A stretch of 64,000 bases of DNA from Glaucostegus cemiculus (Eukaryota), in assembly GCA_976551045.1 (NCBI GenBank), contig CDPCPM010000010.1, positions 2,170,001-2,234,000 of the forward strand, written 5' to 3'. Made by a program: the position numbers and the translations under genes. The notes under the pieces were generated by a model. The model made no database searches and was not told the origin of the DNA. It worked only from the letters and a program-made list of their open reading frames with translations. Of the stretch, positions 1-64,000 are shown piece by piece. Position 1 is the stretch's first letter; the number at the start of each line of letters is the position of its first letter.

Positions 1-108
1 GTCTTTGCACATTCATTGCCAGAGGACAAAACAAGACTAAACGAGCAGATTTATGGGAAAGTCCATGGGCAAGATTCTCTGACAAGGGCAGCCTGTAGTG
101 AGATCCAT

Positions 109-374
109 AATTTAATTTAATTTTAATTTTTTAATTTTATTTACAGCGTGGTAACAGGCCCTTTCAGCCCAATGAGTCCACACCGCCCATTTTAAACCTC
201 CAAGTTAACCTGCCCGTACGTCTTTTAGAATGTGGGAGGAAACCGGAGCACCCGGAGGAAACTCACGCAGACACGGGAGAACGTACAAACTCCTTACAGA
301 CAGCGACGGGAATTGATCCCCGATTGCTGGTGCTGTAACAGCGTCGCGCTAACCGCTACGCTATCGTGCTACCC
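109..374 (-). mobile_element. Young tRNA-derived V-SINE (HE1-like), CR1-type tail
   Basis: Minus strand has A box TAGCGTAGCGG, an eroded B box, the V-domain GTTTCCTCCGGGTGCTCCGGTTTCCTCCCACA, a GGGCTGAAAGGGCCTGTT tail and (AAATT)n. Near-identical to copies at 11363, 16996 and 28872. Confidence 0.9.
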
Positions 375-737
375 AATTGTATACTGACCTCCAGCCATTA
401 CCCCTGGACAGATTGCAAGTGGCTCCCAGTGGTTCTGATGTCCAGCCTCTCCCTGCCTCTCCCTCTAGCTGTGGTGATAACACCAATAACATTCACAGGC
501 TTCGCTGGCCACTTGTGGTTGGAAAGGCTGTGCACTACACGCGGGCCAGATGATCTGCTGGGAGGCACCCCGCTCTTGGTGGAATGCACTGCGGTGCACG
601 TTGAGAGAAAGATGGTGCTCTGAAGGACATGTGGCCAACAGGTTTCATCAGCACACCGATCATCAGAAGATTTGGTCCATTGAAACCTATGTCAGAGTCA
701 GTGGAGCACTTGATCCATTGACACCATCTCACAAGCG

Positions 738-982
738 GAGATGAGGACATTTTCTTTTCTCTTGGACGGTTACGAATCTTTGGAATTCTATACCCCAGAG
801 AGCTGCACAGGTGGACTCATTGAATATATTCAAGGAGGAGATTAATGGGGATTTGAATTACAAGCAACTCATGGGGCATAGGGTGTAGGTGGAAGAGTGG
901 TATTGGGTCAAGTTTTGATCAGCTACGATTTTATTAAATGATGGAGCAGGCTTGAGGAATTGACTCATGCTCCTGTTTCTTA
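738..982 (+). mobile_element. CR1 LINE 3' end fragment
   Basis: GGAGATGAGG...TGGAATTCT...GAATATATTCAAGG...ATGGAGCAGGCTTGAGG...CTCCTGTTTCTTA resembles the 3' end of the CR1 at 42530-42780. Confidence 0.75.
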
Positions 983-1370
983 GCTTCTTTCCGCAAGCCA
1001 TCAGAACTGCAAACTCTCTCAACCCTCCATCTTCCTTTGTTAACACTAAGAGATGCTAGGTGTACAGAAATGCACCAGCACTTTAGATGCCAACACCAGC
1101 CCGTTCACTTTAAGAACTATTTATTTATTTACTGGCCATTTTTAATTTAATCTGCGTAATAATTCAATTTCAATCTCCATAGCTTCTAATGTGTAATGTT
1201 TTGTACTGTGTATTCTGCCAAGTGTGTATGTGTCTCTCTGTTGGCTGTTATGTTATTCTTTTTTTATGGGACGAGCACCTGAGGAGGACGGTATCTCGCT
1301 CCTATGCATACTATGTATGTATATGGTTGTGACAATAAAACTGATCCTGATTCTGACTCTGATTCTGATT
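981..1370 (+). mobile_element. Rex1/Babar LINE 3' end (5'-truncated)
   Basis: Starts with SFFPQAIR-coding sequence, then 3'UTR, AATAAA and a (CTGATT)n tail. Related to 5495-5967 and 39660-39870. Confidence 0.8.
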
Positions 1371-4300
1371 AAGTTGTTTTGTGCAGTAAGGATTCTTATG
1401 ACCACACAAAAGAAATTAAGATGAAGAGTGTTCTTGTTATCTTAGTGAAGCAGGGAAACAATCCAGCAAAATTCCAGGTTTGATCCTTGAGATGAGGATA
1501 TACAAGACTGCTGGAAATGTCGTGGTTCTCCTGAATCAAGCCGAGGTGGGCGTGGGGATGGGAGGGGTTAAGTTGGGCAAATCATGATTAGTGATGAGGT
1601 GGGACTGGTCAAATTAAATCAACACACCAAAGCTGTATCTGAATCCTGAGTTAGCATTCGGTATACTGTATTTATCGGTATCACTCTCACTGAAATCACC
1701 AGCTTTCATTTTACTTGATCCTTAGGAGACCAAGAGAAAATAATACTTATTGTAATATAACTTGTTTGTAATTTGTAGCTTTACAATGCATCTTCATAAA
1801 CCTGTTTTAATTAATATAATTACACATTGCTGAACAGTTTACATCTTCTATTGTAACTTGGATATTTTCAAAATAGATCTTGAAAATTTGACTTCGCAAA
1901 GGATATTTGAGCAGATTCCCTATGGTAAGTGGTGGGGAGTTGCTATAACTAACATAACTTCAAGGCAATGCCTTTCACAGAGAAATCCCAAGTTCCATGC
2001 ATAACCACTGATGTGTCCACGTAAAACCCAGGCTACTGACATTCCCTAAAGTTGTGGGACAGTAAGGCAAAGTCATTCACAAAACTCATGTCCACCTTCT
2101 GTTTCTCTACCATAATGGTTGATACCCATGATGTGATCATTCATTTTCATTCCCATGTCCAAAGGGTGCAGAATATATCCGGTGCATCAGATCATGTAGC
2201 AGCCGCAAGTGCCATCATGCCTTGTTCTCTGCCAAAACAACCCATTGTCTCAGGATAATTCGGGAAAACAAAGATAATGTCAGGCTTTTTTTGCACCAGC
2301 ATTTAGTTCCTCATACAACTTAGCTACCTCACCCCTCATCTCTAACAGCAGGTGTGAGAAACTGCTTTTTTTTTTAAATCTCTCCATCTTAGACCATTCT
2401 CTCTACAGATCTGTCTCTTTTTCAGTTTCTCTGTTGGTCTCTCCAGGCTCATTGGTCCTTGAGACATAATCTTCTCCCTTAACCCTCCTGCCCTGAGCCC
2501 CTAATCAACCACCTTCACTTCCTGATTGTATACTGGCTGAGGTTCAAAACCAGTTTTCTTTCCCCATAAATATTGTCCCCTTCCTTCCAAAACCATTGTC
2601 ATCAAATCTCTTGGAATCATTCGTCTTAGTGTTAGCCCTCATTATTTGTGGATCTGGGATCATCTTTTGTATATCAGAGACAAAACCCAACTCTGTCTTT
2701 CTATCTTCTCCAGCAACCGTTCTGCTGCTTGCATTATCAGAGTAATTACTTTGATTTCTGGTTTTGCAAGAACTGAAATTTCCTTCTAAACATTGTTCAG
2801 TGGATGACTTATTGAAAGTTGTGACTACCTGAGTTCCAATAGCAAGTTGTCGATTAAAAGGATAGCTAAGTCTAACAATGAAATGTTGACAATTAAGGTT
2901 AAAAATGTGACTGATACAAAACTGTAAAGAGAACTCCGTTTCAGTATGTTCATCAATCCTGGAATCCACAAATACGTTATTTTATAGGATAATTTGTCTT
3001 TGAAATTTTCCCCAATTAAGTTACTGATTTCTCCTTAAATTTCCTCTGTGTTAAGCAATAGTCAGGCTGTAAAATCTCATCAGGCTAAATAATGCTCAAT
3101 CCAACCCAACCAATATATAAGACATGCTGCACATGTGGACATCCTGCTGAGAAATTAATGTGGCTGAATTGGCTAGACCTTGAAAGTGGGCATGGTCTCA
3201 CAGACATTGGTAGCAGTTCAGGTCCAGTCAGCTCGAGCATATTCATAGTCAGACAACATGGAACCAGGCTATTCAGTCCATCACATCCATGCCAACCAGT
3301 AGGCACCCATCCATACTAATCCTATTTTCCAGCACTTGGCACATAACCTTCTCTATCAAAGCCTCTCAAGTATATGTGTATACATCTCTCATTCCCCTTC
3401 AGCGCAACACCACCCTTGTGTCAATTCCAGATACCACGCACTGGCCATGCATCGAAGGAAAAACAAGAATCTTCTGTGACTATGTCAGCAGTTCCATGTG
3501 GAGCTGTTGGGGTATTTCCCTGTGTAATTATGAAGAAGCTTGAGACTCCTGCAACAAAGGAACTCGCTTGTTCTCACTGTCTGAGGTCAAAGAGAACCGG
3601 TTAAGACAGCTCTGGACAAGTTTGAGAGGGTCTGGGGTAGTGGACATGAGCAAAGTGGGACCTTGGGACATGTCCACCTATTTAAACTCCTTCTACTGCT
3701 CAAAGGCAGGATTTGAAGGGTTCCATTCAGCTGGTGCACTGTGCAGTCACCACTTGTGAGCCAGAGCTGAATCCTGAAAATGGGAACAACCTTCCCGATG
3801 GAAAAGATTAAACCAATAAATTACAGTCTCAGTCTCTCCAAAGAAAAAACAAAGGTGGCAATTTGCAACCGTTGAACCTGTACCAGGTTGTGTCTTGCAC
3901 AAGTCTAATGAGTCTATTAGAAAACTGCATGCACAATTTATATTTCCGTGTTTTGTCCTAATTAATTAAGATATTTAATTCTTTATAAATGATATTTTGT
4001 TTAACTTCTTAATTTAAAAAACATGTATCTTTAACTTTTAAATGTTTTTTTTGAACATTTTTAAAAGTTTGCATTGAATGATATGGGGTATGAAGGAGCC
4101 CAGTAATTTGTGAAACCTGGAGACCATCGTTCCCAGTACAGAAGTGGTGGTCGGCTTCACTTATACAGTTATGGATCCAACCATGATGGTTGGTTTTTAA
4201 ACTTCCACTGCAGCACCAGCAACAGCAAATCAATGTTTGTCATCCTTTGCTGATCAGTTTACCGCCAATGCAAGCTCAGGGCTGTCTTCAGGCCTGTGGA

Positions 4301-4454
4301 TTATTGAGTGCAGAGAGGCTTTTGGGACTCCTTCGGTAATCTGGTAATTTGTACTCAAACCAACATCAACAGTCAATGCCTTCAATATAGCAAAATATTC
4401 CCAAAGTATTTTATAGGAGCATTATAAAACAAAAAAAGAATAACGTCGACGAGG

Positions 4455-4965
4455 AGGTATGTCACCACACTACGGTAAGGATGTGGTAGTGTTAGCAAGA
4501 CAGCAGAAGAGATTCCCCAGGACGTTGCCTGGAATAGAGGGCTTTAGTTAAGGGAGGTTTGATAGGCTGGGTTTGTTCTCGCTGGAGTGTGGAAGACTGA
4601 AGGGTGACTTTCTGCGAGATATGTAAGATGATGAAGGGCATGGATAGTGTAGATAATCAAAGCGTTTCTCCCAGGGTAAGGGTGTCTAAAAGACTAGAGG
4701 GCATGGGTTTAAGGTGAGAAGGGAGAAATTTAAAGGCAATCTGAGGGCAGGGTTTTCACACACAGGTGGTGATGACATGGAACGAGCTGCCGGGTGTTGG
4801 AGGTAGATACACTTGCAACATTTAAAAGGTAGGTACTTGGATAGGAAAGGATTAGAGGGTTATGGGCCTAATGAAGGCAAATGGAATTAGCATAGACAGA
4901 TGTCACTGTTGGAATGGACAAGTTGGGGTGAAAGGCCCTTTTCTGTGCTGTACAGCTCTATGAGT
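4455..4965 (+). mobile_element. Decayed CR1 3' fragment nested in an L2-like remnant (about 4370-5075)
   Basis: Degenerate CR1 ORF2 C-terminus (CACCACACTACGGTAAGGATGTG...AAGACTAGAGGGCAT...) and a GGGTGAAAGGCCCTTTTCTGTGCTGTA tail. Confidence 0.75.
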
Positions 4966-5494
4966 CTGTGAAGACAGAGGACAAAAGGCTTGGCAATTGA
5001 GGTAGGCTACAGGGGGTGTCTTAAAGGAGGAAAGAAAGATCAGAGAATTCTAAAGCTTAGAGCCTTGAAATAATGAGGAGAGTCTATAACTTGAGGCATT
5101 ACATAATCCAGAACCAGCATTGGTGAACAAGCACATAATTAATGAGTAAAGGAAGACAGGATTGCTGAGGCACGAGCTTGGGGAATGGTAGTGGCTCCCT
5201 ACCACATTGACCTGTTATCCTCCATGAGGAAGCATTGAATTTAGTAAATCTTCCTTCAGCATTCTCTGTAGACTCAAGCAGCTTGAAACAACTATATAGA
5301 CAGCAAAGTTTATGGAAGTGTTCCAACACTCAGTGGAAACACACAGCGACTACTAACCCATAAATGGCCATTGACCAATTTAAACAGTGTGAGGAAGGGA
5401 GTAGATGGTGGTGCATAGCTGGGGTTCATTAGTGGGGAGTCTTTGCTGCTTCTGAATGCATGTTGACTGCACAAAGGTTGAGAGAGGCCATCAA

Positions 5495-5967
5495 CTGAAT
5501 CAGAATCAGTTTTTATTGTCACTTCCACATACCCATTCAGCGTGCATGGGAGTGAAATACCGTACTCCACAGATCAAGGTGCTGGACACATTAAAAAAAA
5601 CAATGAGAGGCGCAAAGACAGAAAGACATTAATGACATTGGAACCGCAAAAATTAAATAGCGACTTGAGTAAACATTCTTAGAGTGAGCGTACTGAGGCA
5701 GCAGTCAATGAACATTTGAAGTGCTGGTGCATTTCTGTACGCCTAGCATCCTTTGGTGTTGGCGGGAGGGATGGAGGGATGAGGGAGTTCATGGTTCTGA
5801 TAGCTTGTGGGAAGAAGCTATTGCACAGTCTGGTAGTCCTTGCCTGGATGCACTGGAGCCTTCTTCCGGATGGCAAGAGTGTAAAGAGGTGGTAGGAGGG
5901 GTGAGAAGGGTCGGACATTATGTTTGTGGCCTTTCTGACACAACTGAAACATTGTGCATAAGATGGT
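5495..5967 (-). mobile_element. Rex1/Babar LINE 3' fragment
   Basis: ORF 5679-6041 contains IMSDPSHPSYHLFTLLPSGRR...ARTTRLCNSFFPQAIR, the characteristic Rex1/Babar C-terminus, followed by AATAAA and a CTGATT tail. Confidence 0.88.
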
Positions 5968-6849
5968 AATGATGAGGTTAAACCAGAATTGGACCTGACT
6001 GATGGCATGGCCAGAGTACTCTGCATACGTTCAGTGGACATTCACTGCTAAAACACTAATGGTCAAAGCATTAATATCTACCTGACAATATGTCAGTCAC
6101 CATCTGTTCCATTTCAGAGCTCGAAGGACATTTATAACACCCAAAAATCAGTCACAATGCCAATTTCTCACTATTTGTGGGATCATCGAATTTCATGGTG
6201 GATAGGCTTCTGGATTGCATAGGTACGGAGAGGAACATTTAATTTGATATAAAATCTGGTGTAAATTTTTGTCATGAGAGGTGATTATTTTAAATTGCCA
6301 TGTATGCATTTACCATTGTCTCAACTTGTCTTAATAACCTGAACTAGTTTAATGTTCTGGATTAATACTCACTTTATGTGGATTAAATGGATAGCTTTAA
6401 AAATTGCAATGTTTTATCATGTCCTTTGGCATGTTCTGATTCTTTCATATCAAATACCTTATATTTTTATAAATCAGCTATGTGTGTAACTTTGGCAGCT
6501 GATTTCCACACGGCAAGATGAAAAAGTGACGAGTTGGCATTATTTCTGGAAGTATTATCTGATCTACATTAAAGTGAATGTTGCTACCTGTATATGTGCA
6601 TTCTGGAGGATTATTCAATATAAAATGTAATAATCCTTTGAAAATCCCATAGTGAGGAATTGATTCATTGAATGATACTAATGATGTTGAAGTTCATAAA
6701 TGGCATACAAGGTGCATGTTCACCATTATGCGTGAGTCATGTTGGACATGATGTTAATGAGAATATTGAGGAGTATGTACACTGTGAACATCCACTGTAA
6801 GAACTTCTAGTATTTCTTCCAACAGTATTTTTGGATTGTTTTGTTTGTA

Positions 6850-7015
6850 CTTCATTTTAACTTCTCATCAGAAAATGGGTCCTCTCCTCTGACTATTCAG
6901 CATCCCTTAGGTTTGAACTGAGATACAAACTTAGATTGCGTGCTCAGCTTCTGGAGTGGAGTTTCAACTGAAGTATTCCAACATGAAGCAAAAGTCCCGT
7001 GAATTGAGTTAAGTA
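6850..7015 (-). mobile_element. Old Deu-type SINE head fragment
   Basis: Degenerate similarity to the head of the element at 43775-44195 (CACTCCAGAAGCTGAGCAC...). Confidence 0.45.
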
Positions 7016-8184
7016 GATATATAATTATCCATTTGAAAGAGTTACTGTGGTGTCCATTAATTTTGAATGAAAATTTTGCCTTGAGCTTTCAGATTCATAG
7101 GCATGTTCCGGTGGCAGAAACAGTTACTTGTTCACCTTGGTGAAGAGTCTGTCAAAGCAATATATAAATAGCTAAAAGGAAAATGAAATAACTTTTTTGA
7201 ACTGTAATCATCCCTCCAATATTTCTGCAACAGTATATTAGAAGCTTATATTTAAATTCTGTAACAAGTCTCTTATTCAGTATTAGAAATGCACAAAAAT
7301 TTTGTGGCAGATGTTCTGTAACTGAGACTGTGCAGCCAATTTAAAGTACAAATGATATTCTGCTCATGCTAGAAATTAATAGTATCATTATATTTGATTA
7401 TTTTCTCTTCAAATTTAAGTTAATCCAGTTCAAACAGCTATTCAGTTCATGCAAGGCCAAACATGTCATTCAAACTTGTTGTTTGAATTAGTTTCATTCT
7501 TTGCACACACACCCAAATTCAGACATAGATCTGATTATTCTAAAAAATGCAGTGTACCATGATATTCAATAAATTTTCCACTACAGAAATCCCTGCTAAT
7601 TGAAAATTTATGTACTACAATCAACTTATGCTGACAATACAAACATTTTAAAATCACAGTAGTAGCTCTTATTTAATAGCTGTTTCCCTATAAGCATATG
7701 GAGTTCTGCACATGATGTATGCATACATGTTTTTGTGATTATGAGCCCCAGGAACCCATCATTCATGGCAGCTAAAAATGTCTAATTTGGTGAAGTCATG
7801 CACAGGCTGGCTGCCTGCTGTGAGTTTGTATACAGACACCTTTGTGACCCTTTTTTTCTATTTCCTGAGCATGAGAAGTCCTTATTTTATGAACTCCAGT
7901 TATTACATTACTGAATGACCACTGTGCCCTCATTTATTGCCTCTTTTTTCACATCAATCCTTTGCTTTAGGAAGTACATCAATAACCAGGACAACGGTAT
8001 GAAGGCTTTCTGACTTTATGCAAGTAACTATTTGGTAGATATAATAAGGTGATCAATTTATTAACCCACTGCAAAATTTGACAAATGTAGAAATATCAAT
8101 TTCTCACATTTCTTGTATGTGTAAAAGAACTTTCCCATTTATTCTGCCAGGTGGAACATACTATTTATTACTACGACTATTTAA

Positions 8185-8686
8185 AGGAGATGGCCCCATG
8201 GTGTTTGATTTGCTGGCCTAGTAATCTAGAGGCCTGGACTAACTTCTGAAAACCCAAGTTCAAATCCTGGGGAAATTAAATCTGGTGAACTAAATAATAT
8301 GGAGTTTAAAAATATATATCCATCATGGTGACCATGAAATTACTGGATTGTCATATAAACCTATTTGGTTCACTAATGCTTTTTAGAGAAGGAAATGTTC
8401 TACTTTTATCTCCTGGCCTATATGTGACTCCAGCCCCACAGTGTTTGATTGACTTTTAATCAATCATTGAATTCTGAAATGGCTGAGAAGGCCAATCCAA
8501 TGTATCAAATCACTATGTTAAAACAGAAATTCTCTACTGTACAGAATGGTGGGAGTTCCTTTTCTAGCAGGTCTCGATTGCTTGAAGAAGGCAACTTGCT
8601 ATCACTTTTTCAAATATAATTAGTTATGGGCAGTAAATATTTACCTTGCCAGTTGTGCTCTCATCCGGTAAATGAATAAAGAAAAA
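8185..8686 (+). mobile_element. Old tRNA-derived SINE with a LINE-shared tail
   Basis: CTAGTAATCTAGAGG...B-box-like GTTCAAATCC...GGTTCACTAATG...GGCCTATATGTGACTCCAG core. The tail ATGGGCAGTAAAT...CTTGCCAG resembles the LINE 3' end at 56805-56900. Confidence 0.7.
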
Positions 8687-9511
8687 GTTCTTTGTGGGAC
8701 TCCTGCTAAAAGAAATGAACCTTTGAGTTCATAAATCCTAAAATGGCAGGGCTGAAGTTACAGTTGTAATTTGAGGTACTTGTTTTTATGACTAGCTTAT
8801 TTGGTCAGCACAGCAAGAAACAACTTCTTACTTATTAGTAATATGGTCACATTAATGTTTAATGTAAATATCATGACCAGGATATTGCTGATTTTTGCTG
8901 GTAGGTGGAACTCTGACACTTCTCAGCAAAAATTTACACAGGTTCAGAGACTTCCGTACAAATATGGAAGTCCCGAACTTACAGCAGCAGCACTCTGGCT
9001 GTGCTCGATGGGCTCGGAGCTTGTTGAGGTTCCCCATCATCCCCCAGTTCATGCCAAGAAATGTGTGCCAGACTAAACCTGATGCAGGACTCGCTGGCCC
9101 TTTCTGAGAGTGGATTGCAGGGCTGTGGAAATAAAATGGAAGAACAATGTAAATTATATTATTTTAATGTTTGGTATTTTAAATATTAAAGATAATTTTG
9201 AATTTAAAAAAATCATTTTTATTAGCCATATTTAGAAACATTCAAAACATGTGGACAGCTTTGACAGATAGCCAATCTGGGGGTGGGATTTTGCTGGCTG
9301 TCAAAGTCTTTCACAGGAATTTTTGGCCAGGATTGTTTTTGGTCCACCCACAAGACTCAGTTACAACTCTGGAAGTCCTTATACAGCTCAGGGGCTTGTC
9401 ACTTGGCCATGGGACCCATATGGGCAGTGATATTGGCCTTCTGGATCTGGAGAAGGTATGTTTTGGAGGATGGGGAAAACAAACAGTACAAACAAGTGTA
9501 CCCTCCCCTCA

Positions 9512-9514
<3 letters not shown>

Positions 9515-9594
<80 letters not shown>
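9515..9594. repeat. (GT)40 microsatellite
   Basis: Perfect dinucleotide run read directly. Confidence 0.99.
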
Positions 9595-9598
<4 letters not shown>

Positions 9599-10699
9599 CC
9601 ATTGTAATCTACATGGTATCTTTGAATTACAATGGATTCAATATAATTAACTACATGAGTGGTTGAACGTTACATTATATTACTGATGCCTATTTGTCTT
9701 TAGTGTTTGATGTTAAATGCAGTGTAAGTACTGAGCACTGTTCATTGTTTTCATCTACTTCATATTCATTTTCATCTTCATTGACAAATAAAGTGAAGCA
9801 AGCAGGGATGAGTACAACTGTTTGTTGATACTTTCATTTGATTTAGTAATAACAAAAAATTCTAATTTCTTCCCCCTCCATGAATTCAAAACATTCATTT
9901 GTTTAATGACTTTAACATCATTGATTATATGTAATTATTCATTAATATGTGAAAAATACAGTAGTTTTTAAGAATTGCCTGTTACTACCCAGTTGTCTAT
10001 TGAATTCTATTTCTTTTTGCTTTATGCTTTTGCGACAACGTCACAGAAGTATTTAGAGTTAATCTCGACCATTCGCTCGCAATAAAAATGCAGCTACATC
10101 AATATAACACATTTTAAACACTTTTCAGTCAGTAGTCCAGTTTCCATTAAAATGTAATACTTTTCAAAACAATAGCACAATTTTGTTTATTGATCTCAGC
10201 AGGTCTGGTTTTACAAGTATTGAAATGTTCATTGTTCCAGCACAAAATATAAATGAGATCTCCTCCTGTTGATAATTTAAATCTTAAACTCTCAGGGCTT
10301 CAGATTCTTGTAACAAATTCAGGCAGACTTCCAAGGATACATTTAGGCAACTTTATGCCTAACTGCAAAACAGATTCACAGCAGAAAAACTGCTGCAGCT
10401 TTCCCCTCTTTCAACTTTGCCCTGTTATAGATCGCCAGTTCTAGAATAGCAAATAGGTCTCCATGATGAAAAGTTCAACGCTTAGCTTCACTGGATTTCA
10501 TGTTGGATGACAAGAATTTGTCTACCAGCCAAACCCCATTGTGTTCTGGCCTTTTAAGGAATAAAAACATATGAAATTGTTCAGTTATATCCTCCAGCAG
10601 TATTTCAGATTACTTGAGCTATATTGATTTTATTAATATTTTGTGCCCTCTGAGAAAATTCACCTTTGAATAAAAATACCTGATACAGTAACTTTATAA

Positions 10700-12775
10700 T
10701 CTTATTGCCAGCGTTAGAGGGTAAATTACAGCAAGAAAAGGAAAGATTCTCTGAGGTATCAAGAGCTTAATATTTCAGAAAGCCCACCAGAGTATAGAAA
10801 GTGTAGGGGTGAAATTAAAAAGGGAAACTAGGGAAGCAAAGGGAGGGTACAGAATAAAAACTGACAAGATCATAGGTAATCCAAAGAGGTTGTATAAATA
10901 CATGCAATACAAAAGGAAAAAGTGGGGGCTATCTGGGACAAAAAAGGTAGCCTGTGTTTGGAGGTAGAGGATATGGGTGCGTTTCTTCCAGTATTTTCTG
11001 TAGTTGTCTCTGTAAAAGAATGGGTTGATGCTGATGTTGTGGAAACATGAAATGTAGGCTGGGATAAGCGGAATGAAAGAGGAAGTATTAAATTGCTTAG
11101 TATCTGTAAAAGTAAGTCATTGGATTAGTAGTAGTTAGCAAGGAAATCGTAATGTTTCGTACCATCATATTTCAAGTCACCCCAGATACAGGCGCAGTGC
11201 TCAAGGATTAGAGCACTGCTAACGTGGACAGCTAATGTAAATGGGGGAAGGGGGTAAGCAAAGTACTTATACGTCAGTTGGTTTAACTTTAGCACTGGGC
11301 AAATTCTTGGAATTAGTTCTTAGGGATAAAATAAACCTTTGTTTAAAATGGCACATATTAATTTTTTTTTAAATTTTATTTACAGCGTGTTAACAGGCCC
11401 TTTCGGCCCAACGAGTCCGCGCTGCCCATTTTAAACCCGCAAATTAACCTACTCATACGTCTTTAGAATGTGGGAGGAAACCGGAGCACCCGGAGGAAAC
11501 CCACGCAGACACGGGAGAACGTACAAACTCCTTACAGACAGCGACGGGAATTGAACCCCGATCACTGGCGCTGTAACAGCGTCGCACTAACCGCTACGCT
11601 ATCATGCCGCTGTTATTAATCAAGGCCAATCAGCATAGATTTGTTAAAGAAGGTTATGTCTGACTAAAGATGAAATTTCTTGAGGAGGTAACAGAGAGGT
11701 TCAATAGTGACAGTATATTTGATATTGTCTATCTGGATTTTAGTAAGACGTAGACAAAATCTCATCTGGCAGGCTGGCCAAAATGTTAAGGCCCGTCCGA
11801 TCTAAGGGAGTGAGGGAAATCGAATCCAATTCTGGCTCAGTGGCAGGAAGCAAAGATCAATGGTTGATAAGTTTTTTTTAGTCACTGAACTCTTCTCACT
11901 AGTGGGTTCCACCAGCTTCGTTTCTAGGTCCCATGCATTTTATAATGTATATTAATGAATCAGAAATATTTAGGGGGATTAAATACGCTTGCAAATGGTA
12001 CAAGAGTTGGCTGTGTAGTTGACTGAGAAGAACAACGTTAAACTGCAGAACGATATCTCGCCAGTTGGGCCAAAAAACCAGCAAAAGAACATCAATCTAG
12101 AAAAGCCTGAGAGGGTTAATTCAGGGAGATACAATAAGGTAAAGAATCACACAATAAATAGAAAGGTACAGGAAGATGAAGAACAGAGGGATCTTGTCTA
12201 CATATCCTGAAAAGATGGTTTAAAAGGCAAACAAGATGTTTTCCTTTATTAGCTGAAGCATATAACAACAGGGGGATCATGCTAGAATTGATATGAGGTG
12301 TCAGATTGAGTACTATACACAGTTCTAGTTACTATGTTATAGGAAAAGATGTAATTGAACTAGAAAAGGTGCAGAGGACTTTTGGAGAGACATGGTTAGG
12401 ACAGGAAACATTCACTTTGAGGCAAGATTTGATTTTCTTTGCAACAGAGGAGGCCGAGAGAAGACGTAATTAAGGTGTATAAAATTTAAAGAGAATTACG
12501 TATCTATTGGGGAATGATCAATTTCTCCAAGCTGAGGACATAGATTTAAAGTAATCAGTAGAAAGCTCACAGGGGAAAAGAGGAAATACCTTTTCGCAGA
12601 GAAGATGGTATGTGGGAGGGACTCACTACCTGAAAGGTGGAGGCAGAAACTCTTTTCACATTTAAAAAAACACCCAGCAGTGGAACTGGTCCTGGAGGAT
12701 GGAATTAGGCTGAGCAGCTTTTATCCAACAGGTCCAGACACAATGGACTGAATGGTCTCCTGTGTGGTAAATCTT
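10700..12775 (+). mobile_element. Heavily decayed CR1 ORF2 and 3' end, interrupted by a SINE
   Basis: Recognisable remnants of the [24 protein letters not shown] and GVP..S.LGP motifs, plus a CR1 3' tail. Confidence 0.8.
11363..11613 (-). mobile_element. Young V-SINE with 7-bp target-site duplication
   Basis: A/B boxes and V-domain. Flanked by TATTAAT at 11356-11362 and 11614-11620; removal rejoins the CR1 sequence. Confidence 0.93.
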
Positions 12776-14176
12776 CAATGAATGTACAATACAATTGTCT
12801 AATTAGGTTGGAGAGAAGATTCAAAAGACCACTGTTCTCGTTCAAACTCTTTATTACTTGATCCGAGGGGACAGCACCAAATCAGGCACCTATATCCTGA
12901 TTCAGGTGGTCTCCGCAATACATTGAGCTACATATACTCTTATACTTCTTCAGAGATGCACACAAGTGCCATATTAGGAATGATCATGCATCAGTCAGGC
13001 AGCATGGCCCTTATTTTCTACATTGTGATTGGTTACAGACAAAAAAATATACTTAAAATATTTACTATTTTTTCTAAAGCAAGTTATAGTTCCTTAATCT
13101 TTTTCAGACCATCCGCTTCCACTGATTATCTTTGTATACAGGGTCCTCATGGTCAGTTTAGTGGAGCAAGAGTCAATTATGCAGATTTGCTTAGACAGAA
13201 ACTGGTACTGTCATACCTCAAGAAAACAAGCTGAAGCAAGCAAAATCTCTGGAGCAAGGCACTGCAGAGCGAAGCACAGCTATTTCAAGCAGTTTTATTA
13301 CAGCCTTAATGATGTACCCTTTAATCCACGTCTCAGGGCTCACAATCTTTTACTCTCCTATACACATTCTTGTACCTTATACACACTCTCACAATGAGAT
13401 ATGGTGAAAAATGCAAAATAAAATCAAAGTTAAGTGTTCATTTTGCAAGAAGTAACAATTGTGATTATATCACAAAATACATTTGGGAAGAATGCTGAGC
13501 AGAATAGACATAGGTCAAAAAATTCTATCACATATTGCAATGTTTCACTGCATCATTGAAAAGAATTTTGTGTGAAGTCAGTGCTCTTCCAGGCGTTGGG
13601 ACTAGGTGGTCCTTGAATAAGATGCGCATACACTCAGAGGTTATTGGGTATGTCAGGTCAGATACAGTGCATATTGATGTCAGCATGGGCCTCAAGCACT
13701 GAAGTAACATTGGGGGATTGAGGCCCAGTCGGTGTTTGTCAAAAGGTCACTCCGACATGGATGCTGGCACCAGGTGTTTATTTTCCTCTCAGTTGCCTTC
13801 TTCTTTAATATTACAACAATTCCTTCATCCTACAGATGCTCCTCTGACCTCTTCTTAACTCTTTTTTTCTCATTCCCTTTTCTCAATCAAGCATCTCCTC
13901 AGACTCTCAGTGAGCACCTCTTTGTGGTCCCAGATCACCTCTTCTGCTCTTCCCCAATCAGCTGTTGATACCCCCTGTATTCATCTCCATGGAACCCTCC
14001 CTTGATTATCTCTCCAACTCCTCCACCTGACCATATCCCCAAGCTGCCCTATAATCAGCTCCTTTGGGATACTTTCCCCACTACAGGTCTTGCCTCCGGT
14101 CTTCACATCTGCCCACTCACCCAAATCCTCTCTCCACTTATCCACCTAGTCTTCTCCACTGATTATCCACTGTTTA

Positions 14177-14560
14177 CAAGAACACAACAAAATAAGAGCA
14201 GGTGTAGGCTACCTGGCCCCTCAAGCCTGTCCTGTCGTTTAATATGATCATTACTGGTCTATCCCGGGCCTCAACTCCTCTTTTGTGCCAGATCCCCATC
14301 ACTCTTAATCACCCAGGTTTATCTACCTCTACAAGAAATACTTCTGATGATCCAGTCTCCACAGCTCTCAGGGGGCAGAGAATTCCAAAGGTTTACAGCC
14401 CTCTGTGAGAAGAAATTTCTACATACTTTGGCTTTAAATGACTGGCTCCTTATCTCTAAACTATGTTACTTCATTCGAGACTCTCCCACTAGTGCAAACA
14501 TCTCCACATCTACCCTATCTGGCCCCTTTGGAATATAATGTGTTTCAATCATCTCCAATC
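14177..14560 (-). mobile_element. CR1 3' end fragment
   Basis: CAAAATAAGAGCAGGTGTAGGCTACCTGGCCCCTCAAGCC...GGGCAGAGAATTCCAAAG...CTCTGTGAGAAGAAATT, the reverse complement of a CR1 3' end. Confidence 0.75.
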
Positions 14561-16613
14561 CTCTTCTTCTGCTGAGTTCCTGATTCTACAAGGGCAGGAA
14601 ATTACAGAGGAAAGGCCTTTGCATACATTTGTACACGTGAGGCCTACTGTTAGAATAGCAGAGCTTTCTGCCTCATCCAAAATGGGTGCACATCCTCCAC
14701 CCAGTACCTCTTCAACATGTGTTCTTATGTATTAAAAAAATATTGCACCATAAAGTACATGAGTGTTCCAGTTACTGACATTACCCTCAGCATTAATCAC
14801 GATTGTAAATACTCTAAATCCCTCTTCATCATATTTTAATTGTAACAAGGAAGGAAAAAGAGTGGAAAGGAATTTCATCCTCTGACAAACTGGACCTGAA
14901 ATTCAGAAACGTTGTGTGTTTAGAGGGAGAATTTCTACCTCAAAATCCTTGGAAACAGTTGAGACTTTTTCTTGTTAACCAAATTGTGTATGATTTCCTA
15001 ATCAGACATTTCCAGCAAGAACTGGTAGGACTCCAAAATTAACTTGATTTTTCTTACTTATCCAAGCAAGTTAATTTGACTCAAAGTTCAAGTGAGCCTG
15101 CTGGTCTGTCATTGTAAGTAAAACTAGTTTTAAATAGTCAATTACCAAACACATCAGTGCTTCTACTTATTTTGTAATCCTTGCATTTGGGACTCACTTA
15201 AATTACAATCAGAATTCCTACAAACAGATTTTAACAGTAGGCATTAATACATTTCTGCCATAAAATATAATGCTTTTCTGTAAAATAATAATGAGTGAGT
15301 TACAATGTATAAGTGAATCTGAGGCTAAAATGATGTTGCTGATGGTATCTGAGTTCCTATTTGAGAATTGCTTTATAATACACCTATTATTATCACACAT
15401 TTTAAATTGAGAACATCATTCAAGTTAATCAGGCCATTTTTTGTTTGCCTGATCAAGTCTTCAGTTTACTTTAAGTTACATTGATTAATAAAAGCAGTTC
15501 AGTTTCACTAGAAACCTTTCTCTTAGGAAGTTAATAGTGCACTGACACAGGGCATTCTTTTTTTGCTATTTTATGAACACTTCCTTTTACAATCTTTCAT
15601 CTCGTCATAACATGCAAAAAGTTTAGCTCCCTGAAGTGTGTAATTGTAGGGGTGGAGTGCAGGTTTTAAAACAAAGGCAATATTGTCTACAGGATGGAAA
15701 TTTTCCAGAATATGCCTATGATATGCTGGTAAGAAATAGCATAGTTGCTCACAGAATGTTTATTTTTTATCCATTCTAACAGAAAATGGAACAGTTTTAC
15801 ATTAATCCATTACTTTCATGTGAGCTGTACAGTAAAAGTTAATGATCACATGTGGCTTGAAAGGTAATTGCCTTGAAGCTGAAATTAAATGATTAGAACC
15901 TCAGCCTTTTAGTGCGTGAATGATGAGGGTGGTTACCATAATATGGAAGACAATTTGATGAAAATATTCCAGATGAATGTTTAGCATCTTTGAGAAGGCA
16001 CATTTCTGAGGCATAATTTCTAGTATATATTGGCAGCAATGAACCTCACCCAATATTGTCCGTGTTATAAATAGTCTCATTGCTTCCTCACCAATTTCCG
16101 ATGGCCAATAATGCTATGTGAAGATCTTTGCTATTGGTACGTACTCTGCTAAACTGAGGCTCTTATGTAGTATTTTACAAATAATTTGTAATGTAATCAT
16201 GTGCTAAATCTTGTGCACTGCTTAGAAATAGTATCCTGTAGAAAAAACTTTGAATGTTTTCAATGAAACTATTTTTGTGAGGCAAGTCAATTTAGGGTGA
16301 AGGAACCAAGGTGAGTAGATGTAGTTAAGGGCAGAACGTTGTTTAGGTCATGCTCAATGCAGCCATGTATGAAATGCAAATGGAACTATTTACTGTGTAG
16401 ACATCAGACTCTTTCATCCTTGTGAAGGAAAACCATCAATAATGCAGCTGGTCAAGTCCTGTACTCTGCCTTCTTGGAGCAATGTCCTTTGCTGAAGATG
16501 ACCAAATTGCAACGAGCACAGTCATCTTCATTTTTGCTATGTACAGCTCAAACCAACTGAGAGCTTTTAACCTGACTCAGACTGAATTATTTGGGAATTC
16601 AGTTCTTAAGTCC

Positions 16614-17705
16614 AAGAACATAAGAGCACAATAAATAGCAGGAGGAGGAGGACAAATACCTCCTGGACCATGTCTCAACATTTATTAGGACCACTGTCAA
16701 TCTGACCTTGACCTCAAATCCATTTCCCTGGCTATTACCTGTAACATGTAAACTACTTACAGTTCAAAAATCCATCCATGTCAGTCTTGAAAATATTTAA
16801 CAGCTCATTCTCTACAACTCTCTGGGATGGAAATTTCCATGGATTTGTGACTGTCTCAGTAAAAAAAAATCAAATGGTTGAAACCTTATACGGAAGCCAT
16901 GGTGCCTAGTGGAGATTTTCCATGAAGGGAAAATACCCTTTCAGCATCTCCCATGCCAAGGCCCCTCAGAATCTTATACACTTCAACAAAGTTTTGGCGG
17001 CACGATAGCGTAGCGGTTAGCGCGATGCTGTTACAGCACTGGCGATCGGGGTTCAATACCCATTGCTGACTGTAAGGAGTTTGTACATTCTCCCGTGTCT
17101 GTGTGGGTTTCCTCCGGGTGCTCCGGTTTCCTCCCACATTCTAAAAGACGCATGGGTAGGTTAATTTGGGGGGTTTAAAATGGGCGACGCGGACTCGTTG
17201 GGCCGAAAGGGCCTGTTACCACACTGTAAATAAAATTTAAAAATTTGAAGTGTCTCTCACTTCTCTGAACTTCAGTGAGTAAAGGTCCAATTCCGGTCAA
17301 CCTTGCCACTTAAGATAACCCCTTCACTCCAGTAACCTTGTCTGAACTATCTCCAATACAAGGATGTCACTCTTTTCATAAGGAGACCAAAACTATACAT
17401 AGTACTCCAAGTGTGGTCTTACTAATGCTCAATACAGTTGTTGCAAGATTTCCGAGATTTTTGCACCATTCTCTTGTAATGAAGTGCAATATTTCATTCA
17501 TCTTCTTAATTACTTGCTATACCTGCATTTCGTTTCTGTGCTTCATGTACAAGGACAGCAGCATTTCTATAGTCTGTCTGCAATTAAATAATATTCTGCT
17601 TTTCTATTCTTTTTTCCATACCTCATATTTCTCCACACTATAAACCATGAGACAGATGTTTGCCCTGTCACTTAAGCTATCTCTGTCACTTGCAGACTCT
17701 TTGGC
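16614..17705 (-). mobile_element. Decayed CR1 3' portion, interrupted by a SINE
   Basis: AAGAACATAAGA tail, AGTACTCCAAGTGTGGTCT (RPHLEY motif in antisense) and other CR1 ORF2 remnants. Confidence 0.75.
16996..17246 (+). mobile_element. Young V-SINE (HE1-like)
   Basis: GGCGGCACGATAGCGTAGCGGTTAG head, GGTTCAATACC B box, V-domain and CR1-type tail. Confidence 0.92.
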
Positions 17706-18044
17706 CAAAATTGGATCTATTTGCATTTGTTTGTCACAAATAACGTTAGTTTTGTGCCTGCTTTGAAGTGGTTGCACATATTTCCTGCAGAAGTCTTGCC
17801 CAGTGGGACATTGGATTGGACACATCTTGTTGCATTCTACCCTAACCCAAGTTTCCAAGTTTCATTTCTCCCTCAAGTTTCCTACATGTATACAGAACTC
17901 GTTTTAATTCCTTAACAAAAGAAATTGGACCAAAAGATCAAAGTTTATGACCTTAGTGAATAACTCACACCTAGATGACATGTGCATCGCACTGAAAATG
18001 GTGAACCATGTTTGATTTAATCTATCCCTCCTCCTGAGGGTATC

Positions 18045-18990
18045 ATAGAGTCACACAGCACAGAACCAGGCCTTTCAGCCTAACTGGTCCATGCTGGCCA
18101 AGGTGCCTCATCCAGCGATTGACCCATAACTTTCTAAACCTTTCCAATCTATGTACCAGTCCAAGTGTCTTTTAAAAGTTGGTATTGTATCTGCCCCAGC
18201 CAGTTCCTCTGGCAACTCATTCCACATGGATACCACCCTTTGCGTAAAAACAACGTTGCCCCTCATGTTCCCTCTTAAATCTTTCCCCTCTCTCCTTAAT
18301 CTAAGCCCTTAATAAAGCCCTCTAAGTTCTTGATACCCCAACTCTGTGAAAAACACTGAGTACATTCACCTCATTTATGCCCCTCATTTCATGCACCTCT
18401 ATAAGGCTCCTCTCAGTCTCCTACGCTCTAAGGAATAAAGTTCTAACTTAGAACGTAGAACATAGATACCTACAGCACAACTCAGGCCCTTCAGCCCTCA
18501 AAGCTGTGCCGAACAAACTTGTCCAACCACTCCCTATAACTCAGTCCTTCAAGTCCCGGCAGCATCCTTGTAAATCTTTTCTGCACTCTTTCCAGTTTAA
18601 AAACATCTTTCCTATCACAGGGTGACTAAAACTGAACACAGTACTCCAAGTGCAGCCTCACCAGTATCCTGTACAACTGCACCATAACCTCCCAACTTTT
18701 ATACTCAGTGCCCTGGTTTATGAATGCCAGTGTGCCAAAAGCCTTCTTCACCACTCTGTCTACCTGTGACTCCACTTTCAGAGAACCATGAACTTGTACT
18801 GTAAGATCACTCTGTTCTACAACACTCCCGAGAGCCCTGCCGTTCCCTGTGAAAGTCCTACCTGGATTTGACTTTCCAAAATGAAACACCTTGCACTTAT
18901 CCGAATTGAACTCCATTTCCTATTCCTCAGCCCAATTACTCAGCTGATCAAGATTCCTCTGTGATTTTTGATAACCTCCTTCATGGACCA
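18045..18990 (-). mobile_element. CR1 3' fragment with a nested short CR1 tail (about 18448-18515)
   Basis: ORF 18626-18916 reads MEFNSDKCKVFHFG...RLHLEYCVQF. Tails at 18045 and 18448. Confidence 0.88.
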
Positions 18991-20204
18991 CAATCGTTAA
19001 GTATTTAAAAAATTCTCCCATGAAACTTTTATGATGGGGAAATGGAATGGGTAAGTCTCCATAAAGTTGGACGCTTCTGTGAACCCTTGATCTGTGAACT
19101 CAGTGGCTGCCATGGATTTCAGGATCTTGGGACCACCCATAATCACAAGTGCGATCAGTCTCACTCCATAGTGAGGGAGTGGGGATGTTTCCCTCAGACC
19201 CCTGTTTTCCCACTCTCCGTGAAGAGGTCTCTTTAAAACATTGGCCATTTTCTGCTGGTCAGTGGACAAATGGCATGTGGCAGATGCAAGCAGTTGTTGT
19301 CTTTGAAAAACAGGTCATGTTAAAATTGCTGGAAGGGGGCAGATTACAGTAAAGATAGCAATTTCTTAAAGCAAGAATGTCCCAATTTCGGGATTTTTAT
19401 TTGCGATTTCCAATATGGTATTATTTCTATGCACCACACCCATTTAATGGACACAAAATGCCCAAAGTCCATTAAAACAATCACTCCTGATTAAAACATC
19501 AGCAGCAAAATCACACACAGCAGGCAGCCAATTGACATAAGTAGTTTGGAAACTGATCACTGTATTTATATAAAATGATGATTGCTTCCTCAAAGTATAC
19601 ATGTATATAGATCTTGTTTTAATACTGGGACAGAACAAATGTGATATGATGATTTAATGGGGCATCTCAAGACTGCTGAGTCAAAGGGCTATGATATTGG
19701 ATTCCAGTCAACTCCTTGAGGCACATCAAGATTCCAATCTATGGGACATTGATAAGATCAGGATAAAAGAGTAGTACAAGGAGATGTGAAATGCACAAGG
19801 TAGCTGAGAGTAGCCATTGATACAGGAAAACAATTGATAATGAGGTAGGCATGGGACCACTAGGCAACTTGAAGTATTTGGCACTACTGAAACAAAATGC
19901 TCCCTGTCTCAAGCTTATACGTAGGACCATGGGAGTTTTAGATATCTCACCAGAAATGGTCACATTTGATGGACTGTCAAGTATTACTATTGTATCTATA
20001 AAGTGCAAAACACAATGAGTTTGATTTTTATGAGACTCTGCCACCTGGTCTTCCTGCATGTTTGGTTGTACAGAACAAAGGCCTGTTACACCCACTGCTC
20101 TGGACTCCAAGTAACTTTTTAAACCACAATACACCTCACTAGTCATGACTTACCAGCTGAGGAGTGACTCATTTTCCCAGGCTGTCTATTCCCTGTCATT
20201 TAGT

Positions 20205-21990
20205 CAACCCTCGATCCATGCTGATATTTTATGCAAAATGCCATGTGCACTGTCACCTTGGCAATGACTTGTATAGTAACCTATTATGTAACTGATTATA
20301 GTAAACTCTTATGTGGCATCTTATTAAACAGCTCTGGGGAATTCAAATACATTACATCTACAGGTACCCCTTTATCCAGCCTGCTTGTTACATTCTCAAA
20401 GAACTCTTAATAAATCTGTCAAACACAATTTCCCTTTCAAACAGCCACATTGACTGTTTGAGTGTACAATGATTTTCTAAATGCTACTCAATGGATTCCA
20501 ACATTTTTCCAATGACATATGAGGATCTAACTAGCCTATGATTTCTTGCTTTCCATTTCCTTCCTTTCTTGAATAGTGGTTTTCTGATTTGCTGGGATCT
20601 TTCCAAGATCCAAAAAACTTTGGAAGAGCACAGACAATGGATCCTCTATCTCCACAAGCACTTATTTCAAAATCCCAGTACAGAAGCCATCAGGACCAGG
20701 GGACTTGTCAAACTATTGTCTGTTAGTTTGCCTTGACTTTTACTTCAGTGATAACGATTGTTTTCTGTTCCTTCCTCCCTTTTGATCCTGCTATTATTGT
20801 GATGCTTTCAGTATCTTCTGACATGAAGTGTTTGTTCAAAGTCTGCAATTTCCTCATTTCCTGTTATGAGTATCCCAGTGTCGTCTTCTAAGCAATCAAC
20901 ATTTACTTAGCCACTTCTTTTTAGTCAGGCTTTGGTAGAAGCTTTGAACAGATATTTTTTTATTATTCTTGCTAGTTGACCCTGTAATTTATTTTCCCAC
21001 TTTTTAATTACTCATCCTTCGCTAGTTGTAAAGTGTTCCCAGTCTTGTGACCTGTGACTGATGTTCACAACACCGTATGTCCTGACTTACAATGTGATAC
21101 CGTCCTTGATTTGTCATAGATGGATCATTCTTACCTCTCAATGGAATGTAGCTTTGTTGAGCATTTTAAGATATATCTACAATCTTACCTTTGAAACTAT
21201 CTTCTCAGTCCAATGTTTGTAACTCCACCTTCATACCTTCTACTTGCCTTTATTGAAATCTAGTTTCAAACCTATGTTTCTTACTCTCAAAATGATTGTG
21301 AAATTCGATCATGTTATTACTCTCTTCCTCAGATGATCCTTTACTATAACATGATTCATTAATCCTGCCTCATTACACAAGATCAGTTCTAAAATAACCT
21401 TTTCCCTGTTTGGTTCCAGAATGTGTCGTTCAAAGAAACTAGTAAACTCTGAGCACATCCTCAAAGCTATCTTTGCAGACTTCATTTGTCCAAACTACAC
21501 AAAGTTTAAATTCACCTAAGATTATTGCTTTATTTTAATATCTCCATTCATCTGACTGCAGGGCACATTATCTTCCCCCCTCACCCTTCTGACTCCCAAC
21601 TTGAATGCCCTCCTCTAGTTATACGTACTTTGTTCATCCCCTCGGTAGCCTCTTCATGTCCACACAGAACCTCATATACCTGTTGAATATTGTAAGGCCT
21701 GATGGCCCCTGTGCTTGGATCCCATTTGTGCCTCACTCATTGTCATTATTTTCCTACCCTGTCCACTGACCAAACCTATTCCACATGTCCAAAGGAGTGT
21801 GACTGCCTCCTGATCAAATTATTCCGGTAACTTTCTTCTTTCCTGGGCATTGCAGTGTCCAAAGCTCAGACTCTTGGTCATGAACTTTAAGTTAGGAAGC
21901 CATTGGGTTAAAGACACTCACCACAAGTGTGGCTACCGTGGATTGAAATGATCTGCATCAATTGCCATTTGTCATGGTCACAACATATCA
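20205..21990 (-). mobile_element. Old, internally deleted CR1 with ORF2 and ORF1 remnants
   Basis: Antisense remnants of VYL.F.K, QCGC(F)LKG, KSPGPDG and SDHN-type motifs. An ORF1 coiled-coil-like remnant lies near 21800-21940. Confidence 0.6.
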
Positions 21991-22479
21991 TCTCCTTCGC
22001 CAAGTCTGTCATAATGTAATTTATTTAAATAGTAATTAAAATTTTCAACTGGCTATTTTGCCTAGTTAATATTTTAGCTTTAAGACAGTGATTTAGGTTA
22101 ACAATTTTGGTCTGGATTATGATTTGGAACAAACCCATTTAACATAAAGGGAAGAAAAATCATACAAAAATCACCAGCCAATTACTTTCCTACCTTCCTG
22201 GAATGTTACACTTTCATTTCTTCCCCCATTTTAAATCACTTGATTTACATTGCTGCCACTCACGCTTCTTATTAAATCAATTGTGAAACCTAAATAAAAG
22301 CAGCAACACAGCACCTCTTTTCCTTGCTTGACCTAAATCCCATACATCACTAAAATCCGACCTCCTCAGTCTGTCGAAAAGCAGACACGATGTGCATAAG
22401 CACAAAAGACGCTAGTTTGATAGTCTCAGCCTCAGCTGACATTAATTATCAGGTAACTGATTCTATCTGACCAATGAAC

Positions 22480-23090
22480 TAACTGAGTATCAATATCTGC
22501 ATCATCCCCTCCCCTGTGCAGATGGACACAAGGTAATTATTTAGAATTACACAAGTCTTCTGCCTCCATGCTTGGGCTATTTTTTTATCTCCAATAGGAC
22601 CCACACTTTTCTTCACATATTTATAAAGCACCTCAGGGCTTTCCTGATTTAACCTGTCAGTATTTTCTCATAGAATTTTTTCCCCTTCTTAATTTCTTTT
22701 TTTTTTAAATTTCACCCCTGCACTTTCTGTAACCTTCTCTGCTTTCCACAATGGTGAGCTCTCAGCATTTCTCATGTTTACCTTTTTTTGCCTTGTGTAT
22801 GTTCCTTACTATCCAAGGGCAGCTTAGATGTATGAATTCTCCCTTTACATTAATTGGTAACATATTTGGCCTGAGCCTTCACTATCTTCTCCTTGAATAC
22901 TTCCCACTGTTCAAAACACTGTTTCCAGCCCATTTTTGCATTATCATACCTTAGTCTAGTAAAGCTGACCTTGCCCCAGGTTTGGAGTTTTCATTCCTGG
23001 TTATCCTTGTCCTTTTCCATGACTAAGCTAAATGTGCTGAATTATTTGCTTTACTTCCAAAATGCATTCCCACTACAATGGTATCATGTA
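22480..23090 (-). mobile_element. Decayed CR1 ORF2 fragment
   Basis: Degenerate antisense similarity to the CR1 endonuclease-RT linker. Confidence 0.5.
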
Positions 23091-23109
23091 GTCCATCTGT
23101 GCCCTCAGT

Positions 23110-23535
23110 TCATAGAACAAACAGTACAGCACAGTACGGGCCCTTCGGTTCATGATGTTTAGCCAACCTATATAAACCTAATCCACATTCAATCTATTAC
23201 CCTCTTGACTTCACCTCCCATAACCTTCTATTTTTCTTTCATCCATGTGCCTATCTAAGAGTGTCTTAAATGACCCTATCATATTGACCCCTACCATTAA
23301 CCGGCAGTGCGTACCAGGCACCCACCACTCGCTGTGTAAAAAAAAAACTTACCTCTGACGTCTCCCCTAAACTTTCCTTCACGCATCTTAAACAGATGAC
23401 CTCTAGTATTGGTCATTACTGTCCTGGGGAAAAGGTGCTGGTTGTCTACTCCGTCTATGCCTCTCGTAATCTTATATACCTCTATCAAGTTGCCTCTCAT
23501 CCTCCGTCGCTCTAAAGAGAAAAGCCCTAACTCAG
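23110..23535 (-). mobile_element. CR1 3' end
   Basis: ORF 23297-23500 reads MRGNLIEVYKI...TRGHLFK...RGKFF, with a CATAGAACA tail. Confidence 0.88.
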
Positions 23536-23804
23536 TGCATTTATTTGCCTTTCAGTGCCTTTACTTGCAAACCTTCTGTGCATGAAAGTATGAAGCCAAA
23601 CTTCTTTGATTCCTTTTTCCATCCTTTATTTCCACTGCCTTCCAAACTCGTTCCTCTGCCTTCCAGACCCCTAAACCTCAATCTTGCTCTTTTGAAGCTG
23701 CCGTCAGGTTCCCACCCCACTGTCAAGATGCACTTTACAGAACTGCTTGAAACAACACACAGCCACTACAATATTGTATGCATGTGGCGAAGAATTGCTA
23801 CTCC

Positions 23805-24080
23805 ATTCACCTGGCCGTTTGATCTGGAATCGTATGTAGGCCAGACTAGTTAGGCACTATAGACTTTCTTCCCTTGAGGGCCTTAGTAAGCTGAATAAGT
23901 TTTTTTTAAAAGAGAAAACAGCCCTTACACGGTGCTATTACAGATACTATTCTTTTCATTCCAAATTTACTTTCATTAATTGAGTTTACATTGCCTAACT
24001 TCCACAATGGCATTTAAACTCATGTATGGGGCTAATTAGTTGGTTTATTAGCCCAATAAGATGGCCATTTTATTGCTGTA
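23805..24080 (-). mobile_element. Old tRNA SINE, same family as 8185-8686
   Basis: CTGGAATCGTATGTAGGCCAG...TTCCCTTGAGGGCCTTAGTAAGC is the reverse complement of the 8370-8430 core. Confidence 0.55.
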
Positions 24081-24686
24081 CCCTTTTTGATCAGTATTAC
24101 CAAGACTTTTGCATGAAATTTGATTGATTCCAATCCCTAAATAACTCAGTTGTTAAATTACCAGTGCAGGACGGATTTCTGCAAAGCATTAAGACCTTGG
24201 GATTGTTTCCTTTACTGTGCTGAGTTAGCTGATGCTTGTGGGGTTAACACTTGAGATGGTACAATTGATCTACCTCTCTGGGCAAAGTCGGTGGTGGCTG
24301 CTGCATACATGATGTATAGACTTCAGGAGAATAGGTATTTGGGATTAACCTCTCAGTTAATTCCAACCTTAACTGAAGTGAGCAGCAGCTTTTGGGATCC
24401 TTCAGGGAATGCACATAGTTCAGTGCATCATTATTTAATTAGTAAGGTAGAAAGAGTTTCCCTTTATGATAGTGCTTCCCTTTATGATAGAATGATAGAT
24501 TGTCCGAACACATTTCCCAAGGAGCTCAAGAAATTTGCCGTTGGTTCTCCAATAAACTTTGGTGCCTATCACACTTCCCCATTCAGGGAGACACCAAAAA
24601 TTCTGCAGATTTTGCAATCTGGAGCAATGCACAAAAAGTGCCGGAGGAACTCAGCAGGTCAGGCAGCATCCATGGAGGGAAATAAA

Positions 24687-24724
24687 CAGTTGACATTTCG
24701 GGCCGAGACCCTTCATCAGGACTG
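24687..24724 (-). ncRNA. Minimal type I hammerhead ribozyme motif in a PLE pLTR
   Basis: CAGT-C-CUGAUGA-A-GGGU(CUCG)GCCC-GAAA-UGUC-A-ACUG: conserved core, stem II, stem I and a GUC triplet. Apparent CpG decay in the stem III palindrome. Confidence 0.7.
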
Positions 24725-24903
24725 GAAAGGAAGAGGGCAAAAGCCAGAATAAGGAGGTAGGAGGAGGGGAAGGAGCACACGCAGGTTGGGGATAGGCGAG
24801 TCCAGGTGAGGGGGAGAAGATGTCATAAGCTGAGAGGTGATATGTAGAAGAGGCAAAGGGCTGAAGAAGAAGGAACCCTGTAGGAGAGGGCAGTGGACCA
24901 TGG

Positions 24904-25347
24904 NNNNNNNNNNNNNNNNNNNNNNNNNNNNNNNNNNNNNNNNNNNNNNNNNNNNNNNNNNNNNNNNNNNNNNNNNNNNNNNNNNNNNNNNNNNNNNNNN
25001 NNNNNNNNNNNNNNNNNNNNNNNNNNNNNNNNNNNNNNNNNNNNNNNNNNNNNNNNNNNNNNNNNNNNNNNNNNNNNNNNNNNNNNNNNNNNNNNNNNNN
25101 NNNNNNNNNNNNNNNNNNNNNNNNNNNNNNNNNNNNNNNNNNNNNNNNNNNNNNNNNNNNNNNNNNNNNNNNNNNNNNNNNNNNNNNNNNNNNNNNNNNN
25201 NNNNNNNNNNNNNNNNNNNNNNNNNNNNNNNNNNNNNNNNNNNNNNNNNNNNNNNNNNNNNNNNNNNNNNNNNNNNNNNNNNNNNNNNNNNNNNNNNNNN
25301 NNNNNNNNNNNNNNNNNNNNNNNNNNNNNNNNNNNNNNNNNNNNNNN
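24904..25347. other. Assembly gap (N run)
   Basis: 444 Ns. Confidence 1.
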
Positions 25348-27990
25348 TGGGGGAAGGGAATACAAAGGAGTTGGGGGGGTGGGGGGGAGAAAAGAAGGGG
25401 TGGAGTTACCAGAAGTTAAAGAAATTAATGTTGAGGCTGGAGACTCCCAAGGCGGAACATGAGGTGTTGTTCCTCAACCTGCATCTGGCCTCAACGTGGC
25501 AGTGGAGGAGGCCATGGATAGACGTGTCAGTGTGGGAGTGGGATGTGGTATTGACGTGGGTAGCCATCAGGAAGTCCTGACTGTTGTGGTGGATGGAGCG
25601 AAGGTGCGGATAACAGACCCAACTGGTTGCCCTCCACCACTACCATCCTCTGTCCGGCAGGACTGGTACTCACCCTGAACAACTTTTCTTTCAGCTCCTC
25701 CCACTTTCTCCAAACCCAACACAGATTGGGTGACCGCTTCATCGAGCACCTTCGTTCCACCTGCTGCAACAGCCAGGACCTCCCAGTGGCCACCTACTGG
25801 GAGGTAGGTGGCCTCCTCCACTGCCATGTTTAGGCCAGATGCAGGTTGGAGGAACAACACCTCATATTCCACCTTGGGAGTCTCCAACCTGTTGGCCTCC
25901 ACATCGATTTCTCTAACTTCTGGTAACTCCACCCCTTCTTTTTCTTCCCCCACCCCCCTTTGTCTTCCCTTATTCCTGTGGCTTCCTTCTCCCACCTTGA
26001 TGACCTGCCCATCTCCTCTCCTCCCCCCTCCATCCTTTATTCCATGGTCCACTGACCTCTCCTACTGGATTCCTTCTTCTTCAGCCCTTTGCCTCTTCTA
26101 CCTATCACCTCTTAGATTATATATTTTCCCCCTCCCACCTGGACTCGCCCATCACCTGAACTCACATCCCCTGCCTGCGTGTGCTCCTCCCCCCCCCCCT
26201 CCCCTACCTTCTTATTCTGGCTTCTGTCCTCTTCCTTTCCAGACCTGATGAAAGGTTTTGGTTTGAAATATTTATTTCCTTCCCTGGGTGCCGCCTGGCC
26301 TGCTAAGTTCCTCCAGCACTTTTTTGTGTCTTGCTCTTCATTAAGGGATCAGTTTCAATTGATAAGAAGGCCCGTCAGAAATGTACGAGGAGTGGAGGAG
26401 GAAAATAGGAGGGAGACATGTGGGATAACTGAGGTTCTTGGGACTGCCATGCAGCCAGTAGATGCCACCTGCATGCTTTCTTCCTCCAGAGCTCTGAGTC
26501 AAGTCCCATTTGAAAGACTGGCTCATCTTTTGGACAGAGGTTGTAGCAGTCTGGAAGCACCTTCAATTAGGCTGTGCCATAACTGAAAATCTGAGCAATG
26601 TAGGCCGAACACTTCCCAAAATAGATATTCAGCACTCAGCCTCATACTAAAGGGGCCAATAGCTTGTTTTGGACAGTCATTAAGTAATTGAGATTGTGTC
26701 AAGCCTGTTTCAAGGACCGTCTGGACTCATCCTGAAGTTGGTCCTTTTTGAAAACAGGAATTACAAAGCCCAGTTTCAACTCTTCCACCCGACCCACATC
26801 CATGTACCTTTAAAAGAAGTTAAGGAAAACTTGAGTAAATGAAATAAAGTCATAGAACTCATTGCTGACATGGTGTGGATATGTGTGCCAGATCCTAACT
26901 GAACAGAGAATAAAAATAAATTCTCCAAACCGTCAGTAGATAGCTCCCAGGCTGCAGTTCTTTTCAAACTGTGTTTTTTGTTGGATTTGATATGGGGATG
27001 TGGATTGAAATATATATATTTTGCTGGAAGTTCTTTACAGCATGGCATATCCAAATCAGAAAACATTGTCAAAGTCAATTAATAGTTACAGTAAACATCT
27101 TTATATGCAGGAGGCATCAAGCATATTTAAAAACATTTCCTTAATTAAAACCATTTAATGGGCAGTAAGACATCCCGGTGTGCTTTATGCTTGGGGATAT
27201 TAATCATGTGGTTAATCAATCCACAGTGGTTTCAATTTATTTTGTGGGTTTGATCCACATGAACCCTCACTAGAATACTCTTGTAAACTCTCTGATCCCT
27301 TCTGAAACAAGAGAGCATCTCATTATCAGGAACTTTCCCGTGTGGTTTGCCTGGGTTACTTGACTGTCAGGCTTTGATGAACAGTTTGATGGAATGACAA
27401 TTACTTTTTGGTTTAGTTGCAGTGAGAAGCTAATTTTAGTATTGCCAATCTTTGACAAAATTGTTACAAAATTGTGACAAAAAGGTTAGAGACCAGGCCT
27501 GAAACTGACTGTTACATCAAAAACTGCTCATTGGCAGTGATGTCTTCCTGTACCTGGACTACACCGGATGCTTTTATGGAGTGCTAAAATTCAGCTGGAG
27601 TACAGAGGGAGATGAGCAAATCTAGTTTTGTTGTAACTAAATCTCTAAGGTTTGGTTTATATATTTTGATGTATATATTTCACAATTGCCATTGCTTTTG
27701 TCACATGATTCTCAACAATGTCATGATATTATAATTTGAACATTGAAGTACACCAGCAAAATACAAAGGAGACAAAATGAACTAAGTGCTTGCAATATGC
27801 GACAAACCCATGTTTGTTGATTTTGAAGCTAAATTCATGCAGCCTGCTTTCAGCATCCAGTCAAACTATTCAATACTTATTATTTCAGTGAGAACCCAAT
27901 ATAGAGTAATTATCACCAGTTAAATGTCGACTGCACTATTTAGAACCAGACAGTAGCTCGCAATAGGCAAGTGCTGTCAAGCACTCTCAA

Positions 27991-28120
27991 GCTGAAACAA
28001 ACACAGAAACGGTGGAAGAATTCAGCCGGTCAAGAAGCATCTGTGGAAAGACAGATCAGTCAACGTTTCCTTCAGCATTTTTGTTCTTGTTTCAGATTCC
28101 AGCATTTGCAGTTTTATTTG
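27991..28120. mobile_element. Fold-back PLE pLTR remnant
   Basis: CTGAAACAA...GGAAGAATTCAGCCGGTCAAGAAGCATCTGTGG followed by the inverted CAGCATTTTTGTTCTTGTTTCAGATTCCAGCAT. Confidence 0.6.
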
Positions 28121-28871
28121 TTTTTCACTCTCAAACTGGAGTTGGCCTGGGAGATATTCAAGAATACAACTGCTTGGAAGAGAATAGTGTCTTCAGTTTT
28201 CCAGTGTTGAGCCAGAGGCTTCAGTGCAGAAGGTGACGAGACATTTGCCTAGAAATCCATCCCCAGTCAGCAGTGCTGAAGTTTCCTCCAAAATTCACTC
28301 CATTAAAGTCAATGAAATCAGTTTTGGAGACAAACTACAGCACAACAATCCTAGTTGTAGTGCATTTAGTGCAAGCAACTGGGTATCAGTTCCTAGGAAA
28401 CTTTGCTTCCATAGCATGCCAAGGAGTCTTCCAAATACATGCCAGGCAGGTCATAGGAAGAACTAACTGTGGTGCTAAATGCCATAACGAAACCAAAGGA
28501 CCTGCATGTAACATGCTGACAAAATCTGTATCTTACATGTATGGCAAGGCCAGTAAATGCATCTTCAAATACTACAGTCCACTAGCCTCAAAGATTGGTC
28601 AATGCAACCCAAACTCAATAGCAAACAAGCACTTTCAGTTCAGACTTGTATCAAACATTCACATTCTCCACCCTCTCAAACCCATCACTACTTCAAGCCT
28701 CAGACCTGTTTCTCACAGCTTGTCAAGGGGAATATTCGCTAATGCACCTATGCCTGGAAGTAGTTGGTTTGTGCAGAAGCTTGAAGTCAAACCAGTGTCC
28801 TTCAGGATCTGACACACTACTTTAGTAATCATAAAGAATTCCAAAAAGCCCAATTCTTTTGTAGAACTGTA

Positions 28872-29130
28872 GGGACAAATGATAGCGTAGCAGTTAGCTT
28901 GACGCTGTTACAGCGCCAGTGATCGGGGTTCAATTCCCGTCGCTGTCTGTAAGGAGTTTGTACGTTCTCCCGTGTCTGCGTGGGTTTCCTCCGGGTGCTC
29001 CGGTTTCCTCCCACATTCTAAAAGACGTACGGGTAAGTTAATTTGGAGGTTTAAAATGGGCGGCGCGGACTCGTTGGGCCGAAAGGGCCTGTTACCACGC
29101 TGTAAAAATAAAATTAAAATTAAAATTAAT
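28872..29130 (+). mobile_element. Young V-SINE (HE1-like)
   Basis: A/B boxes, V-domain, CR1-type tail and (AAATT)n. Confidence 0.92.
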
Positions 29131-29704
29131 CTGGTAGAAATTAATCTGCAAGTAACCTGAGTATAGTTGGCAATTCCCTTTCAACACACTGGTGAGTGTC
29201 CTTGCTGTTAGTGGATGAGCATTAGCTGGAGCATAAGCTGCAGTTTCACAGTGCTGGAGACAAATAAGCATTGCTCACTGGTTGACCTGATGATCTGCCT
29301 ATTTTGCATGAGCTAACATCCTGATCAATACAGCAGCTGGTATGACTTGCACAGCAAATGTATGCATGGCATCCAAAGTGCCCAAGCAATGGGTGCTACA
29401 GAGCCCAACTTTTTGGCTGAAGCATTTATTTGATAACAATACAGATCTGTCAAAAGACTGTTCAAAGGAGACTACTGTCTCATTCTTTCAAAACTGCAAA
29501 TGCTGTTTTATTTTCCACAACTAAATTCACATTATGCCATAGAAAAGTAAATATAAATTAGCAGAACATTGAAGGTACGCTTGGTTCTGTTTCTCCAAGC
29601 TTCAAGCATAACTAAAATGCTGAGAAATTTGTATACTTCCGTCAAAGTCAATTAATTAAATCATGTTGTACACATTCTTTTTTCTGGCAAACAAGCACAC
29701 AGCC

Positions 29705-29812
29705 AAAAATAAAAACCGGAAAATGTTGGAAATACTCAACAGATCAAGCAGCAGTGTGGGAAAAGAGAGTTACCATTTCTTCTTGACAACTTATCAACAG
29801 AACTGGAAAAGG
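29705..29812 (-). mobile_element. PLE pLTR remnant
   Basis: GAAAATGTTGGAAATACTCAACAGATCAAGCAGC...CAGAACTGG, same family as 32830-32955. Confidence 0.6.
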
Positions 29813-29920
29813 TTTATGTTATAACAACTTTGAGTAGATGTGTTTATTAGCCTAAATGAATAACTGGCAGTGCAGTATGTAGATCGTGCACACTGCAGAT
29901 ATAGTAAAGTGTATGCAAAC

Positions 29921-30208
29921 CATGGAGTGTAGCAGTTAGCGTAATGCTATTACAGTGTCAGCGACCCATGTTCAATTCCAGCCGCTGTCTGTAAGGAGTT
30001 TGTACGTTCTCCCTGTGTCTGCGTGGGTTTCCTCCGGGTGCTCCAGTTTCCTCCCACGTTCCAAAGACGTATGGGTTAGGAAGTAGGAAGCATGCTATGT
30101 TGGCGCTGGAAACATGGCGGCACTTGCGGGCTGCCCCCAGAACACTACACAAAAGATGCATTTCACTGTGTGTTTCAATGTACATGTGACTAATAAAGAT
30201 ATCTTATC
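29921..30208 (+). mobile_element. V-SINE subfamily with an alternative (non-CR1) tail, nested in a LINE remnant
   Basis: Same head and V-domain as the HE1-like copies, but the tail is GCATTTCACTGTGTGTTTCAATGTACATGTGACTAATAAAGATATCTTATC. Second copy at 57635-57912. Confidence 0.85.
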
Positions 30209-30769
30209 AGTGGCAGAGGGAGTGAATGTTTTGAATGGTGAAAGGGGTGCCAATTCATCAAGCTGTCAAACTTTTAATGTGTTTTGAATCTGCACTCATC
30301 CAGGGAATTGGGAGAAACAAAGGAAAGCTGTTGAGTTAATAAAGTAGACCAACCTGAGTCTGGTTCCCGGAACTGAATTGCATCTGTGCAGAGAAACCCC
30401 CTTTAAGTCATAAGCTGTAGAGATATTAGTGCCATTAAGATCTGGTTGAGCTGAGAGTGCCAAATGACAGGTGTGGTTTGGGACATTGTGATCTAATGTC
30501 TTGCTCCTGGAATAGCAGAAAATAGGTAATCTGTACAAACTCAGCCCACAACCATAAATGCCCAACTGAATTACCAGAGTGGTGTGACTCAAGCCAGACT
30601 GAGTAGAGGTGTTCTACGTAGCAGTCACCCAACCTGAGTTTAATTTCTCAAGTGTAGAGGAAACCATTAAATTGGAAGAAGTGAGAGTGAGTCATTGCTT
30701 CATCTGGAGGGAGTGTTTACATCTGTAAATGGAGGAAAGGAACAAAGTAAGAGAGCAGGGATGTTGCAT

Positions 30770-30930
30770 TTCCTGTGGTTGTAAAGGAAGGAGATATGAA
30801 GCAGGGAATGGAAGAGAGAATCAAGAAAATATTGAGGGAACTATTTCTTTGGAGTGCTGAAAGGAGAGGGTGCAGGGAAGATGTATCTAATGGCAGCATC
30901 ATGTTGAATTTGGCAGATATTACAGAGGAT
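30770..30930 (-). mobile_element. Very old PLE coding remnant
   Basis: ORF 30717-30956 PLLSALQRNSSLNIFLILSS resembles the PLE linker motif P.SAFRRD.SL.D.LV.SS. Confidence 0.4.
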
Positions 30931-32829
30931 AATTTGTTCAATATGAAGGCTGTCATAGAGCAGACAATGGAAATCTTGGTTAGACAGAGAGATGTTAAGG
31001 AATATCTTTAACAGAGCAAGTTTGGGAGGGAATTCCTGACTTTAGAGCCTTGGCTGCCAAAATTCTGGGGTGATGCAATGTCATATCATTTGACAAATGT
31101 TCATTGTTTGAGTGCACTCCAGTGTAACAAAAAGATAATTTCCTCTGTGTCTATATTGCTTGTATGTACATCAGTATAAACACAAATGAGATGAATGATC
31201 TGATTTTAGTATATTGCTTGCACGGTGTTCATAGATATTTTTATATTGTTGACTTGAGCTGTTTTGTTCCAAGGAGAATATAACAAAAAAAAACCACTGA
31301 AAATGCTAGCAACAAAGCAGACCAGTAGGGAAAGGATAGAATTATTTTTCACATGTAACTCCACATCTGACGTTGGAAAGGGTTATCTGATATGTTAATT
31401 TAATCCTTTGTCTTATCATGTGCTGGTTGATCTTTTTGAATTTTAGACCTTTTTACTTCAAATTTCTTGTAATTGTAGGCACAATTTTTCGGTTTGATCT
31501 CATTATATTATGCTGGTTCTTTTCTGTTTACAGTCAGATGTCAGCTGTATTATGAAATGCGGTACCCAATAGCAGCATGTGTTGTTAACTCTTCTTGGTT
31601 TCTTCAATAGCACAGAGGAGATGGGTCTAAATTTTTCCAGATTCTCAAATCAGAGAGACATGTTTAATCAGGAGTAACCATTGGAGAGAAATCTGCACAC
31701 ATTTGTCGAACTCCTTTGATATAAAGGTGCTTTTGGAGATAAAATACTTCAGGCTTTGGGTTAATATAGTCAAAAATTGGGCACCTGTTGGGATTTTATG
31801 AGAGTTATCCAGTCATTTGGTGCATGTACTCAAGAGAAATACAGTTACAGGTAACAAACACCTTGTGAAGACTAATTTAAGTGATAAGTTAACAATGATT
31901 TTGCATGAACAGCTGTCATTAAACTGTTTCCCATTACTCTGCCATTTTGCAAATGAATAAAACATCATCAAGCTACTGTATGTTTCAATTGACCTCTTTT
32001 CCAAACTACTTTATCAAACAAAGTGTTTTCATTGAGGTTCTATGCTGAATGCAGAAATAATTTTGTTACCTGATACTTGAATATTTTTTTCCAAGATAAT
32101 TGAAACTTGTTACTCTTAATGACAGTGTGTCTGTATAATTCAAACACACGCACTGCTTTGAAGTATGGCTTTAAGATGATGTTGATTGTCCCTGCTATTT
32201 ACAGCAGTTTTAAATTAAATGCTATGACTTTTATGGGGTTGTCTGATTTATTCAGTCATAGTGTGATTTATGATCAAGTTGCAAAAAATATTTAGAGAAC
32301 AATTTGTTCAGACAGCACTCTGACTGTTTAAATTTATTGCCAAAGGGATGTTTTTCTCCTTGCTCACCTAAAATCCCTGCATATAAATAGAAGTCAATTT
32401 GCAATTTCAAAGAAGTTAATAACCACACAGTTTGTATCTATTAAAGAGTTTGCAGTGTTGTAGAACCATGAGTGAAGTGGGCTGAATCACCTGTGGAGTC
32501 AATCCAGGCTGTTCTTGCACGGCTCTTGGCAATCTCTCTTAGACCAGTACCAACAGATGTGCAAATTCTGTCTTGCAAACTTTGAGTGGGTCCATGAGTG
32601 AAATAAGAGGAGACTTTTCTTATTCATTAAAGTGACAATGAGGAAGGGGAAATGTGCAGTAAATGACAACAAAAACATACATTTAACCAAGACAGCAGCA
32701 GCAAGTTTTCATGCCTCTGATGTAGCTAGTAAGGCACTTCAATCTATTAACTTCAATGTGTCTGAAAATCTAGTTGTTTGTGATGTCTGTAGGATATAAT
32801 TTCATGACAGCAGTACAAAGCTACAAGAA

Positions 32830-32955
32830 TGCTGATGAAAGATCATTGACCTGAAATTTTAACTCTGTGCCTCTCTCCACAGATGCTGCGTGACCTGATG
32901 AATATTTGTAGTATTTCGTTTAATTTTGAACTTCCAGCATCCACAGCATTTGGCT
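32830..32955 (+). mobile_element. PLE pLTR remnant with a degenerate hammerhead core
   Basis: CTGATGAAAGATCATTGACCTGAAA...CTCTCTCCACAGATGCTGCGTGACCTG...TTCCAGCATC. Confidence 0.7.
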
Positions 32956-35900
32956 ATTAGGTAATGACAAAAGCAACAATAACTTCCACCAGTACAGTGT
33001 TTTTAACGCTGCTATTAATGTCTAATAATGCCTTAGTGTATCAAAGGAGTATAATCAAACCTATAAACTGTTTCAGGAAGGAGGCTTTACAAGTGTAGCA
33101 AGGGGGCTTCATAGGCTTTGTTAAAACGTGTCTTAGAAAGACTGGTCTGGTGAAAATGGTGGAGGTGGCATCTGGAATATGTACTGTAGACTGTCCTATG
33201 GCATTGTGCATACCTGGAATTTTTAGTGCAAACACGTGGAGGATCAGGAATACGAATCACCATTACATTTCATCTCACTGAAATTCAAACGTGCACACAA
33301 AAACATAGTGCGCTGCAATCCATTTTCTAGGCAAGGTGTCACTAATTAGCCACGTATCTGACAGGGAAGTCCCTAATAAACACAACTCTCATAACTGAAG
33401 AATCAGCAGCATCTGCCATTCATATTTTTAAGCAAAATTTATTCTTGATTTGCAAACAAAATTCTTCAGAAGACTTTTTGAGAAATAATGTATGTGTCAG
33501 GATTCTATTTACACTGAATCTTCAGATTTCTCAGCCAATGTTGGAAGACTCAGCATCCTTTCCGTTTTGTGTCTACTGATGCTGATTGACCTGTTGTTCA
33601 TTTCTCACAGGTCTGTTTTATGTACCTCAGTTTCATTTGCCTTGTATCTCCATATAAAACATAGCAAGTGTTGGAGGGTTTGGAAAGACTGTGAAACTAG
33701 CATCCAGAAATGTTTTGAAGAAATGTCACCTATTGAATATCATTAATCATTGTGATTGATACCCCACCAAAAATTTGCATTCAATGGCTTAATCTTGCAA
33801 TCTGTTTCTACTCTGCTGCCTGTAACCTTAGAAGCATGATGTCCTGTTTACCCTCCTCTTCAGTTTGTTGATCTACATTGTTTCTGTGTTAAGTAATACC
33901 TCAAAATTAAACTTGGAATCCTTATTTTCAAATCCTTCCACTGGCCTTGCTACCCCTCTGTCACCTTCTCCAGCCTACAGTCTTCAAAGAATTCACTTCT
34001 GCTCCATCTGTGATTTTCGTGATCTTACAATTGACAATAATCCAGGCTCTGAACTCTGTTTTTCTCTTTCTAAATCTTTATTTCAGCCATTGTGGTGATC
34101 CCTAAAGCCTACGTCCTGGGGCTTTTGTTCACTGTTATGTGACAGTAAATTGAAATAATTTGGAGTGAATTGTGTTAATGATCATTTCTGGGCCATTTTG
34201 CATCACTCTGGAAATTTGATCAAGTACCTCCTGAAGTATTCCAGCCATGGATTTCTGATGCAATTTCCATGCAGTCATGCAATGCTCTTGCAATAATCCT
34301 TTGGGCTTCCCCATGACATGGTATGAACCTCTCGTACAAACGCACTCCCAATATCCAGTGCCCTGGTCCCATTCTCCTAAACTTCTGATGTCTTCAATAC
34401 TCGCTGCTTTCCAATGGTTCCAAACACTTGACACTCTGAGGCCCAGGCTCCAAACCCGCAGTTGTCTCCCTGGTAGCCCAGATCTGTGATCCTCATCGAT
34501 CCTCACCAACATTTTCTCCGCCACATCAAACCTGCGCATCTCGGTATCACTGGCTCATTTCAAGTACAGTAAAGTGCAATGCTCTTTCTCGGCAGCTACT
34601 GAAACCTGCAATAATTAAAACAGTCAGTTGTGCATCTTTTACATTAACATCATTAATATCTGTGTGCACTAGAATTGAGTGCACTAGAATTTGAGTGCAC
34701 TAGGTTTATCTCTTTGACCAGGCTATTGGACATCTCCTTATCTGCTTTGCTGTCACATTCTGTTTCTTATTATTCCTGTGGAATAATTTGTGATATCTGC
34801 CATAATAGAAATGCAAGTTGTTGTTGTAAAGTTCATGGCTTTTATCAACAATTTTCTTATTGGAGATACCTATGAGTCAGATAACAGAAATTCATTCTGG
34901 TCCTCTCAGTAAGCCTGATATATTCTAGTGGATGTGTTTTCTGCTCTGCATCTGAGCTTGGTTCCATTGAAATCAATACAACTATATTTCAGGAGCAGAT
35001 TAAACTGTTCACCCACTAGTACTTAGCACATTTACTGCTTAATGGGGATTAATTTTTATGCCTTTATTCCTCCTTTTGTGAATCATTAGGATTGTGTTCC
35101 TTCTGTTAAAGCCACAATACATATTGCCAAAAATGCAGAAGAGAGTTGGTATAAAATTATATCTTAACCTTTTTTGTCCATTTGCTACTTGCTGTTGATC
35201 TGAATGTCACCTGAACCCCTTTATTAAAATGAAGTGTCATGGTACTTTTCCGTCTTTTCATTGTAGTGGATTGTATTGCACACAATTAATTATCATTAAG
35301 GTAATAAATTATTTAAATTACTCTTTGTTGAAACATTCAAAATTACTTTGAATTATTGTTCTTCTGTGAGAGTTTTTTCCCTCTATATTGTGCTGCAGCC
35401 ATTAATTAGCAATACAATGGAAAGTGTCTAGACAGTGAACTACAATAACTGATGTACTGATTTATAATAAGGAACATGTTCAGAGCCTGCACGATACTTA
35501 ACATGGCTAAAACAATCATACTTTGAGCATCGCTATAAAATTTAGAAGAAAAGAAAATCAGAATAGTCATGTTATTTATGAGAGATTTTATCTTTGAAAA
35601 AGTCTGAACACAATTAAAATTGGAGGGAAATTTTCAGGAGAGAGATAACATGTTAAAATTAGTAGATGATATAAATTAAATAATCTGTTGCAAGTCAGGA
35701 ATGACTCCTGGGTATAATGTTATCTTGCAACTCTCTGGTATAATCTTTAATGTGAAAGAGACCATCACTTTGGGATTTAAAACAATATATTAGTGGATAA
35801 GTGTAGGATCTGTTACATATAGATTGAATTACAGAACACAGATGATTAAAGAACTTGGGGTGAAATTTGCCTTTGTGTAATGATCTGAAGTAGGTTGAGG

Positions 35901-36834
35901 CAAATTGCCAGCCTGTGTTACATCTCTGATTTTCATGTTAATTCACTAACCTCTGATTTATACTTGCACACAAGTCAAAGTTTACTCTCTGCCTTTTTAT
36001 CAGATTTTCGTGTCTTCCTGATGCATTATGTTTTTCTTGCATCTGTATTGCATTTGGATTTCTTCATTTACTGGAAATACATTTTCATAGTCACTCTCCC
36101 AAAAATTAGAATAGGGAATTCTTCTCCCTGCATTGCAAGAGAGTTTCTTGGAATAGTGAAATATTGGCACTTAGTGGTGTATTAAGAGAGTGTCACGTGA
36201 CTCAAAGCAGAATACTAGTGGACAGTAATACGGTGATTTATGTTTGGTGTTAAGTGTTTAAGGTAACTGCATTCCTCCTGGAATTTTCCAGACTGCTACA
36301 TAATTGGAACCAGGTCACTTGACTGTAAAATACATGGGTATATCAATAACCCGGAAAACAGAAGGGGTATGATGTTTGATTTTTGTTCTGAGACTTCAAA
36401 GCAGCTTGCAATTATAATGCAGTCAGTCAAATCTTCGCCAATAAAACTAAAGGAGAGGAAAATGCAACTGTTGTGTGTTCTGCTAAGGAAGGTGTAGATC
36501 TGATAAATTATATTGTTACAGGTCAAATTGCATTCAGGACGTTTACAAAAATGATTTGAACACTTACATTTTCTGGCTTCAACTGCTATTTCACTGGGTT
36601 GTACTGAGCTGAGCACCTTTAATGGAGATGCAACTCAATAGGCACATAGGATTTCATCAGGACCCAAATAAGTCAAAGGTCAGTAATTTGCATAGAGTAT
36701 AAGGCTACCATCAGATTTAAGCAGAGGTGGTAGTGAGAGAGCTTAATGGAAAGCCTAGGGATTGAGGGGTAGAGAGGGAAATTTTGAGCAGGAATGGGGC
36801 AGAACGTTCACTACAAACACTTGTATTCTGCTGA

Positions 36835-37020
36835 TGCAGCAAACAGTCTCTGGAGGAACTCAGCAGGTTGAGCAGCGTCTGTGGGAGGAAAGGAGTTGTT
36901 GATATTTCAGATCAAAATGCTGCATCAGGACTGAGAGTGCAGATGCAAGGTGGCCAGAATAAAGGGGAGCCGGGTATGGGTGAGGCAGGGATCTGAGGTG
37001 ATTGGTGAACTGAGGAGGGC
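36835..37020 (-). mobile_element. PLE pLTR remnant
   Basis: CTGGAGGAACTCAGCAGG...TTTCAGATCAAAATGCTGCATCAGGACTG resembles 24640-24760. Confidence 0.7.
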
Positions 37021-37371
37021 TGTCAGCTGAATTCTGCTGATAGCCCCTTTCCACCAGAGAGGGTGAGGAAAAGTTTTGATTCAATTTTGCAGTTAAGTAA
37101 ACTTGTCCAGTAGGTGAAATCCTGAATATTCTTGAGAGATGCAAAGTATGGAATAAGATCCTCTCTGTAATTATCACATGGCCCAGGCTTTCTCCCTCAA
37201 GCATCACTTCATATGGATTGTCCAAATGATTTGACATGCACTGGAAGCAAGTCTCAGTGACACCATTCACCTAATCAGCTCAAATGCTTCAGTCCTTGAG
37301 ACATAATTACAGGAAATTGTAGTTCACCCATGATCAGATTGTTAGGAGAATCGGCCAAAGTCAAAGTATAA

Positions 37372-37804
37372 AGTCTTATGAGGATAGGTTGAGCGAGTTA
37401 GGGCTTTTCTCTTTGAAGAGAAAGAGGATGAGAGGTGACTTGATAGAGGTGGACAAGATGATAAGAGGTATAGACTGAGTGGACAGTCAGAGACTTTTTC
37501 CCAGGGCGACAACGGCTAACACAAGGGGGACATAACTTGAAGGTGACTGGAGGAAGGTATAAGGGGGATGTCAGGGGTAAGTTTTTTACACAGAGAGTGG
37601 TGGGTGTGTGGAACGCACTGCCGGCAGAGGTTGTGGGGGCAGATACATTAGGGACATTTAAGAGACTCTTAGATAGACACGTGAATGATAGAGAAATGGA
37701 GAGCTATGTGGGAGGGAAGGGTTAGATAGATCTTAGAACAGGATAAAATGTCGGCACAACATTGTCGGCCAAAGGGCCTGTACTGTGCTGTAATGTTCTA
37801 TGTT
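37372..37804 (+). mobile_element. CR1 3' end fragment
   Basis: ORF 37537 reads ...GDVRGKFFTQRVVGVWNALP...FKRLLD, with a TGTTCTATGTT tail. Confidence 0.9.
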
Positions 37805-38208
37805 CCAATTATATTACTCTGACCTCGGAGGACTTCGGAGGACTTCAGAAACTGCTAAGTATTTTTCTCTATTTTTTTTATTAAAGTGTAAGTGTAGAGT
37901 AAGATTTTTAACAAGGGTGTAAGATACTAGTGTTAAGTTATTTTTAGTAGGGTTATATAAGCTTTAAGGGGTCGAGTGAGGGCTGCACTGCGCAGGCGCC
38001 ATGCGGGCAGCTTAAAAAGCAACCAGCTTCTAGAGCGGGCAGCAATGGAGCGGGCAGCGGAGTGAGGGGGGAGCAGAGTGTTCGGGCTTTGGCTCAAGGG
38101 ACTTCGGCTTGAAGGGGCGAGGCAGGGGAGTTACTGGTAAGTAAAGGTAAGGCTTACCTGTTGAAGTTACATAGTTGGACAAACCAGGTTTAAGGGGAAC
38201 TAGTTAAG

Positions 38209-39171
38209 ATGGAGGGCATGGTGCAGTGCTGCAGCTGCTTGATGTGGGAGGACGTGGACCCTGTTGAGGTCCACGTTGGCCACGTCTGCAGTAAGTGTGT
38301 GAGGCTGGAGGAACTTTGGCTCAAAATTGATGAGCTGGAGTCACGGCTTCAAACACTGCAGAGCATCAGGGAGGGAGAGAGTTATGTAGATGCGGCACAT
38401 CAGGAGACGGTCACCCCACTTAGAGCAGATACTTCAGGGGGCCAGGTAGTAGATAGCTGGGTGACTGTCAGGGGAGGGAAAGGGAAGGGGAAAACGAATA
38501 GGCAGACAGTGCAGAGAACCCCGGAGGCTGTTCCCCTCAATAACAGGTTTTCAACTTTGGAAACTGTGGAGGGGGATAGCCTGCAGGGACCAAGCACTAG
38601 TACCCAGGTCACTGGCACTAGGACCAGTACTACTGTTCAGATGGGGAAGAAGGGGAAGAGAAATGCAGTGGTGATAGGGGACTCGATAGTCAGGGAAACA
38701 GATAGGAGATTCTGTGGAAGTGAACATGAGTCCTGGATGGTATGTTGCCTCCCAGGTGCCAGGGTCCGGGATATTACTGATCAGGTTCACAGGATTCTCG
38801 AGCGGGAGGGAGAGCAGCCAGAAGTCATGGTTCATGTTGGTACCAACAACATAGGTAGAAAGAGGGATGAGGTCCTGCAAAGGGAGTTTATGGAGCTAGG
38901 CAGAAAGCTGAAGACCAGGACCTCAAGGGTAGTAATCTCAGGATTACTACTGGTGCCACGTGATAGGAAAGGTAGGAACAGGGCGAGGTGGCAATTAAAT
39001 ACGTGGCTGAGAAAGTGGTACAGGGTAGAAGGTTTTAGATTTTTGGATAACTGGGACCTCTTCTGGGGAAGGTGGGACCTGTACAGAGAGGACAGGTTAC
39101 ACCCCAACCAGAGGGGGGCAGATATCCTTGCAGCACGGTATGCTTGGTTGGTTCATGAGAGTTTAAACTAG
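38209..39171 (+). CDS. CR1 ORF1p: Cys-rich/coiled-coil N-terminus plus SGNH(GDSL) esterase-like domain, 320 aa, intact
   Basis: CCSC..CSKC, then a heptad-rich segment and SGNH blocks VIGDSIVR, CLPGARV, VHVGTNN and DRLHP. Confidence 0.9.
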   Translation: MEGMVQCCSCLMWEDVDPVEVHVGHVCSKCVRLEELWLKIDELESRLQTLQSIREGESYVDAAHQETVTPLRADTSGGQVVDSWVTVRGGKGKGKTNRQTVQRTPEAVPLNNRFSTLETVEGDSLQGPSTSTQVTGTRTSTTVQMGKKGKRNAVVIGDSIVRETDRRFCGSEHESWMVCCLPGARVRDITDQVHRILEREGEQPEVMVHVGTNNIGRKRDEVLQREFMELGRKLKTRTSRVVISGLLLVPRDRKGRNRARWQLNTWLRKWYRVEGFRFLDNWDLFWGRWDLYREDRLHPNQRGADILAARYAWLVHESLN

Positions 39172-42100
39172 TTGGCGAGGGGGATGGGAACCAGGAGGGC
39201 AGGTCAGAGGATGTAGAGGTTACAGAAAAGGCAGACCTAACAGACAGAGTGGCTCTGAGGAAGGAGAAGCAGAGTACAGGCCAAAATAGTAAAAAGGTGG
39301 ATAAACTAATCAAGCAAGACAAAGGAAACCAGCTTAGATTAAAGGAGGAGTTATGCGGGAACAAGTCGACGTGTAGTGAAGATGGTAAGAAGGACAGGCG
39401 GGTGGAAGGTAAGGATAATTTAGAGATCAATAGAAGGTGCCGGAGGCGAAGGAGCCGGAGGTGGTCGGACTGTGGGCCGGGGGTTGTTGATGGTCTGTGG
39501 GCCCTGAGGTTGTAGGACTGGGGGGGTTGGAGGTGGTCGTCGGTGCGGGGTGAGGCAGGGGGGCTGTTAATGTTTTGATGTTTTTGTCCAGGTGTCCTTT
39601 GTTGTCTTTGATGTCTTTTGCACATGTATACGTGTAAGTGAAAATCGATAAATCGATCCTGAATTTAAGTTCAATCCCCTTAGCTTTTAAGGTGTAATGA
39701 TCTATACTATGTATTCTGCCAAGTGTGTATGTGTCTCTGTTGGTTGTTATGTCATTTTTTGTATGGGACGAGACCATGAGGAGGACGGTATATCGCTCCT
39801 CTGCATACTTTGTATGTATGTGGTTGTGACAATAAAACTGATTCTGATTCTGATTCTGATTCTGATTCTGAAGTTCATCAATATCTGTAGTTGATGCTGT
39901 TCTAAAAGTACTGTATTTTAATGCACGTAGCATTAGGAATAAGGTCGATGACCTAGTGGCACAGCTACAAGCTAAAAAATATGATATTGTGGCAATCACC
40001 GAATCATGGCTTACTGACGGATGTGATTGGGAACTGAACATCCAAGGGTATACGGTGTATAGGAAGGATAGGAGGGTAGGCAGAGGGGGTGGTGTAGCCC
40101 TGATGGTCAGTAATAATATAAAATCGATAGAAAAGAAGGACATAGGGGTGGAAGAAGTGGAATCCTTATGGGTGGAGCTAAGAAATAGCAAGGGTAAAAG
40201 GACGCTAATTGCAGTTATATATAGACCCCCTAACAGCAGCCGGGAGGAGGACTATAAGATACAGTTAGAAATAGAAAAGGCGTGTCAAAAGGACAATGTG
40301 AAGATAATTATGGGGGACTTCAACCTGAAGGTAGATTGGGAAAATCAGCGAGGAGGTGGATCACAGGAAACTGAGTTTGTAGAATGTCTACAAGATGGCT
40401 TTTTGGAGCAACTTGTAGATGAACCCACCAGGGGATCAGCCATTTTGGATTGGGTACTGTGCAATGAACCAGAGCTGATTACGGAGCTAAAAGTAATGGA
40501 ACCATTAGGAACCAGTGATCACAATATGATTGAACTTGGAGTCAAATTTGGAAAGGAGAGGCTCATAACTGGTGCACATATATTGCAATGGAACAAGGGA
40601 AACTACAGCAGTATGAGAGAGGAACTGTCTCAAATCGATTGGAAGAGTAAGCTAGCAGGTGGGACGGTGGAGCAGAAATGGATTAAGTTTTTACAAGAAA
40701 TAAGGAAGGTGCAGGATAGGTATGTTCCATGAAAAAAGAAAGTTCTGAATGAAAAAAAGGCACATATGTGGGTAACGAGAGAGGTTAAGGCTAAGATAAG
40801 AGCAAAAGGGAGGGCCTACAAGGTAGCAAAAATAAGTGGGGAAACTGAGGATTGGGAAACATTTAAAAACCTGCAGAAAGAAGCTAAGAAGGTCATTAGG
40901 AAAGAAAAGATGAATTACGAAAGGAAATTGGCAGATAACATTCAAACAGATACTAAAAGTTTTTTTAAATAAATGAGGTGTAAAAGAGAGACACGGGTTG
41001 ATATAGGACCAATTGAAAATGGTGTGGGAGAGATTATAATAGAAGATACAGAGATGGCAGAGGAACTAAATAAGTATTTTGCATCGGTCTTCACTGTGGA
41101 AGATACCAGCAATATACCAGATAGACAGGGGTTCCAGGGGATTGAACTGAGTACAGTTGAGATTACTAGGGAGAAGCTGCTAAGGAAGCTAAGTGGATTA
41201 AAGACAGATAAGTCACCCGGACCGGATGAGGTGCACCCTCAGTTTCTGAAGGAGGTGGCTTTAGATTGTAGAGGCATTAGTGATTATTTTCCAGGAGTCA
41301 ATGGACTCCGGCATGGTTCCGGAGGACTGGAGAGTAGCGAACGTAATTCCACTGTATAAGAAAGGTGGGAGGCAGCATAAAGGTAATTACAGACCAATTA
41401 GTTTGACGTCAGTAGTGGGAAAGATACTGGAATCGATCCTCAAGGATGAGGTTACGGAATACCTGGTGATTCAAGACAGGATAGGTCCAAGCCATCATGG
41501 TTTCGTTAAGGGAAGATCTTGCCTGACCAACCTATTGGAGTTTTTTGAGGAAATCTCAGGTAGGGTGGATAAGGGAGAGGCAGTGGACGTTGTGTATTTA
41601 GACTTTCAAAAGGCCTTCGACAAGGTGCCGCATCAGAGGTTGATTAATAAGATGAGTACGCATGGAATTACAGGAAGGATATTAAAATGGGTCGAGCATT
41701 GGCTGGTGGGCAGAAAGCAACGGGTAGGAATAAAAGGATCCTGTTCTGGATGGCGACCGGTTACTAGTGGTGTCCCGCAAGGGTCGGTGTTGGGCCCGCT
41801 ACTTTTCACTTTATATATTAATGATTTGGATGATGGAGTAAATGGTTTTGAAGCTAAGTTTGCAGATGACACCAAGATTGGCGGTGGAGCAGGGAGTATA
41901 GAAGAGGCAAGAAGTTGCAGAGAGACTTGGATAGTTTAGGTGAATGGGCAAAGAAATGACAGATGAAATTCAATGTTGACAAATGTGCTGTAGTACACTT
42001 TGGCAAAAGAAATGAACGGGCAGATTATTATCTAGATGGGGAGAAAATTGGAAGTACGGAAGTACAAAGGGACTTGGGGGTACTCGTGCAGGACACCCTA

Positions 42101-42697
42101 GAAGTCAACCACCAGGTCGGATCGGCGATAAAGAAAGTGAATGCTATGTTGGCGTTCATTTCGCGAGGTATAGTGTATAGAAGTAGGGAAGTGATGATGA
42201 GGCTCTATGGAGCACTGGTACGTCCTCATTTGGAATACTGTGTGCAGTTTTGGGCCCCACACCTTAGAAGGGATGTGCTGATGTTGGAGAGGGTTCAGAG
42301 GAGGTTTATAAGGATGATTCCTGGTATGAAAGGGCTTACCTATGATGAGCGTTTATTGGCTCTTGGACTGTACTCATTGGAGTACAGAAGAATGAGGGGG
42401 GACCTCATAGAAGTGTTTAGAATGTTGAAAGGAATGGATAGAGTAGATGTGGATAGGCTGTTTCCCTTGGTGGGTGAGTCCAAGACTAGAGGGCACAGAC
42501 TTAGAATCAGAGGGAACCAGTTTAAAACAGAGATGAGGAGAAATTACTTTAGCCAGAGGGTGGTGGAGTTGTGGAATTCTCTGTCACATACAGCTGTAGA
42601 GGCTCAGTCAGTGGGGGCATTTAAAGGGGAGTTGGATAGGTACCTAATTAATCAAGGTATCAAGGGATATGGGGATAAGGCTGGAAATTGGGGATAG
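39159..42697 (+). pseudogene. CR1 ORF2 (AP endonuclease plus reverse transcriptase), disabled
   Basis: [58 protein letters not shown]. Stops at 40730, 40970 and about 41958, frameshifts near 41265 and 41910, and an insertion at 39437-39873. Confidence 0.92.
39437..39873 (+). mobile_element. 437-bp nested insertion with a Rex1-type 3' end
   Basis: The 3' ~210 bp resemble 1160-1370 and end in AATAAA plus (CTGATT)5. GAAG is present at 39433-39436 and 39870-39873; excision restores the ORF2 frame. Confidence 0.85.
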
Positions 42698-43774
42698 ATA
42701 TGTTATCTTTTCTCTTCTTCTCATGGAGCAGACTCGAAGGGCTGAATGGCCTACTTCTGCTCCCTTGTCTTGTGATCTTGTGATATTCTATGTTTTAGAT
42801 ATAGTAGCCATTAATATAAATGAGAACCACTAACTATTTTAAAATATAAAATACAAGCAATAATTGGTTTTGAAATTAAGAGGATCATGAAGTAAAGAAA
42901 CAGCACCTTTTACAGAGCACAGGCTACAAGCCCACAGCAGAAGGCCACTCAAGAGATATGGTTACTAAACTGACATGATCATGAGGCATTCTCATATGCA
43001 TTGGCCAAATGTATAGAGAATGAAGTTGTATTAATTGGTCTATAACAAACCAGGCATCAGATACCTTCAGCTAAAACAACTTGCACCATTGTGAAAGAGA
43101 TCCAGGAATTTTCATTATATAGATCTTCAGCTTGTTTTGAACTGTTATCAAATTTGTTTAATGACAAGCCACATATGAAGCCTGAAGGAACAGTGTCGCA
43201 TGTACAAAGCTCAGAAATAAAGGGCAGTTTTAAAGAGCTACCATATACTTAGGCCTCATCTGCAAGCAGAAATCTTACTTCATTCATAAGTTCCCTACTC
43301 AACAACCCCACCCACAGCCAAAAATCCCTGTTGGGTTTTAGGTCCGGCTGTCTCTAGCAGTAGTTTGAATTCCGTAGGCAGCAAGAGAGAAAAGCAAACA
43401 AATGGCAATGGAGATTTTTGTTCAGCATCAACATTTAATTTAATAACTTTAATTTCATAATACCTTATCACAACATTGAAACACCTCCAAGTTCTTTACA
43501 TGCTGAATTACTTCTGGAATGATTTCACTGCCAATTTTAAAGTAGATTTAAATTAGAAGATTTCCGACTGGGGTAATGCTGGTGGCTGGTAATTTTTGTC
43601 AACTTCTTATGGACTGCCACAACTTCTGGGAAGCTCTGCTGACAATGCCACAAAGAATGAACGGATCCACCCTGAAATAAATGAGCATGTTTAAACCATG
43701 CATTAATGATGGGAAAACACTAATTAACATTGTTCCCATCATCAACATCAAAGATGAGATTGCTGCAACAGAAG

Positions 43775-44195
43775 GGCACATTTATGTGGCCTTTTCCTAT
43801 CCCCAGGCTGTTCTGAAGTGCTTTGTATCTAATAAGGTATTTTTTTTGTAAATGTTGTCACAGCGTTAAAAAAGGAAGTAGGTCAGTCAATTTATTATGT
43901 AAATAAAGTCTCATAAACAGCAATGTGATAAATAATGAGTAACTTGTTTTAGAGATGTCGGTTGTGGGATATGTGCAATTCCCCGGCTCCTCCTGTTGTT
44001 CTATGGCATTGTTTATGCCTACCATTGAGGGCAGAGGTTATATTTGAACTTCTGATCTGAAGGATAGCTCCTTCAACTCCAGCAGTCCCAGCTTCTGGAG
44101 TTGGGACTGACATCTCTGGAGTCAGGATTATAGACCTACAAACATCTGGCCAAGGGTTAAGTGAATCTGCACTGAGCCACAGCTGAAACACTGAA
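43775..44195 (-). mobile_element. Deu-type SINE (SacSINE1/AmnSINE1-like), old
   Basis: Minus strand has a CAGCTGTGGCTCAGTG head, Deu-like ATCACATTGCTGTTTATGAGAC and an L2-type tail AAGCACTT...AAAAGGCCACATAAATG. Confidence 0.7.
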
Positions 44196-45294
44196 ATGCC
44201 AGATGTCCCAATGTGCTATGGCAAGCAGAAAGAAGATTAAATTTTAATCCCACTGAGAAGATGTAACTGCTTGAAGAACAATTAATTTTCTTCTTTTAAA
44301 CTGGAGATTTGAATTTATAAAGTAACTTATATTTTCTTCATCAGATCTGAGCCAGCAGACCACAAGTCACTACCACAAGTACAGAGCCTATGTCAGTGTC
44401 TTCCAAATATCTCCTGGGACAAGTCCTATGGCCAGACCCTTTGAATAAAAGCATCTCCATCAACATAGTCATCTTGGTGATTAGTATCCCCACCTATTAA
44501 AGTTGGAATGGTATTGTGGCTCTGGAGGAAGTTCCAAGCCGGAATAGTTTGTAGGAGTTCTTTAGTTCTTTGTTGACCAGTTTCATGCTTGTTAAAGTCA
44601 ATTACATTTTGTTTGTTGAATCAGTGGTTTCATTGACACACCCATCATTGAGTTCCACGTAAGTATTCAGTCGCTGTCTGCCCTTACTTTGAACCGGAGT
44701 ACTAATAATAACTAAAGTGCCACAAATAATACATGACTAGGACAAGTACCAGTGTCTGCCACTGGTGCAGCAGTTCAGAAAGTAGTGACTAGAAAGCAAT
44801 ACAGATTGAAATGAATACCTGCATCTTTTGGCATCAACTACTCATGTCAAAGCATGTACTTCCTCAATAATAGTTACCTGCAAATGACTAGAAAGCAATG
44901 CCTGCAATTAATTAGGACACTCATTGTCACCCTGAGAAATATCTGCATATGGATGTGATAAAAGTTCTTTATTCAATCTTCTTTGTAGAATTTGAGAGCA
45001 TGAATCTTTCATGGTTGCACAGATCAGTTCAAAATGCCTCTATTTTGGTTCTAAGCCACAGCAACAATCTACTCACACGTTGACGTTTTGAGGCTTCTTC
45101 ACAAACTGGCATTAGGACAGAGAAGAAAGGAACGATATGAAATTGATTGTATCATACTGTTTTACTCATAGGAGACTGGGGAAGAAGACATAATGAGCTT
45201 GTAACTATTCATTGAAACCTGAGCTGTTGACTATTAGACAACCCACTTCAGTTTTCTTTTTAATTCATTTATCTGAAACTGGGCACCCCTTGTG

Positions 45295-45368
45295 GTTCAC
45301 TTGCTGTTACGGGATGGCCATGGGAACTGGCGTTCACTTGCTGTTACGGGATGGCCATGGGAACTGGC
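45295..45368. repeat. Perfect 37-bp tandem duplication
   Basis: GTTCACTTGCTGTTACGGGATGGCCATGGGAACTGGC twice. Confidence 0.97.
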
Positions 45369-48300
45369 TCTGAAGTCCTCTGGATCCTCAGACACACAAG
45401 TGATAAGTGCAGCTGAGGGAAAAGCAGAAAGGAGTGTGCATCTGACAGGTCAGATCGAGTGTGATCTGGCCTGTTAATTTTGTGATTTAACACAATGATA
45501 TTAAAGTCTTATATGGTAATATTGGATGCTTATCTGAATTGTTTGATTGCTTAATAAACTCCTTATATTGCTTTCACGTCACACAAACCCTCAGACTTCT
45601 CTAAACCTTTTCAGACTTTTCTTAGTTCCACTTAGCTCTAATTATTTCTCACTGCCATAAACCACAGCAATAGAACATTGCCCATTTAATCTAAAAAACC
45701 AAAGTAACATATTATGATATTTTGCATATGAATGGATTATTCCCATCTACCAAATAATATAATATGTATATCATTTGGTCTAGCTGTATTAAGTGAATCT
45801 ATTTTACTCCTTCATTGACTAATCATAGGAATTACACTGTGGAAGACCAATGCTTAAACAAATCCAGCAGGTGGACATGATAGATGAACAGCTCAGAATG
45901 ATGACAGCATTTCACACCAAGATCAGACAGATGCTATTGTTTTAGATAAGTTACATCCTCTTACCAATGACAATGCTGACGCCTTACTGTCTGTATGGTT
46001 TTGCTCCTGGCTGGTGAGAACTCCACATGATTCTAGAGGATTTTGGCTTTATCCAGACTCTTATGTAACTTCATTATTTAAAGAACTATAATACTGCAGC
46101 ATGCAACATACTTCAACTCTTTTCCATGTGATATATTTAATGTTTATATGGTTATGACTGTAGTTTAGGAATATTGAATTTACAGATAGATAGTGCTATC
46201 CCACCATGTTTTTGGATGATTCTGCACAATGTGAATATGTCAGACTTAACCACTCCTGATGACTATTTCACCTTTGTTCACTTTAAGACTCATTGATTTA
46301 CACGGTCCAGCCAAGGAATGAACTTCATATGACTGCGTGAAGTTGTCCCCGCACCAGAAACACACAATTTCCTCAGAATGAGTTTGCCATTCAAATTACA
46401 GGAGGATTTCCACCATGCATACACAATGCTAACCTGCATCTACAAAATTTCAATCCTTCCTTGCAAAACTTTGGCTAGTTACATTCCTTGCTTTTCTGCT
46501 TTTTGTTTCTTGGTCTGGTTTGCTACTCCACTATTTCCTATCCTTTACTATTGCCAGACCACATGGAGACTGCTTGTATCAGTTGTCTTGACTGCTGCCT
46601 GGTCCTGTTTGTCTCCTTTATGCTGTCTTTTCCTCTGTTCCTACTGCTACCTGCATGCTTACTGTCACCACTTCTAATACACAGTTTAGTCACTTGGATG
46701 TTTTAATTTCAGTTCTTTGAATGTCTCAGGCTGAGAGGATTTGTTAGCTTGCTGGCAGGAGAAGTCTTAAAATGTGTTTGGTGAAGACAGGTTTTTAAAC
46801 CTATGCACTAAGAAGAAAGAACCTGCAGGGTTAGTAAGAGGTGCTCGTGGACTGTACCAGTTCATGGACACCTCTGGTGCAGGGAAATAAAATGAGGAAG
46901 GAACAACGAACTATGTGCCTTTTGAACGGTATCATGCGATAATGAGTTCAATATATGCAAGTCACCCAACTATGATACCACAGAGGAGGTTAAATGTGAA
47001 CATACAAGTGTCTACATTTGATTATAAGAATATTTAATGTGTCTGTAATCTTGTTTTGCGGATGAAGATTTTTATGTAAATGTGGATCCTTCAAGGCAAA
47101 CAGGCTGATAATTTTAAAGTTTGCTTTTTAGTTCATTCAGACATATGCGTCCCATGTATATTACTTTTAGATCAATTATGTGCAAATAATGCCCTGGAAT
47201 TATGGAAGTGTACAGGATTTGTTTGCACAATTTAGAGACTGATCATAATTTTGACTATAATCTCAAACACAGAAAGAAATGATCCTTTTGTAATGTCTGT
47301 AAATCTCATGTGTTGATTTTTGTTTGCTAGGGCAATGTGAAAACTACAAATCATTTAAATGGATGTGTTTCTAAAATGAAAAGTTCAGTTTTGATGTAGT
47401 GTTCATTGATGCATGGAATGTTAGTGACACAAAATGGAACTCCTTTTATTTCTGGGTATCAAATTGCAAATTACTTTATATGTATTTAAATGCTGTTATT
47501 ATCAGTCTTCTGCAGACATAATATTGGATCCCCAAGTGGTTGGCGGAATAAAATGAATGCTTTAATCTCAGGTCTTCAACTCTCAAGCAGTATTCTGCAA
47601 GACAAATCATGTACCATTTTTTTGGAACGTTAACCAGTTGCTTGGGAGGACCCAAGCCATATACTGTTCTGATTTGGAAATATATCGGCATTCTTTCATC
47701 ATCACTGAGTCTAGGTCCTTGTTCCTCCTATCTAGCAGGAATGTGGGGGTACCTTTACAGAACTGCAGCAGCTGAAGGAAGGGTGTTCACCACCACCTTC
47801 TTGAGGGCACTTTAAGGATAGGCAATAAATACTGGCCTACCTGATTTTCATCCTGTAAATGTAAAAAAAATGATTTTCATTCCATCGGAAGGGGTAAAAC
47901 ACCATTTGACCAGAGGGGATGGTAACAAGGGCAATCTACTTCATTACAATTAAAATAAAATTAGTGTTGATACTAAAGACTAAGAGTGCCATCACAGTTT
48001 TCAGACGGTTCAGTATATGCTCAGAACAAACCTGCTTTCCCTTCCTGCTGAGAATATCAGTAATTGGTACCAAGAAAGCAAAGGATGAAAAGTACTTGGC
48101 AAAATAAAGGAAACTTTGCTCTCAATGAATATATTATTTATAAGTTGTTTCTTCTAAAAATCCTCCACAGATGGCTAGTCTCAAAAAGTTCGCTGTTCAT
48201 TGAAGGTATTTCTGCCACATAATGACTTCTAAAAGTCTGTTCAGCTTTTGCATGGTTTTAATCCTTGGAGATCACAATACATCCTTTTTAAAAGAATCAG

Positions 48301-50314
48301 TCATGCTACTATTTCATTATATCACAGAGTAAATTCATAATTCATGTGCTGTTGTTGCAGGACTTCACATGACAGGAGTCTGGGTTGTAGAACTGAACCT
48401 GTGCTATTAAGGGATTCATCTGTGATCCCGTTTCCTTTTGAGCAGGATGCTATGTTGGATTTACAGCGTAATTGAATTGGCCCTCATATTTATCAGCTAT
48501 ACTGAATAGCATGTAATTCAATCATAAGATTAAAATAACTTACTCCCATGTATAGATATGGACTAAATCGATACTGATTCCAAAGAGGATACTTACATTG
48601 CTTCTCTTTGTCCAGATTTTCTTGGTCCATCACTCATTTTATAGGGTTAAGTTCTCCACCTGTTCACAGGGATTTGAAAGAAAATTAATGCCAGCTTGAC
48701 AAGAATAATTGCTTTAAAATCCAGCATATTCTTGCAAGAGAAGTCTGCGATGAGTTTTGACGGTACTCGTGGCCCAGACGCTTTGAATTTCTTTCCTCCT
48801 GAATCTTATAAAAGTTGATTTGGGTGACGCAAATGTTAACCCCATCGGACCTTCACCTCCACAACCACCCTCCCACTCTAATATCGCCTTCTCCCCACTA
48901 TTGGTTACATTTTGCTCCACTTTTTAACCTTTTTTTAACCTCCCTTAACCAAAAGGATGGAGCGTTTTGGCAATTACAAAAGCTAATACTTTGAAGAGCC
49001 TTGAATCATTGCAAAGACTCAGAGTCTAAGGGTGCAGGGAGCCCTGTAATGTACTTAGGGCCCTTTGATGTGGTATGTAAGTTGCCCTGTTGTTCTCCAA
49101 CTGGATTGAAAGTTAAAGAAAAAAATCTCAAGGTCTTACAATTGACAAGAAAGTTGATAACTCATGACTGCTGGATCAAATAAGAAAAGGATTTAAATAT
49201 CACTCTTTGTCCATCTGCTATGTGACAATTGAAGTAATGAAATCTGACATCCTGAATCCTGATATACCTGAGAAATTTCATTTATTTATTCTATTCCTGC
49301 AACAAGTTAAAAAAAAACGGTTCCTTTGGTTGCATGTTTTATTTCTTTTTATGTTTTACTAGCTCTTCATTATTCTGGTGTTATACTTGTACTTAAATTG
49401 GTGTAAAGCTGTCTAAATAATTATGAGCAGTTCAGGCAAGGAAATCATCAGCTTGTTTTGGATTTTATCTCAGTTTTATACATGCTAACCCAATTTATGT
49501 TGAAAAATCATACCTCTCCTCTATCAGAAATTGCTGTTATAAAGCACATTTCATCTTCAGTATAAGTATAAAGCAGCCATCAAAATTTGTGTGGAAACAT
49601 CTAAGTACTTTTTGAATGGAAGGTAATGATTTGCAGAACATTTAACTTGATGAACTAACAGTAGTTTTTGTGTCAAGTTTTTTTAATGCTCTGCAAATAG
49701 AGCAAGCTTAGCTCATCCTAAATTAACAGGTGCATTTTTGTCTGCCTGCATTCTAATGACAGTGATGAATGTTCCAAATAGTTCTCACATTAACATCAAA
49801 CTAAATTCGGTGCCAAATAGTTCATAGTAGCTGTCAAACACAAATTAATATTTAAAAGATTATCTGTGCTTGAATCACAAAGTTGCATGCATTCAGGCAT
49901 GCAAAGAAATGGCACCACACCTCACTCTAAATTGCTGAAACATGATACTGCAGCCTTGAGTAAGGTATTATCATGGAACATCTTTCAATGATGTCTGAAG
50001 GCTCCTGAACAATACAGCAGGAATGACAATATATTTGAAGAAATATTAAATAATGTCCATTTGTCCTGTTTCACCTTGACTCATGAGGTCCTGGTATCAA
50101 CCAAATCTTGGTGTAGTCGCTAAAGTTTTGAAGTTTTCTATGAGGACATTAGAGCTATTTTCAGTAAATCTAGATAACTGAACATCACAATTTGAATCCC
50201 CAAGCAGGTCAAGAGACAGTTCTTAACCAGGAGTTCATAGCTTATTCTTTTAGGACAAGAAATTATGTTAGTCCCAGCAGCACCACCTTGTTTTCAATCA
50301 GTGGTTTACCAAGG

Positions 50315-51690
50315 TCATATGGACACACAAGTTAGCAGCAGCAATAAGCTACTGGGTCCCTCAAGCCTGCCAAACCATTCAATAAGATCACAGCTGGTCT
50401 GAATGGAACCTCAAATCCCCATTGTTACCTACCCTGGTAACATTTCACCCCCTTGCTTATCAAGAATCCATACATCTTTGCTTTAAAACCATTCAAAGAC
50501 TCTGCTTCAAGTGTCCTTTGAGGACATAATTACAAAAACTTACAACCCTCTGCAAGATAAAAAAAGCCTGACCTTTGTCTTCCTTGGTGGACCCCTTATT
50601 TTTAAACATCAGTCCCTAGTTCTAGATTCTCCCAAAAGTAGAAACATGATCTCTATGTCTACCCTGTCAAGTCCCCTCTAGATTCAATGTCTTTTAATAA
50701 GATCCTCTTTCAATCTTTAAACTATATTGGATGAAAGCCTCGTTTGCCCCACCTTTCATTGTGGGACAATCACATATTCTAGGTATCATCCTATAATTTC
50801 CTTCTGAACTGCTTCTAATAGATTTATATCCTTCCTTAAATAAGGAAGCCAATACTGCACGCAGTACTCCAGGTACGGTCTCACCAATGCACAAATAACG
50901 TTTATTCATCCTGTTTCTGAAGCATAACCTCCCACCCTTTGTGTTGAGTTCACCTCACAGAAACAAAAACATTGTATTAGCTTTCCTAATTACTTGCTGT
51001 ACCAGCACACTAGCCTTTTGGGAATTGTATACTAGGATGCCCAGATCGCTCTGTATTTCAGAGTGCTGTAACCTCTTCCCATTTAGATAATATGTTTTGT
51101 TTTATTTTTCCTGCAATAATGGATAATTTCACATTTTCACATTTGCCAGATCCTTGTCCTAACCTGTCTACATCTCTCCTTATATCATGTTCTCAGCCTA
51201 CATTTCTACTTATCATTGTGTCATCAGCAAATTTAACAACCAGACCTTTGGTTCCTTCATCCTAATCATTTGTATAAACTGTTGGAAGTTGAGATCCCAG
51301 CACCATCTCTATGGCACACCACCCATTACATCTTGCTTGCCAGGAAGAGACCCATTTACACTAACTCCCTATGTTCAACTAACCAGCCAATCTTCTACTC
51401 ATAACAATATGTTATTCTCTACACCATGACCTTTCATATTCCGCAATAACCTTTTATATGGTGCCTTGTCAAATTGCTTCTGGAAACCTGAGTATAGTAC
51501 AATCCCCTTTTATCTACAGTACATGTTACATCAAGGAATTCCAATGAATTGGCCAAGTATGCTTTTCCTTTCACAGAACCATATTGACGTTGCCTGATTA
51601 CAATTTTTTTTCAAAATATCCCACTATAACACCTTTAATTATTGCTTCTAACATTTTCCCAATGGCAGACATTAAGTTTACCAACCACAT
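50315..51690 (-). mobile_element. Decayed CR1 3' portion
   Basis: Antisense [21 protein letters not shown] and LDFQK remnants, with a CR1 3' tail near 50315. Confidence 0.8.
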
Positions 51691-51944
51691 AAATACCCTG
51701 GATAAACAAGCAGGTCAGATGCTGAGTGTCTTGCAGTGAGGGACTCACCTCCTGACTCACGTCTTCAAGTCCAGTGTGTAATGAATAATCTCCACTTGAT
51801 TGGATGAATTTAGGTTCAACAACATTTAAGAAGTTTGGTGCAACTCAGCACAAAGCAGCCATTTGATTGGTATCCATGCAATCCCTCCACCATGAGCACA
51901 CCATAGCACCATACCTAACCAATAATAGGTAAAAATGACCTGAT

Positions 51945-53258
51945 GCTAACTAAGAAACAGGGTCTCAGGAGCAAAGAGTAACCCTGCAGAATTCCTAAAA
52001 GTGGACAATGAGAAACTTCTGTCACAAATCCACAAAGTCATCTTCCTCATTTGGGAAGAGAAGGATGTGCCAGGGAGCCTCAGTGATGCCATAATTGTGA
52101 CCCTCCAAGAAAGGAGCCAAATCCAATTGTGGTGACTGCAGAGTCTCTCCCTACTGTCTGCCACAAGAAACATCGCCAGGATCCTTGTAAACAGCCTCCT
52201 TTCCAGTGGGTGAAGAGGGGCTCCTCAAGTACCACAGTGGATTCCGTCTATCTAGAATCACCACTGGCATGATCGTCAATGTGCAACAACTCCAAGAGAA
52301 GTGCAGTTAGTAGCACCAATCACCATACAAGGTGTCCTTCAACCTTACTAAAGCCTTTCACTCTTTTACTCCATCAATTGAGAGGCACTGTGGAACGTGC
52401 TCCTCAATTTTGGCAACTGCAGAAAATCATCTGCACTTTTCATTTATGTCGTGATGACATGTAAGTCATGATCCTATTTAACAGCTTCACAACAGATCCA
52501 GTTGCAGTGAAGTCCGATGTCAAGCAAGGCTGTTTCATTGTCCCAATGGTTTACTTAGTTTCTCTTGCTGAAATACTGCACCTCATCTCCAAAGAGCTTC
52601 CTGCTGGAGCAGAGCTAACCTAAGACATGGGAAACCCTTCAATCAATGTTGCCTTCAGTCATTAAACAAGGTCAGCAAGTTCCAGTAGTCAAGCTGCATT
52701 CTGCAATAAATGTGAGTATTTTCGGAGCTTGAGCTTCAAGTCATAACTGAAGCATGTGAGAGAAAGGGCTTTACACTTGACATGCACAAAATAAAGGTCT
52801 CTACTAACAATGACCCACTGAATAACACCTCCCTCTGACAATGAAGGTCCACATCCAGAACCTGGAAGATGTAGAACATTCCCCATGTCTCAGGAGCCAC
52901 TTCCCAGTGAAGGCAAAAATTGATTATGAAAATCACCATAATCTTCAGTTCACTAGGACTTTGGCCATCAGAGGAAATGGATGTGCAAAGATCAAGATCT
53001 TAAACCCAGTACAAAGCTTGTTGTCTATCAGGCAGCAATGGCCGCTGCCCTCTTCCATGCTTCTGAGATTTGAACTACTTTCTAGGAATTGATGGGAATG
53101 CTGCACATTTTAAAGGAGGTTCCACAAGATACCTCATAGATGCCACCAATGCTGTCTCTACAAAATCCTCCAAATGCACTGGTAGGGTAAGCACAGCAAC
53201 ATCAATGTCATCTCCCCAACCTTGAGGCCCTAATTTCAATCATTAGGCTCCATTGGGT
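51945..53258 (+). mobile_element. Decayed RTE-clade LINE fragment
   Basis: SGAKSNPAEFLK...LIWEEKDVPGSLSDAIIVTL, SLLSAT, QQLQEKC and VKQGC remnants typical of RTE/BovB RT. Confidence 0.75.
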
Positions 53259-53282
53259 AGGGGGGACACAGTGGCTCAGTGG

Positions 53283-53590
53283 ACAGCACACTGACACAAT
53301 GAGCAGATCTGCTGCCTCACAGCTCCAGTGATCCAGGGTACCATTCTGACCCCTGGTGTGGTCCGTGTGGATGTTGCAGGTTTCCCCTGTGACTGTATAT
53401 GTTTCCTTCAGGTGCTCCTATTTCCTCCCATATCCCAAAAAATGTGCAGGTTGGTATGTTAATTGGCCACTCTAAGTTGCCACTAGTGCGTAGAAGGGTG
53501 ATAGAATGTTGGTGGGGTGAGGTGGGGGGAGAATAAAATAGGTTAGAGGAGGATTAGTATACAAGTGGGTGCTTGAGCATGGGCCACACT
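53283..53590 (+). mobile_element. Older V-SINE
   Basis: CTGCTGCCTCACAGCTCCAG head and TTTCCTTCAGGTGCTCCTATTTCCTCCCA V-domain. Confidence 0.7.
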
Positions 53591-55008
53591 CTTTACAATG
53601 CATTCATTGAACTTGAGAAGTAAGAAACAGACTATTGTAGTTTGACATGAAAGACATCATTGACTCATATGATATAACCAATCAGCAATAACTTACCAAT
53701 GAAATTCTGCCCACATGTCTGTTAATGAAAACACATGTTGTAGAATCCATATTTTACTTTTAGGCATGTTTCGGAGTACACTTTGATAATGTTATTCAAT
53801 CTTCCATGGTAATTAAGCTATTAATCACAAACATATGAGTTGATAAGCTCCTTCATGTTGATTTTCAAAAAGAATTGGACATCTAATTTAAAAAAATCTC
53901 ATAAATTTTGAAAGTTTAGAAGCATTCATCAGCGTTACAAATGAATGTCTGTTGAGTTCATTGGCATCAGCTGCACGCTTAAATAGTCTGAACATTTAAC
54001 ATTAATAGGAATTCACTTAACTCTGTCCAAATCCACTTTAATGACAGCATATCCCATGAAGTAGAGCCTGACTAAATGACCCAAGCCCAGTGGGACCCGT
54101 CTACATGTGCTGACTTCAGTTCAGTTTGGATGGATATTGTGTGACATGCATTAAAGATTGAGTCAGGTTAGGTTGGGCCAGCTTTTTATAAAGCCCTGCA
54201 TGGTTGAACAGCCTATATTTCACACTCCTTATACTTTATGACACATAACTAAGTTTTCAAAGGAAATCAATGTTCAGTCAATGATTCAATCAACAACACG
54301 TTTGAGTTTATTATATTTACAGTGATGGTTAGGGGTTGTTGCATATGAAAGGATTTCCTCAGGCTTGGGATGTGCTCAGACTGACCGAGTTCAGGTGAGG
54401 TTTGGGTTGGGTTTTAACTTCTCACCCATACAAACCATTACCAACAATGTCATATTTGCTTTCCTTTGTAAACTGGACTTGATTTTGCGTCTTTTTGCAT
54501 AATTCATAAACATATAACAAAAAGCTTGCAATCCCATGGCTTTTCATTGGATTACCTGATTTAAATGAGATGATCATGTTTCATTCTGTACCACAGCCTG
54601 GGTGGAAATAATCTCCCTGAGCAATGCTCTTTTTCTTAAAGCACTGATTACCTATTGGTTTTGTGCATTTATGTTTTTTAGTTCTGACTGGAGGATTAGC
54701 TTTTAGACAAAACTGCTTTTTTCTTTTCCAACAGAAAAGTTCAGCATCTTAAGCCAGCAAAAGTACTCCTCTGTTCAAATAGGAGCAATTACTCAAAAGT
54801 CAAATTGTTCCCTTCATCCTTGTTAATATGTCCTGTCTGACAGTTAATGCTCATCTGGAGGCCTTCCAGGAATCACTCCTCTGTAGCAACTTTGAACTAG
54901 AAAATTTACATCTAGATTCTTATGTGGAGAAACGGCTAGCGGTCTATGAATAAGACTGTTAGCCAATGAATTAGTCCTTGAATTTTTAGTTTTTACTGTG
55001 ATATGCAT

Positions 55009-55151
55009 NNNNNNNNNNNNNNNNNNNNNNNNNNNNNNNNNNNNNNNNNNNNNNNNNNNNNNNNNNNNNNNNNNNNNNNNNNNNNNNNNNNNNNNNNNNN
55101 NNNNNNNNNNNNNNNNNNNNNNNNNNNNNNNNNNNNNNNNNNNNNNNNNNN
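55009..55151. other. Assembly gap (N run)
   Basis: 143 Ns. Confidence 1.
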
Positions 55152-55294
55152 TTATGCACAAATAAAACATCCACTTGCTAGAATATAATGTCCTTCACAG
55201 GTCTGCTGAAGGCCAAATGGGTTATGTAAGTAGTAGGACGGGGATATTTGAAATTTAATTTGAAGAAATTGGGGAAAATATTCCTCTTCAAATG

Positions 55295-55980
55295 CTGTCC
55301 AGTGTTACAGCAGTTGGAGCTGCTGTCACACAGCTCCAGGGAGCTAGGATTGATTCTGTCCACGGGTGCTGTATACATGATTTCCCTGGTGCTCTGCTTT
55401 CCTCCCACATTCCCAAGGTGTGCTGGTAGTTTAAATGACTACTGTAAACAGTCCCCAAGTGTAAATCAATGGCATAAGAACCAAAGGAAGTTACTGGGCA
55501 CTTGAAAGAGAGTTGTAAGACTGAAGGTAAACAAAGAGAGAGGGAATGGGACTGATGGCACCTGGCATGGACTTCATGAGCCACATGGCTTCCTAGAATT
55601 ACAAAGATCCTGCATGGAAACAGGCCCCTTGGCCCTCTGTCGTGTTAACCATCAAGCACCTCTGTTTATACTAATCCTAACCTTACCCATTATATTCTCC
55701 CTCATTGCCACAACTATTCCCTGCAACCTCATTCCCCCACATCCACCCCGATTCTACCACTTATCTACACCCTAGGGTCAATTTACAGTCACTGATTAAA
55801 CTACCAGCCCACACACCTTTGGAATGTGGGATGAAACCAGAGCAACTGGAGGAAACCTGCGCAGTCACAGGGAGAACATACAAATCCAGGCAGACACCAC
55901 CGGAGGTGAGGATTGAACCTGAGTCACTGGAGCTGTAAGGCAACAGCTTTACTGTCTGTACCACTGTTCCACCGTGTTAC
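55295..55980. mobile_element. Two older V-SINEs tail-to-tail (about 55295-55590 plus, 55595-55980 minus)
   Basis: Each has a CACAGCTCCAG-type head and V-domain remnant, in opposite orientations. Confidence 0.65.
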
Positions 55981-56437
55981 CCTTCTGTATCATAATGAAT
56001 AAGGAAGTAAACTTAGATCTAATTGACCTCAATGAGATGCAAAGATCTGATTGTGTTTAATAAACACTATCAAGGCAGATTCTCACTCTTTGCAGAAATA
56101 ATTGCCGGTGCCAAGGATGTGCGAACAAATAAATTTAAAAAGATATTTTAAAAAGAGGGATATAATGAGATAGTAATATAAGGAGGAATAGCTGCAATTA
56201 TTAAAAATCAGCAATAATGAAAAAGTTCTGGAAATACACAGCAGAGTAAAGAAAAAGTAGTTGTGATAAACTGTCTTTGACATGTGTTAATTGAGCTGGA
56301 AATGCTGGTTTCCAGTGCTGGTGTGGGTCTAAGCCGCAGGCAACATTTTCCACCTGGTTGCTGGTGCTAGTGACCTCACCTGCTGTGCACTAGTGGACTC
56401 CGGACTGCAAAATTTTCTGGAGTCTCCCCTACTCTTG

Positions 56438-56537
56438 GGCTGGGAAGTCTGCCTGCACTGCCTGAATCAGATACAATGACCTGGGATACAATGGCTGGGA
56501 AGTCTGCCTGCACTGCCTGAATCAGATACAATGACCT
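56438..56537. repeat. 45-bp direct duplication with a 10-bp spacer
   Basis: 56438-56482 equals 56493-56537; the spacer is GGGATACAAT. Confidence 0.95.
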
Positions 56538-56804
56538 CTTTCAAGTGTTAAAATAATTCATGCCAAGACACTTTCAGAAGTCATTCAAGCAGATAATATT
56601 GTGAGTATTTATTAATTTTGGGGTAGAAAATAATCTTTCATCAGACACACTGAACAGTTGCTGATTTTTTCTGCCTGTTGAACTGCCCACCTGGTAACTG
56701 ATCCCACTGACTTCTGAGGTATGTTAGTCCTCCCTTATTTGTTTAGCCAAATTTAAAACTTGCCAGTTACTTCCCAAATATCATGGAACAGTTTTTCTTA
56801 ATTT

Positions 56805-59400
56805 AAGCATTTTTCAGGATCTGGGTGTTGCTAACAAGCCCAGCGTTTTTTGGCCATCATTATTGCTCTTGAGAAGGTGGGGGTGAGTTGCTGGAGTTTG
56901 TCAGATGAAGGTACTCCCACAATGCTTTTCATCAGGGAGTTCCCAGATTTGGACCTTGTGATGATGAACGAGTGGCAACACGTTTGCAAATCAATGTGGT
57001 GTGTAACTTGAAATGAAACTTGCAAATTGTGGTGTACCATGTGCCAGCTGCCATTGTCCTTCTTGATGGCAGAGTTCCTTGGTTTGCAAGGTGCTGTTGG
57101 AGTAGCCGAGACAGGTAAATATAGTGCATTTTATAGATGGTACAAATTGCAACTACTGTGTACTGATGGTGGAGGGAATGAATGTTTAAGACAGTTGATT
57201 GGTGTCAATCAAGAGGGCTGCTTTGTCCTGGCTGGTGTCAAGTTCCTGGAGAGTTGTTGAGTAGCACCCATCTAGACCTGCCCTCATACCCATTGTTTTT
57301 ATGTGGCTGGCCAACTGAGTTTCTGGTCAATGGCAAGAGCCCAGGATATTGATGATTTGGGACTTGGCAATAGTAATGCCTTTGAACATCAAGGATAGGT
57401 GGTTAGATGCCCTTTTGTCGGAAATAGTCATTGCCTGGCACTTTTGTGCTATCAAAATTGCTTTCCATTTATCAGCCCACATCTGAATATTACCTTGGTC
57501 TGTCTTGCTGTACATGAGTGCAGACTGCTTTATTTGCTGGAAAGCTGTGATTGGAACTGAACATTGTGTAATCATCAGTAAACATTCCTGCTTTAGACCT
57601 TATGATGGAAGGAATGTCACTGATGAAGACACTGAAGATAAGATTTCTTTATTAGTCACATGTACATCAAAACACACAGTGAAATGCTTCTTTAGCATAA
57701 AGTGTTCTGAAGGACAGCCCACAAATGTCACCATGCTTCCGGCACCAATACAGCATGCCCACAGCTTCCTAACCTGTATGTCTTTGGAATGTGGGAGGAA
57801 CTGGAGCACCCGGAGGAAACCCACGCAGTCATGGGGAGAACGTAGAAACTCCTTACAGACAGTGACTGGAATTGAACTCAGTTATGCTAACTGCTACATT
57901 GCTGTGTCTGCCATCTAATGACAGAACATGATTAAGGGGCTTAAACCACACTCCTGCTTGATCTGGAGCAACACACAAAATGCGCTGGAGGAACTCAGTG
58001 GGCCAGGCAGCATCCGTGAGGGGAAATGAACACAGCCCTGCCCTGAGGAACTCTTGCAGTGATGCCCAGGGACTATGATGATGACTCTCTTGGAGACTCA
58101 AACTGGAGATTGATGATCAGATTATTGGTAAGTGCCAAGTAATAGCACAGGTGTACTGGAACAGTTCAGGGGCGCAAGTAGGTCTAGAATGCAGGTCTTT
58201 AATACTACAGCCAGGGTGTTGGCAGGTCCCAGAGACTTTGCTGTGTCCAACCTTTACAGCTATTTCTTGATATTACATGGTGGAGTGAATGGAATTGACT
58301 GAAGACTAGCTTCTGATATTGTGAGGATTTCAGGAGGAAACAGAGATGGATCATCCTTTCAGCATTTTTGGCTAAATGGTTGCAAATATTTCAGCCTGTT
58401 CATCAGCACGCACATGCTGGGACCTGCTCTCATTGAATATGTGGATGTTCTTAGCTATACGATAGCAACATTTAAGAGGCATTCAGACAGACACAAGAAC
58501 ACGCAGGGAGTGGAGGGATATAAACCATGTGCAGGCAGTTGTGATTAGATTAGATTGGCTTCATAGTCAACACAGAGGTAGGGCGAAGAGCCTGTCCCTG
58601 TGCTATACTGTTCTTTGTTCTATCTTCTGTCTGGTTGTCCGCCATCATTCACCACTGCATGCAGTAGGTCTGCAGAGCTATGATGTGATCTGCTGGTTGT
58701 GAGATCACTTAGCTGTCCACTGAATGTTGCTTTTGCTGTTTAGCAAAGCATAGAGCTCCAAGGTGCAGCTTCACTATGTTGACACCTCATTGCTTTTACA
58801 CCTGCCTGGTGCTTCTACTGGCATGTATTTCTGCTCTCCTCATTGATACCCCAGCTGGATGGTAATGGTAGAGTGAGGGATATGCTGGTCCATGAGGCTA
58901 CAGGTTGTAATGATACAAATTTCTGCTGCTGTTGAGTGATGACGTGTTATGAGAAGCCTCATTCCTTCTGGGTCTATCCCATTTAGCATATCTGGAGTGC
59001 CACACATCACGATGGCAAGTGTTCTCAGTGTGAAAGTCAGGCTTTGTCTTTGCAAGGTGTACGCAGTGACCACTTCTACTGATGCTCTCATGAGTAGCGG
59101 CATTTGCCCCGGGTAGATTGGTGAGGATAAGGTTAAGTAGCTTTATCCCTTGTGTTGGTTCACTCATTACCTGCCACCAGTATAGGACCCAGCATGGTCA
59201 GTGTGTGTCATAAATCCACTCTTGGTGATGGACACTAATGAATTCTGCTATCCTATTTTAACTACTCTGTCTCTAAAACCATCTTTTGTTACTCGTGCCA
59301 GGAAAATTCTCAGTGCCCTTACACTCAGTGCTTCTTGCATGTGTTTTTCAACATTGTGCAGCACTGATTCATCAGCTGACAGAAGATGGAAAGTATAATC
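56805..59400 (-). mobile_element. Decayed CR1/L2-group LINE with nested SINE, PLE remnant (about 57950-58035) and CR1 tail (about 58455-58625)
   Basis: EPTQGIKLLNLILTNL..SRSGH (endonuclease end, ORF 58898) and NIQMWADKW..KCQAMTIS (post-RT, ORF 57327). Smaller pieces of this family lie near 29865-30270, 47755-47870 and 51700-51930. Confidence 0.75.
57635..57912 (-). mobile_element. V-SINE alternative-tail subfamily
   Basis: Reverse complement of the 29921-30208 type, with a small deletion in the head. Confidence 0.85.
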
Positions 59401-60219
59401 AGAACTCATTAAACCACACGCTCCATCAGCACTAAACCATTACAACTTCATTAATAAAGTAGTACAATCTGTGGCACAATCCCATCAGTCAGTAATATTT
59501 TAACTCCGTGATGTTTTTTCCTGCCTTGGAACAGACTGCAAGTTATTACAAACATTAAAGTGAGCGTAGGTTCTGATATCAATGTACTACAAACAACTTT
59601 AGAATACTACCTCTCCAAATAGAGTGACAGATTGCCATTGTAATATCTTTCACCCCCTACTCAAACTGCCACTTCCTCATGAAAAGCTGTTGTATGTACT
59701 TTTCAGGGATGTTGAAAGATTCAAGTGAAAATATATCCATCATAAACCAGATTTTGAGAGCATCTTTTAGAGTATCTCATTAAATTTGACGGAGTATAAA
59801 CTTCCTGTTCTCAGAAAGTAATTTGCTTTATAATGCATTTCTGATCCCATATCATGAAGCTACTAAATAGAATGCAACTGATTTTGCTCTTGCCTGTGCA
59901 GTAGTAGCTGAATGTTGGATATATTAAGCCCTTGAACTGTGTTAAACACACAAAACCTTGATTTACAAACTTCCTGGCAACCCATTTCACTCAAGCATTG
60001 TGCAATAAGTAAGCTACTGGAAGAACTTTTGAGTGTAAAATGTTTTAAGACATTCTGGAAAGAATCATATGTCGCTATACAATTCTCAACACACTGATTT
60101 CTGATTTGAACTTTGAAAACTTCTGCAGGGATTTTATCTTTATGATCCTTCCCAGTGATCACATTATGTTGGTTGTGAAATGCTCTAAGAAATTTAAAGA
60201 TGCTATGTAAGTAAATGCA

Positions 60220-60390
60220 ATTTACTTTCCTTCCTTATCTACCTTTCTTTCTTTCATCCTTCCATCTTTCTGTTTTTTTCTTATTCCATTTCTTCTTCGT
60301 TATCTCCTTTTCATTTTTTCTTTCTTCCCATCTGTTCTCCCTCTCTAGTTCTCTCTTTTTTGTTATCTTTCTTCTTTCTCATCCTTTCAC
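60220..60390. repeat. CT-rich low-complexity tract
   Basis: Pyrimidine-rich degenerate (CTTT)n. Confidence 0.85.
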
Positions 60391-60649
60391 AGAAGCAAAG
60401 CACTTTCAAAATAGTAACACTAAATCTCATCCAATGACGATACTGAAAGTGAGTACACCGAGCTGGAGACAGGGCTGATATGAATTACCTGCACTTTTTT
60501 AATGAAACTCAATGTGAGCTTGACAAGTTGTATCTCAACTTCACAGCTTTCCAAACTCATGGAAGCTGTTCCTTTCGAACTCACCCATACCTGCTCGTGA
60601 CCCATCTTTCTCTGCTTGGCCCACTGTGAGTAACTTTTACCTTGCTTCA

Positions 60650-60870
60650 TCACTTTTGTCTTTTAAGGTCTCTTGCCTTCCTCATCATAGGTTTAACTTT
60701 CTATGTTGTCCCCGTCCCTACCTCAGTGTTACTTTAAACCTGTTACATCTCCAGCTATTTCAAATTCTGAGGAAAGTTCATTGTTAGCTTTCTAAAGACG
60801 CTATATAATCTGCTAAGTATTTACAGAATTTTCTGTCTTTATTTCAGATTTCCAACAGCTGTGGTATTTT
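60650..60870 (+). mobile_element. Old PLE pLTR remnant
   Basis: ...TTCTGAGGAAAG...CTGCTAAGTATTTACAGAATTTTCTGTCTTTATTTCAGATTTCCAAC. Confidence 0.55.
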
Positions 60871-61599
60871 CCTAATAAATTACCCTCAGCAGCCCAAAAG
60901 AGGTTAATTCAAATAGGAATCTATAGACTATAGCTTTCCTTACCTTTGTTACTCAGGATGATAATACTACTAAATTATGTTAAGGTCTTATGCTTTCTCT
61001 ATGTTGTGTTAATAAGTGAGAAAGTTTGCATTTTAAATGGAATAATTTATTTTGTTCTTCAGATGTGTGGAAACAATTAATTTTTTAAAAACCTTAGATT
61101 ACTTGATGACAATTCAATATCCCATTAATTGGAGTCCTATGCACTTTCATATTCCATGCAGTTAAAACCCACACATCATAGAACACTGGCCTGGATAAAA
61201 ATGACTGGTTCCACTTTCAACAGATACCTACATTGTACCAACATTAATTTTTGCTATTTTCAATAGGATCTTGTAAATTACTTTCCTGTTGATCACGTGA
61301 GGCTTTGGTAAATAGAATATGGAGAAATGTTTTGTTTGCTTCCAAGATTATGTGAAGGATATGTTAGTTACGGTTAGTCCAGCTGTGAACACATGATGGC
61401 TTGTAAGGTAACTATCTTTCAGAAGGAACCTGGAGTCTTTAATATCTTTGAAGCAACTTGTATCATTAAGAATAGTGAACTTATGAATGTTTTCTTCTTG
61501 TCATAAAAAGTAGAAACGTGAAAACACGTAACACAGTCAATAGACATCCAAATCATTCTCTCTATGTTATCACTTGGAGCAATCCAAGACTAATTCTCA

Positions 61600-61945
61600 C
61601 AACACAGGAGGCCAGTCAACCTACTGAGTTTATGGCAGTTCCCTGAACAATCCTATTAGTTCCATTCCCTCAATTATTTCCCTGTAATCTATCCTCTCAC
61701 ACGTGCCCATTACTACCCCCCTGACCTTCTTGCCACCCACCTATCCAGGGGCAACTTACAGTAGTCAATTAAGCAGACAACTAACAGGTTGTTTGATGTG
61801 GGAGCAAACCAGAGCATCCAGGGGAAATCCACATGATCATGAGGAGAATGTGCACAGTCTAAAATAACATCCCCACAGATCAGAATTGATTCCAAGCTGC
61901 TGGAGCTGTGGCAGAACTACACTACTAGCAGTGCCACTACGATGA
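61600..61945 (-). mobile_element. Older V-SINE
   Basis: TGTGGGAGCAAACCAGAGCATCCAGGGGAAATCCAC (antisense V-domain) and a CTGGAGCTGTG head. Confidence 0.7.
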
Positions 61946-63076
61946 CCATCTCCTGCCAGTTCTCTTCCAGATGCCTGTAGTATGTTTTGCTTTAAAAATC
62001 AATTTGATTTTTGCCACAAAGGAATCCTGTGGCCTCTGCTTCAACTATTCCTCGTACAAAATGCACCCTCCTCCAACAGCCACTGCATTAAAATATTTCT
62101 CTTGTTCTCTCCCTCCCTCTTTATAAATTGTAGAATATGGTCATTGATCTCTCAAGCAGAAGAAGAAACCTGTTCTCTGCCACTTGAGCAAATAGTCTCC
62201 CGTTTACATTGGCTGGTTGGGTTGGAAGTCCCTTTCCATATCGTAGCCTCAATATATTTTTAAAATCCTCATTAAAATTCCACTTAACCTTCCTTGTTTC
62301 ATAATAAATTACAACTGTAATAGATATCTATATGACTATAAATTTGTTAGCAAGCATCCTTGTACTTTTAAGACAGCAATCACAAGTTATTGTACAGTTC
62401 AAAGAGCAATTTGGAGCAACTCTTGCTGGTGGCCCTTTTGGGAAGCAATCCCTTGAGTTGAGAATCATTTTGGAGTTACATGTTTAGGAAGGAGTTAAAG
62501 ACTGATATCTGTACCCAGTTCGAAAGGTGCAATCTGTAATTTGTTGCTTGAATCATCTGGGTTGAATTCATGAGACATTTAGGCTTGGAACTATTGCCTA
62601 AATTGCACCCAGATTTGTTGGCTGATGCATTAAAATAAAATCTCCTGATGCTGCTTTTTTAATCTTTCTGCCTGAGGACAGAGTGGTATATTCTAGCAGC
62701 TGAGTCCAAGGTTATCAAGGATGAGCCAAGCAGAATCACAGGCCTAGCTTCGAAACATGAATCAAGGCAATTTAGCAAAAGGCAAAATAATTTTTGTCTG
62801 TTAATATTCACTTTGGGTATGATACAAAGAAATGTCATTCATGTGGTGTATGATCATGTTAGAACTTAGTGTTAAAATAAATAAATGATGGGAAAACCTT
62901 TCAGTGATATTTCACAAGATCATTAGTATGTAGAGAGGCAAGGTTATTTTTCCTAATCCATCTCATCCATTTAGAATAAAACCACATTGCCTTGCATCAT
63001 GAGATTTGAATGTTTCTTCAGTTATTTTTAAATTTCAAGCTCCAGTAAATCTGTCCTGATGTGTTAATCCATGTTT

Positions 63077-63945
63077 CATAGAACACAGAACATAGAACAA
63101 TACAGCACAGAACAGGCCCTTCAGCCCATCAAGCTGTGTCATCCTACAAACATCTCCCAAACTAACTCTTTCCACCCTCATATCCTACTATTCCACATTC
63201 TTCCATGTGCTTATCTAACAATCTCTTAAACCTGTCCAACGTATCTGCCTCCACTACCACCCCAGGCAGCGCATTCCATGCACCAACCACTCTCTGGGTG
63301 AAAAACTTCCCTCTGACATCTCCCCTATACTTCCCACCAATTATCTTAAAGGCATGCCCTCTCGTCTTGAGCATCTGCGCTCTGGGAAAGAGGCGCTGAC
63401 TATTAATTCTATCTGTTCCTCTCAATATCTTATACACCTCTATCAAGTCCCCTCTCATCCTCCTCCTCTCTAATGAGTAGAGCCCTAGCACCTTAAGCCT
63501 CTCTTTATATTCCATACCCTCCAATCCAGGCATCATCCTGGTAAATCGCCTCTGCACCCTCTCCAACGCCTCCACATCCTTCCTATAATGCGGCGACCAG
63601 AACTGAACACAATATTCCAAGTGCGGCCTAACTAGAGTTTTGTAAAGCAGCATCATCACCTCTCTGCTCTTGAACTCAATCCCTTTATTTATAAAAGCCA
63701 ACATCCCGTAAGCCTTCTTAACAGCCCTATCCACCTGCGAGGCAACTTTGAGTGAACTGTGGATATGAACCCCCAGATCCCTCTGCTCCTCTACACTGCC
63801 AAGAACCTTGCCATTTACCTTATACTCTGTCCTGGAGTTTGTCCTCCCAAAGTGCACCACCTCACACTTCTCCGGATTAAACTCCATCTGCCACCTGTCA
63901 GCCCAGTTCTGCATCCTATCAATATCCCCCTGTAAGCTCCTACAG
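63077..63945 (-). mobile_element. Young 5'-truncated CR1 with an open ORF2 C-terminus
   Basis: ORF 63162-63974 reads LQGDIDRMQNWADRWQMEFN...RPHLEYCVQFWSP...RGKFFTQRVV without stops, with a (TTCTATG)n tail. Confidence 0.93.
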
Positions 63946-64000
63946 TAAGCTCCTACAGCTCCTGCAGTTTCCATGAAGAATTTTAGACACCGATCCTAAA

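Follow-up and report, generated by a model that had tools for sequence, protein, structure and literature searches.

CR1 elements very probably use a −1 ribosomal frameshift to translate ORF2 as a fusion with ORF1. The stretch of DNA analysed here (64,000 nucleotides from Glaucostegus cemiculus, hereafter the window) contains a decayed CR1 LINE of shark/ray type, the ORF1 of which terminates U_UUA_AAC_UAG and gives a protein ending …HESLN* (Table 1). The original prediction placed the heptamer in ORF1 phase directly before the UAG, had the −1 frame open at the TGA just upstream and pointed to G-tracts behind the heptamer (GGGGG-AT-GGG), and all three are borne out. Beyond that TGA the −1 frame translates as EFKLVGEGDGNQ…. 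It had also been claimed that this frame runs stop-free for about 100 codons once a 437-bp insertion is removed and that it holds no AUG until ALMV; in the window copy we find LKVLYFNARS at codon 103 with no earlier stop, and the first in-frame ATG (40103-40105) lies beyond the endonuclease N and E motifs. A heptamer and a stop in a single copy would be a weak case taken alone. Within the window, a canonical heptamer precedes 21 of 3511 stop triplets on the forward strand and 18 of 3500 on the reverse (about 0.6%, the chance rate), and the bare heptamer is not enriched (one exact among 14 matches at no more than one mismatch; shuffle mean 7.5). Because a heptamer before a stop arises by chance at this rate, the case for a signal rests on conservation.

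Table 1. Features of the CR1 element and its ORF1-ORF2 junction (window coordinates).
Feature	Position	Strand	Remarks
CR1 ORF1, 320 aa: Cys pairs and coiled-coil-like region (N-terminal), SGNH esterase	38209..39171	+	Domain matches
TGA shutting the −1 frame upstream	39156..39158	+	ORF1/ORF2 overlap of only 4 codons in the window copy
Slippery heptamer U_UUA_AAC (TTTAAAC in DNA)	39162..39168	+	In phase with the ORF1 frame
−1 linker, first part (LVGEGD…EINR)	39168..39436	+	Stop-free, charged, low-complexity; resumes at 39874
ORF1 stop UAG	39169..39171	+	Adjoins 3′ end of heptamer; UAG also in all 11 related intact junctions
Conserved G-run GGGGG-AT-GGG, candidate stimulator	39179..39188	+	10-nt spacer from heptamer
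Later SINE-like insertion, 437 bp, (CTGATT)n tail	39437..39873	+	Outside the frameshift signal
Linker remainder and AP-endonuclease domain	39874..40732	+	PF03372, E 5.5e-14; LKVLYFNARS at 39902
Rest of ORF2, including reverse transcriptase	40733..42697	+	PF00078, E 9.4e-28
3′ UTR with inverted repeat (about 42725-42764) and short tail	42698..42794	+	Sequence inspection

The element has the architecture required of CR1 subgroup 7, with a Cys-pair/leucine-zipper region (the zipper judged by eye) followed by an SGNH esterase in ORF1. The esterase matches PF13472 (E 1.9e-12), the ORF1 profile matches the LINE ORF1 esterase of PDB 4c1b (E 3.5e-39), and C27, C30, GDS and DxxH are kept in the ORF1 alignment; ORF1 also matches a Pristis pectinata protein (72%). 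ORF2 encodes an AP endonuclease and then a reverse transcriptase (PF03372, PF14529, PF00078), as expected of CR1, and no protease domain able to process a fusion was found in it. The window copy is dead because its ORF2 carries a premature TGA (40730-40732), a second stop (near 40970) and two changes of frame (near 41262 and 41940). CR1 3′ ends consist of a hairpin and a short tandem tail, without poly(A); the window element finishes with an inverted repeat and a TTCTATG-type terminus, both judged by eye. The sequence TTCTATGTT at 42786-94 matches 37796-804, a pair that may represent either a target-site duplication or a CR1 tail common to both places. In an endonuclease tree built without curated, named references for CR1 or L2, the window element falls with ray, frog and bird-type sequences, separate from L003 and L011 (100/100).

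The insertion that splits the linker is flanked by a GAAG duplication (39433-36 / 39870-73), and we identify it as a repeat from a second, 88% copy at 1161-1370 of the window and from its (CTGATT)n tail. An insertion-free joint is seen directly: two contigs from run X1 link 39436 and 39884 through a single intervening letter, removing a net 446 bases and preserving the same frame as removal of 437, so the joint is not merely the choice made in the original prediction. Loose ends past 39302 in runs X4, X6 and X9 carry on in the −1 frame as GLKCIYLNAR and belong to a relative with a shorter linker.

At the DNA level, the heptamer and UAG are present in 11/11 related loci with an intact junction, as UUUAAAC in nine, GUUAAAC in L006 and GGGAAAC in L009. 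Among 12 junctions the zero-frame X_XXY_YYZ is canonical in 11 and of the equine arteritis virus GUU type in one, and the −1 frame is closed at most five codons upstream of the heptamer in nine. Few heptamers shift mammalian ribosomes more readily than UUUAAAC and GGGAAAC (PMC5009743), and equine arteritis virus tolerates GUU in its slip site (PMC3542737), according to the available text of both papers. Endonuclease identity to the window is 35-41% in the six related loci tested. This DNA sample is thin and clumped, representing about five independent lineages with three loci sharing one dataset prefix, and it provides one example each of GGGAAAC and GTTAAAC, the other support for GN and KN ends coming from proteins only. 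A phase-conserved heptamer with an open −1 frame, which the original prediction proposed to look for across CR1 relatives, was found in those reached, including swaps to GGGAAAC and GUUAAAC. The decayed copy L031 retains the heptamer, lacks the stop and reads on, and the heptamer is absent from three L2-like esterase LINEs. Two other contig loci were discarded, L036 because it resembles an unrelated bacterial esterase and L037 because it stops short of the ORF1 stop. We found no relatives of ORF1 in viral contigs, where none of 56 pattern matches aligned by tblastn with ORF1 or the endonuclease, and all 56 were attributed to chance.

The C-termini of homologous proteins follow the same rule. 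LN ends 41 of 65 phmmer matches to ORF1, and among 150 cluster representatives (47 left out as short or long) 103 terminate where expected. Of these, 69 finish in LN (54), GN (12) or KN (3), which are three of the four dipeptides permitted by X_XXA_AAC; the other 34 end differently (five in some other xN, 29 in a residue other than N). Named hosts of LN-ending ORF1s include sharks, rays, coelacanth, turtles, lizards, a snake and a swallow. The residue before the dipeptide covaries, in these protein sequences, as the heptamer predicts: before LN, where the preceding codon must be able to end in U, K/E/Q/M/W are rare (1/90 versus a neighbouring-position mean of 14%; binomial P 1e-5, overstated since the rows are related), and they precede GN in 9/12. 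The esterase tree implies several L/G/K switches, with KN and GN as sister pairs and one LN within GN. A requirement that ORF1p end in Leu-Asn, with ORF2 produced another way, would explain the near-invariance of L319 and N320 across vertebrate ORF1s in the alignment. It does not explain why the junction Leu codon is always TTA, which makes up 3/113 to 24/78 of the Leu codons in five ORF2s, why Leu is swapped for Gly or Lys and never for Ile, Val, Met or Phe (no IN, VN, MN or FN end among the 103 representatives), or why L2-like esterases terminate without LN. The swaps run from heptamer to heptamer (GGGAAAC and GUUAAAC; GN and KN ends), which protein-level constraint leaves unexplained, and on this sequence evidence we regard it as largely refuted and extremely improbable.

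The same data bear on a slip confined to the P site, in which peptidyl-tRNA-Asn would move from AAC to AAA while UAG occupies the A site, yielding the same fusion. Such a slip would suit the invariance of A_AAC_UAG in 12/12 junctions, with the stop always adjoining, but it needs no first triplet, yet TTT changes to GGG as a block and the upstream codon is constrained. Moreover, six representatives have KN at the expected place and then read 12-14 more residues before stopping; the KN lineage can thus do without a stop next to the heptamer. We consider this mechanism very unlikely.

Downstream, the endonuclease lies in the −1 frame of the heptamer in 10/10 junctions that reach that far, with linkers of 35-107 codons, nine of which are stop-free in this frame; the other two frames hold 0-10 and 2-16 stops. 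Two proteins, P0067 (Hypanus) and P0093, read esterase-FKL-linker-endonuclease as a single chain; either could be an indel copy or the result of a gene-model correction, so we take them as evidence of frame continuity and nothing more. The claim of an AUG-less −1 frame stands for the window copy and L001 and fails as a family trait, with an in-frame AUG before the endonuclease in 8/10 linkers; this had been named as evidence against frameshifting and counts in part as such, although the AUG position is variable. The N-termini of 120 ORF2 proteins were left out of this comparison, as AUG and caller-assigned starts are indistinguishable in them. These AUGs could serve termination-reinitiation, whereby ribosomes would terminate at the UAG and begin anew in the −1 frame, on an AUG or some other codon close by, to make a separate ORF2p. 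Both L1 and SART1 are documented to use this route, that of L1 being described as AUG-independent (PMC5972666, PMC10275272, PMC5009743, in the text available), and four of 11 junctions (L005, L007, L010, L014) have an AUG 2 nt past the stop. However, the same codon is GGC, AGG, GTG, GCG, AAG, TCG or TGG in the remaining seven, including the close relatives L012 and L015, and UGGGA occurs 40-90 nt upstream in only 2/12 junctions, a pattern that falls short of a TURBS or stop-start signature. Reinitiation also fails to predict the heptamer-to-heptamer swaps or that the base at −7 should be constrained. We therefore judge it unlikely; where a lineage has an AUG 2 nt past the stop, it could operate alongside frameshifting.

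A run of at least four G begins 7-12 nt behind the heptamer in 11/11 junctions, at exactly 10 nt in eight, versus a background of 3.2%. In pseudoknot-free fold models, no conserved stem-loop was found (z-scores −2.2 to +1.7 across 11 junctions, −1.25 for the window, with structures that disagree), and no coronavirus-like pseudoknot or hairpin was detected 5-9 nt downstream. No Rfam family was found at the junction, the one match being attributed to chance. Pairing of the G-run with the window 3′ UTR (−19.9 kcal/mol) was rejected because the 3′ UTR ranks first as partner in the window but not in L007 or L014, both of which extend to their 3′ ends; no long-range partner common to the junctions was found. 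Given the lack of a conserved stem-loop or pseudoknot, the CR1 signal falls outside the classical RNA-structure class of frameshift signals. G4Hunter scores at the junctions are 1.16-2.40 (top 0.6-5.3% of each element) and ViennaRNA favoured a quadruplex in only 3/11, so that a G-quadruplex is a weak option in these models. G-runs are also sites for hnRNP F/H, and most junctions have YAG followed by G or A, as would suit a splice acceptor at CTAG with ORF2 made from spliced RNA and the G-run acting as a splicing element. Splicing is nevertheless highly improbable: there is no polypyrimidine tract (upstream pyrimidine share 0.26-0.53 in 12/12 junctions), AAA immediately precedes CTAG, and the ORF1 phase and heptamer swaps are left unexplained. 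A G-run at about 10 nt resembles the placement of a protein-stimulated motif of arterivirus type; by analogy, PRRSV requires a spacer of 9-11 nt to its protein-bound motif (PMC4937337, available text).

Under the frameshift model, CR1 mRNA would be decoded in the manner of a retroviral gag-pol message. The majority of ribosomes would end at UAG and free ORF1p, whereas a smaller fraction, carrying tRNA-Leu at UUA and tRNA-Asn at AAC, would step back one base onto UUU_AAA, decode CUA rather than the stop, and then translate a flexible linker of variable length followed by the endonuclease and reverse transcriptase. The resulting fusion of about 1,350 aa would read …ESLN-LVGEGD… or …ESLK-LVGEGD… at its junction, and the arrangement would hold ORF2 at a low level relative to ORF1 and keep the enzymes attached to the ORF1p multimer. 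Stimulation would most likely come from the G-run, single-stranded and some 10 nt downstream, either protein-bound or as a weak two-tier quadruplex, with the adjoining stop perhaps assisting slippage. The Gag-Pol-like fusion originally proposed is supported by the conserved phase, the swaps and the −1 continuity, from which we infer slippage. A broader scenario, to which we assign rather less than an even chance, is that the entire CR1 lineage with an esterase, sharks to birds as well as deeper relatives, has frameshifted to a Gag-Pol-like reverse transcriptase fusion for hundreds of millions of years, stimulated by a protein on the G-run, possibly ORF1p itself, and not by a hairpin, and that its sister L2-like esterase LINEs may have arrived at UGA-C readthrough as their solution.

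In the chicken, CR1 is more abundant than any other interspersed repeat, with over 410,000 fragments (11.8%; PMC11835228, available text), and named relatives of the window element range from sharks to reptiles and birds. The production of LINE ORF2p is a long-standing question that the reviews consulted answer with reinitiation. If our model is correct, a major vertebrate LINE clade has converged on a retroviral strategy, and annotation of CR1 ORF2 would change to have no true start codon and an N-terminal ORF1 fusion, which would also guide expression of CR1 enzymes. The broader scenario would further place a protein-stimulated frameshift within a chromosomal vertebrate mobile element, and binding of ORF1p at the G-run would constitute an autoregulated switch. 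The junction would be a compact frameshift cassette without structure, suited to a standard reporter.

The accessible text on CR1 subgroup 7, type IVB ORF1 (zf/lz and esterase) describes the same ORF1 architecture, an APE-RT ORF2 and vertebrate hosts, and the words 'frameshift' and 'overlap' occur nowhere in it (Metcalfe & Casane 2014, PMC4120745). In the literature searched, with key older papers outside reach, we found no report on the translation mechanism of CR1 ORF2 or on frameshifting in CR1; in one paper retrieved, the passages on frameshifting concern ALV. L1 and SART1 are likewise bicistronic LINE mRNAs requiring low-level ORF2, but they make a separate ORF2p, across a 63-nt spacer and a UAAUG overlap respectively, and no slippery heptamer is described in the sources available. 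For Dictyostelium TRE5-A and TRE3-A, a review available in part states that ORF2 needs a −1 frameshift (PMC5911963); these are APE-RT non-LTR elements like CR1, of a different element group and host, and the excerpt mentions no esterase ORF1. The −2/−1 frameshift of PRRSV nsp2 depends on nsp1beta and PCBP at a C-rich motif (PMC4937337, available text) and, like that of CR1, has a short unstructured homopolymer-rich motif 10 nt past the slip site; the CR1 motif is G-rich, not C-rich, and the likeness is one of resemblance only. CR1 differs from viral −1 frameshifting (coronavirus, arterivirus, retroviral gag-pol) in that no stem-loop or pseudoknot was detected at 5-9 nt, the stop adjoins the heptamer and no protease domain was found, but it shares with these systems the same heptamers (U_UUA_AAC, G_GGA_AAC and G_UUA_AAC) in the same phase and a common logic of joining a structural protein to a polymerase.

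In the window's CR1-type LINE, ORF1 ends AGU UUA AAC UAG, which places the predicted heptamer U_UUA_AAC in ORF1 phase directly before the stop. As also predicted, the -1 frame opens after the TGA at 39156-39158, is stop-free into LKVLYFNARS once the SINE-like insertion is removed, and contains no early AUG in this copy, the first ATG lying at 40103. Canonical heptamers precede about 0.6% of the window's stop triplets, and a single copy therefore proves little. The closest named relative of ORF1 is a sawfish protein (72%), with many further shark and ray matches, which makes a cartilaginous fish the probable host. Domain searches detected endonuclease and reverse transcriptase in ORF2, which carries stops at 40730 and near 40970 and is further disrupted by two frame changes and one SINE. 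The element was apparently inserted at the tail of the CR1 fragment upstream, with TTCTATGTT at both 37796-804 and 42786-94.

Coordinates of the CR1 copy and of neighbouring features in the window
Feature	Position	Strand	Basis
CR1-type LINE, near full length, decayed	37805-42794	+	
ORF1, 320 aa, SGNH esterase	38209-39171	+	domain search
Heptamer U_UUA_AAC	39162-39168		
3' fragment of another CR1, immediately upstream of the element	37474-37804		
Insertion in the linker, young SINE-like family with (CTGATT)n tail	39437-39873		
Same SINE-like family	1161-1370		
Same SINE-like family	5497-5571		
37-bp tandem duplication, two copies, perfect	45295-45368		

Besides its tail, the insertion shows a GAAG duplication, and a second copy (88%) lies elsewhere in the window. 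An insertion-free joint was recovered when four of 17 listed sequencing runs were compared: X1 contigs connect 39436 to 39884 across a single letter (net 446 removed, frame kept), and loose ends behind 39302 in X4, X6 and X9 read on in the -1 frame as GLKCIYLNAR. Relative to the X1 joint, the window copy has 9 extra bases 3' of the SINE (39874-39883), which include ATCAATA, a repeat of 39426-39432, and leave the frame unaffected. The SINE-like body has heavy coverage in X1 and essentially none in X4, X6 and X9; the family has no tRNA-like match in Rfam.

An ORF1 alignment yielded 35 metagenome loci and two genome-contig loci, of which we examined the 22 whose match approaches the ORF1 end; scanning all 37 for the motif added no junction. 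The junction is intact in 11, while six end before the stop, three are L2-like, one is an unrelated esterase and one (L031) is decayed, with heptamer kept and stop absent. Conservation of the heptamer in phase, as originally predicted, is borne out by heptamer-TAG in all 11 (TTTAAAC in nine, GTTAAAC in L006, GGGAAAC in L009), although in L007 the phase rests on homology because ORF1 itself is frame-broken. These loci are clumped, four bird-type in one clade and three with a common dataset prefix, and represent about five independent lineages; in six, the endonuclease is 35-41% identical to that of the window. UUUAAAC and GGGAAAC are ranked among the shiftiest heptamers on mammalian ribosomes in a review (PMC5009743), and the equine arteritis virus slip site is described as tolerating GUU (PMC3542737). 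The open -1 frame likewise recurs: the -1 frame of the heptamer holds the endonuclease in 10/10 junctions reaching it, behind linkers of 35-107 codons that are stop-free in nine (stops in the other two frames number 0-10 and 2-16), and the frame is closed at most five codons upstream of the heptamer in 9/12 junctions. Splicing fits worse than slippage and is highly improbable. The predicted absence of AUG does not extend to the family, as an in-frame AUG precedes the endonuclease in 8/10 linkers.

Reinitiation after the ORF1 stop could then make ORF2, and four junctions (L005, L007, L010, L014) have an AUG 2 nt after the stop, as reinitiation would want; however, that codon is non-AUG in the other seven, including the close relatives L012 and L015, and the UGGGA motif is present in only 2/12 junctions. 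Reinitiation fits worse than -1 slippage, and we consider it unlikely.

Covariation at the ORF1 C-terminus points the same way. In a protein, Leu, Gly and Lys replace one another poorly, but they are three of the four residues possible for the XXA codon in X_XXA_AAC. LN ends 41/65 ORF1 matches. A profile search covering 1.84 billion representatives listed 150, of which 103 terminate where expected, after exclusion of 20 that are short and 27 that are long: 54 end in LN, 12 in GN, three in KN, five in other xN and 29 otherwise, and none of these 103 ends in IN, VN, MN or FN. About a third thus depart from LN/GN/KN, some being L2-like or probably decayed. Six further representatives have KN at the expected place, followed by 12-14 more residues. 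The heptamer requires that the codon before LN can end in U, and K/E/Q/M/W stands there in 1/90 sequences against a neighbourhood mean of 14%, P values being inflated by relatedness; before GN it is 9/12. In the esterase tree (74 rows, each at least 180 aa) the ending switches several times: KN groups as sister to GN, L009 among the latter, and a single LN is placed within GN. Conservation of this end by protein constraint fits worse than tandem slippage and is highly improbable; a P-site-only slip at the stop also fits worse, and is very unlikely. A clade within the GN-ending ORF1s (100/99; P0252, P0274, P0281, P0306, P0331) ends FF[RH] or FLG and could have switched to a U_UUU_UUx slip site.

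LN endings occur, among others, in named proteins of coelacanth, turtles, lizards, a snake and a swallow. L006, L009 and the GN/KN protein clades are esterase-bearing CR1-like elements branching apart from named vertebrate ones; this ORF1 type, described as exclusively vertebrate within the Jockey group (PMC4120745), may therefore have a wider host range. Shark-type CR1 proteins P0007 and P0073, on short contigs filed under Pseudomonas aeruginosa and Carnobacterium maltaromaticum, probably reflect host contamination, and CR1 ORF1 sequence within ray gene models (P0001, P0046, P0047, P0067; RPS24, TMEM204 and HAO2 isoforms) represents either exonisation or annotation artefacts. In the L2-like esterase LINEs L003 (stop 1334), L011 (stop 1818) and L002 (stop 1170), ORF1 ends TGA-C (TGA CAA / TGA CAT), a candidate for stop-codon readthrough. 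In L003 and L011 the frame is open past the TGA through the endonuclease (1027 and 1039 codons). Their first Met comes at codons 77 and 50, just ahead of the endonuclease, and reinitiation there is as likely as readthrough.

With heptamer sequence, phase, covariation and frame continuity directly observed, we infer that tandem -1 slippage is very probably the mechanism: a minority of ribosomes would slip on the heptamer, bypass the UAG and produce a fusion of ORF1, linker, endonuclease and RT, roughly 1,350 aa long. The signal is real and deeply conserved, and the comparative case it makes for -1 frameshifting in this major vertebrate LINE clade is strong. No report of CR1 frameshifting was found in the literature searched, and an earlier remark may exist in CR1 papers beyond it; CR1 is unmentioned in the first 300,000 of 449,034 characters of a 2016 frameshifting review, and two papers on this ORF1 type (PMC4120745, PMC3905857) contain no mention of frameshifting. 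Reviews attribute L1 and SART1 ORF2 to reinitiation (PMC5972666, PMC10275272, PMC5009743), while Dictyostelium TRE5-A and TRE3-A are reported to need a -1 frameshift (PMC5911963), so that a precedent for frameshifting exists among non-LTR elements.

The CR1 signal is one without a classical RNA stimulator. We found no conserved stem-loop 3' of the heptamer (z -2.2 to +1.7, in pseudoknot-free models), no long-range pairing partner common to the junctions and no Rfam match to the junction. The G-tracts originally noted there do recur, a run of at least four Gs beginning 7-12 nt behind the heptamer in 11/11 junctions with enough sequence, and exactly 10 nt behind in eight (background 3.2%). This run changes codon phase in L006 and L009, an indication of a motif at the RNA level. 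By G4Hunter score the junction ranks within the top 0.6-5.3% of its own element, and a quadruplex is the preferred fold in only 3/11. The G-run may act as a frameshift stimulator, and its spacing is like that of the protein-stimulated PRRSV frameshift site, for which a 10-nt spacer is described (PMC4937337).
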